In this document: piece by piece, positions 1 to 64,000 of the stretch
Numbering within the stretch: position 1 is the stretch's first letter
How the letters are laid out: each line of letters starts with the position of its first letter
Position numbers and translations under genes: made by a program
Source of the DNA: a virus
Taxonomy: Duplodnaviria > Caudoviricetes
IMG/VR virus record: IMGVR_UViG_3300036794_000053
Coordinates: 42,198-106,197 of that record
Strand: one strand, 5' to 3'
Length of the DNA: 64,000 nt
Notes under the pieces: generated by a model
Databases searched by the model: none
Told to the model about the DNA's origin: nothing
The model's input: only the letters and a program-made list of their open reading frames with translations

Positions 1-348
1 CTCCCGTGACAATGTCACGTGCCGTGAGCTCGGCGTGGTGGGTACCTTTGGGTAGGTCCATGATCTTTCCTCTCGCTTGGGTCGTGACTTGTTTACACTG
101 CCCAAGCGGGTCGAGCCAAGGTATCGGCCGGCTCGACCCGCCTCACTTACCCTTCCGTGGGTGCGGTGGCAACGCTCGCGCCTTGGTGAGCTGGGCTTCT
201 AGCCCGCACCGCTTGCACTCCCCCATCACCACCGACCCGGTCAGTGTCTTGACGAGCCGGACGTTGATTGCCTTGGTATACGAGCCGAAGCAATCCATAC
301 CACCTTTCCTTTCTGTTCGTTTCTCTCCCGAAAGGGGGCTAAATTAAA

Positions 349-834
349 ATGGCTAAGTCGACTCGCCACACCTTCAGGACCAGCCCGCAAGCTATTGCGC
401 GGCGTGAGCGTGACATGAAGTGCGTCGAGATGCGCCGGTCTGAGATTGATTGGGACACGATCGCCGAGAAGCTCGGCTATGGATGTAAGCAGTCCGCGCA
501 TTCCGCTTTTATCCGGTTCATGAGGGAATATCCGCGGGATGATGTCGAGCAGATGCGTGATCTTGAGCTCGATAAGATTGAACGTAAGTGTCTCCAGTTG
601 GAGCCGGAGTGTGCGAAGGGTAACCCTCGGGCGATCGAGGTGTGGAATAAGCTGTCTGAGCGGCGGTCTAGGTTGTGTGGTTGGGATAAGCCGGAGCGTC
701 GTGAGGTTCATGTTCTGTCGGCGGATACGGTGAATTTGGCGATTGAGAAGTTGAGTTTGGAGTTGAACGCGAAGGCCGCGGCGAATGATCTTGATCTGTC
801 GCAGCTGGTGATCGAGGGCGAGCTGGTCGAGTAG
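349..834 (+). CDS. Probable terminase small subunit (N-terminal HTH)
   Basis: HTH-like 'MRRSEIDWDTIAEKLGY..SAHSAF' followed by helical 'RDLELDKIE...GNPRAIEVWNKLSERRSRLCGWDKP', a pattern typical of actinophage TerS/HTH proteins. Confidence 0.6.
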   Translation: MAKSTRHTFRTSPQAIARRERDMKCVEMRRSEIDWDTIAEKLGYGCKQSAHSAFIRFMREYPRDDVEQMRDLELDKIERKCLQLEPECAKGNPRAIEVWNKLSERRSRLCGWDKPERREVHVLSADTVNLAIEKLSLELNAKAAANDLDLSQLVIEGELVE

Positions 835-878
835 CCACACGTGTGCCGCCTGTTGCTGTCGGGTAGGGTGAGTCTTGC

Positions 879-1091
879 GTGACTCACCCTACCTTGGGAG
901 CAACAGTGCAGCGTAAGAGCGAGATCGTTGACGACAACCTGCTCACCGTGCAGGAAGTCGCCGACGAGCTACGCATCTCAAAGATGACCGTCTACCGCCT
1001 GTGCCACAACGGCGAGCTGCTGTTCTACAAGGTCGGGAAGAGTTTCCGGATCACCGAGGGCTCGGTCCGGGCGTTCCTCAAGATCGACTGA
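879..1091 (+). CDS. Excisionase-like (HTH_17) DNA-binding protein
   Basis: 'LLTVQEVADELRISKMTVYRLCHNGEL...KVGKSFRI' is the classic Xis/MerR-like HTH. Confidence 0.85.
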   Translation: MTHPTLGATVQRKSEIVDDNLLTVQEVADELRISKMTVYRLCHNGELLFYKVGKSFRITEGSVRAFLKID

Positions 1092-1302
1092 CGTACTGGT
1101 CCTGGTGCGACTCGATGCCCGGCACCCACACATGCCAGGACCGTGACGGCGCGCAGTAGTAGGCGGCGAGCCTGCCACTACGGGCCATGTTCGCCGCTCC
1201 CTGCTCGGGCAGCATCCGCCGATGGCACCTCGGACACTTCGGGCAATCAGTCAGGTTCACTCCGTGCCACTCCCTCCGCACGCTGGGCATGTCGTCTTGC
1301 AC
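1078..1302 (-). CDS. Small Cys-rich hypothetical protein
   Basis: CPKCPRC and C..H residues suggest a Zn ribbon; start uncertain. Confidence 0.4.
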   Translation of the reverse strand: MQDDMPSVRREWHGVNLTDCPKCPRCHRRMLPEQGAANMARSGRLAAYYCAPSRSWHVWVPGIESHQDQYVSRS

Positions 1303-1476
1303 GGCTCAACCGAGTCGGTGTCGCGGTTGAGGGTAGCCTGCCACACCTCGCGTGTTCTACGAGTCGGAGACCTACGACCCGGAAGCTGGCGAGTCGGTCC
1401 ATGTGTGCACGATCCCGGGCGACTGGGACGCCTACCGCACAATCAGCCAAACGATCATTGATCATGGGGAGCCACA

Positions 1477-1875
1477 GTGAGCACCTTCGTTACGATTTCT
1501 ACCTCCCGTACGAACGCCGACTACTATGGCCAAACCAGCCACACTTCCCTGGAAGAAGCTGAAGAGGCCGCACGCGTCGTGATCCGTGCGCGTCTGGCCG
1601 ACTCAGCCGCCGTGTGGCCCGGCACCATGTTCGAACCGACTGCCGTGTGGCCTGACGTCGTTTCAGCGCCGATCAGCTACTTCGGTTACTGGCGTACCCC
1701 GTTCCCCTGGGCCGGTATCGATGACCGCCTACCGGAGCAACGTCTGACGGCCAGCGACGCCCACATGTTTGATGAACACGGCGAGCCACTTGAGGTGTTC
1801 ACCGACCAGGGGCAGTGGGAAGTCGCGTATAAGGCCAAGACACCACGCGCAACGACACCAGCCACACCCGAGTGA
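1477..1875 (+). CDS. Hypothetical protein
   Basis: GGGAG RBS before GTG; protein-like composition. Confidence 0.55.
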   Translation: MSTFVTISTSRTNADYYGQTSHTSLEEAEEAARVVIRARLADSAAVWPGTMFEPTAVWPDVVSAPISYFGYWRTPFPWAGIDDRLPEQRLTASDAHMFDEHGEPLEVFTDQGQWEVAYKAKTPRATTPATPE

Positions 1876-2041
1876 TGAGCATGACTGAAATTGACCAACG
1901 TCTCGACTGGGACGATCTCGGCTACAGCGCCGTTCCGGAGGTTCACTCCCACTACGTCCGCCGCATGCGCGGCAGGGGGTCGAGTGCTCGGCTGGTTCGG
2001 GTTGCGGGGTGGTTTTCTTCGCGGTGTCCCACGCCGCTTTG

Positions 2042-2365
2042 TCACGGTTGCCCATGATCTTCTCCCTTGATGTACGCGATTGCGCGGTCGATGTTGATCA
2101 TGCGCATGTTCATGATCCCGGGCGTGGCCCACTCGATGTGCCACGCCTGGCCGTCCGCTTCGAGGTTGAGGTACCGCCGGGTCTCGCGGTGTTTGTACTG
2201 GTAGATGACCCGTGTCTCGTGGGCGAGCCGGGTCATGTACATCAGATGGCCCACCAGCTGGGGTACGTACTCCAGGGCTGGCCGCCAGTTAGGCTCAGGG
2301 GTGCCGTAGTCCGGCGCCTCCCAGACCCACACATTGGCGAACTGGTCGAGAGCCTTGCCGTCCAT
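2042..2365 (-). CDS. Hypothetical phage protein
   Basis: ATG with GAGAGGG RBS; 'YQYKHRETRRYLNL' stretch. Confidence 0.65.
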   Translation of the reverse strand: MDGKALDQFANVWVWEAPDYGTPEPNWRPALEYVPQLVGHLMYMTRLAHETRVIYQYKHRETRRYLNLEADGQAWHIEWATPGIMNMRMINIDRAIAYIKGEDHGQP

Positions 2366-2833
2366 GATTTCCCTCTCGATTGGTGGTGCTGGCCCGGCGG
2401 GTTCGGCGCCCGGCGGGTGCGTCAGCGGCCAGGCCAGCACCAGGCATTCAGAACCGTACGGCGAGCGCAAACAGTAGTGCGCACACCAGGATGAGCAGCC
2501 ACACGCTCACCCCTCACACCTCGTCGAATGCACCGCGTCCGCCCAGTTGGGCACCACCTCATCCTCGTCCGGCAGGTCATCCAACGATCGCCGGCAACAT
2601 TCCGTTATCACCTCCTCGGCATTCCAATCCGTGATCAAGGTGGACCACTGGCTTGATCATCTTGTCTGCTCCCCTTTATCCGAGGTCCAGTTCGTATCGG
2701 TATGGCCGGTGCGGAACCGGCCGCTGGTAGGGCAGCTGCCGGTTCACCGGCCGCCGAGTAACGACGGGTGGGGTGGACAGTAGCCGGCGCAGCTGCCGCC
2801 GCCACAGGTAAAGTCGGAACCGCCAGCGATTCA

Positions 2834-3508
2834 TCACTCACCTTCCTTGAGTACGGTGCCGATCGCCTCGGCGACCATGCAGCCCTGCGCCCACGGCAGC
2901 CGCACCGTGATTTCCACGGTGTCGTCGTAGTAGGACTTGACCTTGCCGCCGTGGTCGTAGCTGCCGAAGCTGACCTCCGGCTTGTGGCTGTCGCGGTCCC
3001 ACCTGTCGCGGCGTACCTCGCCGTTGAGCAGGCCGGCGATCTTGTCCATGAACCGGTCGAGCCGCGCCGCCGTGTCGTCACTGTCCTGTTTGCGTGCGGC
3101 CAAGCTGGCCACCATGTCGGCCAGCCCGGGCAGTAGGCGGCGGGTGATGTCCTTCGCCGCGGCCGTGGCCGTCTTCTCGTCCGACACGGTGATCGACTTG
3201 TTGCTGCTCTCTTGGTACCGCTCGTGCTTGGTCAGTTCGCGCTCGATGCTCCAGGCGATCGCCACGCGGCCGGCGAGCTGGTAGCCACCCATCCGTACGT
3301 GTAGCTTCTGTCCGTCCGGGCCGGTCAGGTGCGCGTCTTCACCGTTGGACCAATGCCCGGGTGTGGCCGACCAGTCCTCGCCGAGCTCGGCGGCGACTTC
3401 CTTGGCCCAGGTAATAGCTTTGCCGTTCATTTTGATGAACCTCTCCATGTGTGTTTTCTCGTCGGCGAGCACGCCAGCGAGCCGCAGAGCGATTGTGTTC
3501 TGGCTCAC
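2834..3508 (-). CDS. Hypothetical protein
   Basis: 224-aa ORF with GGAG RBS, in the leftward operon. Confidence 0.75.
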   Translation of the reverse strand: MSQNTIALRLAGVLADEKTHMERFIKMNGKAITWAKEVAAELGEDWSATPGHWSNGEDAHLTGPDGQKLHVRMGGYQLAGRVAIAWSIERELTKHERYQESSNKSITVSDEKTATAAAKDITRRLLPGLADMVASLAARKQDSDDTAARLDRFMDKIAGLLNGEVRRDRWDRDSHKPEVSFGSYDHGGKVKSYYDDTVEITVRLPWAQGCMVAEAIGTVLKEGE

Positions 3509-3579
3509 TTGCTTCTCCGTTCAGTGCTGCCAATGCACACCGCCAGGTAATGGGCTGGCGGCGACACAAGCGGTACTGC

Positions 3580-3696
3580 TCAGTCCTCGGCTAACTCCAG
3601 GCAGTCCTCGCAGTAGCCGTTAAAGTCGCAGTCCTGATCTGACTGGCCGTCGCAGTCGATCTCTTCTTTACAGCTGCGGCATTGGTGGGTGTGCAT
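3580..3696 (-). CDS. 38-aa acidic Cys-rich peptide (below the ORF-track cutoff)
   Basis: Hand translation MHTHQCRSCKEEIDCDGQSDQDCDFNGYCEDCLELAED; its ATG overlaps the upstream stop (TGATG). Confidence 0.6.
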   Translation of the reverse strand: MHTHQCRSCKEEIDCDGQSDQDCDFNGYCEDCLELAED

Positions 3697-4052
3697 CACT
3701 CGACGCCTTTCTTGGCGAGTAGTTTCCACGGCTCGCCGGTGATGTTGTTCGGGTACAACGGGTACCCGTGCCGCCGGTGATCTTCGAGGTGGCTAGGCGC
3801 GAGGTATACGGCGCTGACATTCTTACGCCCGACTTTCCACACCCGCGCCGCACGGATTCGCTGGTGAGCGTAGATAGCGACGAGGTCACCCACTTCTACC
3901 TCGCCGGCTTTCATGTCCTCGGCGGTGATCTGAGACCCGCGGCCGGTGGTCGTGTCCATCACGCCCCACTCGTTCAGGTCGGTGACGCACCGCTTGACCA
4001 GCTCGTCACGTGTCATGCCTAGGCTTTTCATTGCGTCGTCGAGACTCATCAT
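3696..4052 (-). CDS. Hypothetical protein
   Basis: ATG after AAAGGGA; coupled to the downstream small ORF. Confidence 0.65.
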   Translation of the reverse strand: MMSLDDAMKSLGMTRDELVKRCVTDLNEWGVMDTTTGRGSQITAEDMKAGEVEVGDLVAIYAHQRIRAARVWKVGRKNVSAVYLAPSHLEDHRRHGYPLYPNNITGEPWKLLAKKGVE

Positions 4053-4116
4053 GTCCCTTTCTTTTGTTGAGTAACCCATAGGACACACACCCCCGATGTG
4101 TGCCCGCGTGCATCAC

Positions 4117-4731
4117 TCACCCTTCCCCGTACAGGTTGACTATCTGGTTGATCCGAGCCGACGGTGACATCTTTCGCAAATACACCGCCGTGGTATTTAG
4201 ATGCGTATGCCCGAGCTGCTCCTGAATGTTCGTCATCACCACACCGTTGCGTTCCAACTCGCACGCATGCCAGTGCCGTAGCGCGTGCGGGTGCACACGG
4301 TGTTCGATACCAGCCCGAGCCGCGGTGTCCGCCACTATCTGACGTATCTGCCGGTCACCCAATGCGTGGCCGCGGGCGCCGCGCCATAGCCCACACATCA
4401 GCACCGGCCCGCGAATCCCGAGCACCTTACGGGCGTCCCGCCACCGGGCAACGTGCAACAGTTGCGGCGCAAGACAGCCGGCGATCCTGGCTTTGTCTCC
4501 CTTTCCGTGCAGCACGTGGATTGAACCGCGTTCTAGGTTGACGTTGCCGGGGCTGAGCGCGGTGACCTCGGAGTTGCGGAGGCCGGCGCCGAGCATGGCG
4601 GCGATGATCGCCCGGTTCCGCATGGCGGTGGGTGTGTCGTTGGATCGCACGGTGAGTAGCGCGTGCGCTTCGTCGTTAGTGATCTCTTCGTAGGGGAATG
4701 TCTTGTCTTTATGGGTGGGCGGCGCGGTCAT
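4117..4731 (-). CDS. Tyrosine recombinase, catalytic domain only
   Basis: R (GLRNSE), K (HGKGDK), HxxR (HALRH), H (QLGH), Y (TTAVY); ~204 aa with no N-terminal core-binding domain. Confidence 0.9.
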   Translation of the reverse strand: MTAPPTHKDKTFPYEEITNDEAHALLTVRSNDTPTAMRNRAIIAAMLGAGLRNSEVTALSPGNVNLERGSIHVLHGKGDKARIAGCLAPQLLHVARWRDARKVLGIRGPVLMCGLWRGARGHALGDRQIRQIVADTAARAGIEHRVHPHALRHWHACELERNGVVMTNIQEQLGHTHLNTTAVYLRKMSPSARINQIVNLYGEG

Positions 4732-4816
4732 GGTGTGTCCTCTCCATTGTTGCAACGCTGTGAGTTACACTGATCGAAAGCACAATTGTTCTTGTGTCGC
4801 TGCGCTTTCGAACTAG

Positions 4817-5392
4817 CTACTCGGTCCCCTTCCACGCCACCCACGTCACGGCTTGCACGGTGGATGGAATCTCGCCGAGTCGGCGCGCGGCTTCCCGATA
4901 GGCGTGCGCCAGGGTGGCGTACCTCCGCTTGGCGGATAGGCCGCGGTCGCGTTCGCCGTATCGTTCGCCGGCGACGATGTCGTGTGCGTGCCGGTCGATC
5001 ACTACCGGGTCGGCATCTTCGGGATCGATGATCGCTTTGAAGAAGTTCCACGTCTTGGAATCTTCGGGCAGCACAGACAGCGGTTCTCCACCCGCCATGA
5101 TTCGCTCGGCTTTGTCGAGTGCGTTACGGAAGTGGCCCCTCGCCTCCTGATACGTGAACGTCTCCCGGGCCAGCTTGACGTTCGCCTCCCATGTTTTCTG
5201 CGGGCTGAGCGCGGCGATCACGCCGGCACCCGCGCGGGTATTCCCCTCGGCTAGCAGGGTGGCTACCTCGTTAGCCGTGCGATACCAAGCGCGACCGCGT
5301 GCTACCTGGTCGGCGGTGGCGCCTCGCCATACCGCGATGATGTTCGACACGTACTTTTCGTGGGCCGTATCGTCCGCTGTGGTCGGCAACAT
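4817..5392 (-). CDS. Phage protein with DNA-glycosylase-like motifs (DUF7178-like)
   Basis: 'GRAWY', 'GVIAALSPQKTW', 'KTWNFF', 'VVIDRHA', 'VQAVTW'. Confidence 0.6.
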   Translation of the reverse strand: MLPTTADDTAHEKYVSNIIAVWRGATADQVARGRAWYRTANEVATLLAEGNTRAGAGVIAALSPQKTWEANVKLARETFTYQEARGHFRNALDKAERIMAGGEPLSVLPEDSKTWNFFKAIIDPEDADPVVIDRHAHDIVAGERYGERDRGLSAKRRYATLAHAYREAARRLGEIPSTVQAVTWVAWKGTE

Positions 5393-5607
5393 CAGGCCAC
5401 CACATACAGCGTGTCGTCCCAGATACGGCCCACCGTGTGCTGCTCCGCCGGTATCCGCGCCTGCCACGTGTGCTGTTCCATGCGGCGCACCGTGCGCCAC
5501 GGCTCAGCAATGGACGGGGCCACGTACATGGTGCCGTCGGCGGCAATGTAGGCGGGCCGCCAGCCGTTACGGATACGGACACGGCCGTAGGTATTCGCGG
5601 TGTTCAT
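5392..5607 (-). CDS. Hypothetical protein
   Basis: GAGAGGG RBS; stop overlaps the next start. Confidence 0.65.
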   Translation of the reverse strand: MNTANTYGRVRIRNGWRPAYIAADGTMYVAPSIAEPWRTVRRMEQHTWQARIPAEQHTVGRIWDDTLYVVA

Positions 5608-5687
5608 TGTTGTTTCCCTCTCCCTTTGTGATCAGTGTTGGTAGCGCCGCCGCTAGGACTCTGCACCTAGCGGGACGCAAACGACAC

Positions 5688-6491
5688 TCACCCCAACTTC
5701 CGAGCCCGGTATCCTTCCACTACTTCGGCCATGAGTTCAGCGGACCACAGTGCCATTGCCGCTGTTTGTCCGTCGTCTCGATTGTCCGGTTCGTAGCGGT
5801 AGCACTGGCATCCGTATAGCCAGTCCTCACCGCAGTCAACGCACGTGTGGCACACAGCGCAGCGGTCCACGTCCTTAGCTAAGGGTGTGCCGCATGCGAG
5901 GCACTCACGCGGGAACGTGACCAGCGGTAGGTATTGGTAGTCGCTGTTTGAATACCACGCCCCGTCATCCCACATACCAGAGCTCTCGTTAATGATGTAG
6001 GACTGTGCCCCGTAGGCAGGGTTCACTGTCAGGATGACGAGTTTGTTCCACTTGCCTATGTACTTGCCTAGTCGGTCACGGCTGGCCCGTTCGGATAGGT
6101 GTCCGAACCCGTCGCCTATCCATTCTTCGGCGGCGTAGCGGGTGTCGCAACGGCGGTCCTTCTTACCGGGTTGCGCACTGGCGGGCATGATTCCGTTGTG
6201 TGCGACCACGGTGCGCCGGTCACCGCGCAAGCGGAACGGGTGACAGTTGTACCTAGAATAGGTGCCGCCGGTGCCTAGCCGCGAGTGAAATAACGCTGGG
6301 CCGTCCGGGTGCCGGTTACGGGCCACGTCGAACCGTTCGATTACTTGTTCCGCGTTCATGCCGTGACCGACCATTAGGTGCCGGCCGGTCACGATGGCAT
6401 AGCCGAACCCGTCCGGGTTGAATTCGGCGCCCGTGTACAGCGCGTCAACGTCCGGACGGATTCCGCCAGGGTAGAAACTCAAGAGGCACAT
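5688..6491 (-). CDS. Class II (Ntn) glutamine amidotransferase
   Basis: N-terminal Cys2 (MCLL), 'NPDGFG', 'LFHSRLGT', 'NCHPF', 'VAHNGI', 'DT'. Confidence 0.9.
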   Translation of the reverse strand: MCLLSFYPGGIRPDVDALYTGAEFNPDGFGYAIVTGRHLMVGHGMNAEQVIERFDVARNRHPDGPALFHSRLGTGGTYSRYNCHPFRLRGDRRTVVAHNGIMPASAQPGKKDRRCDTRYAAEEWIGDGFGHLSERASRDRLGKYIGKWNKLVILTVNPAYGAQSYIINESSGMWDDGAWYSNSDYQYLPLVTFPRECLACGTPLAKDVDRCAVCHTCVDCGEDWLYGCQCYRYEPDNRDDGQTAAMALWSAELMAEVVEGYRARKLG

Positions 6492-7660
6492 ACGGTCATC
6501 TCCTCCGATAGCGCGGAGTACTCCGGCCGTGCGTCAACCCACGTGCGGAACGCGTCCCATGTCCAGCCACCGGCCAGGATCACGGGCACGGTGAGATGAC
6601 GGGTGTACTCCACCGACGCCGCCACTAGATCTAGCGCGGCCCGTACCTCTTGAGTGTCGAGTGACGCGGCGAATACCCGTACCTCAAACGTTGCCCAATT
6701 CTGGACGTTGATAGCGGAGTAGCGTTCTCCGTCGCGGTCGCCTTTAGCGGATGCTTTCAGATTGGGCCGTTTGGCGTGCGAGAATGACGCCCACTCGTAT
6801 GAGCGGCGGCGGGCGACACCTGACACCCCGTCCGCGTTACGGTAAATCAGCTGCATCCACCGGTAGACATGGGCCGGGCCGTCGAACGCGTCACGGTTAA
6901 CATGCACGTGCATGCCTGCCCCGTCCGCGTCCGCTCCGGCGCACCGTAGGTCACGCAGCATTGACCACGGGAAACTTTCGGATGCGTATTCGTGTGTCAT
7001 TGGGTGCGTGACAATCTCGAACCCGTCGGCTAGGGAGCAGTCTTCTTTCAGGTATCCGAGCTGCCCTAACTCCTGCGATGCGATCTGGGCGCACTGCCCG
7101 TCCGCATAGTTGAGTTCGAGTTCCATACCTAGGTAGACGCGCCCCTTCCCGTGGAATTCGGGGCGAGGCTTATACCCGTAGTTATTGAGATATGACTCGG
7201 CCGTGTCGTGGCAGTCGCTGCACCGCTCACCATGCTCCACCCACCGGGAGCAACCGTCGCACTGTGAGTAGCTCTCGTCACGGCAGTCGTCACACAGTTC
7301 GTTGCTGTATCCGGAGTATTCGGGGGCAACGTCAGTCAAGTCATAGTCATCTTCGGAGAAAAGATGGCACTGTTCGCAGCGGGCTACGGTGCACCCGAAA
7401 CAAACTTCACGGTTGTGAATGGTGGGATGGGTGGTCACGGTGCGTTCGTCGCATCGTTCGCACGTGGGTAGGTCTGCCGCGCATGTGTGGCAGACGGGCG
7501 TGCCATCTACCCATATACCGGTGGGCACGGTGAGGACGAGGTCTTCGTCGCGCCATGCCGTGTGGTACGGCATGAGCCACACGTCTGCGCATTGGGTACA
7601 GCGTTCGGCCCCGGGGACGCGTGCTGGGGGGGGAAACAGGGGTAGGGTGCTGCTAGTCAT
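6479..7660 (-). CDS. Amidoligase (COOH-NH2 ligase) with N-terminal Zn-finger repeats
   Basis: 'YLGMELE', 'KEDCSL..GFEIVTHP', 'GMHVHV', 'RYSAIN', 'TFEVRVF'; multiple CxxC pairs; AGGAG RBS before the ATG at 7660. Confidence 0.85.
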   Translation of the reverse strand: MTSSTLPLFPPPARVPGAERCTQCADVWLMPYHTAWRDEDLVLTVPTGIWVDGTPVCHTCAADLPTCERCDERTVTTHPTIHNREVCFGCTVARCEQCHLFSEDDYDLTDVAPEYSGYSNELCDDCRDESYSQCDGCSRWVEHGERCSDCHDTAESYLNNYGYKPRPEFHGKGRVYLGMELELNYADGQCAQIASQELGQLGYLKEDCSLADGFEIVTHPMTHEYASESFPWSMLRDLRCAGADADGAGMHVHVNRDAFDGPAHVYRWMQLIYRNADGVSGVARRRSYEWASFSHAKRPNLKASAKGDRDGERYSAINVQNWATFEVRVFAASLDTQEVRAALDLVAASVEYTRHLTVPVILAGGWTWDAFRTWVDARPEYSALSEEMTVCAS

Positions 7661-7790
7661 CGTGCTGGCTCCTGACCAGTCGGTGATTAGCGCCACGCCT
7701 AGGGCGGCAACCCTGGCGTGGCGCGTCTGTCCGTGCGGACAGTGACACCGCTGGTCTAGGTGACGAGCGGTCTCGTTATCCCACGGGCAG

Positions 7791-7840
7791 TGTCACAGTG
7801 TGACTCACGCGTGACAGACGCGTATCGTCACACTGTGACA
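7791..7840. repeat. Perfect 14-bp inverted repeat
   Basis: TGTCACAGTGTGAC (7791-7804) / GTCACACTGTGACA (7827-7840); the 22-nt spacer contains ACGCGT twice. Confidence 0.8.
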
Positions 7841-7849
7841 GCGGTTGTT

Positions 7850-8044
7850 TCATGCCAGTGACACTGCGAATTCGACGCGCAACAGATCACGGTGACCGGC
7901 TTCGATGAGCGCGGACACCCTGTCTTGCGCCGCTGCCCAACGGCTCACTGTGGTGGCCCGGTCACTCGGCCCAGCGGCACGGTAGGCGACATAGGCAGCA
8001 TCGGCCAGCGCGCGTGCCTGCATAAGCTCAGTTGAAATTGTCAC
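7850..8044 (-). CDS. Hypothetical protein
   Basis: GGAGGAG RBS before the GTG at 8044. Confidence 0.55.
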   Translation of the reverse strand: MTISTELMQARALADAAYVAYRAAGPSDRATTVSRWAAAQDRVSALIEAGHRDLLRVEFAVSLA

Positions 8045-8125
8045 GGTCTCTCCTCCGATCACGGTCACTGATAAGTCTGGAGACGCGCACCCATTGGATG
8101 CGCGACCCACACTTGACTCACTGGC

Positions 8126-9193
8126 CTACAGCCCTACCCACGGTGGGGTAGGCATGGTGAATTCCTTGTCCACGCAACGCAACACGTGATAGCCATGCTT
8201 GGTTAACACGCGGCCGCCGGACAGTCTCTTAATCAGGCGGGTACGCATGAGGTACGGTTCACGGTTGGTCACTGCGTCACTGTCCAAACACAGCATGTCT
8301 GCCAGGGCTTCGATGCCGATTGGACTGTCCTGCCCGGCCAGCCCGTCTTTAAGGATGCGCCGGTCTAGGGGGTCAAGGCCGAACTCATCGATCCCGAGCT
8401 GGGCCAGCGCCTTTTCAACGTCCGGGCCGGTCATCGCATCCAGATCGGCGACTTCGCCGAACCGTGCGACCCGCCGCAATATGGCGTTCGCTATCCGGGG
8501 CGTGCCCCTGCCAACCGCGGCTAGGTGGGCGTAACCCGCGTCGTCGAACGCGAACCCTTCGATCCCCGCGTACCGCCGGAGAATCTTCTCTATCTCGCCG
8601 GTCGAATAAAAGTCGAGCGACTCACGCACGGTGAACCTGTCAAGCAGCGGCCGCAACAACTGGCCAGGGTTCGTCGTGGCGCCGATGAGCACGAACGGGG
8701 CCAGCACAAACGGCTCTTTCGCCCCGGGCGGGGTGAACTCACCGTTTTCAAGCGCGTCAAGCCACAGTTGCTGACCCTTCTTACAAGCGGCGTGCGTCTC
8801 ATCGGACCACACAACCGCCGGACCCTCATCAGGCCCACCGATAGACGCGATAGCCGCGGCCGCTTCGCGTACGGTGCCCATAGACGTGGCTGGAATGACC
8901 ACTAGCCGCTTACCCAACACATCGGCGATACAAGCGGCTAGGGACGACTTCCCCAGACCAGCCGGACCCTCCAACAAGATGTGGTCTGGTAGCTCACCCC
9001 GCTTCGAAGCCGCGCGGCACTCCACAGTCAGATTAAAAACCACGTTCGACTGCCCGATAAAGCTATCCAACGCTTCAGGCCTAGCCGTACGGACCACCGG
9101 CGAAGCTCTCCGCTCCTCCGGCCCCACAACACGCAACACAGGAACGGGCCGGCCGATACGGTCAGCAACCGTCTGCATAAGCGGCGTACTCAT
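8126..9193 (-). CDS. ruvB: RuvB-like AAA+ ATPase
   Basis: 'RPEALDSFIGQ', Walker A GPAGLGKS, Walker B SDETH, 'FVLIGATT', 'PLLDRF', 'GTPRIAN', C-terminal 'GLDPLD...EPYL...GR'. Confidence 0.9.
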   Translation of the reverse strand: MSTPLMQTVADRIGRPVPVLRVVGPEERRASPVVRTARPEALDSFIGQSNVVFNLTVECRAASKRGELPDHILLEGPAGLGKSSLAACIADVLGKRLVVIPATSMGTVREAAAAIASIGGPDEGPAVVWSDETHAACKKGQQLWLDALENGEFTPPGAKEPFVLAPFVLIGATTNPGQLLRPLLDRFTVRESLDFYSTGEIEKILRRYAGIEGFAFDDAGYAHLAAVGRGTPRIANAILRRVARFGEVADLDAMTGPDVEKALAQLGIDEFGLDPLDRRILKDGLAGQDSPIGIEALADMLCLDSDAVTNREPYLMRTRLIKRLSGGRVLTKHGYHVLRCVDKEFTMPTPPWVGL

Positions 9194-9716
9194 AACCGCA
9201 CCTCCAAAAAAGTCGGAAAGATGACCGACCGTTCACCGCACGGTGACCGGCAACAGCCAACGGACAAGCCGTTGACTCTTGACAACCACCACAACAGCCA
9301 CACACAAACCAAACAGCAGACGAAAGTAAGCACCCGTTTACATAGGGGACTCGCGCGCCTTGTGATAACAGCCGTAGCAGGGTGCGACCAGCGAAAACGC
9401 CGCACTTTTTCATGATCAAATCGCTGACTACCGCTTCTCACTATTAGCGGTACTCAGCCAGGCCGAGCGGCGCCCCTCGGGGCGCCTGGCCACAAAAGCG
9501 GTACTCAGTGGGCACGGCTCAGCGCGCGCTACAAGCGCCTTTCGCCAGGGCCGGCCCGGATAATGTGTGCGCCCGTAACCCACGGGCGGGGGTAGCGCAC
9601 TCACCGCTCGACAGTGCCCACGTGCACCGATGTGCACGTCCTTAGGCACGGCACGGCCAACGCGCACCTATGTGCGCGACCTTAGGCCGCTCGTCTCTGC
9701 GATACTTGCGCTCGCT

Positions 9717-9740
9717 CACTATTGAGTTCTCAAGGAACCG
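9717..9740 (-). promoter_or_regulatory. rRNA-leader-like boxA antitermination motif
   Basis: Minus strand reads CGGTTCCTTGAGAACTCAATAGTG, matching the actinobacterial rrn leader motif as recalled. Confidence 0.6.
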
Positions 9741-9912
9741 TTGCCCACCGGATGCGCCCGGGGACTCCGCTCGCGCGGCGATGGATGGGTGCCGCGCGCA
9801 CGGGGCGGCGCACGGGCATGGCAGTGCCCCGGTCGGGGCGAGCTGGCGGATTTCATACCCCGATAGTAGGCCACCACACTGGTATGGCCTATGACCTAGG
9901 TCACACTGCTGC

Positions 9913-9928
9913 TGTGACGTGCGTCACA
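9913..9928. promoter_or_regulatory. CRP/GlxR-type palindrome
   Basis: TGTGA-CGTGCG-TCACA, an exact TGTGA-N6-TCACA. Confidence 0.45.
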
Positions 9929-9941
9929 CAGTCCACTTGAG

Positions 9942-10043
9942 TCCAAAGTGGACGCTGGGCGCGCTCCTATGTGGACGGACGCGGGTGTCCTATGTGGACT
10001 CGCGGCGTGTCCTATGTGGACGCCAGAGCGGTCCTATGTGGAC
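9942..10043. repeat. Five iteron-like direct repeats, period 22-23 bp
   Basis: TCCTATGTGGAC at 9965, 9988, 10010, 10032 plus variant TCCAAAGTGGAC at 9942. Confidence 0.9.
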
Positions 10044-10220
10044 ACACCTACCCTCGGGGGGTATCGGGGAGGTTAGGGTACACTCCCCCCCACCCAGGCC
10101 AGCCTAGCCTAACCCAGGGCAAGGGTTCTTGACCGTTCGCGTTTTTGCTGTTCAGGCGTGCCCTGTTTTTTCTGCGCGCGTGCGTGAGCTGCCTGGTGTT
10201 GGTGTGTAGCCTGTTGTGTT

Positions 10221-10613
10221 ATGACTGTGACTGTGGAGAGGCGTGTGCGGGCGCAGGTTGATCTGCCTGGTGATTTGGTGGATCGGGTGGCGGTGCATGC
10301 GGAGCGGTTGGGTGTGACGGCGACGTTGTTGTGGTTTTCGTGGTTGAGCCAGGCTTTGTGGTTGGTTCACCAGGGGCGGGGGCATTTGTTGCCGCGGGTG
10401 CCGGTTCAGGGGTCGTTGCGGCGGTTGCCGGCTGGGTCGTTGGGTGTGAAGCGGGGGGTGGGGTGGGTGATGTCGTCGGCGGAGTACGGCAGGTTGTCGT
10501 TGGTGTTGGATGGTGCGGGTACGACGGTGCCGGCGGTGTTGGTGGCTGCTGGGGAGGCGTTTTGTGCGGTGGGGGGGGATTTGGCGCGGATGGAGTGGCC
10601 GCCGGTGGCGTGA
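10221..10613 (+). CDS. Hypothetical protein, possible ribbon-helix-helix N-terminus
   Basis: 'RAQVDLPGDLVDRVAVHAERLGVT'; very G/T-rich coding strand. Confidence 0.5.
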   Translation: MTVTVERRVRAQVDLPGDLVDRVAVHAERLGVTATLLWFSWLSQALWLVHQGRGHLLPRVPVQGSLRRLPAGSLGVKRGVGWVMSSAEYGRLSLVLDGAGTTVPAVLVAAGEAFCAVGGDLARMEWPPVA

Positions 10614-10697
10614 GAGAGGCCCCCTTTCGGTATCTCTACCTTGGGGGGCTTCTGTTCGGCGCTGTGTGTGGCTGTGGGGGGCCTTTACGGGGCTACG

Positions 10698-11120
10698 TCA
10701 CCCTCGTCCTACCAGCGCGCGGGCGAGGGTGACGAGCCGGAAGTCGGGGCCGATCTCGGTTGCGTCAACGGCTCCGGCGCGCAGGATGTCCGCCAACGGG
10801 CGCGCGATCTGTGGCCCCATGCTGGCTATCCAGCCGGCGCGGGTCTGATCGGTGCACTGATTGCCGAGGGTGGCGACGGTGGGCATATCGGCGTCGTCGT
10901 CCCAGGCGACGTCATCCAAGATGACGTAGTACGGGCCGTCCTCCTCGTACTGGTCGTAATCCCACGCTTCGTGCAGTGCGTAGGAGTCGATGCGGTTGGC
11001 CGCGCGGCGCATCAGCTCGGCGCACGCTTCGGCGTTGGCCAGCTCGGCGGCCGTGGGCGGTGCTTGCGAGAACTCGGGGAGTCCGGTCATTGGAACGCTT
11101 TCCCGGTTGGCGTTAGTCAT
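10698..11120 (-). CDS. Hypothetical phage protein
   Basis: 'AGWIASMGPQIARPLADIL'; overlaps the upstream ORF stop. Confidence 0.7.
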   Translation of the reverse strand: MTNANRESVPMTGLPEFSQAPPTAAELANAEACAELMRRAANRIDSYALHEAWDYDQYEEDGPYYVILDDVAWDDDADMPTVATLGNQCTDQTRAGWIASMGPQIARPLADILRAGAVDATEIGPDFRLVTLARALVGRG

Positions 11121-11523
11121 GGACGTCGGGGCATGTGCAGCCTGGTTCTTTGCATATGTCCGGTGGTTCGGGGAAGGGGGACTTGGGGATGTCCTCGGTG
11201 GAAAACGATCGTTCTCTCATCCCCGGTGCGATGAGGCCATCGAAATTGCTTGACGATCTACATGCGTCGATGTAGCCGTCGGAGTCGGAATCGACCGCTT
11301 CAATTGACCCGTCCGCGTAGAAGAGAAACCCGACAACGGGGTTCGTCCAGGTACTGTCGTTGCCGTTGCGGTACCTGACCATCCAGCCTTGACCGGGTAA
11401 GACGGCGACAACGGGGTTCGCCGGAGGTTTTAAGTCTTTGACCGCGCGAACGAGGTCGCCCACGCTGTTGTCGAGCTGCTCGATTCGTCCTTGGATGTAG
11501 TCCAACGCGTCATCAACGCTCAC
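11113..11523 (-). CDS. Hypothetical protein
   Basis: Coupled with the next ORF; protein-like sequence. Confidence 0.65.
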   Translation of the reverse strand: MSVDDALDYIQGRIEQLDNSVGDLVRAVKDLKPPANPVVAVLPGQGWMVRYRNGNDSTWTNPVVGFLFYADGSIEAVDSDSDGYIDACRSSSNFDGLIAPGMRERSFSTEDIPKSPFPEPPDICKEPGCTCPDVHD

Positions 11524-11727
11524 CGAAACTTAACCTTTCTCGTCATGTTTCACGTCGTCGACCTGGGGTGTTGTGTCCGGGGGTGGCATGTCTCCACCGG
11601 CGGGTAAACCGGGTTCAACGTCCAGTGGTTTCTGGGTAGGGTGGTGGTGGTTCCCTGGGGTGCTCCCCCGTGTGCAGCGGGGTGTGTGGTGACCACCGGA
11701 TTCGGTGAGGCACCCCAGGGAACCCTC

Positions 11728-11910
11728 TCATTGCGTGAAGTCGTAGCCGCACCTGCGGCACTGACCGTTCTCCAGGTCGTGTCTGCTGGAGAGACATTCC
11801 GCTACCCGGCGGGTGACTTCCACTCGCTGCTGGAGCAGCGCTTCGTCCAGGGCGAGGTCGTTCCGCCACACTTTTTGGATCAGTTCGTCGGTGTACTCGT
11901 CGATGGTCAT
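11728..11910 (-). CDS. Hypothetical protein with C-terminal Cys/His cluster (start may be further upstream, up to 12165)
   Basis: 'C..RHDLENGQCRRCG'; AGGA RBS. Confidence 0.5.
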   Translation of the reverse strand: MTIDEYTDELIQKVWRNDLALDEALLQQRVEVTRRVAECLSSRHDLENGQCRRCGYDFTQ

Positions 11911-12151
11911 CGTTGTTTCCTGACCTCGCGGACGAGCTCGACGAGTTCCTCGTCGCTCAAGTGTTTCCCTGACCATCTCAGCTCTTGCCGCGCGATGCGG
12001 CGACGCAGCGCCTTCTCCGAACGTAGGCGGCGCCAGTACCAACGGCGCCAGCGACCATGCATCGGTGTCACTTCTGTTTACTCCCGCCCCAAAAATGGAA
12101 GTTGGCCACCGGCCGGTTCTCCGGTTAGCGGCGAGCCGCAACACCAGCCGG

Positions 12152-12523
12152 TCAATCATGTTCATCCGGCCACACCTCCAAGTCATTGCGGGTGTTCTCC
12201 ACCGGTTGTGCCGTGGCGCGACGGCGAATCAACTCGTCGAGTCCTGCCTTCGCCTCGCCGAGAGCTTGTGAGTAGCGCGTGAGCAGCTCGTCGGCCGTCA
12301 GTTCATGCAGCTGTTTAGTTTTGATCGGGAGTAGCTGTTCGTCGAGCTTGAGTTTCTCCTGGATGAACAGCATCCGGGTGTGGGGAATCTTCCCGCACTC
12401 CCACTTCAAGTAGCTGCTCAGCTTGAGGTGGAACAATTCCGCCATCTCTTCACGACTGGCTCCCCGTCGTTGTCGTGCTTCCCGTAGCCGCTGACCCAGC
12501 TCGTCCCGGATGTTGTTGGTCAT
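12152..12523 (-). CDS. XRE-family HTH transcription regulator
   Basis: 'LGQRLREARQRRGASREEMAELFHLKLSSYLKWECGKIP'. Confidence 0.85.
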   Translation of the reverse strand: MTNNIRDELGQRLREARQRRGASREEMAELFHLKLSSYLKWECGKIPHTRMLFIQEKLKLDEQLLPIKTKQLHELTADELLTRYSQALGEAKAGLDELIRRRATAQPVENTRNDLEVWPDEHD

Positions 12524-12533
12524 GGAATCCCTG

Positions 12534-12821
12534 TCACCGGCGGTCCGAGTGCCACATGCGTTCGTTGAGCGGCAGGAACGGCGGGGCGGGGTAGGGCTTC
12601 TCCGCCATCACGCCGGTGGTGATGATGAGCACGCAGCCGATGAGGAGCAGCCAGACGCTGCCGCCGTTCAACAGGATGGCCATGCCGATCGCGCCGACGA
12701 CCATTGATGCGCCCCAGGCGATGGCCCAGTTGGGGCGGGCGATCTTGCTGTAGCTCTGACGGCAGGTGCGTTCGACGTAGACGACGCGGCGGCGTCGGAA
12801 GCTCGGGATGAAGAAGAACAC
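12534..12821 (-). CDS. Small two-TM membrane protein
   Basis: GGAGG RBS plus GTG; two hydrophobic segments. Confidence 0.6.
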   Translation of the reverse strand: MFFFIPSFRRRRVVYVERTCRQSYSKIARPNWAIAWGASMVVGAIGMAILLNGGSVWLLLIGCVLIITTGVMAEKPYPAPPFLPLNERMWHSDRR

Positions 12822-12882
12822 GTCCCCTCCTTCGGAATTTGGGACGCCCATTGTCCCACAGAAAACTCTTGGTGAGGTGGAC

Positions 12883-13389
12883 GTGAAGGGCTGCGTGTGT
12901 GTCGACGTCGAAACCACCGGGCCCCACCCCGAAACCCACGAAGTCGTCGAGGTCGCCTGGTGGGCCATGGACATCGGCGAACGGGGTGTGTTCATCCCAC
13001 CCCACACCCTGACCGGCGCCGACGATCACGCCTTGTCGGTCAACCGCTACTGGACCCGCGGCCTGTGGAAGGGCGGTTGGGACGACGGCACCGAACTGGC
13101 CCGCTTCCACACCGTCCTGGCTTCCCGGTGGGTGGTGGGCGCGAACCCGGGTTTCGACTGGGCGTTCCTGCGCCGGCTGTTCATCCGGGAGGGACTCAGC
13201 GTCACCTCCCTCTCCTATCCGCCGCTGGATTTGCCTGCGTACGCGGCGGGTGTCCTCGGTCAAAGGATCACCGACCGGATGGGACTCAGCCGGCTGTGCC
13301 GGTTGCTGGGGGTCGAGCCGGGTGACCACACCGCCGAAGGTGACGTCCGGGCCTGCGTGGAATGCCTTTTGGAACTTCACAAACGCTAA
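12883..13389 (+). CDS. DEDDh (DnaQ-like) 3'-5' exonuclease
   Basis: ExoI DVETTG, ExoII GANPGFD, ExoIII HTAEGD. Confidence 0.9.
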   Translation: MKGCVCVDVETTGPHPETHEVVEVAWWAMDIGERGVFIPPHTLTGADDHALSVNRYWTRGLWKGGWDDGTELARFHTVLASRWVVGANPGFDWAFLRRLFIREGLSVTSLSYPPLDLPAYAAGVLGQRITDRMGLSRLCRLLGVEPGDHTAEGDVRACVECLLELHKR

Positions 13390-13531
13390 TCAGGTGTTGT
13401 CATGGAACTACCTAACGAGTTGCCTAGGCCTTTGTTTCCGGAACCGGAACCCATTCCCGATTGGGTTGTGACGGTGATGAAACGTGGCTGCCGTCGTCAG
13501 AAAGAAATTAATTGGGTCGAGGTGTTGGACA

Positions 13532-14968
13532 ATGCGCGACGAGATCACCCTGAATGAAGTCCATGCACCTATTGACCAGTTGAAACTTTTGCGCCGACTC
13601 CAAACGATGAAAGAGGAGTTGGATCGGCGGATCGCGTCGAAGGTGGTGGACCGGCCGAGGCCGTGGCATAAGAAGGCTCGGGCGAAGCAGCTCCCCCCGA
13701 GTGGTGACTGGAACATTTGGTTGATCATGTCGGGGCGCGGCTGGGGGAAGACCGCGACCGGCGCGAACTGGTTGGCCGAACAAGCCGCGAAATACCCGCA
13801 AACCGAGTGGGCGGTGGTTGCGCCGACGTGGCGGGACTGCCGCAACACCTGCCTCCAAGGCTCCTCCGGGGTGTTGAAGGCGTTGTTGCCGGACGAGTAC
13901 GACTCGATGAACCTGTCCGACCTGACCATCCGCCTCAAAAACGGCAGCCGGATTTACGGGTACAGCGCTGACGGTTTCGAACGGCTGCGTGGCACGAACT
14001 TGTCGGGGGCGTGGGTGGATGAGGCCGCGGTCATGGACCAGGTCGAGGCCATGTTCTTCGAAGCGCTCATGCCGGCCCTGCGGATCGGTGACAAGCCGCG
14101 GGTGGTGATTACCACCACCCCACGGTCGGTGAAGTTCCTGCGTGATCTGTTGGCCCGCACGGATGGTTCTGTGGCGGTCACTCGGGGCAGCACGAAGGAG
14201 AACGCGGACAACTTGTCCGCCGCCGCCCTCGCCGAGCTGTACACCCGCTATGAGGGCACCCGGATTGGTGAGCAGGAACTCGAAGGGAAGATGCTGCAGG
14301 ACCTGCAAGGGGCGCTGTGGTCGCACGACATTTTGGAAGCTACCCGGGTTCAGAAGGCACCGAATCTGGTTCGGGTGGTGGTGGGGGTGGACCCGGCTAC
14401 CACGTCGGGGAAGAAGTCGGACTACACCGGCATCGTCGTCGCCGGCCGGTCCAGTGACGGCCATTTCTATGTGCTGGAAGATGCGACGACGAAGGGCACC
14501 CCGAATCAGTGCATGGCGAAAGCGGTGGGTTGTTATCACCGGTGGCATGCGGATCGGATCATCGGGGAGATGAACAACGGCGGCGACTTCATCGAGTCCG
14601 TCATCCGCGCCGTCGACCCCACCGTCTCCTACAAAACGGTACGGGCCACCCGGGGGAAGTTCATTCGGGCCGAGCCGATCTCGGCGTTGTGGGAGCAGGG
14701 CCGCGCGCACATGGTCGGCGTGCACCCCATTCTGGAAGACCAAATGTGTGTGTTCACCCACGACGGGAAAGAATCCCCGGACAATCTGGATGCGTTGGTG
14801 TGGGCGGCGACTGAACTGAATGTTGGCGCGACCGCGATGGCGTATTTGGCGGCGCTGGCGAACATTTGCCGCGAATGTGACATGCCGAATTTGAAATTGT
14901 CGACCGCGTGTTACAAGTGCGGGGCCGCGTTGAAAACAGATGTAGAGGAAGGGGGCCGGTGTGCCTAA
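13532..14968 (+). CDS. terL: Terminase large subunit
   Basis: Walker A 'GRGWGKT', Walker B 'AWVDE', 'ITTTP', nuclease 'VGVDPA', 'SPDNLDA'; C-terminal CxxC..CxxC. Confidence 0.95.
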   Translation: MRDEITLNEVHAPIDQLKLLRRLQTMKEELDRRIASKVVDRPRPWHKKARAKQLPPSGDWNIWLIMSGRGWGKTATGANWLAEQAAKYPQTEWAVVAPTWRDCRNTCLQGSSGVLKALLPDEYDSMNLSDLTIRLKNGSRIYGYSADGFERLRGTNLSGAWVDEAAVMDQVEAMFFEALMPALRIGDKPRVVITTTPRSVKFLRDLLARTDGSVAVTRGSTKENADNLSAAALAELYTRYEGTRIGEQELEGKMLQDLQGALWSHDILEATRVQKAPNLVRVVVGVDPATTSGKKSDYTGIVVAGRSSDGHFYVLEDATTKGTPNQCMAKAVGCYHRWHADRIIGEMNNGGDFIESVIRAVDPTVSYKTVRATRGKFIRAEPISALWEQGRAHMVGVHPILEDQMCVFTHDGKESPDNLDALVWAATELNVGATAMAYLAALANICRECDMPNLKLSTACYKCGAALKTDVEEGGRCA

Positions 14969-16841
14969 GAAACTACGGGGCAGCAGGCCGCCGAATAACA
15001 TCACACGCGGCGGGTTCGGTGCGCCCCGGAAAGACACGGATGTTCGGGATATTATTCGGGAAGAGTTGACGAAAGCGTTGCGGTTGCCGGCCGGGGCGAC
15101 GAGTCAGGAGATCACCGCCGGCTACCTGGAGTCGCTGCAGCGGAACGGGTCGGCGCGGATCAACGGCGCGGCGGCGTTGCCGCGTGACCCGTACAACACT
15201 TACCTGTTCGGCCCGGGTGAACCGCTCTACCCGGAGCCGGTGTCGCCGCTGCTGCCCAGCGGGCGGCCGGCGCCGCGGCAGTGGGAGTACCCGGTCTCGT
15301 GGAACCTGCAGACCGCGTCCACCCGTGGGGTGCCGTGGATGGTGCTCCGCGACGCCGCCGACTCCGTGTCGATTGTCCGGTCGTGTATCGAGACGTGTAA
15401 GTCGGCGCTGATCGGGTTGGAGTGGAGTTTCGGTATCGACTCCACCCGGGCCCGGGCGGTGGCGAAACGGGCGAACCTATCCCCACACGGTGTCACAGCG
15501 GACCTGCAAGACAAGTACGCGGACGACATTGAGCGTTTGCACCAGTGGTGGATGCGGCCGGCGCGGGGGTGGACGTTCACCGAGTGGCTGTCCGCGATCC
15601 TCGAAGACGAACTCGTGTATGACGCGGTCGCGCTGTACCCGAGGCTCACATTCGGCGGCGATTTGTTGGCGTTGGAACCGATCGATTCTTCTACTATTAA
15701 GCCGTTGTTGGATGAGGGCGGCCGGACCCCATTGCCGCCTTTGGCTGCTTATCAACAGATCCTTTGGGGCTTTCCCCGCGGCGAGTATTCACCGACACCC
15801 CTGGAAGGGATTGACGGTGAATACTTGGACGCTGTGTATGGTCCTTTGGATGTGAAAGGCGCCCGCACCGACACCTTGATTTACAAGGTGCGTAATAAGC
15901 GCACCCGCTCCCCCTACGGATTCTCTTGTGTTGAGCAGGCGTTGGTTGACACGGATTTGTGGATTCGGCGTTGGCAGTGGCTGGTCGCCGAATACTCCGC
16001 GGGTGTCACCCCGGAGATGGTGGTGCAAGTCGAAGCGAACATGACCCCGGAACAGTTGCGCCAGTACGAAGCCGTGTTCAACGACGACTTGTCGGGTCGG
16101 ACTGGTGAGCGGCACCGGGCGCGTTTCCTCCCCGCGGGTTTCCACCCGAGCTATCCGGCGAACATGGACGCCAAGTTCGTGTCCGACCTCGATCTGCACA
16201 TTGTCCGGTTGATCTGCGCCAGCTTCAGTGTCCTGCCCACCAGCTTGGGATTCTCCCCGAATCACAACGCCGGGAACATGTCCGGCATGTCCCACCAGGA
16301 AGGCGAACAAACGTCGCAGCTGGAACGGGGCACGAAACCGCGGGCCCGGTGGGTGACCGACCTCATCAACGAAATCTCCATCAACTGGCTGGGGATGCCA
16401 CCGGAAGTGACATTCACCTGGCACGGCCTGGACGATGAGGATGAGAAGAAGGAAGCGGACCTCCTCGAAGGCTATTTGGCCAGCGGGATTATGACGTTGA
16501 ACGAAACCCGGGACGCCCGGAATCTGCCCCGCTATTCGTTCCAGAACGCGAACGAACCGTTCGTGCACACCCCGACCGGGGTGGCGTTCTTCAATCCGGA
16601 CGCGGAGCCGGTGAGCATGCCGGGGAACTTGCCGTCGGCGGTGCAAAACCAACCCGGCTTCAGCGGGACGAGGCAGGAGCAGAAGGCGTTTATGAGCTTC
16701 GCCCGGAACGCGCAACGCCGCGAGACGTGGCGGGACTTCACCTTCAAAGCGCATGACACCGAGGTCGCGGAGGCGGCGAACCGGCTCGCGGCGGCCGGCG
16801 ACATGGACGCCGTCAAAGCGTTGTTCGCGTTGGTGGAATGA
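14961..16841 (+). CDS. Portal protein
   Basis: Position after TerL; 'IDSSTIKPL', 'SPYGFSCVEQ', 'GIMTLNETR'. Confidence 0.9.
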   Translation: MPKKLRGSRPPNNITRGGFGAPRKDTDVRDIIREELTKALRLPAGATSQEITAGYLESLQRNGSARINGAAALPRDPYNTYLFGPGEPLYPEPVSPLLPSGRPAPRQWEYPVSWNLQTASTRGVPWMVLRDAADSVSIVRSCIETCKSALIGLEWSFGIDSTRARAVAKRANLSPHGVTADLQDKYADDIERLHQWWMRPARGWTFTEWLSAILEDELVYDAVALYPRLTFGGDLLALEPIDSSTIKPLLDEGGRTPLPPLAAYQQILWGFPRGEYSPTPLEGIDGEYLDAVYGPLDVKGARTDTLIYKVRNKRTRSPYGFSCVEQALVDTDLWIRRWQWLVAEYSAGVTPEMVVQVEANMTPEQLRQYEAVFNDDLSGRTGERHRARFLPAGFHPSYPANMDAKFVSDLDLHIVRLICASFSVLPTSLGFSPNHNAGNMSGMSHQEGEQTSQLERGTKPRARWVTDLINEISINWLGMPPEVTFTWHGLDDEDEKKEADLLEGYLASGIMTLNETRDARNLPRYSFQNANEPFVHTPTGVAFFNPDAEPVSMPGNLPSAVQNQPGFSGTRQEQKAFMSFARNAQRRETWRDFTFKAHDTEVAEAANRLAAAGDMDAVKALFALVE

Positions 16842-17452
16842 GCACCACCCGCGCCCTGATGGCGGTCGCTCGGGCGTACGTCACTAAACGGGATTTGGCG
16901 CAGGATCGTGCTGTCGCCGCCGCGTTAGCGGTGTGGTTCGGCGCCCCCCCGACTGATGCGACGCAGCTACCGGAGTCGCTGATTTCCCTCCTGACCGGTT
17001 TAGGTGTGGGGGAGTCAGCGGCGATCGAGGTGGGCGCGTTGGCCGCCACCGCGCCGGTGTTGGGTCGTGGCCCGGATGGGTCGCCGGCGTGGCTGCGGCG
17101 GCAGCCGGCGGTGGAGCGGGTGGCCGCCGATGAGCCGATGCATCGGGCCCGGTATGTGCTGGCCGCCGCCCGCCGGGACTCGCCGCGCGAGCAGCAGTAT
17201 TTCGCCGCGCATGTGGCGGCGGCGGTGAATCGGCGGGACGCGGCGCGGCGGATAGACGGCATGGGTAACCAGGTTTTGCGGTGGACGACCGTGGGTGATG
17301 ACCGGGTTCATCCGGACTGTCGAAGGTTAGAGGGGCGGCTGTTCACGGCGACGAATCTGCCGGATGGCCTTGTGCCGGGCGGTGTTCGTGTCGGGTGCCG
17401 TTGCCGCGCGGTGCCGTGGGGCCGCCCGTTCTGGGCAATCAGCGAATTCTAG
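16838..17452 (+). CDS. MuF-like minor head protein
   Basis: 'WTTVGDDRVHPDCRRLEG...GCRC'. Confidence 0.7.
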   Translation: MSTTRALMAVARAYVTKRDLAQDRAVAAALAVWFGAPPTDATQLPESLISLLTGLGVGESAAIEVGALAATAPVLGRGPDGSPAWLRRQPAVERVAADEPMHRARYVLAAARRDSPREQQYFAAHVAAAVNRRDAARRIDGMGNQVLRWTTVGDDRVHPDCRRLEGRLFTATNLPDGLVPGGVRVGCRCRAVPWGRPFWAISEF

Positions 17453-17492
17453 CCGGGGCGCCGCCGGTCACGCACAGAAGGAATTAACACTT

Positions 17493-19271
17493 ATGAAAAT
17501 GACGTCGGTCTTTGCGCCGATCACGAAAAGTGTCGAGAATGACGACGGCACTATGTATGTGTATGGCAAGGCCACTGGCCCTGATTTGGACCTCGATCAG
17601 CAGCGGTGTGATGCTGAATGGTTGAAGACGGCAATGCCAGAATGGTTCCAGATCGGAAATATCCGTGAGCAGCACGACGGGAAACGCGCCGCCGGGAAAG
17701 CCGTCGAACACGACGTCCTCGAAGACGGCCACTACATCAAAGCCCACATTGTCGACCCCATCGCGGTCCTCAAAGTCAAAAACGACGTATACACCGGGCT
17801 GTCCATCGGGATCGGCCAGCCGCGGGTGGAGAAGTCCACCACCGCACCGAACGGCCTGATCAAAGGCGGCAAAATCTTCGAAGTCAGCCTTGTGGATCGG
17901 CCGGCGTTGCCGACCGCGACGTTCCGCATGTGCAAGACGGCGAAGCCGGGCATGGAAGTGTCCTCGGGCGACTTCGATTCCAGCCGCATGCTGGTCCGCT
18001 GCGGCGACTTCATCGAGAAAGCCCAAGATGAGGTTCCCGAGATGACGGTGAAACTCGGCGAAGCCCTCACCCAGGAGCAGAAGGACAAGTTCGATCAGCT
18101 CTTCGAACAACAGGATGAGGTGGACAAGGCCGCGATCCTCAAGGGGTTCAATCGGGACCAGGCTATCGACCTAGTCACCACAACCCTGGAAAAGGCGGAG
18201 AGCACGGGCGTGACTGTTCCGCCGATTGCTCCACCGGAAGAGCTCGACGACATCATGGGCGCCAAGGCGGCTATTGCGTTGATTGCTCAGCTGATCCAGT
18301 CCGAAGCGGCCGACATGGTGTGCGCGCCGAACGAGGACTACGACATCGAGTTGCTGTTGCAGGCGGTCGGTGCGTTGCGGTGTTTCATTTGCCGCGAGAA
18401 AGGTGAGCCCGGCGGCGACGGCATGATCATGCTAGCCGCCGACTCTGAGTTGGGGAAGAAAGCGAAGTACAACGCCGAGCAGCTGCGGTCGATGTTGGCG
18501 TCGGGTAAAGCCATGAAAAACAAGAATGGTGACCCGTCCTATCCGATCGCCGACAAGGAAGACCTTCAGAACGCGATCCACGCGGTGGGTCGTGGTTCTG
18601 GTGACCATGACGCGATCCGCGCCTATATCAAGCGCCGCGCGTCGGCGATTGGAGCTTCGAACATGATCCCTGAATCTTGGTCCAAGAACGTTGAGCCGGA
18701 CCTCACTAAGGCGGTGCAGGATGGCGAGAGCGCGGAGGACACGAGCGCAGCGGCCGGTGAAGATGCGGGCGGCGAAACCAGCAAAAGCGTCAGCGGCACC
18801 GAAGTCGGTGAAGGCGCCGAAGTTGTCAAAGAAGCTTCGGACGGGGACGGAGAAGATGGCGCCGGCGCCGAAGCAGCAAAAGCCGTCGCGGTTGGCGCGG
18901 ACTCCGAACCCGAACTGACGGTTGAGCTGGGTTCCCACAAGACCATTGAGGCTGTCCTGACTAAAGTTTTCACGGAGGATGACTCCGCGATCCATAAGAG
19001 CATTAAGTCCATCGTTGAGGCTGCGCAGGAGTCCACCGCAAAGTCCATCAGTGATCTGGTGGAGCGGTTGGAGAAGGTGGAGCAGATGGGTGTTCCGGGT
19101 GGTCCGTCGCAGCGGCGGACCGAGGTTGAGCGCAGCGTCGCCCGGAAGCATGACCTCGAATCTGAGGTGGTGCGCTATAAGTCGCTGGCGATGAACACGC
19201 AGGATCAGAAGCTTCGGAAGGGCTACACGGCGTTGGCCGCGAAGTTGGAAGCGGAGATCAATTCGCTGTAG
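17493..19271 (+). CDS. Prohead protease / scaffold fusion with an internal DUF6582-like domain
   Basis: 'VYGKAT..DLDLDQQ', 'NIREQH', 'YTGLSIG', 'EVSLVDRPA'; internal 'SYPIADKEDLQNAIHAVGR...IKRRA'; acidic/coiled C-terminus. Confidence 0.85.
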   Translation: MKMTSVFAPITKSVENDDGTMYVYGKATGPDLDLDQQRCDAEWLKTAMPEWFQIGNIREQHDGKRAAGKAVEHDVLEDGHYIKAHIVDPIAVLKVKNDVYTGLSIGIGQPRVEKSTTAPNGLIKGGKIFEVSLVDRPALPTATFRMCKTAKPGMEVSSGDFDSSRMLVRCGDFIEKAQDEVPEMTVKLGEALTQEQKDKFDQLFEQQDEVDKAAILKGFNRDQAIDLVTTTLEKAESTGVTVPPIAPPEELDDIMGAKAAIALIAQLIQSEAADMVCAPNEDYDIELLLQAVGALRCFICREKGEPGGDGMIMLAADSELGKKAKYNAEQLRSMLASGKAMKNKNGDPSYPIADKEDLQNAIHAVGRGSGDHDAIRAYIKRRASAIGASNMIPESWSKNVEPDLTKAVQDGESAEDTSAAAGEDAGGETSKSVSGTEVGEGAEVVKEASDGDGEDGAGAEAAKAVAVGADSEPELTVELGSHKTIEAVLTKVFTEDDSAIHKSIKSIVEAAQESTAKSISDLVERLEKVEQMGVPGGPSQRRTEVERSVARKHDLESEVVRYKSLAMNTQDQKLRKGYTALAAKLEAEINSL

Positions 19272-19285
19272 TTACTAGTCACTTC

Positions 19286-19311
19286 AACCCCCGTTCACGC
19301 GGGGGTTTTTT
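19286..19311 (+). terminator. Intrinsic terminator-like hairpin
   Basis: AACCCCCG-ttcacg-CGGGGG followed by a 6-nt T run. Confidence 0.7.
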
Positions 19312-19328
19312 CATGTAAAGGATTGGTT

Positions 19329-21086
19329 ATGGCTGAAATGCCACCATCCGCGGGCGAAATGTTCGGCGACGCTGAGTCGCCGATGGAGGTCGCCCAGCGG
19401 TTCGAAGCCTATAAGGCTGAACTGAATAAAGCTATCGGGGCGCCTAAGCGCCCGCCGGGTCACCCGGCTTACTCCCAGCCGGACGAGGTCGAGTCTCTCA
19501 CTAAGGCGCTCGGGTCGGATCAGATTTCGAAGGCGCTTTCCCCGGAGATCATTGACTCCGTTCGGAATGCGCTTGCCGAGTCGCAGCTGGGTAAGGAATG
19601 GACCGCCGGTACTGGGTCTAACGCTAACCCGGTTCCGACCGGCTTGGTTGCTTTCGATCTGGAAGCCCCGGCGAAGCTGCTCGCGCCTCGCCCTACTCCG
19701 CTGCGGAATATGATTCCGCGTAACAAGGGCGTCGGTTTGGCGCACCGCTTCAAGGTCATCTCCGGTTTCACCGGCACTGGCACTGGCGGGGTGGGGACGT
19801 TCTTCCCCGGTATCACTGAGAGCGGTACGACCGCTTCTGGGACCACCCAGTTCAGTCAGGGCGGGTTCACTCCGCTGCGTGGCGCGACGATTAGCTACGC
19901 CGGTTACGACCAGGCTGTGAACTATAAGCAGTTCGGCGTGAGCGACGTGGTGAGTTGGGCCGCGCAGTATTCTGGGCAAGGCTACGAGGACGTTCGTCAG
20001 CTTTCCCAGACTGCCCTGTTGTGGTCTTCCATGCTGTTGGAAGAGCGCATGCTGTTGGGTGCTCGCGGTACCGATTCTGGTTTCTCTGGTGCGTTGGCCG
20101 CTCCTACTGGTGTGACGTTGACGGCGCGGGCCGCGACGGGCGCCGAGGTCGGTAACACCGCGGACATTGCGAACTTCTTCGTGTATGTCGTGGCTGTCGG
20201 CATGTGGGGCAATGGGCCGGCGTCGAGTGTGGCGACCACTACCGGTTTGTCCGCCGCTACTGGCGACGTTGTGGACGTTGTGTTCAACGACGTGCCGGGT
20301 GCTTTGGGGTACCAGATTTTCGCGGGTACTACCACCGGTGTGGCTAACTCGTTCGCGGCGCAGATTTCCGGTGGCCAGTTGGCTGCCGCGCCCGGTGTGA
20401 TTGGGGTTTCCCCAGCGGCTGGTACGTCCGCGGCGAAACTGACCATCAACTTCACCGGTGGCGGTACTGGTGGCGCTCCGAGCACTGGTTCGCAGCCGTC
20501 CGCGACGGATGGCAGCGCGTTCGCCACCGCCTATGACGGTGTGTTGAGTTACTGCACCGGCACGAGCTCCGGCTATGTCACTCGGGTCAACAACACCTTC
20601 GCCGGCGCGGACGGCGCGAATGTTGGGAACACCTTCAACAACGCCTACGCGAGCCTTTACGACTCGGTGAAAGCGGACCCGGATGAGATGTTGGCTAACG
20701 GCCACGACCGTAAGCAGGTCAGCGACCAGCTGAAGAACGAAAGCTCCGCGTCCTACCGCATCGTGTTGGACAACGCGACGCAGGCACACAACGCGCAGAT
20801 TGGTGCGTTGGTGACGGGGGTGCAGAACGAGGTCACCGGCAAGATGGTGAACCTCACCGTGCACCCATGGCTGCCGCAGGGCAACATCCCGATCATTTCG
20901 TGGACGCTGCCGCTGCCGGACAGCAACATCTCCAACGTGTTCTCGGTGATCAACGTGACCGATTACCAGGGCATTTCTTGGCCAGTGGTGCAGTACCTCT
21001 ACGAGACCAGCTCGTATTGGTACGGGACAATGGTATGTTATGCGCCCGCGTGGTGCGGCGCGGTCCAGGGAATTTGGAAGGCGTAA
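19329..21086 (+). CDS. Major capsid protein with an inserted FN3/Ig-like domain
   Basis: 'FDLEAPAKLLAPRPTPLRNMIPR', 'EERMLLG', 'VHPWLPQG'; position after protease; strongly biased codons. Confidence 0.85.
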   Translation: MAEMPPSAGEMFGDAESPMEVAQRFEAYKAELNKAIGAPKRPPGHPAYSQPDEVESLTKALGSDQISKALSPEIIDSVRNALAESQLGKEWTAGTGSNANPVPTGLVAFDLEAPAKLLAPRPTPLRNMIPRNKGVGLAHRFKVISGFTGTGTGGVGTFFPGITESGTTASGTTQFSQGGFTPLRGATISYAGYDQAVNYKQFGVSDVVSWAAQYSGQGYEDVRQLSQTALLWSSMLLEERMLLGARGTDSGFSGALAAPTGVTLTARAATGAEVGNTADIANFFVYVVAVGMWGNGPASSVATTTGLSAATGDVVDVVFNDVPGALGYQIFAGTTTGVANSFAAQISGGQLAAAPGVIGVSPAAGTSAAKLTINFTGGGTGGAPSTGSQPSATDGSAFATAYDGVLSYCTGTSSGYVTRVNNTFAGADGANVGNTFNNAYASLYDSVKADPDEMLANGHDRKQVSDQLKNESSASYRIVLDNATQAHNAQIGALVTGVQNEVTGKMVNLTVHPWLPQGNIPIISWTLPLPDSNISNVFSVINVTDYQGISWPVVQYLYETSSYWYGTMVCYAPAWCGAVQGIWKA

Positions 21087-21101
21087 GGGCTAGAAACCGC
21101 T

Positions 21102-21138
21102 AGGGAAGGCGCCAGAGTACCCAGCTGGCGCCTTCCCT
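21102..21138 (+). terminator. Stem-loop after MCP
   Basis: AGGGAAGGCGCCAG / CTGGCGCCTTCCCT 14-bp stem. Confidence 0.65.
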
Positions 21139-21175
21139 GCGTCTTTCCCCTGTCCGCCTAAAGAGAGGTTTCCTG

Positions 21176-21394
21176 ATGATCGAAGAGACGCCGAAACGAC
21201 CGCGTGGACGCCCACGTAAAGACGCACCACCCTACGTGTACCAGCCCGTTGAGCAGCCAAAACATGCCAAACCTGCGGGGCCGGTGGACCCGCGGATTGG
21301 TGAGGAAGTGGACGCGACAACGAAGTTCATCACTTTCCCCGACGGCGCCGAATACCGCGCCGAAAACGGTCGGCTTGTGGAGCGGGTGAACTGA
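21176..21394 (+). CDS. Hypothetical virion-region protein
   Basis: GAGG RBS; AT-hook-like RPRGRPRK. Confidence 0.65.
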   Translation: MIEETPKRPRGRPRKDAPPYVYQPVEQPKHAKPAGPVDPRIGEEVDATTKFITFPDGAEYRAENGRLVERVN

Positions 21395-21648
21395 TGTCTC
21401 GACTGCTGTCACCGGACGACAAGTGTGTTCAGGTTGATGTCCCGTTGGGGCGGAACCGGCGTTACAGCGGCCAGTTGATTGATGTGTCCGACCCGAGTCA
21501 TGTCCGTGCTTTGCGGCTAGCCGGGTACACGGTCGCGGACACCGCCGGCGCACCCGCGAAAACGGGGGGGTTCGAATGTGCCAATTGTGGGTTCCACAGC
21601 TACTTCCGTACCTGTTCACGGTGCGGCGGAATGTGTGAGCGCCCTTAA
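21394..21648 (+). CDS. Small Zn-ribbon protein
   Basis: 'CANCGFHSYFRTCSRCG'; TGATG coupling. Confidence 0.7.
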   Translation: MSRLLSPDDKCVQVDVPLGRNRRYSGQLIDVSDPSHVRALRLAGYTVADTAGAPAKTGGFECANCGFHSYFRTCSRCGGMCERP

Positions 21649-21663
21649 CAGGAGGGGTGTGTT

Positions 21664-22539
21664 ATGACGGCCCCAACTATTCACCCCGTTTCCACCCAGG
21701 GTGTGTCGATCCCGTACATCACGGTGGACGAGTTGAAACGTTCCCCGGTGTACACCCAGTTGCAGAAGTTGGTGCCTCGTTCTTCCGAGGCGGATCGGGA
21801 CGCCGAGCTGGCCGCGATCATCCGCCGCGCGTCGGCGATGATCAACGGTGAGGTGAATCAAAACCTGGCTGCCACCACCGACTATGAGGTGGGCCGGGTC
21901 GTCGCGGACGACTGGGGGAACATCCGCATCCACACTCGCGCGAACCCGATCATCGACGTGGTGTCGATATCGATCGGGCAGAACCCGGCGAGTCTGACCC
22001 CGGTCACCGATCTGTCCAGCGTCATTCTCGATCCGTGGCGGATCACTATTCCGTCGCACGGCTCGACGAACTGGTTTTGGTCGGGGAATCTTCCGCTGGG
22101 CCGGTTCAGCCCGGGTCGGTCGATGTGGGCGGAGTGGGTGTACACGAACGGCTACCCAGCGACCGCGTTGTCTGTCGACGCGAATGCCGGTGACACCACG
22201 ATCACGGTGAAGAACGCGACGGGGATTCTCCCGAACAGCACTTTGTTGACGATCGAGGACGGTAAGTACTTCGAGCAGCTGACCCCGACCGCGGTCACCG
22301 GGAATGTGTTGACCATCCCAGCGTTGGAGTTCGCGCACTTGGCTGGTGTTGGTGTGTCGTCGTTGCCGGATGACATCAAGGAATGCGCGTTGCTGCTGTG
22401 TTCCCGGCTGCACGATACGTGGAGTTTGACGATGGGCGCGGTCAGTGTCGACGGCTCCGGCGCGCACAACAATTCGCCGCGGCCGAAGATCATGTGTGAT
22501 GCAGCGGTGATCTTGGAACCGTATCGGCGGTGGTGGTGA
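21664..22539 (+). CDS. Head-tail adaptor
   Basis: 'PYITVDEL...IIRRASAMI...LPDDIKECALL...LEPYRR'. Confidence 0.7.
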   Translation: MTAPTIHPVSTQGVSIPYITVDELKRSPVYTQLQKLVPRSSEADRDAELAAIIRRASAMINGEVNQNLAATTDYEVGRVVADDWGNIRIHTRANPIIDVVSISIGQNPASLTPVTDLSSVILDPWRITIPSHGSTNWFWSGNLPLGRFSPGRSMWAEWVYTNGYPATALSVDANAGDTTITVKNATGILPNSTLLTIEDGKYFEQLTPTAVTGNVLTIPALEFAHLAGVGVSSLPDDIKECALLLCSRLHDTWSLTMGAVSVDGSGAHNNSPRPKIMCDAAVILEPYRRWW

Positions 22540-22934
22540 GCGGATACAACACCGTCCGGAAAGCGTTGGGTGCGGCGGTTCAGGAGTACGAGCCGGACAT
22601 CAACATCTACTACTACGTGCCGCGGACGTTGGTGCCGCCGGCGGTGATTGTGCAGCCGGCGCACCGGACGGTCAGCTATCTGCAAGGCCAGTCGTCGCGG
22701 TCAGCGGAGTGGCGTTTCAACGTGATGGTCATTGTTGGCCAGGTCAGTGAGGAAGGCGCCCAGGAAATGGCGGGCGAGCTGATCTCCCCCCGCTCCCTTC
22801 TGGTCGCGGCGTTGAACAACACGAAGTTGGAGAAAGGGTACGCGCAAGTCACCGACGGAACCGTGGCGGAAACCACGATCGGTGGCGGTGTCTACACCCA
22901 CGTCCAGCTGTCCGTCTGCGCGTATTCCCCGTAA
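22536..22934 (+). CDS. Probable tail terminator / connector
   Basis: Position before the major tail gene; 'VPPAVIVQP'. Confidence 0.55.
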   Translation: MSGYNTVRKALGAAVQEYEPDINIYYYVPRTLVPPAVIVQPAHRTVSYLQGQSSRSAEWRFNVMVIVGQVSEEGAQEMAGELISPRSLLVAALNNTKLEKGYAQVTDGTVAETTIGGGVYTHVQLSVCAYSP

Positions 22935-22990
22935 CCCTCCCCCCTTTCTCGGGGGTCTCTCTGTCGCCCCCCGAACAGGAAGGTGCTGCT

Positions 22991-23215
22991 GTGCCAGCAA
23001 AACAGTATGTGGTGGTCCGTAGGTTCCGGCGCACTGATAAGCGCACCGGTGTCGACACCATCTATGTCCCGGAGAAGCCGTACACAGGGCCGGTCGATAA
23101 GCCGTACCTGTTGGACCCGAAAGGTCCAGACGGTAAAGGTCCGCTAATCGCCGAGGTGGCCGACTCCTCTAGCTCTCCCAGCCCCTCAGCTGGCGACTCC
23201 GGTAAGGAGAAATAA
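22991..23215 (+). CDS. Hypothetical virion-region protein
   Basis: GGAAGG RBS; operon context. Confidence 0.6.
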   Translation: MPAKQYVVVRRFRRTDKRTGVDTIYVPEKPYTGPVDKPYLLDPKGPDGKGPLIAEVADSSSSPSPSAGDSGKEK

Positions 23216-23217
23216 CA

Positions 23218-23997
23218 ATGGCGATTGACCTTATGCAGGTTACCGAATTTTATCCCGGCTATCAGGCACAGTGGGGCCTAGAGCAATACGTCTTCTCCGC
23301 GCAAGGCAACGATATTGAACACGGCCGGAAAGCGGACAAGATTGACGGCTCCGGTTTCGGTACTCGTGTCCGTAACTCGTTGCCTGGTATGCAGGACGGC
23401 TCTTTGAAGATTAAGGGCCTGGCGGCGATGGAGAAGGGGAAGCTGAACTGGCAGCTGAACCAGTGGTTCGGCCGGGTCACCCCGATCAATGCGTGGTATG
23501 CGCTGCAGGGATTGGCCGCTCTGTCCCCCATCACCTTGCAGCCAAGCTCCATCATCGACGCGTCGATCAGCGCGAAGTTGAAGGACGCGGTCGATTTCTC
23601 GCTTGAGCTCGACGCGCGCGGCGCGTATGACGACGGGTTCATTCTGCTCTCCCCAGAGGTTCTGCTGACCGGTTCGTCCGGTACGGGTTCGCAGGACGTC
23701 AACACCCTGTATGGCGGGGCCACCACCACCGGTGGTGTGGGCCAGCTACACGTCCTGGCGTTTGACGGGGGTACGTCTCCGTCGGTGACGGTGACGATTG
23801 AACATTCGCCGGATGGTTCGTCCTGGACGAACCTGGTTTCTTTCCAGGCGCAGTCGGCGGTGGGTTCCCAGCGGATCACTCTGCCTTCCACGACCACCAT
23901 TAACCAGTATGTGCAGGCGACGTGGACGGCGACTGGTAGCCCAACGGATGTTCAGGTGCTGTGCGCCTATGCCCGTGGCGTCAACCTGGACGGCTAA
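23218..23997 (+). CDS. Major tail protein
   Basis: AAGGAG RBS; 'SGFGTRVRNSLPGMQDG'; precedes the chaperones and tape measure genes. Confidence 0.75.
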   Translation: MAIDLMQVTEFYPGYQAQWGLEQYVFSAQGNDIEHGRKADKIDGSGFGTRVRNSLPGMQDGSLKIKGLAAMEKGKLNWQLNQWFGRVTPINAWYALQGLAALSPITLQPSSIIDASISAKLKDAVDFSLELDARGAYDDGFILLSPEVLLTGSSGTGSQDVNTLYGGATTTGGVGQLHVLAFDGGTSPSVTVTIEHSPDGSSWTNLVSFQAQSAVGSQRITLPSTTTINQYVQATWTATGSPTDVQVLCAYARGVNLDG

Positions 23998-23999
23998 TC

Positions 24000-24224
24000 A
24001 TGGGGTGGGAAGACGACCCGAACTGCCGCATCACTGTCACGTTGGACAGCGAAACGGAGGAGCTCGTCAAGAACCTTCTTGACCCGAAACGTCTCCCTGA
24101 ACGATGCCGCTGTTTCGTGAGGAAACACCCGGATTGTTGCGCACTGTGCCGGGCGAATAACTCCTGTCTCCTCATTCCTATGCATTTCCAATGCCGCTGC
24201 GTACGCGTTTACGAATGTTTCTGA
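24000..24224 (+). CDS. Small Cys-rich protein (PxHxxCRC, MuF-C-like)
   Basis: 'CCALC...IPMHFQCRC'. Confidence 0.55.
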   Translation: MGWEDDPNCRITVTLDSETEELVKNLLDPKRLPERCRCFVRKHPDCCALCRANNSCLLIPMHFQCRCVRVYECF

Positions 24225-24239
24225 AGGAGGATCTGTTTC

Positions 24240-24680
24240 ATGTCCGAGCACGCCGAGAAGGACATGTCCGTGGAGGACGACGATTTTGAGCTGATCACTA
24301 GCTCCCGTCTGTTGGGTTCCGCGCCGCCGCTCCGGAAGGAAGGGGTCACGTTGAAGGAGTGGCCCACTACTTCGGGGAAGGCGGCGCGGTTCCTGGAGTG
24401 GGAGTTGACGGCGGCCGAGTATGCGGAGTTCCTGGAAGAAGGCCGGGTGTACCGCGACGGTATCCTCAAACGGTACGACACGAAAGATGAGGACTTCCGT
24501 TTCCTGTCCCGCACTACACGTGACCCGAACAACAACCGCATCTGGACGTCGTTTGAGGCGGCGAAGCTGCAACTCGGCTCGATCGGCAAGAGCAGTGTGA
24601 ACATGCTGTTGGCGGCGGCGAACCGGGTGAACAGCGCGCGGGGCGCGGAGGGAAACTCCGAAGCAACCCCCACCGACTAA
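24240..24680 (+). CDS. Tail assembly chaperone (G)
   Basis: AGGAGG RBS; ends just after a G GGA AAC slippery site. Confidence 0.8.
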   Translation: MSEHAEKDMSVEDDDFELITSSRLLGSAPPLRKEGVTLKEWPTTSGKAARFLEWELTAAEYAEFLEEGRVYRDGILKRYDTKDEDFRFLSRTTRDPNNNRIWTSFEAAKLQLGSIGKSSVNMLLAAANRVNSARGAEGNSEATPTD

Positions 24681-24916
24681 TCGCGTTCGACTTCGCGTTC
24701 CAGTGGGGGTACACATCTCCGGACAAGATGCTGCGTGAGATGTCCCAGTCTGACTGGTTGGGGTGGTTGGAGTGGTTGGCGATACGGGGCCCGATCGGTG
24801 GTCCCCGTACCGACTTCTACACCTCCTTCGTGGCGATGCACGCCTCCCAGCCGCAGAAAGAGGTGTCGATCACCGCGTTCAAGATGCCGTGGATTAGAGA
24901 AGAAGACCTTCAGTAA
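24650..24916 (+). CDS. Tail assembly chaperone GT extension via -1 frameshift
   Basis: X XXY YYZ heptamer GGGAAAC at 24650-24656; the -1 frame is open into ORF 24728-24916. Confidence 0.8.
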   Translation, partial: GKLRSNPHRLIAFDFAFQWGYTSPDKMLREMSQSDWLGWLEWLAIRGPIGGPRTDFYTSFVAMHASQPQKEVSITAFKMPWIREEDLQ

Positions 24917-24931
24917 AGGCAGGGGACGATC

Positions 24932-27900
24932 GTGGTTGCTTCAGCGAGCCAACTCCATCTAGAGATCACAGCGGATTCCACTAACGCTGTTGATGCGATG
25001 GATAAGGCGAAGTCCGCGATTCGTAACTTGCATGGTGAGCGGGCTTCGATCGGTATCGAGCTCACCGGCGCCCAAGAGGCCGCTAGCCAGATCGATAGGG
25101 TTCGGCAGGCGCGGGAGAAGGCGTCGGGGACTGTCAAGGTCGGTGTTGACGCTGGCGGTATGGATGAGGCTGAGGCGAAGGTGGGGTCGCTGCGCCGGGC
25201 GGTGCAGGGTTTGGCTGGGGATTTGGCTCCGTTGGGTCGGTCTCGGCAAACGTTGTCGGTTGATTCTGGTGGGATTCGGCAGGCGGCGGCGGATACGGCC
25301 GAGTTTGGTCGGCAAACCAACCAGGCCCGCGGGTCGCTCACCGGTTTGGCTAGTGATGCGCGTGGCGCGGCGGACAGCCATGAGTCGTATTCGCGGTCGG
25401 TCCGGGCCGCCACAGCATCCACCGGTTCGCTGGTCAGTGCGCATGGTGATGCGGAGCGCAGTTTCGGCCGCGTGTCAGCGAAGGCGGACGAGCTGGGTGC
25501 CCGGATGCAGTCGGTGGGTGCGCAGATGGCCGCGCATGAACGCTCAATCAACCAGTTCTCGAATTCTTCTGAGCGGGGTTTGCGTCGGGTCGCTGACGCC
25601 GCCGACGATTTGGGTGCGCGGTCGGGGAACATCGCCGCCGCGGCCAAGGAGTTGAAGGGGTTGGCGTCGGCCGCTGAGGATGCGGATCGGGCGAATGCCC
25701 GGTTGAGCAGCAGCCGCCCGCCCGCACCCCGGGAGCCGGTTCCGGTGCGGGAGTTGGCGATGGCCGGCGCACCAGCCGGCGGCGGGGGCAGCGCGGGTGG
25801 TGGGGCGCAGCCGAGTCCGTCTATGGGGTGGCGTGGCGCGACGAGCCCGAACGAGCCGGGCCGGACCGGGTTCCGGATTGACAACAACGAGCGCCGCATG
25901 CAGGCACGCCAGGGCCGACCAGCTCCTACTGGCGGTACCGGCGGTGGTACTGGTGGTGGGCCGCCGCCACCGCCGAAGGGCTACGGGGGTGGCCCAGTCG
26001 GCGGCGACGATGAGGACCCGGATGATTTGTTGGGTCGCCGGGAGGCCCGGGCGAGGCTGGAGGAGCAGGCCGCGGCTGAGAAGGAAGCCCGGCAGGAAGC
26101 GGACAGGGCGGCCCGCGCGGCGTCTCATCAGAAGGTGATGGACCGGCTCGCGCAGGCCAAGAAAGAGGGCATGCTCAGCCGGGAACAACCACCCGAGGCG
26201 ACCGCCGCGGCTAAACAACTTCAGGATGAGCAGCAGTCGCTGTGGGATGCGGCGCGTGGCGGCCCGGGGACACCGGGCCCGTATGAGACTGGGCCGCATG
26301 GTGAGGCGGGTTCTGGTTTCCGTAGCCATTTCCCGCCGCCGATGCAGGGCCCGGAGCGGCCGGTAAGCCCGGAAACGCAAGCTGATATCAACCGGGCCGC
26401 CCAGTTGCATGAGCAGGAGCATGCGAAATGGCAGGCGAAACACGACGCAAAGGCGATCGAGAAGCAAGCCGATAGGGCGGCGGCGGGTTTGGGTCCGACG
26501 GGTCCGGAGCAGTCTCCGTTTGAGTCGGACGCTGAGTATGCGACTCGGATGGCTCGTGGCGTCAAGGACACGAAGGCTGCGGAGGAGAGGACTCGGGCGA
26601 AGCTTGCCGCTCGGGGGACTGTCTCCGCGAAACACCTTGGGGAGATCGAGGAGTCGGAGCGGACGCTGAGGTACGGTCCGCCACCGGGCGACACCGCGTC
26701 TACCGCTCCGGTGTGGAATGCGGATAAGGGCCAGTGGGAGTACCCCAATGAGCCGCCGGACAAGCAACCTCCTCCCCGCCGTGGAGGCGGCCGTGGTGGT
26801 GCTGGGGGCGCTGGTGGTAAGGAACCGGGCCCGTTCGAGGACGAGGAGAAAGCGTTAAAGTCGGTTCACGGGCCCGCGATGGTCAGCCTGCTGGGTTCTG
26901 GTATGGCCACGATTGTTACCGCTCTCGCCGGGCTGCTCCAGGCCAAAGAGGTGATCAAGAACACGCCGTCGTTGGCGGGCGCGTTTGGTGATGCGCAGAA
27001 ACATTTCGCCCAGGGTGTTTCGGATGCGATGGACGCGAAGATTGATGCGGCCGCGGCGCCAATGCTTGAGGCCACCAAAAACAATCTGTACCAGTTTGGT
27101 AAGCAGTTGGAGAAGACCGGCGAGGCGATGCTGCCGACGTTCGCCCACGTGTTGGATCAGGCGGCGGCGCAGGCCGCGACCTCTAATGCGGCGTTGCGGC
27201 CGATCATGCCGGGCGCGGCGACTGGGTTGGGTGACACGCTCGATTCGATTATGTCCGCGATTTCGTCGCCGGCTTCGATCGCTGGCCAGAAGTCGGTGAT
27301 TGGTGCGTTGACGAGCGGGCAGGATCAGGCGGCCATCTCGGATATCACTGGCGGGGTTATCGGCGCCGGTGGCCCGGTGTTGAAAGGTGTTTTGGACGCT
27401 GGCGGCATGTTGGACAGCGCGTTCGGTGGCGGGTTCGGTGGGGGTGACAAGTCCCAACAGTTCGCGTCGGCTATTTCGGCTGGTCTCGGTGGCCGTGCCG
27501 GTTGGCTAGCGAGTGGCGGGAAAGGCGTGTTGGCCGCTCGCGCGGCCAGTGGCACAGCTGGGGCCGCTGAAGCTGCTGGCGGGGCAGCTGGTGGCGCGGG
27601 GGCCGCTGTCGGCGCCGAGACGTCTCTTGTCGGCCCCATCTCGGGTGCCGCTGCCGGTGTTGGTCTGGGTTTGCTCACCCAGTATCAGCAGCAGCAGAAC
27701 GCTGAGCAACCGGGCAGTCAGGACACCACGCAGAACTTGCTTTCCGCGGCGGGCGGGTACGGCTTGGCGAAAGCGTTCGGGCTCAAAGGTGGCTGGCCGA
27801 TGATTGCTGGTTTTGCCGCCGACGCCGCGACAAGTGAAGCGCCGATACCGAAAGACTGGAAGACCGCGATTGACAAAACCGTGACCGGCGCCGGTCTTGG

Positions 27901-30643
27901 CGCATGGGGCGGGAAGGCTTTCGGCCCGGAAGGCGCGATCCTGGGCGGCATTATTGGTGGTGTTGAGAGCGGCGCGCCCGCCATTATTAACGCGCTGGGT
28001 GGGACCACGTCGTCTGGTGCGGGGAAAGCAGCCACCGGTTTGGGGGCTATGTGGAACAGCACCGATGTTATCACGTCCCCTCTTCAAAACATCGCTAAGG
28101 GAACTGATTTCAACGACACCGCTTTCGGTAAGGATTTCAAGCAGTTCCGGCAGGGTGTGGCGGATGTAATGCACGGGCCGCTGGAACACCTCGCCGGCAG
28201 CGCGCAAGACCCGATCGCTAAGGCGCTCTACGGCCCGCAGGGACTCATCAACCCAGGTCTGTTCGGACCAACATCCGCACCGACGCTGCCGACCCCACCG
28301 CCTGGTACCGGGATGATCCCCGCACCTGACATCGACACGCAGGCGTTTCCTCCCGGCAAGAAAGAGAACACTGTCGTCCAAGCCCCAGGGCCCGGGAAGC
28401 CTGGAGGAGTTCTCCAGCGGGTACAGGACGCCAACGGAAACACAATTGGTTACCGGAACACGTTTGATTCTGGTGCGACTAGTTCTTGGGTGTCGACTCC
28501 TAAGGGCGGAAGTGAGCTTGATACTACGACCGCTCCGGATAAGCAGGGCTTGCAGGATCTAACTAGGTCTATTCAGGCTCCTGGTGATTCGAAGGTGCGT
28601 AGTCAGGTTATCCACAATGCCAACGCTTTTGGTGGCGGCACGGCGGATGTTCCTACCTATACGTCCCCGCCGGCTCCCGCGCTGCCACCGGCTGCCGCCG
28701 CGCCGGCACCAACGCAGGGAAAGGGCCCATTCCATAGCACCCAAACCTTTACTAAGGGTGGGGTCGGCCACACCAATACGTATGACCGTACGGCTGATGG
28801 GTCGAGCGCTTATCACCAGACGTCCACCGCTGGCGAAGATATGACCACCTATAAGGACGCTGCTGGCGATAAGCAGACTGTTGGCCAGTGGGTGGACAAG
28901 CAGGGGAAGGTGCATCAGCTTAAGGGGAAGGTTCAGGTTGGCGGCGCGGGTCCCCCTGGCGAGGATGAGTATGGGGGTATCCCGGTTCCTGGTGAGGTGG
29001 CGAAGCAGAAGGCGGCGCAGCAGAACGCGTTGGACCAGTTGAATCGTGCTCGGGGTATTCCTGGGCCTGGTTCGGGTGGTCCTCGTCCTGACCTCGGTGG
29101 GAGGCTGGGCGGTGCCGCGTCCGCGTCGGCGGGCACGCTCGGTAAGGTTGGGACCGCGACCGCTGGTGCGAGTACGAGCATGGGTGGTTTGGCCGCGGAA
29201 ACGAATAAGGCTAATACGGCGTTTCGTCAGACTGGTGCGGCGACCACAGCGGCTACGGCGCATATGAAGCAGCTGAATCAGTTTAAGCAACTGCAGCAGC
29301 AGCATCAGAAAACGCAGACGGCGGGTCAGAAACTGACTCAGGCGTTGGGTTTGGCTCAGGGTGCTGGTGGTGTGGCCGCTGACCATATGCAGAATGTGCA
29401 GAATTCCGCTGGTCAGGCGCAGGCGGGTTTGCAGGCGGTCCATCAGGGTTTGACTGCGCAGTCGGCCACGCTGGCGGCTGGTGCTGGTGGCGCCCCGCAG
29501 GCACCACAACTGCAGCCGCCGCCGCAGCTGCAGCCGCAGCAAAGGCCCGGTGGGCAGGTGGCCGGCGGGGAGGGTCTCGCCGCTCAGGCCAGGGACAAGC
29601 AGCAGCAGCAGCCATCCGCTGGCGGTGGTGCTGCTGGCGCCCAGCTGGACCCGGCTAAGGGTGGTGGTGATCTCGCTCAGGCGCAGAGCCAACTTGTCGC
29701 CGGTGTGTCGGATGCCGCTGATTTGACGGCGAAGGCTGGTTCTTTGACGGGGAAGAAGGAGGAGGAACACCTTAAGCAGGCGAAGGGCCCGGCGGATAAA
29801 GGGACCAGCAGTTTCCTCGATTCGATGGAAAGTTCTTTGCAGCAGGGCGCGGATAAGGGCAGCGGTGGTGGTGGTGGCGCTGGGTGTGCCGCTGGCGCGA
29901 AGGTCGCCGATAAGGCCGCGAGTTGTGGTAAGAGCGAGGCGAAGTCGCAGTCGCCGTCTCGGGTGTTTATGGAACTCGGCGAGAACATGACGTTGGGTTT
30001 GAAGATTGGTATGGAGGAAGGCGTCAAGGGCAGCTTTGAGCAGCTCGGCGCGGACATGAGTACTGGTTTGGCTATTGGTTTGGTCGACGGTATTAAGCAT
30101 CGTGGCTATTTGGCTGGTCCGACGATTCAGAGTGTGGTGAATCAGGTCGGTGGCCAGATGTCGTCGGGTATGGGTTCGGCGGTGGACAAATCGGTGCAGT
30201 CCGCCGTGAATTCGGTGAGCCAGTTCGACTACAACGAGGCGCTGTCCGGTGGGTTGGGCGCTGGTGTCACGGCCGCGTCGAACGGGGTGAGCCCGATCGC
30301 GCAGGACTACGGTTTGATGATCGGTTATACGTGGGCTGAGAATGTGGTGACGGGCACCCAAAGTGTGCTGCAGTCCAGCCAGTTCGCCGATCTGGTGGTG
30401 CCGCAGTTTAAGTCGGCGCTAGCCCAGGCCGATCTCGGCAAACTGGGTTTGTTGCCGCCGGCTGGTTCGGGCGCCCAGTACTACACCACCACTTCGGGTT
30501 CGGCTGGGATGGTGTCGATGTCGCCGGTGGTGAACGCGACGATCATGGTGAATGTGGATGGTTCACCGATGGAAACGGTCGCGCAGCAGGTGGTGGACAC
30601 GTCGCTGAACAATCTGACGAACTCGATCAGCGCACAAAGGTAG
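24932..30643 (+). CDS. Tape measure-like protein, copy 1 (1903 aa)
   Basis: Follows the chaperones; 'LHLEITAD' N-terminus, Ala/Gly-rich hydrophobic core, 'SPSRVFMELGENMTLGLKIG'. Confidence 0.8.
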   Translation: MVASASQLHLEITADSTNAVDAMDKAKSAIRNLHGERASIGIELTGAQEAASQIDRVRQAREKASGTVKVGVDAGGMDEAEAKVGSLRRAVQGLAGDLAPLGRSRQTLSVDSGGIRQAAADTAEFGRQTNQARGSLTGLASDARGAADSHESYSRSVRAATASTGSLVSAHGDAERSFGRVSAKADELGARMQSVGAQMAAHERSINQFSNSSERGLRRVADAADDLGARSGNIAAAAKELKGLASAAEDADRANARLSSSRPPAPREPVPVRELAMAGAPAGGGGSAGGGAQPSPSMGWRGATSPNEPGRTGFRIDNNERRMQARQGRPAPTGGTGGGTGGGPPPPPKGYGGGPVGGDDEDPDDLLGRREARARLEEQAAAEKEARQEADRAARAASHQKVMDRLAQAKKEGMLSREQPPEATAAAKQLQDEQQSLWDAARGGPGTPGPYETGPHGEAGSGFRSHFPPPMQGPERPVSPETQADINRAAQLHEQEHAKWQAKHDAKAIEKQADRAAAGLGPTGPEQSPFESDAEYATRMARGVKDTKAAEERTRAKLAARGTVSAKHLGEIEESERTLRYGPPPGDTASTAPVWNADKGQWEYPNEPPDKQPPPRRGGGRGGAGGAGGKEPGPFEDEEKALKSVHGPAMVSLLGSGMATIVTALAGLLQAKEVIKNTPSLAGAFGDAQKHFAQGVSDAMDAKIDAAAAPMLEATKNNLYQFGKQLEKTGEAMLPTFAHVLDQAAAQAATSNAALRPIMPGAATGLGDTLDSIMSAISSPASIAGQKSVIGALTSGQDQAAISDITGGVIGAGGPVLKGVLDAGGMLDSAFGGGFGGGDKSQQFASAISAGLGGRAGWLASGGKGVLAARAASGTAGAAEAAGGAAGGAGAAVGAETSLVGPISGAAAGVGLGLLTQYQQQQNAEQPGSQDTTQNLLSAAGGYGLAKAFGLKGGWPMIAGFAADAATSEAPIPKDWKTAIDKTVTGAGLGAWGGKAFGPEGAILGGIIGGVESGAPAIINALGGTTSSGAGKAATGLGAMWNSTDVITSPLQNIAKGTDFNDTAFGKDFKQFRQGVADVMHGPLEHLAGSAQDPIAKALYGPQGLINPGLFGPTSAPTLPTPPPGTGMIPAPDIDTQAFPPGKKENTVVQAPGPGKPGGVLQRVQDANGNTIGYRNTFDSGATSSWVSTPKGGSELDTTTAPDKQGLQDLTRSIQAPGDSKVRSQVIHNANAFGGGTADVPTYTSPPAPALPPAAAAPAPTQGKGPFHSTQTFTKGGVGHTNTYDRTADGSSAYHQTSTAGEDMTTYKDAAGDKQTVGQWVDKQGKVHQLKGKVQVGGAGPPGEDEYGGIPVPGEVAKQKAAQQNALDQLNRARGIPGPGSGGPRPDLGGRLGGAASASAGTLGKVGTATAGASTSMGGLAAETNKANTAFRQTGAATTAATAHMKQLNQFKQLQQQHQKTQTAGQKLTQALGLAQGAGGVAADHMQNVQNSAGQAQAGLQAVHQGLTAQSATLAAGAGGAPQAPQLQPPPQLQPQQRPGGQVAGGEGLAAQARDKQQQQPSAGGGAAGAQLDPAKGGGDLAQAQSQLVAGVSDAADLTAKAGSLTGKKEEEHLKQAKGPADKGTSSFLDSMESSLQQGADKGSGGGGGAGCAAGAKVADKAASCGKSEAKSQSPSRVFMELGENMTLGLKIGMEEGVKGSFEQLGADMSTGLAIGLVDGIKHRGYLAGPTIQSVVNQVGGQMSSGMGSAVDKSVQSAVNSVSQFDYNEALSGGLGAGVTAASNGVSPIAQDYGLMIGYTWAENVVTGTQSVLQSSQFADLVVPQFKSALAQADLGKLGLLPPAGSGAQYYTTTSGSAGMVSMSPVVNATIMVNVDGSPMETVAQQVVDTSLNNLTNSISAQR

Positions 30644-30654
30644 GTGAGTGAACA

Positions 30655-33600
30655 ATGGCCGGGCTACACCTCGAAGTCACAGCGGAAGATTGCCGCCCCG
30701 CTGACACCATGCGAAGGGTCGGCGAAGCGGTTCGGGAATTGAGCCGTGAAGACTTACGCGAGGATGTCGAGGTTGAAGCCGCGGAAGACGCGGCCCGGCG
30801 GTTGGCGAGGGTGCGTGAGGCGTGGGCCGGCTCCTCACGCACCGTCAAGTTTGAGATCGAAACCGAGGACGAGTCCGAGGAGAAGATCGGGTCTTACCGC
30901 CGCGCGGTGCAGGGTTTGGCCAAAGAGTTCGACGTCATCGGCATGACCAGGCACACCGTCATGGTCGACGGCGGGTTGTTGCGCCGCGCGTCCGGTGACA
31001 TGGACGAGTTCTCCCGGCAGGTTGACCGTGGTCGTGTCATGGTGCGCGCAATGGGCGAATCGGCGGACGCCGCCGGTGACGGTCTGGATGTGTATTCGGG
31101 TTCGTTGCGGGCGGGTGAGCGGGACACCCGTTCTTTGGTGGGGGCTCACGCGGATGCGGAACGCAGTTTCGCGGAAAGCACTTCCCGCATGGACGATATC
31201 GGGTCGCGTCTGAATGTTGTGGGTAAGGCCGCGGATTACGAGTCGCCGCTAGATCGCGGTGGCGTTCCTTCATTTGGGTCGGCGCCGTCGGAACCACGGG
31301 TGCCTGCTTTAGCTGGCGCCGGTGGTCAGGCTCCGCGTGGGGCGCAGATGACCAGGTATTACAGGGCGCCGCAGAAAGCGCGGCCTCGTTCCCCGGAAGA
31401 CCCGAAGGATCGGGCCGCGCGCCGTGCTGTGGTTCGGGAGGCTGAGCGGATAATGCGGGGCGGGGGACCACCTCAGGGGCCTCGTAAGCCACCCGGCCCC
31501 CCTAGTGGCGGTTCCGGTGGCACTCCCGGCGGCGGCGATGAGTCGTTCAATGAGCGGAGGCTTCACCACTTTCTGGGCAGCGAAGACTTCGAGGCGGAAA
31601 TGGAGAAGGAGCGCCAGCGGTTGCTGGAGGAACGCCGGAATGAGGCGCTTCAGCGCGCAATCGAACGCGGCAAGGACCTTCCCCGGCCTGATGCTGATAT
31701 GCAGGTGCCGCCGGCTACGGTGGCACCCGGCTCCGAGGAAGCGTTGGGTCGGACACGGCAACAGCCGAGCCCAGGGGAAGTCGCTGACGCCACCCAGGAG
31801 AAGCGGGTGCCGCGGTCTTCCCCGCAGGAGGACTCTTTAGAGAAAGCCCGTAGAGAAGCTGGCGAGAAACTGGACCAAGCCTTCGAGAAGTACAAGAAGG
31901 AGCATTCGGAGGAGAGTCTTAGGGAATGGGCGCGCGCCCAGGCGCACTACGACGTCGCAAGGGCAAACCTGCGGGATGCCGCCAACAAATTGCCTCCTGC
32001 CCCACCGAGCGCGCCTAGCCCGCCCGTGCAGCCGAGTGCGCCCAAACCGCCTGTGCAGCCGAAGGCCCCGAGCGTGCCCCCTACGGGTGGTGGCGCGGGC
32101 ACTGCGCCGGCCCCACCTGCGCAGCCGGCGCCTCCCGCGCAACCTCCCCCAGCTGCCCCGCCCAGCGCGCCCCAACCCCCTGCTGCGCCCCCGGCGCCCC
32201 CGGCTCCCGCGGAACCTCCTCCGTCCCAGCCGGTTCCTCCGCGTCCTGCCGATCAACCTCCGGCTGGTCCTCCAGCTGAACCGTCGGCCGGAGGACCGCC
32301 GCCTACAGCCGCCGGGGGTGAGCGCGGCGGGGGTGGGGGTAAGGAACCTGGTCCGTTCGAACGGGAAGCGCAGGCGTTCAAGTCCAGCCTTGGCGCGGGC
32401 ATGGTCAGTGGTTTCCTGGCTGGGACGGCCACCATGGTTAGCGCCATGGCTGGTTTGGCCGAAGCCAAAACGGTGATCAAGAACACCGGCGAGTTGAAGA
32501 ACGCTTTTAGCGACGCGAAGGCCGAGTTCGCCAAAGGCATTCGAGACAACGCGAACGCTAACCTTGACGCCGGATTCGCACCCCAACTGGAACACCTGGG
32601 TGATTCGTTTAACCAGTTCGGCAAGAGTCTGGAACAGACCGGCCAGTCTATGTTGTCGACGGCAGCTAATCTTTTGAACCAAGGGGCGGCGCAAGCCGCT
32701 ATCTCCAGTGCGGCGCTGCGGCCTATCATGCCCGGTGCCGGCGCTAGCTTGGGTAACACCATTGACTCGCTGCTCGGCGCGGTGTCGTCACAGGCTTCCA
32801 TCGCGGGCCAGAAGAGCGCCATTGGCGGTTTGACCAGCGCCGACGATCAGTCGGCCATCTCGGATATCGCCGGTGGCCTCATCGGCGTTGGTGGCCCAGC
32901 GCTGAAAGCGGTGGCGGACATTGCTGGGATGGTCGACAGCGCGTTCGGCGGCGGGTTCGAAGATGAGTCTCAGAAGTTCGCTGCCGGCATTTCCGTTGCC
33001 GCTGGTGCGCGCGCGGGTTGGGTAGCCGGCGGCCCGGTGGGTGCGCTGGCCGGCGCCGGCCTTGGCCTTCTCACCCAGCTCCAGCAGGGGCAGGGGCAAC
33101 AAGACACCACCCAAGGTCTGCTTACCGCGGCTGGGGGCTACGGACTTGGCAAGGCTTTCGGGCTCAAGGGCGGCGCGTCGATGCTTGTCGGTCTCGGGGC
33201 CGATTTCCTGACGTCTGAGGTTTCGCTACCGCCCGAGTGGGAAGACACCGCTCAGAAAGCCGTGCAGGGCGGCGGCCTGGGGGCGGTCCTAGGTAACGCT
33301 CTCTTCGGGGGGAAGGGCGCGATCGCGCTCGGTCTCGCTGGCGCTCTCCTCAATGCGCAGGATTCCGCCGGGGCCGCGATGGGACTCACCTCGAAGTCTG
33401 GTTGGGGGAAGATCGGCAGCTCGGCTGAGTCGGGACTGCTGGATTGGGTGAAGGACGCGGGGCTCGGCGTCCAGGGCGCGCATGAGGCGTTCGGTCAGGA
33501 CTTCGCTTCGTTCCGGCAGGGTGTGGCGGACGTAACGCAAGGACCGCTGCAGGACATTGCCGGCGCCGCTCACGACCCAATCGATCAGGCGGTGTTTGGC

Positions 33601-35802
33601 CAACACGGGTTCCTTATGCACCCTGGCATGTTCGGTCCCACATCTCCGGTGGCTATGCCGGATGTGCCGGGTGTGCAACCCGGCTCGGGGATGATGTCTG
33701 TTCCGGATATCGATCAGCAGATGTTCCCGCCGGGTTCGAAGCAGGACACGGTCACTACTCCGCTGGGGACGTTCCAGCGTGCCCAGGGCGATGACGGCGC
33801 GCTCAGTTTCCAGAACCAGTTCATTTCGGGTGCGAGCAGCGCTTACCAGTCGGCTCCGGGGCAGGGCAGCGTGCTTGACACGCAGTCCGCTCCGGACGCG
33901 TCGGGGGCGTATCAGCAGCAAATTGTTACGCAGGACCCGGCTTCTGGTATTACACGTACTCAGGAGCAGGATTTTGATCCTGCGAAGGGTGGTCTCCAGC
34001 GGCCGCTGGTCCCTGTGTATACGTCACCTACGCCCCCCCAGCCTAAACCGGGCGAAGACGATGCGATTGGCCAGCCCAAGAAGAAGGGGCCCGGCGGACC
34101 GAAGGATAAGGGCGATTTGCGGGGTGAGAAGCACACTGGTGGCTTCCACATCGGGTTGTGGCATTCGTTGAGCGGCGGCCAAAAGCTCGTCCAGAAGCCT
34201 CAGAAGCCCCAGAAGGATAAGAACAAGCCCCAACCCGCTCCCCCTACGGGCGGCGGTGGTGGCGGCGGTTCCAGTCTGAACAGTCCTAGTGCGATATCGG
34301 ACTTCCTCAGCCAGCTGAACTCTGATGCGTCTTCGGCTCCGGCGCCGTTGAGTCAGGTGGGGCATGCGTCGGCGGCGGCGAAGTCGCACTTGGCGAACGT
34401 GTCGGCGAACTCGAACAAGGTGAACACCGCGTTCCGCCAGACCGGTGTGGATGCCGCGTCGGCTACGGCGCAGACCCGGCAGCTTGACCATTCGACTCAA
34501 CTGCAGCGGCAGCTTGAGCAGACTCACCAGTCAAACGCTGGCGTCAATAGGTCGTACAGCCAGGTAGGGGCGGCTGGTAGCCAAACTGCCGACAGCATGC
34601 AGAATGTGCAGAACACTTCGGGCCAGGCGCAGCAGACGTTGCAGGCGAATCGGCAGTCGTTGACTCCGCAGCCACCGGCCCCGCCAAAGCACATCCCGCC
34701 TCCGGTGCACGCTCCGCAGCAACCACCACAGCAGCAGCAGCCGGGTGTGGGCGATGCCAACATGTCGCCGCTGAAGGACTCAGCGGCACAACAACAGCAG
34801 CAGCAGCCCGCTAGCGCCGGTGGTGACATTGCGCCGCCCCCGGACCCATCATCGGCCGGCGCGGACCTGGCTATCTACCAGGAACACACGGTAGAGATGC
34901 TGTGGGATGCCGGGTTCGTCCTGGCCGGTGTGGAGAGCCCAACCGAAATGACCGAGAAACACATCGGCCATATGGGCCAAAACGTTGGTCACGACACCGG
35001 CAATGATGCGAAGGGTGGTTCCGCCGGGTCTCAGGTGATGGAGGAGGCCACTAAGGCTGGCGGCGGTAAAGGCGGTTCGTGCGCCACCGGTAAGGCCGAG
35101 GCGAAGAAAGCTGGTAGTTGTGCGAGTGGCGCCGCTGGGGCTAAGTCGCCGGCTACGAAGTGGATGCCGATCGGCGCGGATTTGACCGCTGGTATGGATG
35201 TTGGTATGCGGCGGGACCGGTTGGAGAGCAGCGGCCATAACGCGGCCAGTGCGTGGGCGAGTCGTATGGCGGACGGTTTGGAGCATGGCGGCTACACCAG
35301 GGCGGCTGACTCGGTTGTCGGTCAGCTCGGCGGCCAGCTCGGGCTGGGCGACGCCGTGAACAACGCGCTAGCGAACGTCGCTAACACCATCGCCCAGTTC
35401 AACTACAACTCGGAGTTGGCTGGCGCGTTCGGGGCCGGGCTGGTCGCCGCGGCGAATGGTGTCACTCCGATCGCGCAGGATCACGGGTTGATGATCGGGT
35501 ACGTGTTCGCCGAGAACATCGTGACCGGCGCGCAGAATGTGCTGCAATCGGCGGCGTTCGCGGACCTCGTCGTCCCAGCCTTCAAGTCGGCGTTGGCGCA
35601 AGCTGACCTCGGCAAATTGGGACTGCTCCCTCCCGCTGGTCGGGGTGCGCAGTATTACACCACCACTTCTGGTAGCGCTGGGATGGTGTCGATGACACCG
35701 GTGGTGAACACGACGGTGACCGTGTCTGATTCTGGTGGGACGCCGTTGCAGTCCACTAACAAGGTGTTGAGGGCGTCGTGGACTAACCGTAACGCCGCGT
35801 AA
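30655..35802 (+). CDS. Tape measure-like protein, copy 2 (1715 aa), colinear paralogue
   Basis: Shares many blocks with copy 1, e.g. FKSALAQADLGKLGLLPPAG.GAQYYTTTSGSAGMVSM. Confidence 0.75.
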   Translation: MAGLHLEVTAEDCRPADTMRRVGEAVRELSREDLREDVEVEAAEDAARRLARVREAWAGSSRTVKFEIETEDESEEKIGSYRRAVQGLAKEFDVIGMTRHTVMVDGGLLRRASGDMDEFSRQVDRGRVMVRAMGESADAAGDGLDVYSGSLRAGERDTRSLVGAHADAERSFAESTSRMDDIGSRLNVVGKAADYESPLDRGGVPSFGSAPSEPRVPALAGAGGQAPRGAQMTRYYRAPQKARPRSPEDPKDRAARRAVVREAERIMRGGGPPQGPRKPPGPPSGGSGGTPGGGDESFNERRLHHFLGSEDFEAEMEKERQRLLEERRNEALQRAIERGKDLPRPDADMQVPPATVAPGSEEALGRTRQQPSPGEVADATQEKRVPRSSPQEDSLEKARREAGEKLDQAFEKYKKEHSEESLREWARAQAHYDVARANLRDAANKLPPAPPSAPSPPVQPSAPKPPVQPKAPSVPPTGGGAGTAPAPPAQPAPPAQPPPAAPPSAPQPPAAPPAPPAPAEPPPSQPVPPRPADQPPAGPPAEPSAGGPPPTAAGGERGGGGGKEPGPFEREAQAFKSSLGAGMVSGFLAGTATMVSAMAGLAEAKTVIKNTGELKNAFSDAKAEFAKGIRDNANANLDAGFAPQLEHLGDSFNQFGKSLEQTGQSMLSTAANLLNQGAAQAAISSAALRPIMPGAGASLGNTIDSLLGAVSSQASIAGQKSAIGGLTSADDQSAISDIAGGLIGVGGPALKAVADIAGMVDSAFGGGFEDESQKFAAGISVAAGARAGWVAGGPVGALAGAGLGLLTQLQQGQGQQDTTQGLLTAAGGYGLGKAFGLKGGASMLVGLGADFLTSEVSLPPEWEDTAQKAVQGGGLGAVLGNALFGGKGAIALGLAGALLNAQDSAGAAMGLTSKSGWGKIGSSAESGLLDWVKDAGLGVQGAHEAFGQDFASFRQGVADVTQGPLQDIAGAAHDPIDQAVFGQHGFLMHPGMFGPTSPVAMPDVPGVQPGSGMMSVPDIDQQMFPPGSKQDTVTTPLGTFQRAQGDDGALSFQNQFISGASSAYQSAPGQGSVLDTQSAPDASGAYQQQIVTQDPASGITRTQEQDFDPAKGGLQRPLVPVYTSPTPPQPKPGEDDAIGQPKKKGPGGPKDKGDLRGEKHTGGFHIGLWHSLSGGQKLVQKPQKPQKDKNKPQPAPPTGGGGGGGSSLNSPSAISDFLSQLNSDASSAPAPLSQVGHASAAAKSHLANVSANSNKVNTAFRQTGVDAASATAQTRQLDHSTQLQRQLEQTHQSNAGVNRSYSQVGAAGSQTADSMQNVQNTSGQAQQTLQANRQSLTPQPPAPPKHIPPPVHAPQQPPQQQQPGVGDANMSPLKDSAAQQQQQQPASAGGDIAPPPDPSSAGADLAIYQEHTVEMLWDAGFVLAGVESPTEMTEKHIGHMGQNVGHDTGNDAKGGSAGSQVMEEATKAGGGKGGSCATGKAEAKKAGSCASGAAGAKSPATKWMPIGADLTAGMDVGMRRDRLESSGHNAASAWASRMADGLEHGGYTRAADSVVGQLGGQLGLGDAVNNALANVANTIAQFNYNSELAGAFGAGLVAAANGVTPIAQDHGLMIGYVFAENIVTGAQNVLQSAAFADLVVPAFKSALAQADLGKLGLLPPAGRGAQYYTTTSGSAGMVSMTPVVNTTVTVSDSGGTPLQSTNKVLRASWTNRNAA

Positions 35803-35811
35803 ATAGGCAAG

Positions 35812-35867
35812 CCGTCACCCCCGTCCAAGCAAAAAATGGGCGGGGGTGACGGGGCTGCGCCTTTTTT
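35812..35867 (+). terminator. Terminator-like hairpin after TMP2
   Basis: CCGTCACCCCCGTCCA / TGGGCGGGGGTGACGG followed by a T run. Confidence 0.6.
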
Positions 35868-35894
35868 CTTCTTTCGCCGAATTGGTGAGGCCCC

Positions 35895-37559
35895 ATGCCG
35901 TCTTCATTGACCACCATCACCTACCAGCCCACTTCCTCTCCGCAGCTGGGTAACTGGAGTGTGGTGGGTGCCGCGACCGGATGGCAAGCCGTTTCGTCTG
36001 GCACGAATCTGGAGTATGTGGAGTTGGCGCCGGGGATTTGCCGGCTACCGTCACAAGTTATCCAGTTCGGCTTCCCCACCCCGTCAATCCCTACCGGCGC
36101 CCGGGTGTATTCGGTGGGTATTCGCCGCACCGTGCAACTCGTTGCACCCACACCACCGGCAGTGAACTGCTTCCACTGGTTCCGCTGCCTCAGCGGTTTG
36201 ATTCAGGTCGCTGGGCAGGCGCAGCAGGAGCACACCCAGTTCTTCTCCTCCGCGCTCCCGACGAATCCAGTGCCGGGCGGGTGGATGACGGAAAGCGTGT
36301 ACACCTCCACGACCGCGCCGGATGGCACGGCGTGGGACCTGACCACGAATCTGTCCTCGGGGAACTTCATCTACGAAATGGGCCGCGGCGACACCGCCAG
36401 CACCACCATCTTTGTGTCCGAGGTGTATCTGGACATCACCTACCAGACACAGTCGACGGTGACGGTGACCGCGCCGACCGGGACGGTGACCACCACCCAA
36501 CCGACGGTGACATGGACGTATGCGTCGGCGAACTCCCAACCTCAGCAGGGCTATCAGGTTGCGGTGTACACGGCTGCGCAAACCGCCGGTATGGGATTCG
36601 CCCCGTTTGTCACGACCCCGATCGATGGAACCAGCGGAGTCGTCCTGGGTGAAGCCCTGCAATGGACGATGAACATTGATTTGACCAACGGCTCGTATGC
36701 GGCGTACGTCCAGTCTGAGGCGCAGTGGGCGGGGCCGGGGAGTTTCTTCTCGGCGACCGGTTCGACCACGTGGACGCGTTCGGTGTCGTCGCCACCGCCG
36801 AATGCGTCGTTCACCTCGGCGGTATTCGATGCGGAGAACAATCGTGTCGCATTGACTTTCGCCCCGGGTGGGTCGTCGCCGGCCACGGTCGCGTTCACGG
36901 TGTTCGCCAGCCGCGACGGCGGGCAGTCGTACAACCCGATTCCGAGTTTGACGTATGTGCCGGCGCAGGGCATGAGCCCGATCACCGGATACGACTATGT
37001 GGCGCCGCTGAACAGGCTGTCCCAGTATTTCGTGTTGGCTTACAGCGGGTCACCACTGCAGGCCGCCGCGTCAGCATCGGCTGTTTTGTCGGTTACTCCG
37101 ACTGGTGACCGAGCGTGGTTGAAGGACCCGTCGAATCCGATTCTCAACACCGTGCTCCCGATCGGCGCTCCGAAGCAAAGCGACGAAGGTATCAAGATCA
37201 CGAAGAGGCGCATGCAAGGCGCCTTCCAGTTACTGGGCGGGGTCGGCACACAAGTGCTACCGGTCATTGTGTCCGGGCCAACCTACGGCGACGAATACGA
37301 ATTCGAACTCATCTTCGTCGAAGGCGACCCCACCGTGCCAATGACGCTGTGGGCAACGGTCGACGAACTCGACCGCTCCGGCAACACCCTGCTCCTACAA
37401 CTACCTGATGGCACGCAGTTGTGGGTGGTGACCGGACCGGGCGCTACCAGCCAGGACACCGAAGAGCATTACAACGCGGTCGCGGGTGATCCGACGGTCA
37501 CTTTGTGGCGCCGCCGAAAACTAACCATGACGGAGACAAATCCGCCGGCGTTCTATTAG
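35895..37559 (+). CDS. Minor tail protein (FN3-like / distal tail)
   Basis: Beta-rich; 'YDYVAPLN', 'AWLKDP..PILN', 'TLLLQLPDG'. Confidence 0.7.
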   Translation: MPSSLTTITYQPTSSPQLGNWSVVGAATGWQAVSSGTNLEYVELAPGICRLPSQVIQFGFPTPSIPTGARVYSVGIRRTVQLVAPTPPAVNCFHWFRCLSGLIQVAGQAQQEHTQFFSSALPTNPVPGGWMTESVYTSTTAPDGTAWDLTTNLSSGNFIYEMGRGDTASTTIFVSEVYLDITYQTQSTVTVTAPTGTVTTTQPTVTWTYASANSQPQQGYQVAVYTAAQTAGMGFAPFVTTPIDGTSGVVLGEALQWTMNIDLTNGSYAAYVQSEAQWAGPGSFFSATGSTTWTRSVSSPPPNASFTSAVFDAENNRVALTFAPGGSSPATVAFTVFASRDGGQSYNPIPSLTYVPAQGMSPITGYDYVAPLNRLSQYFVLAYSGSPLQAAASASAVLSVTPTGDRAWLKDPSNPILNTVLPIGAPKQSDEGIKITKRRMQGAFQLLGGVGTQVLPVIVSGPTYGDEYEFELIFVEGDPTVPMTLWATVDELDRSGNTLLLQLPDGTQLWVVTGPGATSQDTEEHYNAVAGDPTVTLWRRRKLTMTETNPPAFY

Positions 37560-37582
37560 CCACATTGACAGAGGGGCAAGTG

Positions 37583-37966
37583 GTGCAGGGATTCTCTGCC
37601 GCTTTCGCGGCCACTGTCCAAAACAGCCACACCGCTGTTGTTGTGATTCAGCTGATTCAGAACGGCAAAGTGGTTGGCACGATCTATCCGCATGCCGGGT
37701 CGGTGAACGCTGACCGTCTCGCCGGCCAGATGAGAACGATCCAGTTCGAGCTGGTTGATACGGACGGCACCCTCACCCCAACCGGCATGGGTTCGTTGCT
37801 CGCGCCATTCGGGACGCGGGTTCAGATTTATCGAGGTGTGCGGATTAAGAATGTTGAAACGTTGAGCGCGGTCTATGGCGGCGCTAATTCATGGCTGCCA
37901 CAAACGACCGGGGACATGAACGGCGTAGTGATAGGCGCGTCCGGCAGTCTCACGTTGGGGGTGTGA
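37583..37966 (+). CDS. N-terminal portion of a DUF5047-like minor tail (hub) protein
   Basis: 'FSAAFAATVQNSH...GSVNADR...RT...LAPFGTRVQIYRGV'. Confidence 0.6.
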   Translation: MQGFSAAFAATVQNSHTAVVVIQLIQNGKVVGTIYPHAGSVNADRLAGQMRTIQFELVDTDGTLTPTGMGSLLAPFGTRVQIYRGVRIKNVETLSAVYGGANSWLPQTTGDMNGVVIGASGSLTLGV

Positions 37967-38431
37967 ATGACCGCGTATGAGGCGACTACGGGTTCAGCTC
38001 TATCGGGCACTATAGGGCTGTCGGTAACCGCTGCCACATATGAGGCGAGAATCGCGCAAATCGTATTCAGCGGCGGCTTCACCGACACCGTGGGCGGCAC
38101 ATCTTCAGTTTTCCTTGCGAACGTTTACAGTGGTTCCACAGTTTCCGGCGGATCGGCGGGGCCTGGTTTTGCGCTTCGTCAAGGTGCGCCGACAGGTGCA
38201 GCAACAGTGCGCGTGAGTCCTACTGTCTCAGCTTTTGGCACCCAGCTCGATGCTAATGCAGGTCTCGGCGGTGGGTTTAGTTACACGCACCAATCGCCAT
38301 ACGACTTCATCATTTCGCCAGGCACTACCGTCGTCGCTGAGATGTCTTCTTCAGGTAGCGGCAGCGGCACCTTTACAGAGCTCTGCATCACTATCTATTA
38401 CGAAGAGTTGCGGCTTTCTTGGCCTTACTAG
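37967..38431 (+). CDS. Virion-associated beta-rich protein
   Basis: Ser/Gly/Thr-rich; atypical, lower-GC codons. Confidence 0.6.
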   Translation: MTAYEATTGSALSGTIGLSVTAATYEARIAQIVFSGGFTDTVGGTSSVFLANVYSGSTVSGGSAGPGFALRQGAPTGAATVRVSPTVSAFGTQLDANAGLGGGFSYTHQSPYDFIISPGTTVVAEMSSSGSGSGTFTELCITIYYEELRLSWPY

Positions 38432-38456
38432 CCATTCGGCTAATTGGAGTTTGCTA

Positions 38457-38900
38457 ATGGCTAACTTTGTGTTCGAATACGCGTATGGCCGGTGGATCGA
38501 TAAATACAGTTTGCCGCTCGGTGGGGACAACATTCTCATCGTCCTTGTTCAATCAAGCGGCTTGCCGTCTGATGGGACGCTCGCCGGTTATCAATACCTC
38601 TCTCAGGTGTGGAGCGGCGGTGGCGTAGAAGCCGCTTTTACGAATTATTCAAGACAGTCAGTCACTACCGGAATCACGATCACTGTCGGCGCAACGACCA
38701 CAGTGGGCATCGCCAACCAAGTGTGGAGCGCAGCTGGTGGCGCGACGAATAACACTTTAGGTGCGTTGCTCACTTGTTACAAGCCGACGTCGATCAGCAC
38801 CGATTCAAGCATCCTGTTGTTGACCAAGCATGATTTCGTGGCCACCACAACCGGCGGCAACTTGACTGCGGTTATCTCGGCTATCGGCACGGTGACCTAG
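38457..38900 (+). CDS. Minor tail protein
   Basis: 'MANFVF...EAAFTNYSRQ...HDFVATTTGGNLT'; GGAG RBS. Confidence 0.7.
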   Translation: MANFVFEYAYGRWIDKYSLPLGGDNILIVLVQSSGLPSDGTLAGYQYLSQVWSGGGVEAAFTNYSRQSVTTGITITVGATTTVGIANQVWSAAGGATNNTLGALLTCYKPTSISTDSSILLLTKHDFVATTTGGNLTAVISAIGTVT

Positions 38901-39686
38901 GTGCCGGCCACTTTGCAGTTCTTCGACATGAGCGTCTCGGTCACCCCGCCGACTGGCCATATGGAGCCGCTGCCGATCGTGTTGGGCCCGAACTGGGAAC
39001 CCAACGACTACCGGCTCCTTTTCTTCTCCGGGTCTGGCCAAGAGCAGCAGTCGGCTGGCGTGACCGCGACCGAGATGAAGATGCACTCCGACCCGCCTAC
39101 TACATTCACCACCGCTTATGCACTGAATGTAGGCAAGGAAACCCACGGTGTCTACTACCGGCAACTACAGTCCGGTGATCTGGACCAGTTTGTGACGTGG
39201 GCGAAGCCGTCAAACTGGCGTCACTTCATGGTCGGGTTCCTGACTGTTCGTGGCGTGAATCCTGGGAGCACCATCACGGCAGGGTCATTGTCGGGTTGGC
39301 GTGGTGGCGCCAATGGAATCCAGTACACCGTCGCTGACGCGACAAACTCTGCGACGGTGACCTCGGTAACTGTTCCGAGTGCGGGCACGATGATTTTCTG
39401 TGTAGGTAATGTCTCGGCCCCTACGCAAATCAACTGGCCGAGCTGGCCAGTGGCGATGGGTGTTCCGTCGGGGTGGACGGCATTGGTGGCCACGGCGAAC
39501 TCCGGTGACACGTTTTACGAGTACGACACGAATCCGTGTGTGGACATTGTGGCCAACTCGTACGGCTCGTCTGGGTCGACGGGAAGCGTCGTGTTCCCCG
39601 CTGGTCAAGGCAGCCCAGCTTTCGCTGGCTTGTATTGCTTTGTCACTCCGGCACCTGATGTGTCGGTGAATGTGGGGGCGGCGTAA
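38901..39686 (+). CDS. Minor tail protein
   Basis: Beta-rich ORF coupled on both sides. Confidence 0.65.
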   Translation: MPATLQFFDMSVSVTPPTGHMEPLPIVLGPNWEPNDYRLLFFSGSGQEQQSAGVTATEMKMHSDPPTTFTTAYALNVGKETHGVYYRQLQSGDLDQFVTWAKPSNWRHFMVGFLTVRGVNPGSTITAGSLSGWRGGANGIQYTVADATNSATVTSVTVPSAGTMIFCVGNVSAPTQINWPSWPVAMGVPSGWTALVATANSGDTFYEYDTNPCVDIVANSYGSSGSTGSVVFPAGQGSPAFAGLYCFVTPAPDVSVNVGAA

Positions 39687-41308
39687 TGGCTGAGGTCGAT
39701 ACCGCGTCCGCGATCACCGCCAGTCTGTCCACCGCCGTCACCTATGCGATTGCCCCCGCAGCCGAAATCGATTCGGCGGGGCAAGTGTTCAACCCGCTCG
39801 TCGGATACTGGCTGTCTGATCCGTTGACGCTGCCGGGTAACCCAGTGACCGGTTCTGTTGTGCGCTGGACCGAAACCACTCCAGTCAATACAACGGTCAC
39901 AGTCGAGACCAGCATCAACAACGGGGCCAGCTGGGACCTTGCGGTTAACGACCAGCCCGTTCCGCGGCTGCTGCAGGGCGATACCACTACTCAATCGGTG
40001 CAGGCGAGAGTAACGCTGACTCGGGCCGCAGCGCCGACGCTCTACCCGAGCTCGTCGCTCTACCCAAGTCCGTCGCTTTACCCGACCGGTTCGCCGCCGT
40101 CGGTGAGCTATTTCGAAATGGACGTGTCGGTCGACGCCAGCGTGGACGAGCTGGTGCCGATTGGTATGGGCATGATTGATGACGTCACCACTCACGCTAC
40201 GAGTGGCACGATGGGTTCGGGTTCGAGCACCAACGTTTCCACGAGTACTTCGGTGGTGAGTCAGGGTGGCGGCCAGTTCGGCGGTGGTATCGCTATCAAG
40301 GTGCACGCCCAGGATTTGAGCTATGCGATCAAGCGGAACGTGTGGGAGCAGCCTTTCACGGTACCGAGTGGGTTGTTGTACACCGATGCTGTTAAGGCGA
40401 TGGTGGTTGATCGGTTGCCGTCGCAGACCGCATTCAACTTGTCGTCCACTACGGCGACTACCCCGTTGCTGTTGTATGGCGCGCAGCAGGGTGGCGACCC
40501 GTGGACGGACGTTCAAGAGCTGGCGGCGGCGATTGGTTTCGAAGCGTTCTTTGACGCTACTGGTGTTTTTGTGTGTCGTCCGGTGCCGGACCCGTCTACG
40601 GGTGATCCGGTGTGGGCTTTTGATGAGACTGTTGTTCCGTTGGTGGCTGAGGCCCAGTTCGCTTTGTCGAGCGAGCAAACCTTCAACGACATTGTTGTGG
40701 TTGGTCAGAGTACGAGTTCGACTAACCCGTTCAGCGCGGAAGCATACGATAACGATCCGAACTCGCCGACATACATCCTCGGGCCGTATGGGCGCGTGTC
40801 GGAACGAGTCAACTCGTCACTGATCACCAGTCAGTATCAGGCGCAGGCCATGGCCTACGCGGCGTTGTATGCGTCGTTGGGTGCCGCGAACACGGTCACG
40901 CTCACGGTTGTTCCGATGCCGGCGTTGGAGCCGGGGGACATTATCAAAGTGGTGTGCGGGAATGTGAAAGCGGACGGGACCTACATGATCAACAGCATGG
41001 TCACACCGCTTTCGCCGGCTGATCCACAGCAGCTGACATGTTTCCGCCAGTCGACTTTCGGCACCACCGGACTGGCCGGCGCATTCTCCGTCACCGACGG
41101 TGTGACCGTATCCGGCTCCTCAACCATCACATCGAATACCGCGAACTTCACCAGCGGCGATATCGGCGCCTCCGTCTACGGCGACGGCATTCCGGTAAAC
41201 GCCACCATCATCTCGGTCACCAACACCACCACCGCGGTCATCAGCGCAAACGCCACCATCAGCGCCACCAACGTCTACATCGTCGTGAGTGTCGGCTCCG
41301 GCACATAA
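39686..41308 (+). CDS. Minor tail protein carrying the C-terminal part of a DUF5047-like hub
   Basis: 'ELVPIG', 'DPWTDVQELAAAIG..AFFDATG', 'DNDPNSPTY..GPYG', 'PALEPGDII'. Confidence 0.75.
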   Translation: MAEVDTASAITASLSTAVTYAIAPAAEIDSAGQVFNPLVGYWLSDPLTLPGNPVTGSVVRWTETTPVNTTVTVETSINNGASWDLAVNDQPVPRLLQGDTTTQSVQARVTLTRAAAPTLYPSSSLYPSPSLYPTGSPPSVSYFEMDVSVDASVDELVPIGMGMIDDVTTHATSGTMGSGSSTNVSTSTSVVSQGGGQFGGGIAIKVHAQDLSYAIKRNVWEQPFTVPSGLLYTDAVKAMVVDRLPSQTAFNLSSTTATTPLLLYGAQQGGDPWTDVQELAAAIGFEAFFDATGVFVCRPVPDPSTGDPVWAFDETVVPLVAEAQFALSSEQTFNDIVVVGQSTSSTNPFSAEAYDNDPNSPTYILGPYGRVSERVNSSLITSQYQAQAMAYAALYASLGAANTVTLTVVPMPALEPGDIIKVVCGNVKADGTYMINSMVTPLSPADPQQLTCFRQSTFGTTGLAGAFSVTDGVTVSGSSTITSNTANFTSGDIGASVYGDGIPVNATIISVTNTTTAVISANATISATNVYIVVSVGSGT

Positions 41309-41322
41309 GAGAGAGGTGCGAT

Positions 41323-41640
41323 ATGGCGACAGGTTCCGCCGTGGATCGGGCGGCGCGCGCCATCAAACGCGCGAACACAACAAGCCCAGCATGGGTGCAA
41401 CGCCGCCAACAAGTATCAATGCACCAAGGCACCCTGACCAGGGTCGACGTGTTCAACGGGGTCGCCGACTTTCAATTCCCGGACCCCGGCGGACTCATCG
41501 TTCCGTCCGTGAACTACGTGCGCCCGTATAGCGACAGTAATCCGCCGTCGGTCGGCGATGTGGTGTGGGGAATGCACAATGGGACCGACTTCATGATCTG
41601 GGGCCAACATGTGTCCCTCAACGGATTCGTGAGTATGTAA
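41323..41640 (+). CDS. Small tail/baseplate protein
   Basis: GAGG RBS; 'Y....PSVGDVV' OB-like pattern. Confidence 0.6.
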   Translation: MATGSAVDRAARAIKRANTTSPAWVQRRQQVSMHQGTLTRVDVFNGVADFQFPDPGGLIVPSVNYVRPYSDSNPPSVGDVVWGMHNGTDFMIWGQHVSLNGFVSM

Positions 41641-41960
41641 TGGATCATCTGTCGTTCGGTTATGTCCCAGCGCCGGGAGTGATGTACCTCAGTCAGTACA
41701 GCGACTTCGTGACCGAGATCATCTCCAATACTGGTTCGTGGCCGGGTGGTGCCGTCATCGAGTTCCGTTTCCTCCCCAGCAACATGGCGACGTTCACCAC
41801 CTGGCCCGGCACGATCACCGGCGCCACCGCCTCGTGGGATGTGTCCGCCGCTGATGTGGCGCAAATACTCGCCGGTGGGGCGGATCAGTACCAGTTGATG
41901 TACACCGCGAATTCGATTCCGTTGGAGTGGTCCAAGGGCCAGATCGTGGATGTGTCATGA
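41640..41960 (+). CDS. Small tail protein (LtfC-like)
   Basis: 'GYVP..MYLSQYSDF...W.GT....ASW...WSKG'. Confidence 0.55.
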   Translation: MDHLSFGYVPAPGVMYLSQYSDFVTEIISNTGSWPGGAVIEFRFLPSNMATFTTWPGTITGATASWDVSAADVAQILAGGADQYQLMYTANSIPLEWSKGQIVDVS

Positions 41961-42307
41961 CCTCACCTTTCGAGTTCCCCAGCAGCGTGACGGTCGCCCC
42001 GCCGGCTGTTCCGCAGCTCGTGATGGCGCCACCGCCGGCACCACAAGCGATCGTGATGCCGATCGTTGGGCCACCAGGTCCGCAAGGACCGCCCGGTGAC
42101 AACTCGACGGCGCTCCAGTATCAGACATCGGTGATTAACCAGGCCGTGGTCACGGTGAATCACAACCTGGACTTCTACCCGGCCGGCATCGTCTGCATGG
42201 ATAACAACGGCACTTTGACCCAGTACGGCGCCGTCTCCTATCCGAGCGTCGGAACTTTGATTCTCACCTTCGGCTTCTTGTTCACCGGCGACATCTTCTT
42301 GTCTTAG
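41957..42307 (+). CDS. Tail protein with a short collagen-like repeat
   Basis: 'GPPGPQGPPG', 'VNHNLDFYP'. Confidence 0.65.
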   Translation: MTSPFEFPSSVTVAPPAVPQLVMAPPPAPQAIVMPIVGPPGPQGPPGDNSTALQYQTSVINQAVVTVNHNLDFYPAGIVCMDNNGTLTQYGAVSYPSVGTLILTFGFLFTGDIFLS

Positions 42308-42319
42308 GAGTGTAGTTCT

Positions 42320-43444
42320 GTGGTTGCAATCCGGTACGCCGCCAACATTGACTTGACCAGCTTTGCGCTCGTGCACGCGATGCTCGACCCAGTGACCAGC
42401 GACCCGACCGGTTTGGGCACCGGAGATGCGGGCCGTGTCTGGTACCGCAGCGACATCCCTACGTTGAAGACCTGGAACGGCACCGGCGCCATCGATATGT
42501 TGGCCCGCGCCAGCCAGACCGGCACCCAGACCGCTTCGACGATTAGCGACTTCACCGCCGCAGTGAACGCGCTGCGGTGGGAGTCGATGACTGCGCCGAA
42601 TGCCGCCGTGAATATGAACTCTCAGCAGTTCAGCTCCCTAGCTGCCGCGTCGGGCTCCGGTCAGGCGGTGGAGTATGCCCAGTTCAACACCGCACTGACC
42701 AACCTGAAGTCAGGTTTGGATTTCAAGGGCACCGAGGCGACCGTGGTGGCGACCGCGAACGTCAGCCTTTCGGCGCCGGGTGCCACGATCTCCGGGCACA
42801 CCATGGCCGCCAATGACACCGTGTTGTTGACCGCGCAGTCGACCGCGACGCAGAACGGTCTGTACAACTGGGTTGGCGCGAGCTCGGCGTTGACTAGGAC
42901 GGCGGACACGAGCACGACCGGTTCGATCTATTCGGGCACTATGGTCGCGGTCGGCGATGCCGGCACCACTGACCCGGGCACTGTGTGGATGCAGACCACA
43001 GTCGGTACCGGCTCGAATGGCGCCATCACTATCGGTACCGACAGCATGACCTGGATTCAGCCGTTCACCGCGACGACCTATAGCGCGGGCAACGGTATCA
43101 CCATTACTGGGTCGACGATCGCCGCATCGTTGGGTACTGGGTTGACCTTCAGCGGCTCGACCATTGTCCCCGACTTTACGGTTGATTCGCAGTACCAGGA
43201 GTCAATCGTCCCGACTGCATCTACTGGCAAGTGGACTATTAGCGGTGCGGTGGGCACGTACAACCATGCGTTGGGGTCCTACGCGCCGGACGTACACATC
43301 TATGTCTATACGTCGCCAGCATCGGGCTTCACCCAGGGCGATGAGGTCGAAATGTATGTGAATCGTTCTGACGCCAACAATGTCCAGATCACGTTCCCGG
43401 CCGCGCCGGCCTCGAACAACTGGATCATCCGTGTTGCGCGATGA
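42320..43444 (+). CDS. Tail fibre-like protein
   Basis: 'VATANVSLSAPG...VLLTAQSTATQNGLY...TRTAD'. Confidence 0.7.
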   Translation: MVAIRYAANIDLTSFALVHAMLDPVTSDPTGLGTGDAGRVWYRSDIPTLKTWNGTGAIDMLARASQTGTQTASTISDFTAAVNALRWESMTAPNAAVNMNSQQFSSLAAASGSGQAVEYAQFNTALTNLKSGLDFKGTEATVVATANVSLSAPGATISGHTMAANDTVLLTAQSTATQNGLYNWVGASSALTRTADTSTTGSIYSGTMVAVGDAGTTDPGTVWMQTTVGTGSNGAITIGTDSMTWIQPFTATTYSAGNGITITGSTIAASLGTGLTFSGSTIVPDFTVDSQYQESIVPTASTGKWTISGAVGTYNHALGSYAPDVHIYVYTSPASGFTQGDEVEMYVNRSDANNVQITFPAAPASNNWIIRVAR

Positions 43445-44067
43445 CCATCCAGTTCACCTTCACAGCGCCGATCCTGCTGCCGGCCGATCCGACCTTGGCG
43501 TTGCAAGCGTCGACCAAACAATATGCCGACACGAAAGTACCCAGCACCCGGAACGTGAACTCGGGTACCGGGTTGTCTGGTGGTGGTGCTCTCTCGGCGG
43601 ACTTAACTCTCGCGGTTAGCTATGGCACCACTTCAGGTACTGCCGCGCAAGGTAACGACACCCGGATCACTGGTGCCGCCCCGGCCGCCTCGCCGAGTTT
43701 CACCGGAACCTCAACCTTCGGCGGCGCGATGGTGCAAACACCAGTCGCGCTCACCGACGCCAGCACTATCGCGGTGAACGCGGCACTGGGGAACATGTTC
43801 CGAGTCACGCTTGGTGCGAGTCGGATCATGGGTGCGCCGTCGAATGCCACTGACGGTCAGATGATCCTGTTCGCCATTAAACAGCCGTCCTCCGGCGGTC
43901 CGTTCACCATCTCCACTTGGACTACCGGCACCGGCGGTTACGAATTCGGTACCGACGTTACGTCGCCGACGTTGTCCACGACCGCCAGCAAAATCGACTA
44001 CATCGGTTTCATCTACAACAGTTCCGCCAGTCTTTGGCACTGTTTGGCGTGGGCGCGAGGCTACTGA
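43441..44067 (+). CDS. Tail fibre-like protein
   Basis: 'LTDASTIAVNAALGN.FRVTLG', 'PTLSTTASKIDYIGF.Y'. Confidence 0.7.
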   Translation: MTIQFTFTAPILLPADPTLALQASTKQYADTKVPSTRNVNSGTGLSGGGALSADLTLAVSYGTTSGTAAQGNDTRITGAAPAASPSFTGTSTFGGAMVQTPVALTDASTIAVNAALGNMFRVTLGASRIMGAPSNATDGQMILFAIKQPSSGGPFTISTWTTGTGGYEFGTDVTSPTLSTTASKIDYIGFIYNSSASLWHCLAWARGY

Positions 44068-44759
44068 TGGCAGTCGCGTTCGGGGCCGTCGGTTCTATTC
44101 CCACGTCAGGCACCTTCGGTGCCGGTTCGCTGGCGTGTCCGTATCCGACCGGTATCGTCGCCGGCTCACCGCTGTTGCTGTTCTGCAAGATGGCCGCGGG
44201 TACTGGCACGTGGACCACGCCGACCGGCTGGACCCTCCAACAAAAAAACAACAACATCCTGTCCGAGCTAGGCGTTGCGCTGTTCACGAAGTCGGCGGTG
44301 GGTAACGAGTCCGGCACCCTGACCGTCGCCAACGGTGGTACTGCCGGCGTCGAGCATATCGCCATGTTGCGCTACACCGGCAACAACACGACCACACCGC
44401 TCGGCGGTTCTGCTCTTGCGGTTAACGCCTCGAATAGCACCACGTCTCCCACGCAGGGAACGGTCTCTCCGGGCGCGAATGACATGGTGGTGCGTTGCTA
44501 CTGCTGGGGCCAGGCGACTGGTGCGACTGGTGGCACGCTTACCTTCCCGACGGGAACAGCGTGGACGTCCCGGTTGAACTTTGTCACGGGCAACGGTAGT
44601 AGCACGAAGAACTGTGGCTGTGTGATCGTGGACAAGATCGCGGGTACGGACACTCAAACTGTCACGGCGAACTCCACGGGCGCATGGGGGGTTATCGACA
44701 TCGTTGTTCAAGCGCCGGTTACGACCAGCCCTGCGCAGTTTTTGCCGTTCTTTATGTAG
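44067..44759 (+). CDS. Virion beta-sandwich protein
   Basis: 'TTPTGWT'; TGATG coupling. Confidence 0.65.
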   Translation: MAVAFGAVGSIPTSGTFGAGSLACPYPTGIVAGSPLLLFCKMAAGTGTWTTPTGWTLQQKNNNILSELGVALFTKSAVGNESGTLTVANGGTAGVEHIAMLRYTGNNTTTPLGGSALAVNASNSTTSPTQGTVSPGANDMVVRCYCWGQATGATGGTLTFPTGTAWTSRLNFVTGNGSSTKNCGCVIVDKIAGTDTQTVTANSTGAWGVIDIVVQAPVTTSPAQFLPFFM

Positions 44760-44768
44760 GAGAGTCCC

Positions 44769-45944
44769 GTGAGTTATCCATCTGATCCAGTACCGAATTG
44801 GCAGGACTCTCCGTCCGCGGCGACGCCGCTTGATGCCGCGAACCTGAATGAAGACAGCGCCGCGATTGAGCAAATCCAGGCGTTTCTGCCGTCGCTGCAG
44901 CTGTACATTCCGTTCACCGCGGTCCAGACCGCCAGTACTGTCGCCGCAGTAGCGAACCAGTTTGTTTTGGTGAGTACCGCCTCGACCGCGGTGACGGTTA
45001 ACTTCCCGGTTGCCCCGGCGAACTTCGCCGTGGTCGGTATCAAGATGGTCGCGCAGGCCAGCACTAATATGGTGACGGCGCAGCTGGGTGGCTCGGACAC
45101 GTTCGACGTGACGGGCGGCTCAACGACGGCCACGCTCAAGCTGCTCAATCAGGGCGCGATCTGGCAATACAACTCGTCGACCGCCGTGTGGGTCAAGATT
45201 TCCGACAACCTGCCGCTATCGCAGCTGGACCTGCGGTATGTCGGGTCGGTGGCCGCTGGGGATAGCACGATCACGATGGGCGGCACCGCGACCGCGCCGA
45301 CGGTGAAGGTCGCTCAAGCTAACCTGACGATTGCTGAATCGCAGGTCACTAACCTGACCAGCAACTTGAACAGCGCTTTCGGCGCGGGCGGTCAGTGGGC
45401 TCCTAATGTGTTTTCCACGCAGGTGGAGAACATGGAACGCGGCGTCGTGGGCAACAGCAGCCTGATCATGACAGGCACCACCCGCACTTGGTTGATCCTG
45501 TTGGGGTTGTGCCCAGCCAGTACGTACGCGTCATTCAAGCTGTTTCTGTCTCCGGCGGCGTCGGGTACTGCCGGCACGATGACGTGTGCGCTTTTCAGCG
45601 GCTCGTCGCTCACGTCGACCTCGTGGTCGCGTTTGGGGTCGGGGAACGTCACGATGGGGTCGCTCACCACAGCCGGGGTAATCACTACCTCGTTGGCGTT
45701 CACGTTGGCGTCGCCGGCTTATGTTGCGTTGGAGATGGTGGCCACTACCACGTGGGGTACCACCCAGCCGTCCTTCGCTGGGAGCACCGCGCTCACGTTG
45801 ACTGGTGGTTCCGGGTTCATGAATCCGGCTTCTGGTTGTCCGGTGTTTGGCACGGCGAGCGGCACGTCCGCGCCGGGGTCAACCCTGAACCCCACCACTG
45901 GTTTCACTGCTAGTGCTCAGAAGATTTGGTGCGCTCTCGCCTAA
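44769..45944 (+). CDS. Tail fibre / receptor-binding candidate
   Basis: 'WQDSPSAATPLDAANLN..' N-terminus; Ser/Thr-rich. Confidence 0.65.
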   Translation: MSYPSDPVPNWQDSPSAATPLDAANLNEDSAAIEQIQAFLPSLQLYIPFTAVQTASTVAAVANQFVLVSTASTAVTVNFPVAPANFAVVGIKMVAQASTNMVTAQLGGSDTFDVTGGSTTATLKLLNQGAIWQYNSSTAVWVKISDNLPLSQLDLRYVGSVAAGDSTITMGGTATAPTVKVAQANLTIAESQVTNLTSNLNSAFGAGGQWAPNVFSTQVENMERGVVGNSSLIMTGTTRTWLILLGLCPASTYASFKLFLSPAASGTAGTMTCALFSGSSLTSTSWSRLGSGNVTMGSLTTAGVITTSLAFTLASPAYVALEMVATTTWGTTQPSFAGSTALTLTGGSGFMNPASGCPVFGTASGTSAPGSTLNPTTGFTASAQKIWCALA

Positions 45945-45947
45945 GAA

Positions 45948-45998
45948 ACACGCAAAACGTCCCGCCGACCGCGAGTAGGGCGGCGGGACGTTGCGTGT
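45948..45998. terminator. Bidirectional terminator-like hairpin between convergent genes
   Basis: AACGTCCCGCCG / CGGCGGGACGTT stem, extended by ACACGC/GCGTGT. Confidence 0.65.
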
Positions 45999-46004
45999 GT
46001 CAGG

Positions 46005-46241
46005 TTACTTGCACTGCGTGATCGTGCCGGCGAATCCGAACCAGGACAGGAAGATCGGGATAGAGGCGACGCAGTTCGCGGTGGCGGTCCCGGACGAGCC
46101 GGACTTTCCGCTGCTGGAGCCGGTGGAACCACTGGAGCCGCCGGCACCGCCGGCCCCTCCCGGAGAACTCGACGCGTACGCGACGCCGGGACACAAAGCT
46201 AGGGCGACAACCGTCGCGGTGGCCAGACAAGCACGCTTCAT
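46005..46241 (-). CDS. Small secreted protein (signal peptide, Gly/Ser linker, Cys-bracketed hydrophobic tail)
   Basis: MKRACLATATVVALALCPGVAYA signal; 'NCVASIPIFLSWFGFAGTITQCK'. Confidence 0.65.
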   Translation of the reverse strand: MKRACLATATVVALALCPGVAYASSSPGGAGGAGGSSGSTGSSSGKSGSSGTATANCVASIPIFLSWFGFAGTITQCK

Positions 46242-46347
46242 GGAACGCCCCCATGGGGTGGTGTGCGGGTGGTGGGGGCTGGATCGCGCCCCCACATGCA
46301 GAGTCGCACACCCCGGATTTTCTGTTACTGGGCCATTGGGGTGATCC

Positions 46348-46746
46348 ATGCCTGATCAGCCTGACCTCACCCCACGCCGGATGAGGTTCGCTTCGGTGTG
46401 GCGTGTCATGGTCGCGGTCACCGACGTCCTCTATGGCGGGGTGTTCGTTCTCGGCGGCACCGCTCACGCTTCCTACCAGCAGCTGCTGAAACCCACCATG
46501 CCGATTGGTGTGTGGGGTGCGCTATTGGTGTTGGCGGGCGCGTTGTTCGTGTCACGGTATCTGGAGTGGGGCGGCGTTCTGGGCGCGCTGATCTGGACCA
46601 CGTTTTCTGTGGCGTCGATGGTGACGCTGTTTCAACACACCGCCGAGACCGCGACCGGCCCAATCCTACTGGCGGCGTTCGCGGTTCAACACGTGCTCAT
46701 CACTTACGCGGCTGCCGCCGGGTTGGCCGCGCGACGGCGGAGGTAA
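46348..46746 (+). CDS. Four-TM membrane protein (holin-like)
   Basis: Four hydrophobic segments and a basic C-terminus. Confidence 0.7.
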   Translation: MPDQPDLTPRRMRFASVWRVMVAVTDVLYGGVFVLGGTAHASYQQLLKPTMPIGVWGALLVLAGALFVSRYLEWGGVLGALIWTTFSVASMVTLFQHTAETATGPILLAAFAVQHVLITYAAAAGLAARRRR

Positions 46747-46751
46747 AGAGT

Positions 46752-47141
46752 GTGCCGACTGGAGCAGTTCCGCTGCCGTCTAACCCATGGTTGGCGTGGG
46801 CTATCGTCGCGGTGTCCCTCATCATTGCTATCTCGCCGATTATTACTAGTCGAGTGAAGGACCACCTGAATCCGTCCGCGCATATCACAGTTTCCCCGAC
46901 CCCGAGCCCAGTGGCGACGGTCGCTCCGCAGGTTGATGGGTTGAACGCGTTGATGGCGACGCTGGTGGCGAACCTGGAGAAACGCACCTCGGCGGCGGAG
47001 AAGAAAGCGGAGGACTTAGCGGAGGAGAACGGGAACCTTCGGCAGCAGTTGGCGAAAGCGGAGGAGCGTGCCGAGCACCTCAACGCGCGCGTGCAAGTGC
47101 TTACTGACCGTCTGATGCAGCGAGGCCAGCGTGACAACTGA
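46752..47141 (+). CDS. Membrane protein with coiled coil
   Basis: N-terminal TM plus heptad-rich C-terminus. Confidence 0.7.
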
Positions 47142-47709
47142 TCCCGAGGAGGAGCACAACCCTGAAGAGGTTGTGCAGAAGATCGGTGAACTGTTCGCGG
47201 AAGCGGTGAACGAGGCTGCGCAGAAAGCTGAGCAGAAGGCTGAACAGCAGGCGCCGTATGAGGTGCGGAAGGCGATGCGCCGCTGGTATGGGCTGATTGT
47301 GGTCATGTCGGCGTTGATTGCGTTGGGTGTGTCGTTGGCGGGGTTGACGATCGGTTTGAACGCGCGGGCTGAGGTCGCCGCGGCGCATCAGGCGTACATG
47401 GCGCGGGCGGCGTCGTTGTCGACGCAGCGGCAACGCATCGCGGCGTTGAATGTGTTGTTGGCCCAGCAGGGTAAGCCGACGGTGGAGTTGCCGACTGATC
47501 CGTTGCAGGGGACCACGAATTTGACGTTGGCGAAGGTTCTGTTGCAGTTGCCGAAACAGGTTGTGGCGCCAGGGCCGAGGGGTATCCAAGGAATCCCAGG
47601 AATTCCTGGGCCGCGTGGGCCGCAAGGACCCCCAGGCCCACCAGGACCAATAGGCCCAATGGGGCCTCGCGGCTACCCGGGAAGGCCATTCATCGCCCCG
47701 CCGCGCTAG
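47131..47709 (+). CDS. Membrane-anchored collagen-like protein
   Basis: TM segment plus a C-terminal Gly-X-Y run. Confidence 0.75.
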
Positions 47710-47712
47710 CCT

Positions 47713-48084
47713 GTGCGCATGGTCGGGCGCCATGTCTCCCCACCGTCGCGCAAAACGAGCATGTTCCTCGCGGCCTGCGGCGCCATTTTCTGCGTCTCAT
47801 GGCTGGGTGCGCACACCGCGCTCGCGGCGGCACCAGCTGTGCATGATGGAAAGGACGGTACAAACGGCATCAACGGCCTAGCCGGCAAGAACGGCTCAGA
47901 CGGGGTAAACGGTCACGACGGGAAACGCGGCCCCAGGGGATACACCGGACACAGCGGCTCGGACATTCGGGTTGCCACGTTCAAGTTCCCCTTCGGTGTG
48001 TACGTGTGTCCTCGCGCGGGGGGTAACGATCTGGACCCCTTGTACGACTGCTCGGCTGGCATCCCTAAACCGAAAGGTCCGTAA
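47713..48084 (+). CDS. Secreted collagen-like protein
   Basis: Signal-like segment, GKDGTNGING... repeats, C-terminal C..YxC. Confidence 0.65.
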   Translation: MRMVGRHVSPPSRKTSMFLAACGAIFCVSWLGAHTALAAAPAVHDGKDGTNGINGLAGKNGSDGVNGHDGKRGPRGYTGHSGSDIRVATFKFPFGVYVCPRAGGNDLDPLYDCSAGIPKPKGP

Positions 48085-48246
48085 TGCACTTCGTTATGGC
48101 TGTCCTGATCGCCGCCACAGGTCTCTTCGGAGACGGCGGTGGGGCGCAGGCCTCCCATCACTCGTTCTGTTTCTACCACCCGCACGCCTACGTATGCGTG
48201 CGTCACAACGGTTTCCACCGTTTCCACCGCCTTCATGGAGGGCACC

Positions 48247-48921
48247 ATGTTTAAGTCTGTACTTACTGTGCTCGCCGCCGCGGCGGTGGCACTCGGGGTT
48301 TCCGCCGGGACCGCCCAGGCGACCGCCCCTACCTTCAACGACAACTGTGTGTCTAACGGCGGCCTCGTGTCGACTGGCTGCAACGACATCAACACTGTGA
48401 CCGGTCTTCCGCTTGTCGGGGGTCTTCTGGGTAGCCAGGGTGGTTTGCTCGGCGCCGGTGCGCTTCCGTTCCACCACCGTCGCGGCTTCTTCCCGGGTGG
48501 CGGTTTCGGCTGGTCCCCATATCTGGAAGGTTCCTTCCTGAACGGTGCCGCGTACGGTTTCAACCAGGTTGAGGTGTGCCCGTTCCAGTCGTTCGGCGCT
48601 TTCTCCGGGACGTGGCGGCACCGCCTCGGCGGCCGGTGGCCGGGTTTCGAGCGGACCATGTTCGGGCTTGACCGTGGCGGCTGGGGCCGTAGTTTCGGTG
48701 CGCTACGCGCCGAGGCCTGCGGTGGTGGTTCGGTGATCGCTGAGCCGTACCCGGTCGCGGTACCGGTTCCGGCTTATGACCCGGGTGTCGGGTCGTGTGG
48801 GTGCGCCGCGCCGGCTGCCTATTTCCCGTCCCCGTCGGGTAACCGGATCACTGATGTGCCGCAGTACGCCCCGTCGGCTGGCGATAGCGGTCTGGCGCCT
48901 GACACGGTGCGAGTGAACTAA
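48247..48921 (+). CDS. Secreted Gly-rich protein, candidate sortase substrate
   Basis: Signal peptide MFKSVLTVLAAAAVALGVSAGTAQA; C-terminal VPQYAPSAG; abuts the sortase. Confidence 0.65.
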   Translation: MFKSVLTVLAAAAVALGVSAGTAQATAPTFNDNCVSNGGLVSTGCNDINTVTGLPLVGGLLGSQGGLLGAGALPFHHRRGFFPGGGFGWSPYLEGSFLNGAAYGFNQVEVCPFQSFGAFSGTWRHRLGGRWPGFERTMFGLDRGGWGRSFGALRAEACGGGSVIAEPYPVAVPVPAYDPGVGSCGCAAPAAYFPSPSGNRITDVPQYAPSAGDSGLAPDTVRVN

Positions 48922-49479
48922 ATGCGTTGGGGGGTCCTGGTGGCCCTGCTGGTGGGTGCGTTGTGTGTCGGCGCACCCACCAGCTATGCCGCCACCAGAG
49001 TGATACCGACGGAGATACGCATCCCATCCATTGGAGTGGACGGCCAGTTGATGGGGCTCGGGTTGAACCCAGACCGGACACTGCAAACACCGCCGTTGAA
49101 GACTCCGCTGCTCGCCGGCTGGTATGTCGGTGCACCTGTCCCGGGCGATCCTGGCTCGGCGGTGGTAGTGGCGCATGTCGATGGTGATGGCCAACCGGGG
49201 TTGTTCCTCAATCTGTCCAAAGTCAAAGCTGGCGACGACATCTATGTGACCCGGTCGGACGGGAAGACCGCCACGTTCGTGGTCACTCAGGTAGCTAAGT
49301 ATGCGAAGGAGCCTGGCGACGCGGTGAAGGGCGAGCAGGTGTTTCCGAGCGAGTTGTTCTATAGCAACCAGGCGCAGTCGGAACTGCACCTCGCTACCTG
49401 CGGCGGCCGGTATGACGCGGCGAACCGCAACTATCTCGACTCGATCGTGGTCTATTCGAACCTGGTTAGCCTGCGATGA
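48922..49479 (+). CDS. Class F sortase
   Basis: 'IRIPSIGV', 'AGWY', 'PGDPGSAVVVAHVD', 'LHLATCGG.YD...NY'. Confidence 0.92.
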   Translation: MRWGVLVALLVGALCVGAPTSYAATRVIPTEIRIPSIGVDGQLMGLGLNPDRTLQTPPLKTPLLAGWYVGAPVPGDPGSAVVVAHVDGDGQPGLFLNLSKVKAGDDIYVTRSDGKTATFVVTQVAKYAKEPGDAVKGEQVFPSELFYSNQAQSELHLATCGGRYDAANRNYLDSIVVYSNLVSLR

Positions 49480-50348
49480 CCGCGGGCGTTGACTACTACG
49501 CGGGTCCGGTGAACCCGGCCGCGCTCACCGCCGCCGGCTACGCCTGCGTTTTCCGCTATGTGGACGACGCGATCTATGGGCTGGCGTCGAAGAACATCAC
49601 TGTGGTCGAGTACAACGAACTCACCGCCGCCGGCCTCGATGTGTACTTGGTGTTCGAGCATCTGGCCGATGACTACACGGGCGGCTTCCTCGCTGGTGTG
49701 GTGAACGCGCAACGCGCGCTGAGCGGCGCCACCCAGCTCGGCTATAGCGGCCCGGTGTTCATATCGATTGATGACCACCTAGACGCTGAACAAATCCCGA
49801 TTGCAGTGGACTATCTGGATGGTGCCGAACACATCCTCGGCCAGCAGCTCGGGGTGTACGGATTCTCCGAGTTGATCCAAGCCTGCCAGGCGCAGCAGCT
49901 CGGCAGCGTGTATTGGCAGTGCGGTCACCAGCCCGCCGCGAACGCGGGTGTTCATGTGTGGCAGCGAAACGATGGCTCGGTAACGGTCGACGGTGTGGTG
50001 TGTGACGTCGATGTGATCCTGATCCCTTTCCCGGAGGAAGACGACATGGCCCAGGTGCCGCAGGACCAGTGGAATACGGTGTACACCCAGTTGTGTGGGC
50101 TGTTCACGGCGTGGGCTGGTGGCACCACCGGTGATCCGGACAACACCGCCTACGACTTCCTACAGTATTTGCTGCGGGCGAACGTGCAGCTGAACCAGCT
50201 AGGACTGCAGGTAGCGGCGCTTCAAACCACGGTCGACTCCCTGACCTCAGGCACTATCGCTGAAGGGGAAGTGCGGCGCATCTCCGAGGCGGTTGTGCAG
50301 ACGACGCTGAAGTCATTGGCTGACTCGCTCAGCGGCCAACGCGGCTAA
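49476..50348 (+). CDS. Endolysin (DUF1906 / GH25-like glycoside hydrolase)
   Basis: 'GVDY', 'FRYV', 'KNIT..EY', 'VFE', 'FISIDD', 'GVYG', 'WQ', 'DVD'. Confidence 0.85.
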   Translation: MTAGVDYYAGPVNPAALTAAGYACVFRYVDDAIYGLASKNITVVEYNELTAAGLDVYLVFEHLADDYTGGFLAGVVNAQRALSGATQLGYSGPVFISIDDHLDAEQIPIAVDYLDGAEHILGQQLGVYGFSELIQACQAQQLGSVYWQCGHQPAANAGVHVWQRNDGSVTVDGVVCDVDVILIPFPEEDDMAQVPQDQWNTVYTQLCGLFTAWAGGTTGDPDNTAYDFLQYLLRANVQLNQLGLQVAALQTTVDSLTSGTIAEGEVRRISEAVVQTTLKSLADSLSGQRG

Positions 50349-50560
50349 TGTGCCGGCATTCTTGGCACGCCTGGTTCGCCGCGTGCGGAGCCACCTTCAC
50401 CTACCTGGAATGGCGGGCCTATTACAGGGGTTGTCACCGCACCCTGTCACGGGAGCTGCGGGCGTGGCTGCGTTGCAAACAGCACCCGTGGTCGGCGCTG
50501 GTGTTCATTGCGTTGGGTGCGTGGCTGGCGCATCACCTGCGTGAGCTTCAAGAGCTTTGA
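50348..50560 (+). CDS. Small membrane protein
   Basis: TAATG coupling; 'TLSRELRAW...WLAHH'. Confidence 0.6.
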   Translation: MCRHSWHAWFAACGATFTYLEWRAYYRGCHRTLSRELRAWLRCKQHPWSALVFIALGAWLAHHLRELQEL

Positions 50561-51044
50561 GCTGGGCGCCGAGTCGGGTGCATTCGCCGCGGACGTAATC
50601 GAGCGTGCGGTACGCCATGAGTCCGTCGCTGACGGGTTGCTCGGTGAGCCAAGTCAACGTTTGCAACAACGCATTCAAACCCGGTGAGACGTCGGATGCG
50701 TGCGCGCAGTCCCAGCCCAGCCACCACACGTTCGCTGGTTGCCCAGGTTCTGGGGTGTGACACACCCGGGACTCAACCGGCCCGTCCTCCTGGCAGAACG
50801 AGGAGAACGTCAACCCGCCGTGCACGTCAATGTCCGGGATGGTGCTGTAGTCCTTGCCGTGCAGCGGATGCCCAGGCGGCACCGCGACGTAGCCGCACCA
50901 GCTGCCGATAGACGGCATCGGCCGCACCGCTAGGCACGGGAATCCGGTGGCCTCGTCAATCCAATAGGCCTTGTCCGGTTCACCGTCCCACGGGCCGGGC
51001 CCCCAGCTGGTGCGGTCCATTGCCGGGTTAGTCCAGGTTTGCAT
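50505..51044 (-). CDS. Conserved phage hypothetical protein, antisense within the lysis cassette
   Basis: 'WCGYVAVPPGHPLHG', 'DVHGGLTF', 'WWLGWDCAH'. Confidence 0.8.
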   Translation of the reverse strand: MQTWTNPAMDRTSWGPGPWDGEPDKAYWIDEATGFPCLAVRPMPSIGSWCGYVAVPPGHPLHGKDYSTIPDIDVHGGLTFSSFCQEDGPVESRVCHTPEPGQPANVWWLGWDCAHASDVSPGLNALLQTLTWLTEQPVSDGLMAYRTLDYVRGECTRLGAQLKALEAHAGDAPATHPTQ

Positions 51045-51055
51045 GAGGAGACTCC

Positions 51056-51298
51056 ATGTTCACGTCCACGTTTTGGGCATCTACCCTGGAACGATTGTTG
51101 AAAACGTTCTGCCAATCACTGTTGGCGATTCTGACGGTTGGCCCAGCATTCAACGTGTTGAACGTGTCGTGGTCGAATGCGTTGGGTGTCGCCGCCGGCG
51201 CCGCGATCCTATCTCTGTTAACGTCGTTAGCGTCCGTCAACATTGGGCCCGCAGGCTCCCCGTCTTTGGTGGGTAAGCATGAAGGGCCCTCCGAATAG
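51056..51298 (+). CDS. Holin (r1t-like)
   Basis: 'FWASTLERLLKTFCQSLLA...W...LGVAAGAAILSLLTSLAS...GSPSL'. Confidence 0.9.
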   Translation: MFTSTFWASTLERLLKTFCQSLLAILTVGPAFNVLNVSWSNALGVAAGAAILSLLTSLASVNIGPAGSPSLVGKHEGPSE

Positions 51299-51347
51299 TC
51301 CCAGTTGAGCTGGCCGGCTTCGGGAGTCGGTGGTTCCTGGGACTGGG

Positions 51348-51406
51348 CGTCTCCCCGTGCGACCTGGTAGCCCTAACCTCTCCGGGGCTCGGCGCACGGG
51401 GAGACG
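51348..51406. terminator. 14-bp stem between convergent genes
   Basis: CGTCTCCCCGTGCG / CGCACGGGGAGACG. Confidence 0.6.
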
Positions 51407-51410
51407 ACCC

Positions 51411-51731
51411 TTAGTCGAAGTCTTTGTTGACCCGATCCCGCCACACCGTCAACTCGCGGATGAGCGCGTCAACCTGGTCGACGTCCAGCACGATCGTGTT
51501 CATGTCCGCTTCCAACGATACCCGTAGCCACCGGTAGCACTGGTCATTCCGCGGGTCATGCTCATCCCAATCCTGCCGCACATAGCCGGGGATGTAGCCG
51601 AAGTCCAATGCCCCGCCGCGTGGCCCATTCAACTGCGGCATCACATGGGAGCGTTGGTACACGAAGGGCTCGGAGAAACCATCCTCGAACGCGTCCTCGT
51701 CGAAGATGGCGAAGGAACACCAGATACTCAC
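51411..51731 (-). CDS. Hypothetical phage protein
   Basis: GTGA coupling; 'PFVYQRSHVMP..RGG...WLRVSL'. Confidence 0.65.
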   Translation of the reverse strand: MSIWCSFAIFDEDAFEDGFSEPFVYQRSHVMPQLNGPRGGALDFGYIPGYVRQDWDEHDPRNDQCYRWLRVSLEADMNTIVLDVDQVDALIRELTVWRDRVNKDFD

Positions 51732-52015
51732 TCGTCGTCCTCGTCTTCCCCAGTCCATTGCCACGACGGGTCTTTCGCGCCGGCCAACTTCGCCCACTCC
51801 AACCACTGTTCCTTCGTGGCCGGCACCTCCATGCGGTACCGCTCACTCGCATAAGCCTTGTCCATCGACCAGAACACCACAGCACACATGTGGTGCCCGG
51901 TCCACTCACACAACTTGTTGGCCACCGACACCGCCGTTTCCCACCACCATGGTGTGTCCACGATCCGCAGTATCACCGTGTCGTTACGGCCGTAATAGAA
52001 ACCGAAACTTTGCAC
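51728..52015 (-). CDS. Hypothetical protein
   Basis: GAAGGA RBS. Confidence 0.6.
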   Translation of the reverse strand: MQSFGFYYGRNDTVILRIVDTPWWWETAVSVANKLCEWTGHHMCAVVFWSMDKAYASERYRMEVPATKEQWLEWAKLAGAKDPSWQWTGEDEDDE

Positions 52016-52032
52016 TAGTCCTTCCCCACTGT

Positions 52033-52093
52033 AAAAGGGCGCCTCGCTCCTCTACCCCCTCTGCTGGGGAGGAGCGAGGCGCCCTCTTTTTTT
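52033..52093. terminator. Bidirectional intrinsic terminator
   Basis: AGGGCGCCTCGCTCCTC / GAGGAGCGAGGCGCCCT flanked by A and T runs. Confidence 0.8.
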
Positions 52094-52173
52094 ATGCCCG
52101 GATGCTCAACCTGACCCTCGGGAGCATCGCGGGCCGATAGCGTGACCCATGTGACAACCCTGGGCGGGTCACG

Positions 52174-52305
52174 CTAAGGCAGCACGTCATCGTCATCGAC
52201 GTACTCGTCATCATCGTCGGCTTGGCTGCGTGTCATATAGGCGGCCACCCCGATCAGCAGCAGCGTGACCGCCACCGCGAGCGCGATCTTCCACCCGTCA
52301 CCCAT
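52174..52305 (-). CDS. 43-aa single-TM protein with acidic tail, coupled to Ro60
   Basis: Hand translation MGDGWKIALAVAVTLLLIGVAAYMTRSQADDDDEYVDDDDVLP. Confidence 0.6.
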   Translation of the reverse strand: MGDGWKIALAVAVTLLLIGVAAYMTRSQADDDDEYVDDDDVLP

Positions 52306-53875
52306 TCCACGGCCAACTTCCGTTGTGCCCGGATTCGAGCAGCGGGATCATCTTGAACGTGTGGTCTCCCATGCCGCCGAGCTGGTAGCGGTTCGGCTTA
52401 TCCGGCAACATCGCCCGGTTGTAGCCGCCCAGGTTGAACGCGTAGATCGGGATGTTCGGCGGCGCACCGTCGGACACGTTCCCCCGATAGTTAGCGAACG
52501 ACTGCTCATCGGTGATGATGACCACCCGGTCATGCTTGGCATAAGCGCCGTGGATCGCCGCGGCGGTTTCGGTGCCGTGCCCGACCTCGCCGACCCGCTT
52601 AACGAACCGTTCCACCTCAGGTAGGACGCTGCCACCGGTGGTGATCTTGTGCTTGAAGATGCCGGAGGCGTATCCGTATAGGTCGACGTTGTTGGCGCCG
52701 CACTTGTTGGCCAACGCCACCCCGAACAACGACGCCGTCATGACTGGGCTGATCTTCGACTTCGCCGAGTAGGTCATCCCGGACATAGACCCCGAGGTGT
52801 CCACCAGGATCAGTGTCCGCCCGGTCAGCGCCGGGAGGTTCTGAAACGCCGAATCCAGAGCCTTCCCGAGCGCCACCTTCCACCGGTCATTACTGATCTC
52901 CTGGTAGGCGGAGAACCAGCGGTACGGTAGCTGCCGCGACTTGGCCACCACCTCCGGGTCGCTGATCGTGGCACACACCTTCGCCGCCACCTCATCAGAG
53001 ACCCCAGCCTCATCGAAATTCCTGAGGTTCCGGATCAACGCCATGACCCCCATGTTCGGGATCATCGACTCCCACGCGCCCTTATCCATCGGACCCTGCA
53101 ACCAACCAGCGACCGCCTCCCAAGTCATCCCCGCGTCATTCAACGCAACCGGGTCCAACGCGGCACGACGCTCACCAACCGGCAACGCCATCAACTGCGC
53201 ACGATTGGTCAACACCCGCAGCGACTCCGGGATCGGATTGTCCCGGTTGTGCCGGCGAGCCAACGCATGCTCATACAGATCACCCTGCCAACTGGCCTTC
53301 TTATCCGGGTGGGTCAGATCGAGCACGTCACCGAACCGGACGGAACGCTTCTCATTCGCCGTGTCGTACTTCAGCAGGGACCGCTCGTTGTACAGCCTTT
53401 CGGCCGCGTCGGCGACGCCGCGCTTCAACGGCTTCGGCAGCGAACGCCCATACTGACCCATCCAATAGGCCAGCATCTCCCCCGGCTCATCGGCCCGCTG
53501 CAACACCGAACTCACCACGGCACGGCCACCGGGAATTTTGCTGCCCAATGCGGCCTGCACAAACTCGGCCGCACCCACCAGTGACGCGGAGCGCATGTTG
53601 CCGTCGCCGCGTAGCCACCGCAGGAAATCGGCGGTCCATTCGGCGTCCTCAACGGTCGCCTTCCGCACCAACGCGGAGAACCGGGCGTCCCTGTCCTCCG
53701 CCTTCTCATAGAAGGTGCTCTCCCCAACAAAGTTGGAGACGGCGAGGAGGAACAGTTCCGACTTGGTGTCCCGCGCATACGCGGCGTGGCCCTCATACGT
53801 TGTGCCCGAAGGGGTCGCGGCGGTGCGCATAGGGCTGTGCGCGCGGGGCTGGACGTGCTGGTTGAACTTGGCCAC
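52298..53875 (-). CDS. rsr: Ro60/Rsr-like TROVE + vWA RNA-binding protein
   Basis: TROVE 'ELFLLAV..FYE', 'RADEPGE.LAYW', 'LLKYD', 'MALIRNLRN', 'SRQLPYR'; vWA MIDAS 'DTSGS' and 'ITDEQ'. Confidence 0.95.
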   Translation of the reverse strand: MAKFNQHVQPRAHSPMRTAATPSGTTYEGHAAYARDTKSELFLLAVSNFVGESTFYEKAEDRDARFSALVRKATVEDAEWTADFLRWLRGDGNMRSASLVGAAEFVQAALGSKIPGGRAVVSSVLQRADEPGEMLAYWMGQYGRSLPKPLKRGVADAAERLYNERSLLKYDTANEKRSVRFGDVLDLTHPDKKASWQGDLYEHALARRHNRDNPIPESLRVLTNRAQLMALPVGERRAALDPVALNDAGMTWEAVAGWLQGPMDKGAWESMIPNMGVMALIRNLRNFDEAGVSDEVAAKVCATISDPEVVAKSRQLPYRWFSAYQEISNDRWKVALGKALDSAFQNLPALTGRTLILVDTSGSMSGMTYSAKSKISPVMTASLFGVALANKCGANNVDLYGYASGIFKHKITTGGSVLPEVERFVKRVGEVGHGTETAAAIHGAYAKHDRVVIITDEQSFANYRGNVSDGAPPNIPIYAFNLGGYNRAMLPDKPNRYQLGGMGDHTFKMIPLLESGHNGSWPWNG

Positions 53876-53922
53876 TTGCTTACCTTTCTCGGGGCAAGGG
53901 GGAACCCAACAACTGCAAGGTG

Positions 53923-54050
53923 GCGCCGAGGTCGAGGCAGCAACGGCCGTTTACCTCCGGAACCTATCCGGCTACCGGAAGGCGCGACCTCCCGGCGGGA
54001 TTCGAACCCGATCACTGTGATGTGAAGTAACCGTTACCTACGCACCGGCA
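53923..54050 (-). ncRNA. Y RNA (YrlA-like) no. 8 in transcription order, permuted tRNA-like domain
   Basis: CCGGUGCGUAG...UACUUC...UCGACCUCGG; T arm CGGG-UUCGAAU-CCCG, closed acceptor stem CCGGGAGG/CCUUCCGG, then UAGC and a D-like arm. Confidence 0.85.
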
Positions 54051-54070
54051 CCATGCAGTTGTTAAGGACC

Positions 54071-54143
54071 CCCGAGGTCACATCGCAGTTCGACGGGCTT
54101 TCCAATTTCGAGTTGAAGTAACCGTCAGTCGCTTCGCACCGGG
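54071..54143 (-). ncRNA. Y RNA-like no. 7, minimal
   Basis: CCCGGUGCGAAG..GACGG-UUACUUC...CCGUC..UGACCUCGGG. Confidence 0.75.
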
Positions 54144-54158
54144 AGCAAAACTAAAGGC

Positions 54159-54229
54159 GCTCCGAGGTCAAGGTCGGACAAGGCTTTCAAATTTGCAGTG
54201 TGAAGTAGCCCTGCCCTACGCACCGGAGC
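54159..54229 (-). ncRNA. Y RNA-like no. 6, minimal
   Basis: GCUCCGGUGCGUAG..CUACUUC...UUGACCUCGGAGC. Confidence 0.75.
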
Positions 54230-54242
54230 TCACTATTGGGTA

Positions 54243-54381
54243 GACCCGAGATCGAAAGCGGTCGAGGAGACAGGTGTCCTAGCGTTAGACGACGTCACGG
54301 GCTTTCGCCAACGCGACGGCAGGAGTCCAACCTGCATCACCCTCTTATGAGGAGAAGTATCCCCAACCTACGCACCGGGTC
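54243..54381 (-). ncRNA. Y RNA (YrlA-like) no. 5, permuted tRNA-like domain
   Basis: T arm GCAGG-UUGGACU-CCUGC, acceptor CGUCGCG/CGUGACG capped by GGC-GAAA-GCC, D arm UCGUCUAACGCUAGGAC. Confidence 0.8.
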
Positions 54382-54393
54382 AGTGAGGTGCTG

Positions 54394-54542
54394 GGTGGTC
54401 CAGAGATCAGTCGCGGGTGACGGGCTTACAGACCATTGCTCTGCCAACTGAGCTACCCCCCAACAAGTTGGGAAGCCAGGACTCGAACCTGGGACACGTG
54501 GTTCCACTTGAAGTATCCGTCGGTGCACGCACCTGGACCACC
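54394..54542 (-). ncRNA. Y RNA (YrlA-like) no. 4, near-complete permuted tRNA
   Basis: T arm CCAGG-UUCGAGU-CCUGG, acceptor CUUCCCA/UGGGGGG, D arm UA-GCUC-AGUUGGCA-GAGC; 10-bp closing stem GGUGGUCCAG/CUGGACCACC. Confidence 0.88.
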
Positions 54543-54561
54543 ATGAAGTTGTCAAAGAGGT

Positions 54562-54676
54562 TGACCCGAGATCGAGTCGACGACGGCACTAGTACTGCTG
54601 TGAGGGGCTCGAACCCTCTAGCCTCCGTTAGAAGGCGTTCTCCAATTGAAGTATCCGTCGGCTACGCACCGGGTCA
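54562..54676 (-). ncRNA. Y RNA-like no. 3, hairpin plus T arm
   Basis: UGACCCGGUGCGUAG..AUACUUC..GCCUUC/GGAGGC, GAGGG-UUCGAGC-CCCUC..UCGAUCUCGGGUCA. Confidence 0.8.
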
Positions 54677-54693
54677 CCATGAAGTTGTAGGGC

Positions 54694-54816
54694 GGTCCGA
54701 GGTCGAGGCGTTCGGCGGACTGGAGGGGTCTAACCTCCTCGCCCCCGAATGCGGTAACGCAAGCAGGGACTTCCAACAACTGGTTCGGAAGTATCCGCAG
54801 AACTTCGCACCGGACC
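54694..54816 (-). ncRNA. Y RNA-like no. 2, variant T arm
   Basis: GGUCCGGUGCGAAG..AUACUUC..GGAGG-UUAGACC-CCUCC..UCGACCUCGGACC. Confidence 0.75.
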
Positions 54817-54831
54817 ACTCTGGAGTTAGGT

Positions 54832-54907
54832 GCACGAGGTCAAGACGCTCGGTTCCGGCGTGGGCTTCACCAAAAGAAGTAGCCGGGGTTTGAGCTTCGC
54901 ACCGTGC
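54832..54907 (-). ncRNA. Y RNA-like no. 1, minimal
   Basis: GCACGGUGCGAAG..CUACUUC...UUGACCUCGUGC. Confidence 0.75.
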
Positions 54908-54914
54908 GACTTCA

Positions 54915-54945
54915 AAGCTATCAGAGGGGCGAGATCATTCGTCAA
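54915..54945 (-). promoter_or_regulatory. Sigma70-type promoter for the Y RNA array and Ro60
   Basis: -35 TTGACG (54945-54940), 19-bp spacer ending in TGA (extended -10), -10 TAGCTT (54920-54915); the predicted start coincides with the 5' end of the first unit. Confidence 0.55.
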
Positions 54946-55010
54946 GTCGGTTAGTGACTACTCACCCAGAATATTCGACCGCTCGACTGATTGTGCCGTG
55001 ACCTGGCAAG

Positions 55011-55196
55011 ATGGCCGCCATGGACGAGGACAGAAGTTTCGGCGCCGGCCGCATCGCCGAGCTGAAGTACTGGATCGACCGCATCGGCGACCACGACACC
55101 ATCAGCGAGTACATGACCAACGACATGAAGAAACGGCTGGCCGAACTGCTAGGACATAAAAAAGCCCCGCCAGTCCCGGAGGACAGCGGGGAGTAA
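55011..55196 (+). CDS. Small hypothetical protein
   Basis: Protein-like 61-aa ORF divergent from the array. Confidence 0.45.
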   Translation: MAAMDEDRSFGAGRIAELKYWIDRIGDHDTISEYMTNDMKKRLAELLGHKKAPPVPEDSGE

Positions 55197-55206
55197 TGAC
55201 GCCACA

Positions 55207-55431
55207 CTACACGTGTTCCGGGGGAGAGCCACCAGCGAGCGCGGTGTTGACCATGATGTGGTGTGGCGCCTGCCAGTCAACCCAACGCTGGAATTCTTCC
55301 GCCCCAACCAGCGCCTCGCACACCGTACGTGCCGCACAGCACCGACTCATCACCTGAATGTTTCCATCAGACTGGAGCTGACGAACCATGTGCGCCAGCG
55401 CGGCTATCGCCGCTCGCAATTCATTGTTCAC
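55207..55431 (-). CDS. Hypothetical protein
   Basis: GTGA coupling to the phosphoesterase. Confidence 0.55.
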   Translation of the reverse strand: MNNELRAAIAALAHMVRQLQSDGNIQVMSRCCAARTVCEALVGAEEFQRWVDWQAPHHIMVNTALAGGSPPEHV

Positions 55432-56012
55432 CGCAGAACCTTCCCTCCGATCACCTCGGCCACCTCGTCAATGCTGACCGGCGCCCAATCCCACACATCC
55501 ACACCCACATTGATCTGCCGCTTCCGCCGCTTCCACGCCTCATGCACATGTCCATGCAGCAACCACGCCCCACCCGGATCACGCAACCGGTAGGTCGAGT
55601 ACCGCTCGGTGTCCGTGTGGTCACCCTCGAACGGGAAGTGACTGAGTAGCACATCGCAACCTCGGATCTTTCTCCGCGCGAACGCCTGCACCGAATCGAA
55701 GACTTCCAGCCAGGATCGCTGGTGGATGTAGGATTCGCGGTTCCCAGGCCACACCTGGTCGTGGTTGCCGGCGATCAGGTGTTTGTGCCCGTTCAACCGT
55801 TTGACCGTTTCGAGGATGGTGGTGGCCGAGCCGACACCGACGTCACCCAGGTGCCACACATGGTCCTGCGGGCGGACCCGTTCGTTCCATTGCCAGATCA
55901 GGTGTTCGTCGTGTTCCTGCACGGTGTGGAACGGGCGCCAACCTTTCCCGGTCGCGGCCATCGCGCTGTGCCCGAAGTGGGTGTCGGCTGTGAAGAAAAC
56001 GTTACTCATCAC
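55428..56012 (-). CDS. Calcineurin-like metallophosphoesterase
   Basis: DTHFGH, LGD, GNHD, HFP, LHGHVH. Confidence 0.92.
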   Translation of the reverse strand: MMSNVFFTADTHFGHSAMAATGKGWRPFHTVQEHDEHLIWQWNERVRPQDHVWHLGDVGVGSATTILETVKRLNGHKHLIAGNHDQVWPGNRESYIHQRSWLEVFDSVQAFARRKIRGCDVLLSHFPFEGDHTDTERYSTYRLRDPGGAWLLHGHVHEAWKRRKRQINVGVDVWDWAPVSIDEVAEVIGGKVLR

Positions 56013-56210
56013 TTACCACGCGAATCTCTGAGCCTCCCGGCAACGCCGATCAGTGTGCTCCACATTAGTGCTGTACTCGAACCACACGGACTGCCCCTCG
56101 GTGTGGGCTGCCTCCATGCCCCGCCGCGGGAAGCCGTCGGGCGGCACGACCACCGGGTACAGCAGCCGGTCACATTGCTCACAACGGTGCGTGTCCAACG
56201 GGACCATCAC
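56013..56210 (-). CDS. Small Zn-binding hypothetical protein
   Basis: CEQC...H....C; coupled to neighbours. Confidence 0.55.
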   Translation of the reverse strand: MMVPLDTHRCEQCDRLLYPVVVPPDGFPRRGMEAAHTEGQSVWFEYSTNVEHTDRRCREAQRFAW

Positions 56211-56554
56211 GACTTCTCTTTCTTCCGCCGCCGCGTCTGCTGGGCGAGCCGCACCATGCGGCCAATCTCAAGCACCTCGCACAGCGTGTACAACGTCGCG
56301 TCCCAGGCCAGCGTGTCCGTGTCGATGTATATGCCGGGTGGGTGCGTGACCCCAATGACCACGATTGCGGCGACGATGAGCGCCCAGACGACCGCGAGGA
56401 TGGATGCGGTGGTCCACACGATCCACGCCCCGACCGCGCCCCGACGATACGCGAGGCTTCCCGCGAAATCGACCACCATCAAAGTCCAGAGCATCGCGGT
56501 CACGTTGAATACAGAGCTCATTCGCGGAAAGCCTTCGACGTCGGGCGAGTCCAC
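56207..56554 (-). CDS. Membrane protein
   Basis: Three hydrophobic segments, basic tail. Confidence 0.6.
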   Translation of the reverse strand: MDSPDVEGFPRMSSVFNVTAMLWTLMVVDFAGSLAYRRGAVGAWIVWTTASILAVVWALIVAAIVVIGVTHPPGIYIDTDTLAWDATLYTLCEVLEIGRMVRLAQQTRRRKKEKS

Positions 56555-56787
56555 AGATATCCATTGCCGGCAGCCATCCCCACCTCCATCACATCGACAA
56601 TCTTCGCGGTGTGCTGGCAGCCCATCGCGCGGTACTCAACCTCGCGGGGGAACGATCCCAGCTCCCCATCGCACAGTGCTTGCCGGATAGCGAGCATGCC
56701 GGCCGTGCCGGCGTCGTGCTCGTTAACGCCTTCCACTTCGAGGAAGACCGCGATGGCGACACGGTAGGTTTGCCTAGGGTTGGTCAT
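56518..56787 (-). CDS. Hypothetical protein
   Basis: ATGA coupling. Confidence 0.6.
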   Translation of the reverse strand: MTNPRQTYRVAIAVFLEVEGVNEHDAGTAGMLAIRQALCDGELGSFPREVEYRAMGCQHTAKIVDVMEVGMAAGNGYLWTRPTSKAFRE

Positions 56788-57098
56788 CGCTGCTCCATGA
56801 ACACGTGCCGCAGAACTTTCCGAACGGTCTCGATGTCCACCCCGGTTGCTTTGGCCACCTCGGCGCTTGGGTCGCTGCCTTCCGGGCGCCGAGCGAACGG
56901 CGGCTCCGGATACTGCGGGTCCAGGTAATCCTGTTCCATGCGATTCAAGTCGCCGATCAACATGCGTTGGTCGGCTTCAACATAGGATGGCAGCACATTC
57001 GACCCTGGATGCCAGTACGGGTCGCGGTCGCCGGCGGGCTTCCGGTACAACAGGTTGTTGCGGTGACGCATCCGCTGGTACGTCATCCATCCGCCCAT
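56784..57098 (-). CDS. Hypothetical protein with C-terminal HTH-like segment
   Basis: 'AEVAKATGVDIETVRKVL'. Confidence 0.55.
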   Translation of the reverse strand: MGGWMTYQRMRHRNNLLYRKPAGDRDPYWHPGSNVLPSYVEADQRMLIGDLNRMEQDYLDPQYPEPPFARRPEGSDPSAEVAKATGVDIETVRKVLRHVFMEQR

Positions 57099-57243
57099 TT
57101 AGGGCACTTCCTTCCGAATGTCCACCTTGGCCTGGTGTCGGTCGCGGCGGTTCGTGCGCCGTTTCGCCTTACGCCCAGCCCGGATGACCGCGATCGCATC
57201 CGAGTGCCGCGAGAACAACGCAGCCAACTTTTGCACCCAACGG

Positions 57244-57441
57244 TCAGCCATTCAGGAACCGTTCGATCGCGTCCAAGTCCGTCGACTCGAACACCCGCTT
57301 ACCGTCCCGCAGCACCGTGTAGATTCCGTAGTCGACGGCGAGTACATCCCGACGGGGTGTCTTCCGCAGCTCGTATCCCCGCCGCGACGCTGTCCGCCGC
57401 AAACGGGTCTCCTGGACTTTCCTAGCCGATATTTTAGTCAC
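57244..57441 (-). CDS. Hypothetical protein
   Basis: 'ETRLRRTASRRGYELRK..RRD..A.DYG.Y...LDAIERFL'. Confidence 0.65.
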   Translation of the reverse strand: MTKISARKVQETRLRRTASRRGYELRKTPRRDVLAVDYGIYTVLRDGKRVFESTDLDAIERFLNG

Positions 57442-57628
57442 CGGCGACGTCCTTTACGTGTCGGCGCCAATGCAGCTTCGCGGTCTCCTCGAACGGCTGG
57501 CCCTGCAGATCACGGTTCTTCCGCCACCCACCGCACACGCAATACCAGTACGGCTGGCTGACACTCGGGATACCCAGGTGCTCCAGCCCTGAGGTGCCGC
57601 AGCGGTAACGCAACTCGTGCTCAGTCAT
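57434..57628 (-). CDS. Small Zn-finger-like protein
   Basis: 'CVCGGW...HWRRHV'. Confidence 0.55.
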   Translation of the reverse strand: MTEHELRYRCGTSGLEHLGIPSVSQPYWYCVCGGWRKNRDLQGQPFEETAKLHWRRHVKDVAGD

Positions 57629-58007
57629 CTCTCTGACTCCACTTTCTGCGCCAGAACGGACGTATCCTCGGCGGGTCCAGCAACACCCACGGCGCACGGT
57701 ACCCGCCAATCGCACCACACGGACACCGATACGCAACCTCATCCGGCATCCGCACCACGGTCTGCGCCCAGTGCTTGTGCCAGACTGTCGGCGGCGGCGC
57801 TTTCCACCAGTCGACACCGTCTAGATGCCAGACTGGCATCGGTCTGTACTCGTGACCGGAACGCGGCATCCGCATGCGTTCTTGTTCGTAGCGGGGTTCT
57901 TCGCGGACGATCTTCGGTTCGGACATGTCGGGCTGGGCGTCGGCCATCGAAGCACGAATCGTCGCGCCACAGCTTGGGCACTCGATCTCGTGCAGCGGCT
58001 CAGTCAT
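57621..58007 (-). CDS. Hypothetical protein
   Basis: CPSCG and CPCG motifs; GAGGA RBS. Confidence 0.55.
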   Translation of the reverse strand: MTEPLHEIECPSCGATIRASMADAQPDMSEPKIVREEPRYEQERMRMPRSGHEYRPMPVWHLDGVDWWKAPPPTVWHKHWAQTVVRMPDEVAYRCPCGAIGGYRAPWVLLDPPRIRPFWRRKWSQRDD

Positions 58008-58022
58008 GAGGGTTCCTCATTC

Positions 58023-58165
58023 GTGGCCACCGGCTGAGAGTGGCCACAGGGGTATGGCCACCCCCAGCCAGCAGGGGGAGCGATCGTGGCCATTCGGGAG
58101 TGGCCACTCTGGTTGGCCACGGCCATGTACCTGATGACCGTGGCCACAAGCTAGACCGTGGCCAA
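58023..58165. repeat. Cluster of eight TGGCCA palindromes
   Basis: TGGCCA at about 58025, 58041, 58055, 58087, 58101, 58114, 58141, 58159. Confidence 0.75.
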
Positions 58166-58681
58166 CTGGTGGCTGCGGCATCGGGATGCGGTCATCGGGT
58201 GGGCGTGGATGTGCGCGATGTGGCTGTCGCAGAACCTGACCATGCCGCCGGTCGGGATCAACGGCACAGTCTTCTCCGTGAGGTAGGCCCAGCCGACATC
58301 CATCGCCAGCACCACGTCTTCCTCGCTGCGCCAGCCCCGCAGGTTGAAGTACCGCTCCGGATCACGCGACCCTTCGAGGGTGCTCCACATTTGGTTCATG
58401 ACCCACACCAGCGCCTGACGCGGGTCGTAACACGCCGCGCCGCGGGCGATATGTCCCGCCACGAGGGCTCGGGCGAGCCTGGCCTCGTCCTTGACCGGAG
58501 CGTCAAACCGCGCCAGGTGCCAGTGGGTGATCCCGAACTTGCGCCACGCGAAGGTGTCGATCAGCCCTTCGGCGTAGCGCTCGATGAACCGGTCGGGAAG
58601 TGTCAACGGGTTGGGGTGTCGGGACGGAGAGGGGAGTGGCGAACAGCGCAGGGTAGGGCTGTCGGTTGGTTTGTCAGTCAT
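58151..58681 (-). CDS. Hypothetical protein
   Basis: ATGA coupling with the upstream ORF. Confidence 0.6.
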   Translation of the reverse strand: MTDKPTDSPTLRCSPLPSPSRHPNPLTLPDRFIERYAEGLIDTFAWRKFGITHWHLARFDAPVKDEARLARALVAGHIARGAACYDPRQALVWVMNQMWSTLEGSRDPERYFNLRGWRSEEDVVLAMDVGWAYLTEKTVPLIPTGGMVRFCDSHIAHIHAHPMTASRCRSHQLATV

Positions 58682-58878
58682 GCTCGGGCTCCCGCATGCT
58701 CCTCCTCCAGGAGGTTGATCACTTTTGCGAGCATGTAGTGAAGCTGGTTCAGGTTCCGAATCCGTGACCCGCGTGCGTTGGGCAACTCTTCTTGCAGCCA
58801 CTCGTCGTACAGCTGGATGCCGGCGATCAATCTGGGCCCGAGGGTGGATCGGTCGACTCCTGCTAGTGAGTTCGTCAT
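58678..58878 (-). CDS. Hypothetical protein
   Basis: AGGAGG RBS; first gene of the leftward operon. Confidence 0.65.
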   Translation of the reverse strand: MTNSLAGVDRSTLGPRLIAGIQLYDEWLQEELPNARGSRIRNLNQLHYMLAKVINLLEEEHAGARA

Positions 58879-59071
58879 GGCTTGCTGGTCCTCCTAGTAG
58901 GACGCAGAAGGCGTTGGGATGACCTTGCTAACACTGACAGTGACGATAAGTCAACTCGGGGACACGATCGTGAACACGGTGTGAATCTGATGTAGTGCGA
59001 TCGTGTGCTTCAGTTCCATCATGGCGAACGCCAGAGTGTAACTGTGGCACTACTGTGGCACACTGGTCTGT

Positions 59072-60496
59072 ATGATAAAACCCCAGCTCACACGTGCCGT
59101 GATCTACGTACGCATCTCAAGGGACAAGACCGGACACCACCTCGGCGTCAAGCGCCAAGAGGTCGAGTGCCGCGATCTTGCCACGCGCCTCGGCGTGACC
59201 GTGGCCGAGGTCTTCGTCGACAACGATATGTCGGCTTATAGCGGCAAGCCTCGAAAGGATTACCTCCGCATGCTCGCCGGTCTCGAAGCCGGGCAGGCGT
59301 CCATGGTGATCACGTGGCACACCGATCGGCTGCACAGAAGTCCCAAAGAACTGGAAGGATATATCGACGTTTGCGAGGCGCACGGTGTCACCACGTACAC
59401 CGTTAAGGCCGGCGAGATCGATCTGTCCACTCCATCTGGGCGTGCCATGGCGCGTACGTTGGGTGCTTGGGCGCGATACGAGAGCGAGCACAAGTCCGAG
59501 CGCGTGCAGTCGAAGAAGCACCAGACTGCGCTGGCCGGCGACTACTCCGGTGGCCCGCGCCCCTTCGGGTACCAACGGTTAGAAGACGGCGGCCTGGCCC
59601 TGCTCCCGTTTGAGGCGGGTGCCGTTCGACGTGCATACGACGCCATCCTCCAAGGCGCCAGTCTTCGCGGCGTCATCCGCATGTTCGACGAGATGGGCAT
59701 GCGGACGACCATCAAGGGCGCACAGTGGAAGACCACGACGGTCAGGCCGATGCTGCTACGTCCGCGTCTTGCAGGGTTGCGTCAGCACAAAGGCGAGATC
59801 ATCGGTAACGGTAACTGGCCGGCGATCGTGTCACCCGAGGAGTTTTACGCCGTCCGCGCCATCCTTACCGACCCCCGTCGGACTACCCGCCGAGTCGGCG
59901 CGCAGCCTCGCTGGCTCGGATCGATGATCTACCGATGTGGGGTATGCGGGGAGGTCCTCCGGGTCGCGTCGAGCGGCAACCCTCCCAGGCCTGTCTACTG
60001 GTGTAAGTCGGAATCGCAGCGGGCTGGGCGCCACGTGACCCGAAGCGTCGACCACCTGGACGCTTTCATCGTGGAAGAACTGTTGCTGGAGTTGGAGCGG
60101 CCCGAGGCCGCCGAGCGGTTCGCCCCCGAGCCTGCGTCAGGTGTGGACACCGCCTCCTTGCGGAACCAAATCGTGGTGTTGAAGGCGAAGGCCGAGTCGG
60201 CCGCCGCCAAGTGGGGCCAGGACTCGATATCCGAGGAAGTGTTCGACCTGGTTATGGCGGAGGTCCGTCCTCAGATCAAGGCGTTGGAGATGCAGCTTGC
60301 GGCAGCGGCTGCCTTCTCTCCGGCTGCCGCGCTGGTGACGTCTGGGGATGTCCGCGCGGCCTGGAAGTCCTACGACCTTGACCGGCGGCGGGCGGTGTTG
60401 CGCGAGGTGGTCACCGTGACCGTGATGCCTGTTGGCCGGCGCGGTGGCCGTTTCGATCCGACGGCCATTAAGCGGGAGTGGCACGGCCGCCGCTAG
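59072..60496 (+). CDS. int: Large serine recombinase (integrase)
   Basis: 'AVIYVRISRD', 'DNDMSAY', 'DRLHRS', 'GGPRPFGY', Zn ribbon 'CGVCG...YWC', coiled coil. Confidence 0.95.
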   Translation: MIKPQLTRAVIYVRISRDKTGHHLGVKRQEVECRDLATRLGVTVAEVFVDNDMSAYSGKPRKDYLRMLAGLEAGQASMVITWHTDRLHRSPKELEGYIDVCEAHGVTTYTVKAGEIDLSTPSGRAMARTLGAWARYESEHKSERVQSKKHQTALAGDYSGGPRPFGYQRLEDGGLALLPFEAGAVRRAYDAILQGASLRGVIRMFDEMGMRTTIKGAQWKTTTVRPMLLRPRLAGLRQHKGEIIGNGNWPAIVSPEEFYAVRAILTDPRRTTRRVGAQPRWLGSMIYRCGVCGEVLRVASSGNPPRPVYWCKSESQRAGRHVTRSVDHLDAFIVEELLLELERPEAAERFAPEPASGVDTASLRNQIVVLKAKAESAAAKWGQDSISEEVFDLVMAEVRPQIKALEMQLAAAAAFSPAAALVTSGDVRAAWKSYDLDRRRAVLREVVTVTVMPVGRRGGRFDPTAIKREWHGRR

Positions 60497-61009
60497 GGTT
60501 GGCCGTGAGGGGCTGTGGCCATCCCGTGCGGGTGGTGGCCGCGGCCCCTTCTTTGTGGCCGTTGGTCGTGGCCGCCGCTGGTGGCCACTGTTCCTCCTTG
60601 TTGGGATGATCTTGCGTGGGGTGTGGAGACTGCCACCCCGAGTGATCGTTTGGCCAGTGCCGAACGGGTGATTGGATCACTACTCACCTGTTCGAGTTAT
60701 CGGCTGGCAACTTATTTCGGGCGTCGAAGTGGGCCATTCCCGTATCTCTAAATGAATCTGGAAGCGTGGCTATGCCGAGCCGTCAGACTCTACGGGTGCG
60801 TGGCCATCTCCCAGTCTTTATGCACGGCGTGTCGTGGGCGTTCCCCCATTCGTGGGACAGTTCCGCTGAGTCACCCGCCAAGTGATATAACTGCGGTGAG
60901 CTCGTATTTCTGTGATTTTTCTGTACTCCCTGTATGGTCGCGGACGCAGGCAAATGGCCCGGGAATCGCCTTAGGCAATTTGACCCGCTCTGAATTCTCT
61001 GCTTAGGCT

Positions 61010-61288
61010 TTGACCACTATGAGAGACAGGCGCTGCAGGGGACACACCCTCAAGACCCTTCGCCGGGAAGCAATGGTCACGGTGCAGGAGCTAGCCGAAG
61101 AGGTAGGAATCAAACCCAACTACCTCAACAACATCGAAGGCGGCTACGACCAACCAGGCGACGGCACCGCCTTCCGACTAGCCCACGCACTAACCGACAA
61201 GCTCGGCCGCACCATCACGTTCGACGATTTCTCCGATCCGATTGTCCTACCGCGCTCCCCACGGCAGGACAATCACCACGCAGCATGA
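61010..61288 (+). CDS. Cro/XRE-like HTH regulator
   Basis: 'LKTLRREAMVTVQELAEEVGIKPNYLNNIEGG'. Confidence 0.85.
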   Translation: MTTMRDRRCRGHTLKTLRREAMVTVQELAEEVGIKPNYLNNIEGGYDQPGDGTAFRLAHALTDKLGRTITFDDFSDPIVLPRSPRQDNHHAA

Positions 61289-61503
61289 GCCCAGACCCCG
61301 ACGGCATCGAGCGCCCTCACTGGGACCATCTGACGCCAAAGCAACGCCGTGAAATGTGGGACCTCATCGAGACCCACGCACGTCCCTTCCTGCAGCCACG
61401 CACCAGGTTGTCGGAGGAAACCCTCGATCGGCTCAGCGCGTTGATCCGCCGATTCCGCATCGAGGACGCACACAAGAGCACAGACAACAGAGAGGCCAGC
61501 TGA
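61285..61503 (+). CDS. Hypothetical protein
   Basis: ATGA coupling. Confidence 0.6.
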   Translation: MSPDPDGIERPHWDHLTPKQRREMWDLIETHARPFLQPRTRLSEETLDRLSALIRRFRIEDAHKSTDNREAS

Positions 61504-61505
61504 CA

Positions 61506-62405
61506 GTGGCTGCGGTTGAAATCGCCGACGGCGGGAAAGTCATATGGGGGCCCTTGACCGACGTCAAGGTGCACCCAGCCGCAACACTGTTCCCGCTCCT
61601 CGAAGGCCCCGAATTCGAGGCACTCGTCGAAGACATCCGCGTGAACGGGCTCCACGAACCCATCGTGTACACCCCAGACCGGCAGCTACTAGACGGGCGG
61701 AATCGGTACTGCGCGTGCAAGCAGATCGGTGTGACACCGCAGTCCAAGGTGGTCAACCTCGAACCGTGGGCGTACGTCATCTCCACGAACATGCGGCGCC
61801 GGCACCTCACGGATAGCCAGCGGCAGATGGTTGCCGCAAAGTTCGCCGAGCGCATGGCGGGACGGCCGCGGAAAATTCGGCCAATTGGCCGAATTAATGA
61901 AGAAACCGCTGATCAGCCGCCCACGCAGGAGGAAGCGGCGGAACTCCTCAACGTCAATCCCCGCAGCGCACGCCGAGCGCGGACCGTGGTCAGGCGCGGC
62001 ACTACGGCACTGAACAACGCCGCGTATGACAACAAGGTCTCGGTGTCTAAGGCCGCGGAGATCGCCAAGCTTTCCGTTGAGGAACAGAACGAGTGGGTCG
62101 CGCAAGTCAACCGAGGCGCCGATTCACGGCGGCTACCTGTGCCGCACGCGGAACCGCAGGAACCGCCGAGGCGGATGGGTCATAGTCCGGATCGGCATAA
62201 GTGGGTCCGCGCGTCGTCCTTCCACGAAGTCATCGCGCTCCTTGAAGGCCTCGGGCTGGTACTTGACGGCGCAACGAACGGACTCGATCCGCACATCAGT
62301 CCCCTGGACGCCGAGTATTTGGAGTCCAGTCTCACCAAAGCACACGGCTCCTATAGCCGTGCGTTGAAACTCCTCAGAGCAAGGATGAAGGAACCCGCAC
62401 AATGA
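61506..62405 (+). CDS. ParB/Srx-like N-terminal domain plus HTH protein
   Basis: 'HPAATLFP', 'LVEDIRVNGLHEPI', 'LLDGRNR', 'NMRRRHLT', 'TQEEAAELLNV'. Confidence 0.85.
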   Translation: MAAVEIADGGKVIWGPLTDVKVHPAATLFPLLEGPEFEALVEDIRVNGLHEPIVYTPDRQLLDGRNRYCACKQIGVTPQSKVVNLEPWAYVISTNMRRRHLTDSQRQMVAAKFAERMAGRPRKIRPIGRINEETADQPPTQEEAAELLNVNPRSARRARTVVRRGTTALNNAAYDNKVSVSKAAEIAKLSVEEQNEWVAQVNRGADSRRLPVPHAEPQEPPRRMGHSPDRHKWVRASSFHEVIALLEGLGLVLDGATNGLDPHISPLDAEYLESSLTKAHGSYSRALKLLRARMKEPAQ

Positions 62406-63199
62406 GTCACTACGAGATTCTGAACGTAGCCGCTGACAAGCTGATCGTAGATACCACGGTCCAGCGTGACTACATCGACAGGCGGCGAGTAGAGAAGATC
62501 GCCGCAGCCTACGACCCCGACGCGTTGGGTGTGCTCATCGTGTCCGACCGCGCCAACGGCACCATGCACATTGTTGATGGTGCGCATCGCCGGGCGGCCA
62601 CTCAGCTCGCGGTCGGGGACGACGCGAAACTGCAATGCAAGGTGTACTACGGCCTGACCCGCGCGGAAGAGGCGTCGATGTTCCGCGCCCTCAACACCAC
62701 CCGCACCGTGTCCGCGCTGGATAAGTTTAGGGTTCGCATCATCGAGGGCGATATCGCGGCGGTGCAGATCAGCAAGGTGCTGGAACGGTACGGCTGGAAG
62801 ATTCAGCTGGCCCGCACCACCGGCTCCTTCAACGCCGTCTCGGCCATCGAAGAGGTCTACTCGGGTGGCCGACTCGGCCAGGAACGCAACGTTGGTGTGG
62901 TGGAGACCCTGGTTTCGGTTCTGGGGCAGGCGTGGGGTCCTACCCCTGATGGGGTGCGGCGGGAGATCGTGTCGGGCGTCGGATCGATCCTGCTGCGCCA
63001 CGGCAACGGGGTTGACCTGCCGAAGTTGACGACTGAGTTGTCGCAGTACAGCGGCGGCCCGCTTGCTCTGTTGGGTGCGGCGCGTGGTTTGCAGAAGCAC
63101 CGTGGTGGTCGGGTCAGCGATTCAATGGCGGAGATCGTGATTGGTTTGATCAACAAGGGCCGCCGCACCAATAAGTTGCCTGACTGGCGCGAGGACTAA
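62402..63199 (+). CDS. ParB-like protein (DUF6551-like)
   Basis: 'VQR...VEKIAAAYDPDALGVLIVS.R', 'IVDGAHR', 'EEASMFRALN'. Confidence 0.8.
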   Translation: MSHYEILNVAADKLIVDTTVQRDYIDRRRVEKIAAAYDPDALGVLIVSDRANGTMHIVDGAHRRAATQLAVGDDAKLQCKVYYGLTRAEEASMFRALNTTRTVSALDKFRVRIIEGDIAAVQISKVLERYGWKIQLARTTGSFNAVSAIEEVYSGGRLGQERNVGVVETLVSVLGQAWGPTPDGVRREIVSGVGSILLRHGNGVDLPKLTTELSQYSGGPLALLGAARGLQKHRGGRVSDSMAEIVIGLINKGRRTNKLPDWRED

Positions 63200-63268
63200 G
63201 AAGCACCCGCACGGAAATGTTTTCGCCACACAACAATCCGCAGTATCCATTCCCAGGAGACGACTGCC

Positions 63269-63805
63269 ATGAGCAGGGACTTCCATGTAGAGATGCGTAA
63301 GCTGATCGACGAGGCTATCGGCCGCGGCCCCTACGTGCCACGCAAGTTGGCCACGGAGATCGTGGAGAAGCTGCGGGCCACTGACCCTGAGCTGCTGGAA
63401 GGGTGGTTGGCTGAGCAGGCCGAACACTTCATCTGGCAGGCGATCAATGATCGAGACAGGGCCGTTCGGGCGCATCTTCGTCACACCCATATGCGTGGGG
63501 TGTTCGCCGACGCCGCCCAAAAGTTCGAACAGGGCGACAAGAAAGCCCTTGAGGACTTCCTCGGTATGCCGTTCACCATAGCCGACGGTTCACGCCACCG
63601 ACTTGAAGAACTCAAACGCGACGATCTACTATATGTGGGGGATCGGTATGAGCAGCGTGAACGCCAAAACGGAATGATGAAAATCTTCATGCGGGAGCTC
63701 GCAAAAAAGGTCGGCAATTCAACAGTCGGCCAGGTCTACACAAACGAGCAGCTCAAGCAGATGTTCGATTCATTCGGTTTAGGAGGTGACATTCCCAGCG
63801 GCTGA
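63269..63805 (+). CDS. Hypothetical protein directly upstream of the pentamer array
   Basis: AGGAG RBS; 178-aa helical protein. Confidence 0.75.
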   Translation: MSRDFHVEMRKLIDEAIGRGPYVPRKLATEIVEKLRATDPELLEGWLAEQAEHFIWQAINDRDRAVRAHLRHTHMRGVFADAAQKFEQGDKKALEDFLGMPFTIADGSRHRLEELKRDDLLYVGDRYEQRERQNGMMKIFMRELAKKVGNSTVGQVYTNEQLKQMFDSFGLGGDIPSG

Positions 63806-63809
63806 CAAA

Positions 63810-64000
63810 CGACAGGCCTTGCCACGCCCACCCCCGTCCCGCCCCGCCCCGACTACCCAGCCCAACCCTCGCCAGCCCAGCTCGTTCCGACTTCCCACGC
63901 CCACCCCCCACAGCCCAGTCCGCCCCGACATTCCGTTCCTGCCCTTGCCAACCCCCTCCCCTCCCGACGACCCGGTCCAAGTTCAGCCCTACCCTCTCCG
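63810..64000. repeat. Nested repeat array: ~38-nt units of GAC+(NNNCC)x7, truncated by the window edge
   Basis: CGAC at 63810, 63850, 63888, 63926, 63965; between them, pentamers nearly all ending in CC. Confidence 0.85.

Follow-up and report, generated by a model that had tools for sequence, protein, structure and literature searches.

The tail module of an uncultured siphovirus, with a genome of at least 106 kb, holds two full-length paralogous genes in tandem at the slot assigned to the tape-measure protein (TMP). They are called A and B below, and the window is the whole stretch of 64,000 nucleotides that was analysed. As far as sequence comparison goes, the pair is an old, lineage-specific tandem TMP duplication under purifying selection, because the relatives are single-copy, A and B are sister sequences, nearly all family-invariant residues are kept in both, and their most conserved C-terminal block is nearly identical in protein and much less so in DNA. 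It is highly probable that the duplication is real and that both copies are functional; given this, the chance that the products of this old duplication share one tail is somewhat below even. The module comprises the following features:

23218..23997, + strand: major tail protein, 259 aa (phrog_9522 major tail protein, E 1.6e-24), 75-87% identical in relatives
24240..24680, + strand: tail assembly chaperone G, 146 aa, directly 5' of the tape-measure slot, 71% identical in the closest relative (L035); contains the slippery site
24650..24916, + strand: GT extension in the -1 frame; heptamer G_GGA_AAC at 24650-24656, in phase with G (X_XXY_YYZ)
24932..30643, + strand: tape-measure paralogue A, 1903 aa, GTG start; the more conservative copy
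30644..30654, + strand: A/B spacer, 11 nt, with an AGGTGA Shine-Dalgarno-like site at 30642-30647, 7 nt 5' of the B ATG
30655..35802, + strand: tape-measure paralogue B, 1715 aa, ATG start; the faster-evolving copy
35801..35878, + strand: terminator-like GC-rich hairpin and U-run after B (dG -41 kcal/mol, z -3.84)
35895..37559, + strand: conserved tail-tip protein, 554 aa, in the distal-tail (Dit) position

The initial annotation had described two full-length, colinear paralogues with both frames intact, and this description holds: every motif block it listed occurs in both translations in the same order, and neither ORF contains an internal stop. The pairwise alignment it proposed (global MAFFT) gives 1681 aligned positions, 718 of them identical (43%), and is colinear from the first block to the last; BLASTP between the copies returns E 6e-65 for the central domain (258 aa, 58% identical), and E 3e-34 with 41% identity over the N-terminal 190 aa. 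GC content by codon position along A and B is consistent with coding sequence, and the difference in length amounts to 188 aa, with many indels in the linkers. The source gene calls (1881 aa for A and 1133 aa for B) are too short, as homology of A to B, and of both to relatives, reaches the starts used here. The initial annotation also considered the Pro/Gly richness of the pair unusual for a TMP; about 21% of A and B residues are Pro or Gly, with 21-24% in all 16 family members examined, so that this property is not specific to the pair.

The junction reads TAG, 11 nt, ATG. A TGA lies in the frame of B at 30649-30651, 4 nt (one codon) before its ATG, and B is read in the -1 frame relative to A; since both facts exclude a fusion, A and B are two separate polypeptides. 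The stop just 5' of the B start thus rules out that frameshifting or readthrough yields a fused product. The pair is likewise not one TMP gene split in two, each copy being full length and colinear with single-copy orthologues.

The genes around the pair run in the order terminase, portal, MuF, capsid-like gene, adaptor, tail terminator, major tail protein, G, A, B and tail proteins, and the segment major tail protein, G, A, B, 554-aa protein has its corresponding order in all relatives. After the heptamer within G, the -1 frame stays open for 88 codons to a TAA at 24914-24916, 15 nt before A, from which a G/GT frameshift is predicted; G_GGA_AAC has also been reported as a chaperone slip site in Caulobacter phage Colossus (PMC3556154). 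The hairpin after B has counterparts at the same position after the single TMP gene in L035, L017, L015 and L025 (z -4.4 to -5.7), and no stable hairpin or terminator was found between A and B (spacer z +1.3). A and B are predicted to share one transcriptional slot, each with its own ribosome-binding site, because both are flanked by the G/GT chaperone on one side and, on the other, by the hairpin that relatives have after their single TMP gene. The 554-aa protein is 52-79% identical in 12 relatives, always directly 3' of the tape-measure gene, and phrog_1887 tail proteins follow it. A Dit identity is not called for it: its AlphaFold2 model is all-beta (pLDDT 78), with Foldseek matches only to generic FN3/Ig-like sandwiches, among them tail-tip chains of lambda and T5. 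A phmmer search of the PDB with this protein and a 540-aa tail protein gave no useful match.

Within A and B, three pairs of corresponding regions matter for their identity and evolution:

26783..28267, + strand: conserved central domain of A (central alignment), hydrophobic segment at residues 648-666
32311..33636, + strand: conserved central domain of B, 58-60% identical to A
29945..30016, + strand: 'SPS' tape-measure motif of A (SQSPSRVFMELG...), C-terminal profile match to 80alpha gp57
35143..35208, + strand: degenerate 'SPS' motif of B (KSPATKWMPIG...); invariant S, P and three G kept, second S changed to A
30383..30502, + strand: most conserved C-terminal block of A, 40 aa, 38/40 residues identical to B
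35557..35676, + strand: most conserved C-terminal block of B, 40 aa, counterpart of the A block

By position, by the G/GT frameshift chaperone and by the C-terminal motif, A and B are, at the level of sequence, tape-measure genes. The earlier label "tape-measure-like" stands as regards position, chaperone and a motif shared with a solved TMP, but it finds no counterpart among curated TMP models; the assignment rests on synteny and one motif, since no such model matches. Indeed, Pfam and NCBIfam TMP models (e.g., PF10145, PF06791, PF09718 and TIGR01760) gave no match at E <= 0.1 for A, B and five relatives, PHROG TMP families none for A or B, and nine distant homologues carry no curated TMP domain; Pfam domains in A or B at E <= 1 were noise only, with no muralytic, other enzyme or new domain detected. 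The motif emerges from a search of the PDB with the C-terminal family profile, which matches the 80alpha TMP gp57 (6v8i, also 9mu2) at residues 1037-1093 with E 2.3e-4, a match to one short motif of about 57 positions whose copy in B is degenerate. The SPS copy of one family member finds matches in 216 phage records, and the annotated rows among the matches listed are all TMPs.

Residues 648-666 of A form its sole 19-mer above Kyte-Doolittle 1.5 (mean 1.57), the homologous segment of B falling just under, and residues 22-257 of A weakly match an SMC coiled coil. For the C-terminal 236 aa, AlphaFold2 gives a mostly helical model that, at pLDDT 46, is unreliable and too poor for a fold search, and the central-domain profile had no match in the PDB. 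The ESM Atlas offered weak leads only (0.86 to a TMP_2 cluster, at rank 19), which are not taken as evidence.

The family to which A and B belong is small, unannotated and drawn from uncultured siphoviruses, with 69 representatives among 1.84 billion proteins, none of these matches exceeding 1948 aa. In each of the 15 relatives whose locus is readable, a single TMP ORF (1107-1948 aa) precedes a homologue of the 554-aa gene, and none has the two-copy state. Neither megablast nor tblastn matched A or B to any of 50,697 phage records. From 5.8 billion proteins, a word-indexed search recovered nothing but the gene calls of the window itself; a scan of viral contigs with B as the sole query gave no match, the exact A/B junction sequence was not found in viral contigs, and a metagenome scan added only distant, single-copy relatives. 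The pair is known from one phage population.

Phylogenetically, A and B are sisters with 100/100 support in 8- and 20-taxon ML trees, on a shared stem of 0.50-0.52, and with 99/98 support in a tree of the C-terminal 250 aa; in addition, the two carry the same derived residue at 25 positions on which the three nearest outgroups are unanimous. Taken by itself, the N-terminal domain fails to resolve the A+B clade (p-AU 0.50), and in it A is 48-51% identical to orthologues and 41% to B, a signal that may reflect regional rate shifts or old recombination. An allele captured from a sampled relative is rejected by the 100/100 sister grouping, the N-terminal domain taken alone being neutral on the matter.

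Both copies bear the mark of purifying selection. In the C-terminal block, where 38 of 40 residues agree, codons coincide at just 15 of those 38 and the DNA is 73% identical, a value that also rejects recent gene conversion or an assembly repeat there. The dN/dS analysis proposed by the initial annotation (NG86) gives 0.12 for this block, 0.23 for the central domain (residues 630-860) and 0.43 overall, the last with dS saturated at about 1.4. Of the 36 residues that never vary among 11 relatives, 34 are retained in A and 32 in B. Relaxed selection on one copy, which the initial annotation had named as a possible objection, is largely excluded by dN/dS, invariant residues and codon usage.

TMPs form homo-oligomers within the tail tube, and the tape-measure gene normally sets tail length. 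For the pair, the initial annotation had suggested a hetero-oligomeric ruler, two virion types or the repurposing of one copy, and all three are compatible with the sequence. Mixed A/B oligomers in one tail would be the most likely outcome here, and are favoured because TMPs are homo-oligomeric and both copies carry the near-identical C-terminal block. Given a real duplication with both copies functional, such co-assembly is the leading possibility, though with somewhat less than an even chance. The single chaperone would probably load both A and B onto the single tail-tip complex. In this picture A would be the conservative partner, still ending in the ancestral extreme C-terminus, and the changes in B, by drift or specialisation, would concern the N-terminal domain, the middle region and the final 25 residues. 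In the TP901-1 TMP, mutagenesis found three regions to be essential, namely the N-terminal domain, the first hydrophobic region and the C-terminal end (PMC5099701), and all three appear to be kept in A and B. The general behaviour of duplicated homo-oligomers is the one ground from which co-assembly is inferred, and the 188-residue difference with its many indels could equally favour separate A and B homo-oligomers.

A stricter form of co-assembly, an obligate two-subunit tape measure with A and B at a fixed ratio in one tail and the ancestral roles divided between them, is possible but less likely than not. A would then retain the extreme C-terminal contact with the tip complex, leaving B free to change its N-terminal domain, middle and C-terminal end. 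That A and B are laid end to end in a tail of about 540 nm is very improbable.

Alternatively, A and B homo-oligomers might nucleate separate tails on the same tip complex, yielding two virion classes with tails of about 285 and 257 nm (at 0.15 nm per residue, the conversion used for phiCbK gp95; PMC3556154) and possibly a different ability to cross the host envelope. Each copy appears to have all the regions of a stand-alone TMP (N-terminal, central hydrophobic, SPS motif and C-terminal block), and the unequal lengths and linker indels could disfavour in-register mixed coils. However, the terminal motif L..SI..QR is found in A and every single-copy orthologue, B alone being without it, which argues against full self-sufficiency of B; the chaperone, the major tail protein and the set of tip genes each occur once, with no other paralogue pair found within the 64-kb window, and a 10% difference in length has no obvious selective value. 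We regard such dimorphic tails as unlikely.

Less likely still, one copy, most plausibly B, would no longer be a ruler, having been repurposed (e.g., as an ejected or channel-forming protein in the tube) or being in slow decay. B has evolved about 1.7 times faster, with a terminal branch of 0.62-0.64 against 0.36-0.40 for A and a branch dN of 0.34 against 0.195, the gap being widest over A residues 1113-1667 (0.55 for B, 0.14 for A); where three outgroups agree, the ancestral residue is kept by A only at 62 sites and by B only at 29. Besides its degenerate SPS motif, the last 25 residues of B are diverged and 5 residues shorter. On the other hand, its 5.1-kb frame is intact, opens with ATG and is preceded by a strong AGGTGA site, its branch dN in the central domain matches that of A (0.154 vs 0.162), the 32 retained invariant residues and the low dN/dS of the conserved blocks speak for continued constraint, and no new domain was detected in either copy. 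Outright decay of B is very unlikely.

An assembly chimera, the other objection raised by the initial annotation, is unlikely because a second assembly made with a different pipeline gives the same gene lengths and spacing. This Logan assembly (run SRR11834599) encodes an identical 1903-aa protein, then, after 11 nt, a 1715-aa ORF and, 92 nt further on, the next gene. The 1715-aa ORF is equated with B on length and spacing only, and the identity of A implies that the assembly may derive from the same sample's reads; the exact 1715-aa sequence of B was not found in the protein collection. That TMP alleles of two co-occurring related phages were joined head to tail is hardly credible, even for a metagenomic contig from a sample series rich in related phages whose TMP genes diverge strongly. 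Exact repeats shared by A and B or their flanks do not exceed about 19 nt, so that no k-mer path leads from one gene's end to the other's start. The clean junction carries no fragment of a chaperone or downstream gene and consists of no more than 11 nt and a ribosome-binding site; the hairpin that relatives have behind their TMP gene occurs once, after B; and A and B are sisters with shared derived residues. The objection is in this way largely excluded.

If A and B do form a two-subunit tape measure, it would be the first heteromeric ruler/ejection protein in a non-contractile tail. One TMP gene for one tail length is a rule behind both tail annotation and the understanding of the ruler mechanism, and the pair constitutes a natural experiment on it, with two full-length but unequal proteins (1903 vs 1715 aa), long selected, in a canonical siphovirus module that has a single chaperone and a single tip complex. 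The questions it poses are whether a tube can be built around a mixed ruler, which subunit would set the length, and how duplicated homo-oligomers diverge. It also illustrates that a TMP family with 69 representatives was missed by all curated models, and that automatic gene calling shortened both genes.

In the literature searched, no previous description of a siphovirus with two complete TMP paralogues in tandem was found; mentions of "two tape measure" mostly concern two chaperone products. Compared with the single TMP of siphoviruses (lambda gpH, TP901-1 TMP, 80alpha gp57), A and B occupy the same slot after the major tail protein and the G/GT chaperone, are the largest genes of the tail module, and may have a coiled-coil-like N-terminus and a central hydrophobic region; the SPS motif at the C-terminus is common to their family and 80alpha gp57 (PDB 6v8i). 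Unlike those phages, there are two full-length paralogues here rather than one, and they belong to a small Pro/Gly-rich family without a curated-model match. Paired tape-measure-like genes occur in the Staphylococcus aureus jumbo myophages MarsHill, Madawaska, Machias and DC4 (genes 00259 and 00260), but those phages have contractile tails, whereas the phage described here is a siphovirus with G/GT; the S. aureus copies bear different muralytic domains, one being annotated as a tail lysin, whereas A and B have no detectable enzyme domain; and all four of those phages have the pair, as against 0/15 relatives here. Finally, the expansion of repeats inside one TMP gene (PMC3271669) and repeat deletions in TP901-1 (PMC5099701) resemble the present case in that TMP length evolves through sequence duplication and loss, whereas here a whole gene has been copied from start to stop, giving two polypeptides.

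The tandem of two intact, co-oriented tape-measure protein (TMP) paralogues under selection, A and B, is, judging from the sequence, a real feature of the window, which comes from a linear IMG/VR viral contig (106,197 bp, estimated completeness about 86%) and contains no other paralogue pair. The central genes are:

24240-24680: chaperone ORF G, 146 aa, with the slippery heptamer G_GGA_AAC at 24650-24656 in X_XXY_YYZ phase
24932-30643, + strand: TMP paralogue A, open ORF, 1903 aa, GTG start
30655-35802, + strand: TMP paralogue B, open ORF, 1715 aa, ATG start
35895-37559: 554-aa protein, always directly after the TMP gene; no Pfam, PHROG or PDB sequence match

All the motif blocks named in the initial annotation were recovered in both proteins in unchanged order, and the end-to-end colinearity it described is borne out by a global alignment (1681 aligned positions, 43% identical), with BLASTP E values of 6e-65 for the central and 3e-34 for the N-terminal domain. 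Along both genes, GC content by codon position has the profile of coding sequence. The public gene calls are too short (A, 1881 aa from Met23; B, 1133 aa from near residue 583, past its Pro-rich tract), as homology indicates that the N-terminal parts of both are coding. At the junction, the TAG stop of A is followed by 11 nt and the start of B, with an AGGTGA site 7 nt 5' of that start. B lies in the -1 frame relative to A and a TGA in its own frame just precedes its ATG, so that an A-B fusion product by frameshift or readthrough is impossible.

As far as repeats, junction and the layout of a second assembly show, the assembly chimera considered in the initial annotation is largely excluded, and we leave it only a very slim chance. 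The longest stretches that A shares with B are homologous segments that have diverged (68-80% identity), with exact repeats of at most about 19 nt, and the junction is free of any fragment of the neighbouring genes. A Logan contig of 19,193 bp from another pipeline (run SRR11834599, which may hold reads of the same sample) encodes an A protein identical save for the start-codon convention. What comes after it repeats the window's layout exactly: a gap of 11 nt, an ORF of 1715 aa, compared with B by length and spacing, a gap of 92 nt, and then the next gene. The exact B protein was not found in the protein collection.

The pair is embedded in a tail module. Upstream of A are found the large terminase, portal, a MuF-like gene, a capsid-like gene (phrog_13692), the head-tail adaptor, tail terminator and major tail protein. 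After the heptamer in G the -1 frame stays open for 88 codons, with its stop 15 nt ahead of A; by its sequence, this is the classic G/GT chaperone layout, GT being the -1 frame extension, and G_GGA_AAC has also been reported as the site of chaperone slippage in phage Colossus (PMC3556154). Downstream of B, the conserved, beta-rich 554-aa protein (predicted model confident, pLDDT 78; all-beta, multi-domain, FN3/Ig sandwich-like) precedes tail proteins matching phrog_1887. At 42320-43444, 3' of the tail genes and outside the head module, there is a head-decoration-like gene (phrog_2647, E 1.5e-60).

No TMP model of Pfam, NCBIfam or PHROG matches A, B or five relatives, and by this test A and B belong to no TMP family of these collections. 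We nonetheless treat them as TMPs, of a family beyond these models, because of their position in the tail module, the adjacent upstream G/GT, and the match of their C-terminal domain profile to residues 1037-1093 of gp57, the tape measure of Staphylococcus phage 80alpha, in the baseplate structure (PDB 6v8i, E 2.3e-4), which passes through the motif 'GIHSPS..F...G' (SPS motif). In tblastn, the SPS motif copy of one family member matches 216 phage records, including Staphylococcus, Mycobacterium, Streptomyces, Arthrobacter and Pseudomonas phiCTX phages, and among the matches listed all annotated features are tape measures. The N-terminal 250 aa bear a weak coiled-coil resemblance, and a hydrophobic helix opens the central domain. 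Searching 1.84 billion representatives by HMMER with a profile of the central domain returned 69 proteins only; at 1891 aa for the longest one listed, none of them is a double-length fusion. Pro/Gly richness, described initially as unusual for a TMP, turned out to be common to all 16 family members examined (21-24%). The largest qualitative linker difference between the copies is a tract of ~115 aa in B (residues about 445-560; 31990-32330) with 50-56% Pro plus Gly and PxxP-like repeats, whose counterpart in A is charged and helical-looking.

In the best-conserved block (A residues 1818-1857, B residues 1635-1674), 38/40 residues are identical, with the same codon at 15 of these 38 and a DNA identity of 73%, a pattern typical of purifying selection acting on each of the two genes. 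Gene conversion, or a repeat that an assembler might collapse, would not look like this. By NG86, A-B dN/dS is 0.12 in the C-terminal block, 0.23 in the central domain and 0.43 over the whole alignment, where dS (about 1.4) is saturated. Residues invariant across 11 single-copy relatives are kept at 34/36 sites in A and 32/36 in B.

By sequence comparison, B is the more derived copy. Its branch dN is 0.34 vs. 0.195 for A, the gap being widest at A residues 1113-1667 and absent in the central domain; where three outgroups agree, the ancestral residue survives only in A at 62 sites and only in B at 29. The SPS motif is degenerate in B, its final 25 residues are diverged and 5 residues shorter, and it alone among the alignment's 12 family members lacks the terminal 'L..SI..QR' motif. 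The TMP of TP901-1 requires for infectivity at minimum its N-terminal 154 residues, first hydrophobic region and C-terminal 60 residues (PMC5099701); A has equivalents of all three, and so does B, minus the extreme C-terminal end.

Three queries served to collect relatives: the major tail protein (identity 75-87%), the 554-aa protein (identity 52-79%) and the TMP profile. All 15 distinct relatives with a readable locus carry a single TMP ORF (1107-1948 aa) directly followed by a homologue of the 554-aa gene, including the closest, contig L035 (portal 82%, major tail protein 87% identical), whose one TMP gene encodes 1765 aa. A and B are sisters with 100/100 support in ML trees of 8 and 20 family members (shared stem 0.50-0.52; terminal branches 0.36-0.40 for A, 0.62-0.64 for B), and at 99/98 with the C-terminal 250 aa. 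With the N-terminal 240 aa, a five-member clade is unresolved, A+B being neither supported nor rejected (p-AU 0.50), and both copies have long branches, the longest that of B. In the central domain, A and B share 60% identity with each other and about 30% with their nearest orthologues. The N-terminal domain of A resembles orthologues (48-51% identity) more than B (41%). The simplest reading of these sequences is a duplication within this phage's lineage, after which the N-terminal domain changed faster, most of all in B; old recombination or old homogenisation of the central part might conceivably lie behind the regional pattern instead. The A-B path length (about 1.0) is slightly more than half of that from A to its nearest relatives, by which measure the duplication is old.

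A solitary close homologue (P0037, 1891 aa) occurs at L034:10001-15676, on a presumably bacterial contig (ENA ERZ26858887, 2,032,941 bp), with 40-43% identity to A/B over about 730 aligned residues and 67-74% at the C-terminal end. Its neighbours include resolvase, RuvB and MgtC, and no matches to other structural genes of the phage were found within 10 kb either side; it may represent a prophage remnant or a domesticated tape measure, or point to the host.

Immediately after B comes a strong hairpin and U-run (dG -41 kcal/mol, z -3.8), and 4/5 relatives tested have one in the same position after their single TMP gene (z -4.4 to -5.7):

35801-35878: window, 3' of B
L035:14765-14835; L017:12768-12840; L015:12708-12765; L025:13833-13900: post-TMP hairpins on relatives' contigs

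They are GC-rich, differing in sequence between phages and constant in position. No comparable hairpin exists in the A/B spacer (z +1.3), which indicates that A and B jointly occupy a one-gene slot; the two are probably co-transcribed, and the hairpin may be an attenuator reducing distal tail gene expression.

Alongside the pair there is one chaperone, one tube protein and one tip gene set. Inside the tube lumen TMPs form homo-oligomers, as the baseplate structure of 80alpha illustrates, and duplicated homo-oligomer subunits, when co-expressed, tend to go on interacting. For these two reasons, and provided that both copies are functional, mixed A/B oligomers in a single tail are our tentative first choice, rated slightly short of evens. 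G/GT would bind both proteins, both would dock in the same tip complex via the shared C-terminal block, mixed oligomers would form in one tail, and the terminal contact of ancestral kind would come from A. Alternatively, separate A and B homo-oligomers would give two tail lengths, which the factor applied to phiCbK (0.15 nm per residue; PMC3556154) puts at about 285 and 257 nm, or B would be a non-ruler passenger. An end-to-end arrangement is unlikely, since B keeps the hub-proximal block.

In the literature, no report was found of two full-length TMP paralogues in a siphovirus with a G/GT chaperone. Two neighbouring TMP-like genes are described in S. aureus jumbo myophages, where one copy, annotated as tail lysin, has peptidoglycan hydrolase domains (bioRxiv 10.1101/2020.12.14.422802; PMC10638138). 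Set against the known cases, A and B stand out by carrying no enzyme cargo, by their unequal length and by their restriction to one lineage.

What the first reader, a model, noticed from the sequence alone, without database searches (positions are those of the whole stretch)
53908..54945. Eight-member Y RNA array feeding a phage Ro60: one constant Ro-binding handle, variable payloads
Seen: the ~1 kb non-coding stretch upstream of, and co-oriented with, the TROVE gene consists of eight tandem units (71-149 nt). On the minus strand each reads [unit-specific closing stem]-GGUGCG(A/U)..stem..UACUUC-[variable domain]-stem-GA(C/U)CUC-[closing stem]. The closing stems differ between units but remain paired (GCUCCG/CGGAGC, GACCCG/CGGGUC, GGUGGUCCAG/CUGGACCACC, GCACG/CGUGC), i.e. 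visible covariation. Known: GGUGCGA/U(C/U)GACC resembles the bulged helix that Ro60 binds in Y RNAs, and bacterial/phage YrlA RNAs lie next to rsr genes and mimic tRNA. Unusual here: eight copies with payloads in three classes - full permuted tRNA mimics (3), T-arm-only (2), minimal loops (3). Inference: a modular phage RNP in which one Ro60 ring is loaded with a repertoire of adaptor or decoy RNAs, e.g. to titrate host anticodon nucleases or tRNA-targeting toxins, or to recruit different RNA-processing enzymes.
Basis: partly seen in the sequence, partly recalled or inferred. Interest (0 to 1): 0.93.

Follow-up and report, generated by a model that had tools for sequence, protein, structure and literature searches.

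The report
Eight-gene Y RNA array beside phage Ro60
A 106-kb uncultured phage carries eight small RNA genes in a row just ahead of its Ro60 gene; they are bacterial-type Y RNAs, a known kind of Ro60 partner RNA, and eight is the largest such array among about 100 related loci examined.

Summary
The minus strand of 53921-54910 holds eight tandem units of 75-145 nt upstream of, and co-oriented with, a TROVE+vWA (Ro60/Rsr) gene.

- **Motif:** the motif pair GGTGCGW...TACTTC occurs 8 times there and nowhere else in 64 kb (0.03 expected).
- **Independent detection:** a covariance model built only from units of 13 other phage contigs finds all eight (E 7e-20 to 9e-4). The next best hit in the window has E 0.18.
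- **Stems:** the closing and inner stems are unit-specific and covary.
- **Payloads:** three units are permuted tRNA-like (YrlA type), two carry a hairpin plus a T arm, and three are minimal.

This is the known Ro60/Y RNA system of actinobacteria and their phages, not a new kind.

- The same handle lies beside Ro60 genes in cultured Streptomyces, Gordonia and Arthrobacter phages (3-5 units, unannotated or called as tiny ORFs).
- It also lies beside Ro60 genes in actinomycete chromosomes (2-5 units) and in 75 IMG/VR loci (mode 2, maximum 6).
- Eight is the top of that range.
- The units are diverged subtypes with counterparts elsewhere, not recent duplicates.

The anticodon-nuclease decoy idea is not supported, because no unit has an anticodon arm. 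This scan has noted similar Ro60-linked RNA arrays before on other DNA.

The parts
54829..54910 (-). Unit 1, minimal class: 4-bp closing stem GCAC/GUGC, handle GGUGCGAAG, two-part inner stem, small hairpin CUUC...GAAG
   Evidence: R1 57.9 bits, R2 21.1 bits E 8.7e-4; fold; best outside match 77-79% in L262 and L198
54692..54818 (-). Unit 2: handle + V hairpin + long hairpin + T-like arm with loop UUAGACC (not canonical)
   Evidence: R2 26.2 bits E 4.5e-5; fold; no close counterpart elsewhere
54561..54677 (-). Unit 3: handle + tetraloop hairpin + canonical T arm (GGGUUCGAGCCCC)
   Evidence: R2 36.3 bits E 1.2e-7, R1 26.9 bits; fold
54396..54540 (-). Unit 4, full YrlA type: handle, V hairpin, T arm, 7-bp acceptor-like stem closed by a loop, D arm (GUAGCUCAGUUGGCAGAGC), 9-bp closing stem
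   Evidence: R2 84.1 bits E 6.7e-20 over the whole model; Rfam YrlA 34 bits E 3.7e-5, below the gathering score of 69
54241..54383 (-). Unit 5, second tRNA-like subtype (D arm of the GUCUAGCGG...GGAC kind); T loop altered to UUGGACU
   Evidence: R2 49.4 bits E 5.2e-11; full-length 67-72% matches next to Ro60 in L192, L236, L260 and L245
54157..54231 (-). Unit 6, minimal class
   Evidence: R1 66.9 bits, R2 37.1 bits; 78% match in bacterial locus L180
54067..54147 (-). Unit 7, minimal class
   Evidence: R1 50.5 bits, R2 28.8 bits
53921..54053 (-). Unit 8, full tRNA-like type next to the Ro60 gene: canonical T arm, 8-bp acceptor-like stem, D-like arm
   Evidence: R2 55.9 bits E 1.1e-12 over the whole model
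52298..53875 (-). Ro60/Rsr gene (525 aa, GTG start): TROVE ring + vWA domain with an intact MIDAS motif (DTSGS)
   Evidence: Pfam TROVE 5.6e-13 and VWA_2; PHROG 850 6e-43; PDB 9KOP phage phiLo Ro60 3e-28; sequence
54915..54945 (-). Candidate promoter of the array: TTGACG (54945-54940), 19-nt spacer, TAGCTT (54920-54915), ending 7 nt before the closing stem of unit 1
   Evidence: Read from the sequence. A TANNNT hexamer at this distance precedes 9 of 13 first units but only 2 of 40 inner units. Inferred, not shown.
55165..55181 (-). Intrinsic terminator of the upstream gene (GC-rich hairpin + U6), which sets the array and Ro60 apart as their own transcription unit
   Evidence: alignment
54680..54688 (-). 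Spacer motif ACAACUUCA between units 2 and 3; also at 54544-54552, and as ACAACUGCA at 54054-54062
   Evidence: The motif recurs in spacers of many related arrays, phage and bacterial. Its role as a processing site is inferred.

Best explanation
This is a polycistronic array of eight Y RNA genes of the bacterial YrlA/YrlB kind, lying just upstream of the phage's own Ro60 (Rsr) gene and probably transcribed with it.

Each unit has four parts: a unit-specific closing stem; a constant handle (5' GGUGCG(A/U)(A/G)G, 3' (U/C)GA(C/U)CUC, and an invariant UACUUC at the top of a variable inner stem); the inner stem itself; and a payload. The handle corresponds to the Rsr-binding stem of YrlA RNAs. The payload is one of three kinds: a permuted tRNA-like module (T arm, closed acceptor-like stem, D arm; units 4, 5, 8), a hairpin plus T arm (units 2, 3), or a small hairpin (units 1, 6, 7).

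Shown here: the units, their covarying stems, their homology to units beside Ro60 genes in many phages and actinomycetes, and the intact Ro60 gene.

Inferred from published work on D. radiodurans, Salmonella, M. smegmatis and Thermus phage phiLo:
- the RNAs are cut out of one precursor by host nucleases;
- each binds one Ro60 ring through the handle;
- the payload decides what else the particle touches. Candidates are host PNPase or other exonucleases, and enzymes that read the tRNA elbow such as RNase P, TruB or the CCA-adding enzyme.

On this reading the phage re-aims host RNA decay or quality control during infection.
For: - **Units:** 8 motif-defined units against 0.03 expected.
- **Independent model:** model R2, built only from other phages' units, finds all 8 and nothing else in the window.
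- **Stems:** they are unit-specific by permutation test. Across 18 minimal units from 15 loci the covariation score is 0.472 against 0.164 shuffled (0 of 500) and 0.09-0.15 for slid controls. The T arm and acceptor-like stem show compensatory changes in 13 of 15 pairs.
- **Strand:** G-U pairs make the structure specific to the Ro60 coding strand.
- **Protein:** TROVE + vWA with MIDAS, similar to the solved phage Ro60.
- **Linkage:** the same handle lies upstream of Ro60 in 14 phage loci and downstream of it in a fifteenth, phage Atuin. It lies next to Ro60 in 9 of the 12 best actinomycete hits, whose Ro60 is 48-58% identical to the window's. 195 motif units lie upstream of 75 IMG/VR Ro60 genes, against a background of 0.1 per kb.
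- **Published partners:** Rsr-bound YrlA/YrlB in M. smegmatis, with the ACUUC and T-arm segments visible in the probe sequences. Phage phiLo Ro60 binds two upstream Y-like RNAs and forms a complex with host PNPase in vitro.
- **Single transcription unit:** a -10-like hexamer precedes first units only, 9 of 13 against 2 of 40. Spacers are short and often carry ACAACUUCA.
Against: - There are no expression or binding data for this phage.
- The Rfam YrlA model scores only 34 bits against a cut-off of 69, and for one unit only.
- The published 5' motif GNCGAAN0-1G is matched only approximately: GUGCGAAG in three units, GCGUAG in four, GCGUGC in one.
- Units 2 and 5 have non-canonical T loops and could be decaying.
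- The promoter and the processing site are consensus-level inferences.
- The phage encodes no RtcB, CCA-adding enzyme or RNA ligase that would point to a pathway.
Confidence: 0.85

Rival explanations
1. The units are not released as separate RNAs. They form a structured 5' leader of the Ro60 mRNA, and repeated Ro60-binding sites let the protein regulate its own synthesis.
For: The array lies directly upstream of Ro60 on the same strand, with no terminator between unit 8 and the start codon in this window. In several relatives a hairpin plus U tract overlaps the Ro60 ribosome-binding region.
Against: In phage Atuin the units lie downstream of Ro60 with a tRNA gene between them, and in BRock and pSt2308 they run on from tRNA arrays. 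Homologous RNAs in M. smegmatis, Salmonella and D. radiodurans are discrete Rsr-bound RNAs. Each unit closes on itself with its own stem.
Confidence: 0.06
2. The units are tRNA-derived decoys or processing substrates that act without Ro60, for example by soaking up host tRNA-binding enzymes or toxins. On this reading the linkage to Ro60 is only genomic.
For: T arms, D arms and acceptor-like stems are well conserved. Relatives embed the units in tRNA operons.
Against: The three minimal units have no tRNA-like part yet keep the handle exactly. The handle is the most conserved feature, and it follows Ro60 genes across phages and bacteria. No unit has an anticodon arm.
Confidence: 0.05
3. The region is a relic: decayed tRNA genes or tandem duplicates with no present function, or short protein-coding ORFs as annotated in phage Neville.
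For: ARAGORN finds no tRNA there. Units 2 and 5 have altered T loops. GenBank annotators called 34-66 aa ORFs over the homologous region of Neville.
Against: The handle motifs are exact in all eight units. The stems keep pairing through compensatory changes. Each unit's nearest relative is in another phage, not in this array, so these are conserved subtypes rather than fresh copies. The same structures recur over Ro60 proteins only 40-60% identical.
Confidence: 0.03

Closest known systems
Mycobacterium smegmatis Rsr with YrlA and YrlB (Chen et al. 2014, PMC4201824)
   Same: Y RNA genes lie 5' of the Ro60 gene on the same strand. YrlA has a stem plus a permuted tRNA-like domain (T arm, acceptor-like stem, D arm), and YrlB has a T arm only. 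The ACUUC segment followed by the T arm is visible in the published probe sequences. Actinomycete loci found here carry the same handle, and their Ro60 is 48-58% identical to the window's.
   Different: Two RNAs are described there and eight are found here. The minimal class (no tRNA part) is not described for M. smegmatis. In window units 2 and 3 an extra hairpin sits between ACUUC and the T arm. [quoted passage not shown]
Thermus phage phiLo Ro60 with Yrl1 and Yrl2 (PMC12135203; PDB 9KOP, 9L5Y)
   Same: A phage-encoded Ro60 with Y-like RNAs in the upstream non-coding region. The RNAs are stem-bulge-stem with a CGAA-type motif. The protein is similar by sequence (E 3e-28).
   Different: Two simple RNAs there, against eight here including tRNA-like ones. 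The host phylum differs. The protein is only about 29% identical by tblastn.
Deinococcus radiodurans Rsr-Yrn1-PNPase (RYPER) and Salmonella YrlA/YrlB
   Same: The Y RNA is modular: one module binds Ro60 and the other tethers or gates. Several small RNAs are encoded upstream of rsr (four in D. radiodurans).
   Different: Handle sequences differ, and Yrn1 has its tRNA-like parts in a different order. The Rfam YrlA model (Salmonella-centred) scores only 34 bits on unit 4.
YrlA-like RNAs of mycobacteriophages (e.g. ET08; 22 phages in Chen et al. 2014)
   Same: Actinophage Ro60 genes with a YrlA-type RNA within 4 kb on the same strand.
   Different: That survey reported tRNA-like YrlA matches only. 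T-arm-only and minimal units, and arrays of 4-8, are not described in the text I could read; its supplementary tables were not available.

Membership tests
YrlA (Rfam RF02553) | Reaches the family's curated gathering score (69 bits) | tested here: not met
   No match at gathering threshold in the window. The best is unit 4 at 34 bits, E 3.7e-5. No gathering-level YrlA match in 12 related phage loci either, so the curated model does not reach this actinophage branch.
YrlA (as defined by Chen et al. 2014) | Lies within 4 kb of a Ro60 ortholog on the same strand | tested here: met
   The units end 46 nt upstream of the Ro60 start, on the same strand.
YrlA (as defined by Chen et al. 2014) | tRNA-like domain in the order T arm, closed acceptor-like stem, D arm, closed by a long stem formed from the 5' and 3' ends | tested here: met
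   Units 4, 8 and 5 align over the whole of model R2 (84, 56 and 49 bits). The T arm and acceptor-like stem covary in the family. Units 1, 2, 3, 6 and 7 lack all or part of this domain, so they are YrlB-like or minimal rather than YrlA.
YrlA (as defined by Chen et al. 2014) | 5'-strand motif GNCGAAN0-1G (proposed Rsr-binding site) | tested here: inconclusive
   Units 1, 2 and 7 read GUGCGAAG, one base more than the motif. Units 3, 5, 6 and 8 read GUGCGUAG, and unit 4 reads GUGCGUGC. The CG(A/U)A core is kept but the published motif is not matched exactly.
Y RNA in the functional sense | Bound by Ro60 in cells; discrete stable small RNA | not testable with these tools
   Needs Northern or small-RNA sequencing and Ro60 pull-down.
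Ro60 / Rsr protein | TROVE (HEAT-repeat ring) domain followed by a vWA domain with a MIDAS motif | tested here: met
   Pfam TROVE 49 bits (cut-off 23). VWA_2 at 24.8 bits is just under its cut-off of 27. DTSGS, GT and D motifs are present. PHROG 850 full length 6e-43. PDB 9KOP 3e-28.
Metazoan Y RNA (Rfam RF00019) | Match to the curated model | tested here: not met
   No Y_RNA match at E<=10 in 53500-55300.
tRNA genes | Cloverleaf with an anticodon arm, detected by ARAGORN or Rfam tRNA at threshold | tested here: not met
   ARAGORN finds 0 in the window. Rfam tRNA gives 22.3 and 16.8 bits against a cut-off of 29. The handle stem occupies the place of the anticodon arm.

The most novel reading that the evidence does not exclude
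The eight units are at least six distinct, separately conserved Y RNA subtypes, including two tRNA-like kinds with different D arms. Each subtype would program the same phage Ro60 ring to engage a different host RNA enzyme or substrate. The array would then be a multi-adaptor kit that expands under selection in phage-host conflict, rather than redundant copies.
Probability: 0.25. Interest if true: 0.7.

Novelty: new member of a known kind. Interest (0 to 1): 0.45.

Why it matters
Ro60 and Y RNAs are conserved from bacteria to humans, where Ro60 is a lupus and Sjogren autoantigen. What the second module of a Y RNA does is still largely open, especially for the tRNA-like YrlA RNAs.

- This locus and its relatives show that actinophages and actinomycetes routinely carry several handle-sharing Y RNAs of different classes, up to eight here.
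- Curated tools miss them: Rfam YrlA stays below threshold, and GenBank records leave them blank or call tiny ORFs.
- The same arrays occur in cultured, easily handled phages (BRock, pSt2308, Quantum, Neville, VanLee, Atuin). The question of what each Y RNA class recruits can therefore be tested directly with knock-outs and Ro60 pull-downs.
- It is an extension of a known system, not a new one.

Tried and rejected
1. Rfam at gathering threshold on the window and on 12 related loci found tRNAs only and no YrlA.
2. megablast of the locus against GenBank phages found no match. Relatives came only through the protein and a DNA pattern (most single hits there were chance).
3. Model R1, built from minimal units, found the three minimal units strongly, two others weakly (units 3 and 8) and missed units 2, 4 and 5. 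R2 replaced it.
4. A loose home-made descriptor gave about 1000 hits, with 526 in shuffled DNA. It was dropped as a detector and used only inside Ro60-adjacent regions, with hand curation.
5. RNAalifold on the MAFFT alignments recovered only the closing stem, or that stem plus the T and acceptor-like stems. The inner stem had to be given by hand.
6. Fetching the M. smegmatis YrlA/YrlB locus with the published probe sequences failed. One pattern found nothing and the other found only tRNA-like sites in unrelated genomes. The link to validated Y RNAs therefore rests on short probe sequences and on unnamed actinomycete genomes.
7. Simple Watson-Crick pairing of the two handle strands (GGU with ACC) does not covary cleanly across handle variants, so I treat the handle as a conserved non-canonical internal loop.
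8. A sigma-70 reading of the spacer motif was rejected because the spacing to any -35-like element is too short.
9. RtcB, CCA-adding enzyme and RNA ligase were not found in the contig.
10. The Sim et al. 2020 review and the supplementary tables of Chen et al. 2014 were not held.

Full report
**What is there**

The window is the right-hand 64 kb of a 106-kb IMG/VR viral contig (62% G+C, CheckV completeness 86%). Gene 52298-53875(-) encodes a 525-aa protein. It has a Pfam TROVE domain and a vWA domain whose MIDAS motif (DTSGS) is intact. It matches PHROG 850 over its full length and resembles the solved Ro60 of Thermus phage phiLo at E 3e-28.

Upstream on the same strand, the pattern GGTGCGW-N6-20-TACTTC occurs eight times between 54024 and 54903. 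It occurs nowhere else in the window or the contig; 0.03 matches are expected by chance. Each occurrence is followed by GA(C/T)CTC, and each unit folds into a long bulged stem closing a variable interior.

**Is it more than chance, and is it RNA?**

Three independent checks say yes.

1. I built covariance model R2 only from 16 full-length units of 13 other phage contigs (alignment A2). With filters off, it finds all eight window units at E 6.7e-20 to 8.7e-4. The next best hit on either strand of the 64 kb has E 0.18.
2. I defined the units by sequence motifs alone and then tested pairing. The bases 5' of the handle pair with the bases 3' of the same unit's GAYCUC (mean 6.1 consecutive pairs) but not with those of other units (1.7). 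Only 2 of 40320 permutations match the observed total. The inner stem gives 12 of 40320.
3. I aligned 18 minimal units from 15 loci with MAFFT, without fitting to a structure. The closing and inner stems give a covariation score of 0.472, against 0.164 +/- 0.021 when shuffled (0 of 500) and 0.09-0.15 when the partners are slid. Twelve pairs change on both sides.

In the full units, the T arm and the acceptor-like stem show compensatory changes in 13 of 15 predicted pairs. G-U pairs make the structure specific to the Ro60 coding strand.

**Anatomy**

Every unit has the following parts, in order:

- a unit-specific closing stem of 4-9 bp;
- the 5' handle strand GGUGCG(A/U)(A/G)G;
- a variable inner stem of 5-10 bp;
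- an invariant UACUUC that opens a small hairpin;
- the payload;
- the 3' strand of the inner stem;
- the 3' handle strand (U/C)GA(C/U)CUC;
- the 3' strand of the closing stem.

| Units | Payload |
|---|---|
| 4, 8, 5 | Align over the whole of R2: T arm, acceptor-like stem closed by a loop, D arm (84, 56 and 49 bits) |
| 3, 2 | A hairpin followed by a T arm; canonical in unit 3, loop UUAGACC in unit 2 |
| 1, 6, 7 | Only the small hairpin |

No unit has an anticodon arm; the handle stem stands where it would be. ARAGORN finds no tRNA in the window.

**What it belongs to**

The only suggestive Rfam match is YrlA, the bacterial Y RNA family: 34 bits against a gathering score of 69, E 3.7e-5, on unit 4. 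No related phage locus reaches the YrlA threshold either, so the curated model does not cover this branch. Homology established here fills the gap.

- **Cultured phages.** The handle and unit architecture recur beside Ro60 genes in Streptomyces phages pSt2308 (5 units), BRock (4) and Quantum (3). They also recur in Gordonia phages Neville (4) and VanLee (4; two by the model, two by eye). In Arthrobacter phage Atuin there are 4, downstream of Ro60 with a tRNA between them.
- **IMG/VR contigs.** These carry 2-7 units.
- **Actinomycete genomes.** Of 151 genomes sampled, R2 gave strong full-length hits in about a dozen. Nine of the 12 best lie directly upstream of a Ro60 gene 48-58% identical to the window's, in tandem sets of 2-5 with the same handle and the same order: minimal unit first, full tRNA-like unit next to the gene.

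This is the arrangement published for M. smegmatis, where Rsr pulls down YrlA (tRNA-like, cleaved by RNase P, CCA added) and YrlB (T arm only). The published probe sequences show the same ACUUC segment followed by the T arm. One genome in the sample (G007) is unpublished; no claim here rests on it.

**How unusual is eight?**

Across 75 further IMG/VR Ro60 loci with at least 1.5 kb of upstream DNA, I counted motif-defined units on the Ro60 strand.

| Units upstream of Ro60 | 0 | 1 | 2 | 3 | 4 | 5 | 6 |
|---|---|---|---|---|---|---|---|
| Loci | 6 | 4 | 30 | 18 | 11 | 3 | 3 |

The background rate is about 0.1 per kb. Adding the loci studied by model (maximum 7, in L011), eight is the largest array in roughly 100 loci.

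The units are not fresh copies. For seven of the eight, the best non-self match lies in another contig. Unit 5 belongs to a conserved tRNA-like subtype with a different D arm, which sits next to Ro60 in four other contigs. Unit 2 has no close counterpart.

**Expression signals (inferred)**

- A strong intrinsic terminator at 55165-55181(-) ends the upstream gene.
- Seven bases before unit 1's closing stem lies TAGCTT, preceded at 19 nt by TTGACG. A TANNNT hexamer at this distance precedes 9 of 13 first units but only 2 of 40 inner units. The four exceptions follow a tRNA gene or a tRNA-like T arm, or, for L011, have no such hexamer at that distance.
- Spacers are 8-25 nt long and often carry ACAACUUCA or a near variant, in phage and bacterial arrays alike.

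These signals fit one promoter, one precursor, and cleavage in the spacers. From memory, mycobacterial RNase E prefers cutting before C in RN-CNU, which this motif contains. That is a lead, not a result.

**Mechanism**

By analogy with D. radiodurans (Y RNA tethers Rsr to PNPase), Salmonella and M. smegmatis, and phage phiLo (Ro60 binds two upstream Y-like RNAs and joins host PNPase in vitro), each RNA most likely binds one phage Ro60 ring through the handle. Its payload would then select what the particle engages.

The contig encodes no RtcB, CCA-adding enzyme or RNA ligase, so any partners would be host enzymes. Enzymes that read the tRNA elbow or acceptor end remain possible targets.

**Literature and earlier notes**

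In the library I could search, published phage examples have at most two Y-like RNAs (phiLo). There are also three unassigned abundant RNAs near an Rsr-like gene in a Listeria phage. Chen et al. 2014 list 355 YrlA-like sequences in 254 bacteria and 22 phages and note multiple hits in some genomes. I found no description of 4-8-unit, multi-class arrays, but the 2014 supplementary tables and the 2020 review were not available.

This scan has already reported Ro60-linked arrays of handle-sharing RNAs in other, mostly more divergent, phages. I did not test those notes.

**Verdict**

The feature is real and well supported. It is correctly read as a Y RNA array partnered with a phage Ro60. It is the largest member seen so far of a known system rather than a new kind.

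Noticed in passing
L014 (Gordonia phage Neville, NC_060131) 2463-2975: The annotated tiny ORFs gp88-gp90 (43-50 aa) lie over the first three Y RNA-type units found by model R2. The annotated Ro60 start (2923) lies inside the fourth unit (2887-2975), while the tblastn match starts at 3031. These look like RNA genes called as proteins and a start codon called too early.
   Followed up: partly
L013 2420-3001 (BRock), L012 2305-3001 (pSt2308), L016 2477-3001 (Quantum), L017 2353-3001 (VanLee), L015 4644-5335 (Atuin): Gaps in published phage genomes that are unannotated, or hold one annotated tRNA (VanLee, Atuin), contain 3-5 Y RNA-type units each. In BRock and pSt2308 the units continue a long tRNA array. 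In Atuin they lie downstream of Ro60 with tRNA-Thr between units 1 and 2.
   Followed up: yes
L069 ~6715-6760, L120, L100, L055, L053, L178 (just before the Ro60 start codon): In many relatives a GC-rich hairpin followed by a short U tract ends 3-8 nt before the Ro60 start codon, and its 3' arm holds the only Shine-Dalgarno-like GGAG. It could be a terminator or attenuator between the array and Ro60, or a translational switch. The window itself has no such hairpin at 53876-53920.
   Followed up: no
window 54680-54688, 54544-54552, 54054-54062: The spacer motif ACAACU(U/G)CA between units recurs in spacers of phage and bacterial arrays (for example L009, L055, L069, L092, L100, L178). It is a possible nuclease recognition site.
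   Followed up: partly
window 55428-56012 (-): A calcineurin-like metallophosphoesterase (Pfam Metallophos_2, PHROG 547) lies two genes upstream of the array on the same strand. Enzymes of this kind accompany RNA-repair genes in some large phages, but no link was tested.
   Followed up: no
contig G000:C1 26622-27930 (outside the window): The phage has six ordinary tRNA genes (Met, Pro, Trp, Lys, Arg, Ile) about 70 kb from the Y RNA array. In BRock-like phages, by contrast, tRNAs and Y RNAs are interleaved.
   Followed up: partly
L172 1501-2209 (-) and L178 1501-2003 (-) (unnamed actinomycete genomes G081, G149): Bacterial chromosomal Ro60 loci carry 5 and 4 tandem units with the same handle. 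Published work on M. smegmatis describes two. Whether these regions are prophages was not checked.
   Followed up: partly
window 54962-55207 (-) / 55011-55196 (+): Two overlapping short ORFs lie between the upstream terminator and the array. Neither matches Pfam or PHROGs, so which one, if either, is a gene is unclear.
   Followed up: no

What the first reader, a model, noticed from the sequence alone, without database searches (positions are those of the whole stretch)
63810..64000. Nested pentamer-coded array: GAC+(NNNCC)x7 units, a possible non-contiguous guide or binding code
Seen: starting 5 nt after a stop codon, the sequence parses as GAC|aggcc ttgcc acgcc caccc ccgtc ccgcc ccgcc cc|GAC|taccc agccc aaccc tcgcc agccc agctc gttcc|GAC|ttccc acgcc caccc cccac agccc agtcc gcccc|GAC|attcc gttcc tgccc ttgcc aaccc cctcc cctcc c|GAC|gaccc ggtcc aagttc agccc taccc tctcc g... 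Unit length (38-40 nt) and the CC register are fixed while the other 2-3 bases of each pentamer differ between units. Simple slippage would homogenise the units, and period 5 is not a codon pattern. Inference: an array of small RNAs in which a protein oligomer grips the constant dinucleotides while the variable bases specify a target. I recall pentamer-periodic RNAs being linked to phage RAMP/Cas7-like proteins but cannot verify that, and no such gene is recognisable inside this window. Alternatives: a parS-like site for the adjacent ParB-like proteins, or a G-quadruplex element on the G-rich strand.
Basis: partly seen in the sequence, partly recalled or inferred. Interest (0 to 1): 0.85.

Follow-up and report, generated by a model that had tools for sequence, protein, structure and literature searches.

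The report
Phage VIPR guide-RNA array, C-rich type
The odd five-base-periodic stretch is real: it is one half of a guide-RNA array of a VIPR system (a CRISPR-related, phage-borne gene silencer first described in 2026), and its Cas7-like partner gene lies just across the contig break.

Summary
Window 63811-64000 parses as GAC plus runs of five-base units, and lag-5 and lag-38 self-similarity exceed all 5000 shuffles.

The window ends at the end of a 106-kb viral contig. The same array continues on the same strand at the contig's start. It is followed there by a 235-aa gene whose predicted fold is Cas7/Csm3-like.

In 97 related loci from actinomycete phages and prophages, arrays of this kind are C-phased on the strand of that gene. 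In 17 of the 18 loci examined closely, one lies just upstream of it. A conserved 178-aa gene (window 63269-63805) precedes the array.

This matches the VIPR systems described in 2026 preprints: a Vipr RAMP filament on an RNA of five-base repeats, in which two variable bases per repeat read DNA and every third target base is skipped.

- Across relatives, the two variable bases are better conserved than the bases beside them.
- One relative's guide has 103 exact skip-one matches in viral contigs (under one expected), all in a portal-gene motif of small actinophages.

Still open:
- The window's own guides have no target above chance.
- No RNA data exist.
- The RNA strand is inferred: C-rich sense strand, about 65%.

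Earlier agents of this scan reported the same kind of system on other DNA.

The parts
63269..63805 (+). 178-aa gene (p178), the conserved upstream neighbour of the array; candidate Vipr-accessory (vap-like) gene
   Evidence: A homologue lies upstream of the array in 15 of 18 related loci; in one of them (L020) it sits between the arrays and the Cas7-like gene (alignment A2). The AlphaFold model has pLDDT 88.8 and is all-helical. No fold match: best Z 4.3, Foldseek E above 2. No Pfam, NCBIfam or PADLOC family; only a weak phrog_4604 hit.
63811..64000 (+). Window part of the VIPR-type guide array: four complete units and one cut unit. The array continues at contig bases 1-165.
   Evidence: Period-5 and period-38 structure. 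The same unit heads occur at the contig start on the same strand. Equivalent internal arrays occur in relatives.
63811..63850 (+). Unit 1: GAC plus 7 pentamers plus 2 extra C (40 nt)
   Evidence: Parse.
63851..63888 (+). Unit 2: GAC plus 7 pentamers (38 nt), a candidate guide with 7 variable dinucleotides
   Evidence: The exact skip-one scan of viral contigs gave only chance-like hits.
63889..63926 (+). Unit 3: GAC plus 7 pentamers (38 nt), a candidate guide
   Evidence: The scan gave chance-like hits in unrelated proteins.
63927..63965 (+). Unit 4: GAC plus 7 pentamers plus 1 extra C (39 nt), a candidate guide
   Evidence: The scan gave chance-like hits in unrelated proteins.
63966..64000 (+). 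Unit 5: doubled GAC head, irregular register, cut by the contig end
   Evidence: An independent Logan contig of the same soil run continues 319 nt past base 64000.

Best explanation
The stretch is the first half of a VIPR-type guide array of an uncultivated soil actinophage. The array fills the whole gap between a conserved 178-aa gene (63269-63805) and a 235-aa Cas7-like 'Vipr' gene. The contig happens to be broken inside the array, so the second half and the Vipr gene sit at the contig's other end (contig bases 1-165 and 223-930).

Each unit is one guide: a GAC triplet followed by about 7 five-base repeats, modal length 38 nt. Each repeat holds two free bases (positions 1-2) and a constrained triplet that ends in an invariant C.

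By analogy with the published VIPR mechanism, Vipr protomers are inferred to polymerise along the RNA, one per repeat. They would hold the constrained triplets and present the free dinucleotides. These would pair with double-stranded DNA while every third target base is skipped, silencing genes of competing phages or other mobile elements.

Shown here: the array grammar, the Cas7-like predicted fold, the conserved gene-array-gene module, selective conservation of the free dinucleotides, and a skip-one natural target for a relative's guide.

Inferred: transcription and processing, protein binding, silencing, and the RNA strand. I favour the C-rich sense strand at about 65%, co-transcribed with the flanking genes and cut at the junction before each GAC.
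For: - Grammar: GAC plus n pentamers in the window and in 136 related arrays.
- Array split by the contig break: the window ends at the contig end. The same array is at the contig start on the same strand. The DNA runs on 319 nt in another assembly of the same run.
- Partner protein: AlphaFold model pLDDT 79.7. Foldseek top hits are all Cas7-family: type VII Cas7 at E 7.7e-8, then Csm3 and gRAMP. VIA-align gives Z 10.4 and 9.6. Phage RAMP hits in BFVD reach E 1e-10. A weak Csm4 G-loop hit appears in PADLOC. At least 1383 homologues exist, all unnamed, in actinomycetes.
- Synteny: an array lies just upstream of the gene in 17 of 18 loci. In 97 loci, C-phased arrays on the gene's strand total 52.8 kb, against 3.2 kb of short G-phased runs. 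The p178 gene is conserved in 15 of 18 loci.
- Published system: Vipr RAMP plus five-base-repeat vrRNAs, the skip-one rule, and non-GGY variants. The SUSP1 locus was re-read.
- Code: homologous guides in different loci keep positions 1-2 (79% identity) better than positions 3-4 (64%). This comes from an odd/even test that avoids selection bias, with 22 pairs against 3 in the shuffle.
- Target: a nine-repeat guide shared by L042 and L076 has 103 exact skip-one matches in IMG/VR, with under 1 expected. In the 80 loci inspected, the skipped bases vary and the match reads as the antisense of the peptide motif GVPPHLLM. The ORFs tested are portal genes (PF04860) of about 16-17 kb high-GC actinomycete phage contigs. 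Skip rules 0, 2 and 3 gave no recurrent hits in that set.
Against: - The window's own guides have no match above chance in their own genome, in the relatives or in IMG/VR.
- The constrained triplet is not GGY. It is nearly free at its first base and C-rich, and the units lack the conserved 3' tail of the studied type II vrRNAs.
- Sequence similarity to the studied SUSP1 Vipr is not significant (hhalign E 0.093). p178 shows no similarity to SUSP1 Vap1.
- The family-level target evidence comes from relatives' arrays, not from this window.
- The strand is unsettled. Read on the opposite strand, the repeat is G, G/A, n, N, N. That keeps the published order of constraint (first G strongest).
Confidence: 0.85

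Rival explanations
1. Same VIPR system, but the guide is the G-rich RNA made from the minus strand, antisense to the Vipr gene. This would be the published NNNGG-type repeat.
For: Read on the minus strand, the repeat is G (95-97%), G/A, n, N, N. That is the same order and gradient of constraint as the published G1-G2-Y3-N-N. The discovery paper lists NNNGG, YNNNG and NNNNG variants. A double-stranded target site is the same whichever strand is the RNA, so the portal match does not discriminate.
Against: - In SUSP1 the repeats are on the same strand as vipr. Here that strand is the C-rich one in essentially all 97 loci.
- The array starts 2-10 nt after the stop of p178. In 15 of 17 loci it ends within about 50 nt of the Vipr gene match, often abutting its ribosome-binding site. 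A sense transcript through the array therefore seems unavoidable, and a minus-strand promoter would have to sit inside the Vipr coding region.
- In the G-loop alignment, the SUSP1 residues that read G1 and G2 (D177, W178) are Ala and Thr/Ser here. The residue of the pyrimidine pocket (R179) is kept.
- On the minus strand the third position would be mostly purine, unlike every published variant.
Confidence: 0.3
2. A DNA-level element: clustered binding sites (parS or iterons) for the adjacent ParB-like proteins, a packaging site, or a G-quadruplex-forming tract on the G-rich strand.
For: Two ParB-like/DUF6551 genes lie just upstream. The contig breaks in the array. The minus strand has GG every 5 nt.
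Against: - The ParB-like genes are not conserved beside the array in relatives. Only p178 and the Cas7-like gene are.
- Array length and content change freely between relatives, from 300 to over 1000 nt, while the five-base phase is kept.
- Two freely varying bases per repeat that are selectively conserved between homologous units, and that spell a foreign portal motif, are not expected of a protein-binding iteron or a G4 tract.
- The DNA continues past the contig end, so this is not a physical genome end.
Confidence: 0.04
3. A low-complexity proline-rich coding region, for example the frame open from GTG 63786 to the contig end.
For: All three + frames are open across the C-rich tract in the window. 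In most related arrays at least one frame stays open.
Against: - Periodicity is 5 and 10, with no excess at 3 or 6.
- Unit lengths of 38, 33, 43 and 39 nt are not multiples of 3, so no repeated peptide is kept.
- 22 of 62 long arrays have stops in all three frames.
- Conservation follows pentamer positions, not codon positions.
Confidence: 0.02
4. A C-rich, G-poor unstructured leader that only serves as a Rho-loading or regulatory region for the downstream gene.
For: The composition, C above 50% and G about 15%, on the sense strand of a co-directional gene run resembles Rho utilisation sites. This comparison rests on my own knowledge, not on a test.
Against: It does not explain the strict five-base phase, the GAC punctuation at 3 mod 5, the selective conservation of positions 1-2, or the exact portal-motif matches.
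Confidence: 0.04

Closest known systems
VIPR systems, type II of Escherichia phage SUSP1 and the Pseudomonas fulva prophage clade (bioRxiv 10.64898/2026.04.26.720920 and .720927; 10.64898/2026.10.15.759431)
   Same: - A stand-alone small RAMP with an RRM core, a helical insertion and a G-rich loop.
- Phage-borne, with one small accessory gene beside it.
- A non-coding array of five-base repeats with three constrained and two hypervariable positions.
- At family level, targets are read with one base skipped, the skip falls on codon wobble positions, and the target is a gene of competing phages.
   Different: - The constrained triplet is n-Y-C on the gene's sense strand instead of GGY.
- Guides are short, 5-11 repeats with a mode of 7, against 9-16.
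- Guides abut head to tail with only a GAC triplet between them. They have no promoter of their own and no conserved 3' tail or pseudoknot.
- The array lies inside an operon-like run between the accessory-like gene and vipr.
- The accessory-like p178 is unrelated in sequence to Vap1.
Non-canonical VIPR arrays: NNNGG, YNNNG and NNNNG repeats and 'staggered' arrays (10.64898/2026.04.26.720920); GAC/NN, CAC/NN, WGT/NN and TGH/NN cores (10.64898/2026.10.21.760802)
   Same: Period 5 with a relaxed or different fixed triplet beside a Vipr-like fold, and arrays of directly abutting guides. Read on the minus strand, this array would be an NNNGG type. GAC, used here as the unit head, is a published fixed triplet.
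   Different: The held text of these papers does not mention actinomycete hosts, and their figures and tables are not available to me. I therefore cannot tell whether this clade is one of their seven types. A C-rich reading and GAC used only as a punctuation mark are not described in the text I could read.
Type III and type VII CRISPR-Cas backbone (Csm3/Cmr4/Cas7 filament on crRNA)
   Same: Best structural matches of the 235-aa protein. One protomer per RNA repeat step, with thumb-mediated interruption of pairing (established for Cas7; stated for Vipr).
   Different: No repeat-spacer CRISPR array in the window. No other cas family among the neighbouring genes tested. Period 5 with 2 paired bases, instead of period 6 with 5 paired bases.
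TIGR-Tas tandem interspaced guide RNA arrays
   Same: A phage-associated, non-CRISPR guide array with short split spacers (as summarised).
   Different: TIGR arrays have an 18/36-nt period and a Nop-domain effector. Here the period is 5 and the partner is a RAMP.

Membership tests
VIPR | Stand-alone small RAMP (Vipr): RRM core, G-rich loop, thumb and helical bundle, outside a cas operon | tested here: met
   Cas7/Csm3-like predicted fold. A G-rich loop near the C-terminus is invariant in the family. The neighbouring genes tested have no cas family hits.
VIPR | Adjacent non-coding array of tandem five-base repeats with three constrained and two hypervariable positions | tested here: met
   Positions 1-2 carry about 0.03 bits of information, and position 5 is C in 95-97%. 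The array abuts the gene in 17 of 18 loci.
VIPR | Canonical GGY fixed triplet | tested here: not met
   The triplet is n-Y-C on the sense strand, or G-R-n on the other strand. The papers accept related consensus motifs, so this does not exclude membership.
VIPR | Variable dinucleotides read DNA with one target base skipped, and natural targets lie in competing mobile elements | tested here: inconclusive
   Met for relatives' guides: 103 exact portal-gene matches against under 1 expected, and a second guide on a motif YVTLAEL in 8 loci. Not met for this window's guides, whose hits are chance-level only.
VIPR | Array transcribed into small RNAs that co-purify with Vipr | not testable with these tools
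It needs small-RNA sequencing and a Vipr pull-down.
VIPR | Accessory vap gene beside vipr | tested here: inconclusive
   p178 is a conserved neighbour, but it has no recognisable fold or family and no similarity to SUSP1 Vap1.
VIPR | Sequence homology to an experimentally studied Vipr | tested here: inconclusive
   Profile against SUSP1 Vipr gives hhalign E 0.093. The alignment is colinear from helix 1 to the G-loop but not significant.
CRISPR-Cas class 1 | Repeat-spacer array with repeats of about 23 nt or more, plus further cas genes | tested here: not met
   No such array in the window. The unit head is only about 3-10 nt. The neighbouring genes tested lack cas hits.
TIGR-Tas | Nop-domain effector and an 18/36-nt array period | tested here: not met
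   The partner has a RAMP fold, and the period is 5.
ParB-parS partition site | Repeated palindromic sites co-conserved with the ParB gene | tested here: not met
   The ParB-like genes are not found beside the arrays in relatives, and the units are not palindromic.

The most novel reading that the evidence does not exclude
In this actinomycete-phage clade the guide is the pyrimidine-rich sense strand. The accessory gene, the array and vipr would be one transcript. It would be cut before each GAC into tail-less guides of about 38 nt. Vipr would grip an n-Y-C triplet in which only the last C is fixed. This would be a minimal VIPR form with guides under 40 nt and a changed base-recognition pocket: the G-reading Asp and Trp of SUSP1 are replaced by Ala and Thr/Ser.
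Probability: 0.55. Interest if true: 0.6.

Novelty: new member of a known kind. Interest (0 to 1): 0.45.

Why it matters
VIPR was described only in 2026, and it has been studied in two Gram-negative clades with G-rich, tailed guides. This locus belongs to a large clade in soil actinomycete phages and prophages (at least 1383 proteins, all unnamed). Its arrays are C-rich on the gene's strand, lack tails, and consist of guides of about 38 nt packed end to end.

If the sense strand is the guide, the clade shows that the protein's grip on the fixed triplet can be re-specified. It would also show that a guide of seven repeats is enough, which is useful for engineering compact DNA-binding tools.

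The portal-gene target found for a relative's guide suggests that these phages use the system against small competing actinophages. The contig break inside the array is also a practical warning: such arrays break assemblies and separate the array from its effector gene.

Tried and rejected
- blastn of the region against isolate phages: no match. tblastn of the Cas7-like protein found only one isolate, Microcystis phage Mae-JY09 at 31% identity.
- Sequencing runs: no RNA holder listed, only two soil DNA runs. Laying the contigs showed only that the DNA continues 319 nt past the window end, so expression and strand could not be examined.
- Promoter and terminator consensus scans around the array: nothing beyond shuffles.
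- Own guides under skip rules 0-3 against the own genome and the relatives' loci: only the array itself, no self-target.
- Two eight-repeat guides from the contig start, scanned exactly in IMG/VR: 9 hits each. These are scattered over unrelated viruses and frames, which is the chance level.
Their high-GC hits lie in unrelated proteins with different flanking peptides. No hits in the small-phage set.
- A second conserved relatives' guide had 0 IMG/VR hits.
- Dinucleotide composition of the free positions against codon positions: no better than uniform, so uninformative.
- A seed-and-extend test with 15-nt seeds was swamped by low-complexity matches. It was replaced by the odd/even test.
- The stop-codon test of the ORF rival is not decisive, because C-rich DNA rarely has stops.
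- p178: no fold match and no family.
- hhalign to SUSP1 Vipr and to Vap1: not significant.
- No supplementary tables of the VIPR paper are held, so the clade's published type could not be looked up.

Full report
**Observation.** The last 190 bases of the window are 56% C. They parse as a GAC triplet followed by five-base units. Self-identity at lags 5 and 38 is 0.51 and 0.52, against about 0.38 expected from composition. No mononucleotide shuffle out of 5000 reached either value. Tandem Repeats Finder also reports periods 5 and 38.

**The array is split by the contig break.** The window is the last 64 kb of a 106,197-base IMG/VR virus record, so base 64000 is the contig end. The first 165 bases of the same contig carry the same C-rich units with the same CGAC heads on the same strand. 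An independent Logan contig from the same soil run continues 319 nt past base 64000, so this is an assembly break and not a genome end. Directly after the array at the contig start lies a 235-aa gene with a good ribosome-binding site (L002:223-927).

**The partner gene has a Cas7-like fold.**
- The protein has no Pfam, PHROG or NCBIfam family.
- It has at least 1383 homologues, all called hypothetical. They occur in soil metagenomes and in Pseudonocardia, Nocardiopsis, Streptomyces, Actinomadura, Streptosporangium and Streptacidiphilus genomes.
- An AlphaFold model built from 24 sequences has pLDDT 79.7.
- Every top Foldseek match is a Cas7-family RAMP: type VII Cas7 at E 7.7e-8, then Csm3 and gRAMP. 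VIA-align gives Z 10.4 and 9.6 for the same families.
- The best viral matches are phage RAMP proteins, at E 1e-10. PADLOC gives a weak Csm4 hit on the G-loop region.

**The module is conserved.**
- In 17 of 18 related loci, a C-phased array lies just upstream of the gene on its own strand. In 15 of the 17 it ends within about 50 nt of the gene match.
- Over 97 loci, arrays phased on C in the gene's strand total 52.8 kb. Short G-phased runs total 3.2 kb and look like noise.
- A homologue of the window's 178-aa ORF (63269-63805) precedes the array in 15 of 18 loci. The ParB-like genes further upstream are not conserved there.
- The 178-aa protein folds confidently (pLDDT 88.8) as an all-helical protein without a recognisable fold. 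It is not a RAMP.

**Grammar of the array.** In 136 arrays, 556 of 1375 CGAC-to-CGAC spacings are 3 mod 5, where 275 are expected, and a further 306 are 4 mod 5. The modes are 38, 33, 39 and 43 nt. A unit is therefore GAC plus n pentamers, sometimes plus one C, with n most often 7. Within pentamers, positions 1-2 are free, position 3 is C in 55%, position 4 is C or T in 84%, and position 5 is C in 95%.

**What is known.** A note from this scan pointed me to the name VIPR, and I then read the papers. The discovery paper and its structural companion describe phage-borne Vipr proteins, which are small RAMPs related to Cas7. They describe vrRNAs made of GGY/NN pentamers. Vipr protomers polymerise along the RNA, one per repeat, hold the GGY bases, and present the NN bases. 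The NN bases pair with double-stranded DNA while every third target base is skipped. Natural targets are competing phages and satellites, with the skipped base on codon wobble positions. The papers also report related consensus motifs (NNNGG, YNNNG, NNNNG), 'staggered' arrays of abutting guides, and seven types with six accessory genes. A language-model survey adds the cores GAC/NN, CAC/NN, WGT/NN and TGH/NN. I re-read the SUSP1 locus: its GGY repeats lie on the same strand as vipr, each with its own promoter and tail.

**Does this clade use the same code?** Two tests were possible.
- Conservation. Guides that are homologous between loci are far more frequent than in shuffles (35 against about 2). 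Many keep every free dinucleotide while the neighbouring positions differ. To avoid selection bias, I chose pairs on odd-numbered pentamers and scored the even-numbered ones, and then the reverse. In 22 pairs (3 in the shuffle), identity was 0.80 and 0.78 at positions 1-2 and 0.64 and 0.63 at positions 3-4. Positions 1-2 have the lowest chance identity. The free dinucleotides therefore carry the selected information.
- Target. A nine-repeat guide shared by L042 and L076, converted by the skip-one rule, has 103 exact matches in IMG/VR, where under one is expected. In the 80 loci inspected, the skipped bases vary. The match is the in-phase antisense of the peptide motif GVPPHLLM, about residue 290 of a protein of about 400 aa. 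That protein is an HK97-type portal (PF04860, E 1e-64 to 1e-69 in five of five tested). The contigs are mostly 16-17 kb with 55-71% G+C, and their portals have close relatives in Salinispora and Jiangella. All nine dinucleotides take part, including the first one after GAC. In that target set, a second relative's guide hits a motif YVTLAEL in eight loci. Skip rules 0, 2 and 3 give no recurrent hits.

**The window's own guides.** They have no self-target and no match above chance in IMG/VR or in the small-phage set. With 14-16 fixed bases and exact matching only, this search has little power.

**Which strand is the RNA?** This is not shown.

For the C-rich sense strand:
- The array begins 2-10 nt after the stop of the upstream gene and often runs into the ribosome-binding site of vipr. 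All neighbouring genes point the same way. A sense transcript therefore seems unavoidable, and an antisense promoter has no obvious place.
- In SUSP1 the repeats share the strand of vipr.
- In the non-significant but colinear alignment to SUSP1 Vipr, the residues that read the two guanines (D177, W178) are Ala and Thr/Ser here. The Arg of the pyrimidine pocket is kept.
- On the sense strand, the base just 5' of the free dinucleotide is a pyrimidine, as in all published cores.

For the G-rich strand:
- Read that way, the repeat is G, G/A, n, N, N. This has the published gradient of constraint, and it would be the published NNNGG type.

I put the sense strand at about 65%.

**Rivals.** A parS or iteron site, a G-quadruplex tract, a Rho-loading leader and a proline-rich ORF all fail on the same points. 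None explains the strict five-base phase with 3-mod-5 punctuation, the selective conservation of two bases per repeat, or the portal-motif matches. There is also no period-3 signal, and unit lengths are not multiples of three.

**Verdict.** It is a member of the VIPR kind published in 2026, from a large actinomycete-phage clade. The held text of the papers does not let me say whether this clade's features are already catalogued. Those features are a C-rich sense strand, a fixed triplet reduced to one invariant C, and GAC-delimited tail-less guides of about 38 nt. Other agents of this scan reported the same kind of system on other DNA. I tested the fold, the orientation and the code myself.

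Noticed in passing
window 32005-32290: A second C-rich tract with 9-30-nt tandem repeats. It reads as a proline/alanine-rich coding repeat inside a long ORF, with period 3-type repeats. It is not a pentamer array.
   Followed up: partly
window 61356-63199: Two adjacent ParB-like genes just upstream of p178: a 349-aa protein (phrog_21315 and ParB-like phrogs) and a 265-aa DUF6551/ParB-like protein. They are not conserved beside the arrays of relatives.
   Followed up: partly
L120-L199 (IMG/VR contigs): A large family of high-GC viral contigs of about 16-17 kb with an HK97-type portal whose close relatives occur in Salinispora and Jiangella. They look like very small actinophages or satellites, and they are the target of a related phage's guide.
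   Followed up: partly
L009:3123-4663: One relative has p178 and the Cas7-like gene but no pentamer array within 4 kb. A small ORF fills the gap instead. Its array may lie elsewhere or may be lost.
   Followed up: no
L008:5213-6896; L012:7335-7602; L021:7073-7486: Some relatives carry further C-phased arrays downstream of the Cas7-like gene, so loci can have several arrays.
   Followed up: no
alignment A1, columns 92-108: Some family members (for example P0018, P0045, P0112 and the L008 protein) have a Cys-rich insertion after the conserved NGFKR motif. It may be a zinc ribbon.
   Followed up: no
L002:933-1142: A 69-aa gene directly after the Cas7-like gene has a weak CcdA-antitoxin-like (ribbon-helix-helix) hit at E 0.002. 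It could be a small DNA-binding regulator.
   Followed up: no
PP395641.1 37788-38456 (Microcystis phage Mae-JY09): The only isolate phage in the collection with a relative of this Cas7-like protein (31% identity), annotated as hypothetical. It may be a cyanophage VIPR.
   Followed up: no
window 9965-10045: A 22-nt tandem repeat, 3.6 copies at 83% match. Not examined.
   Followed up: no
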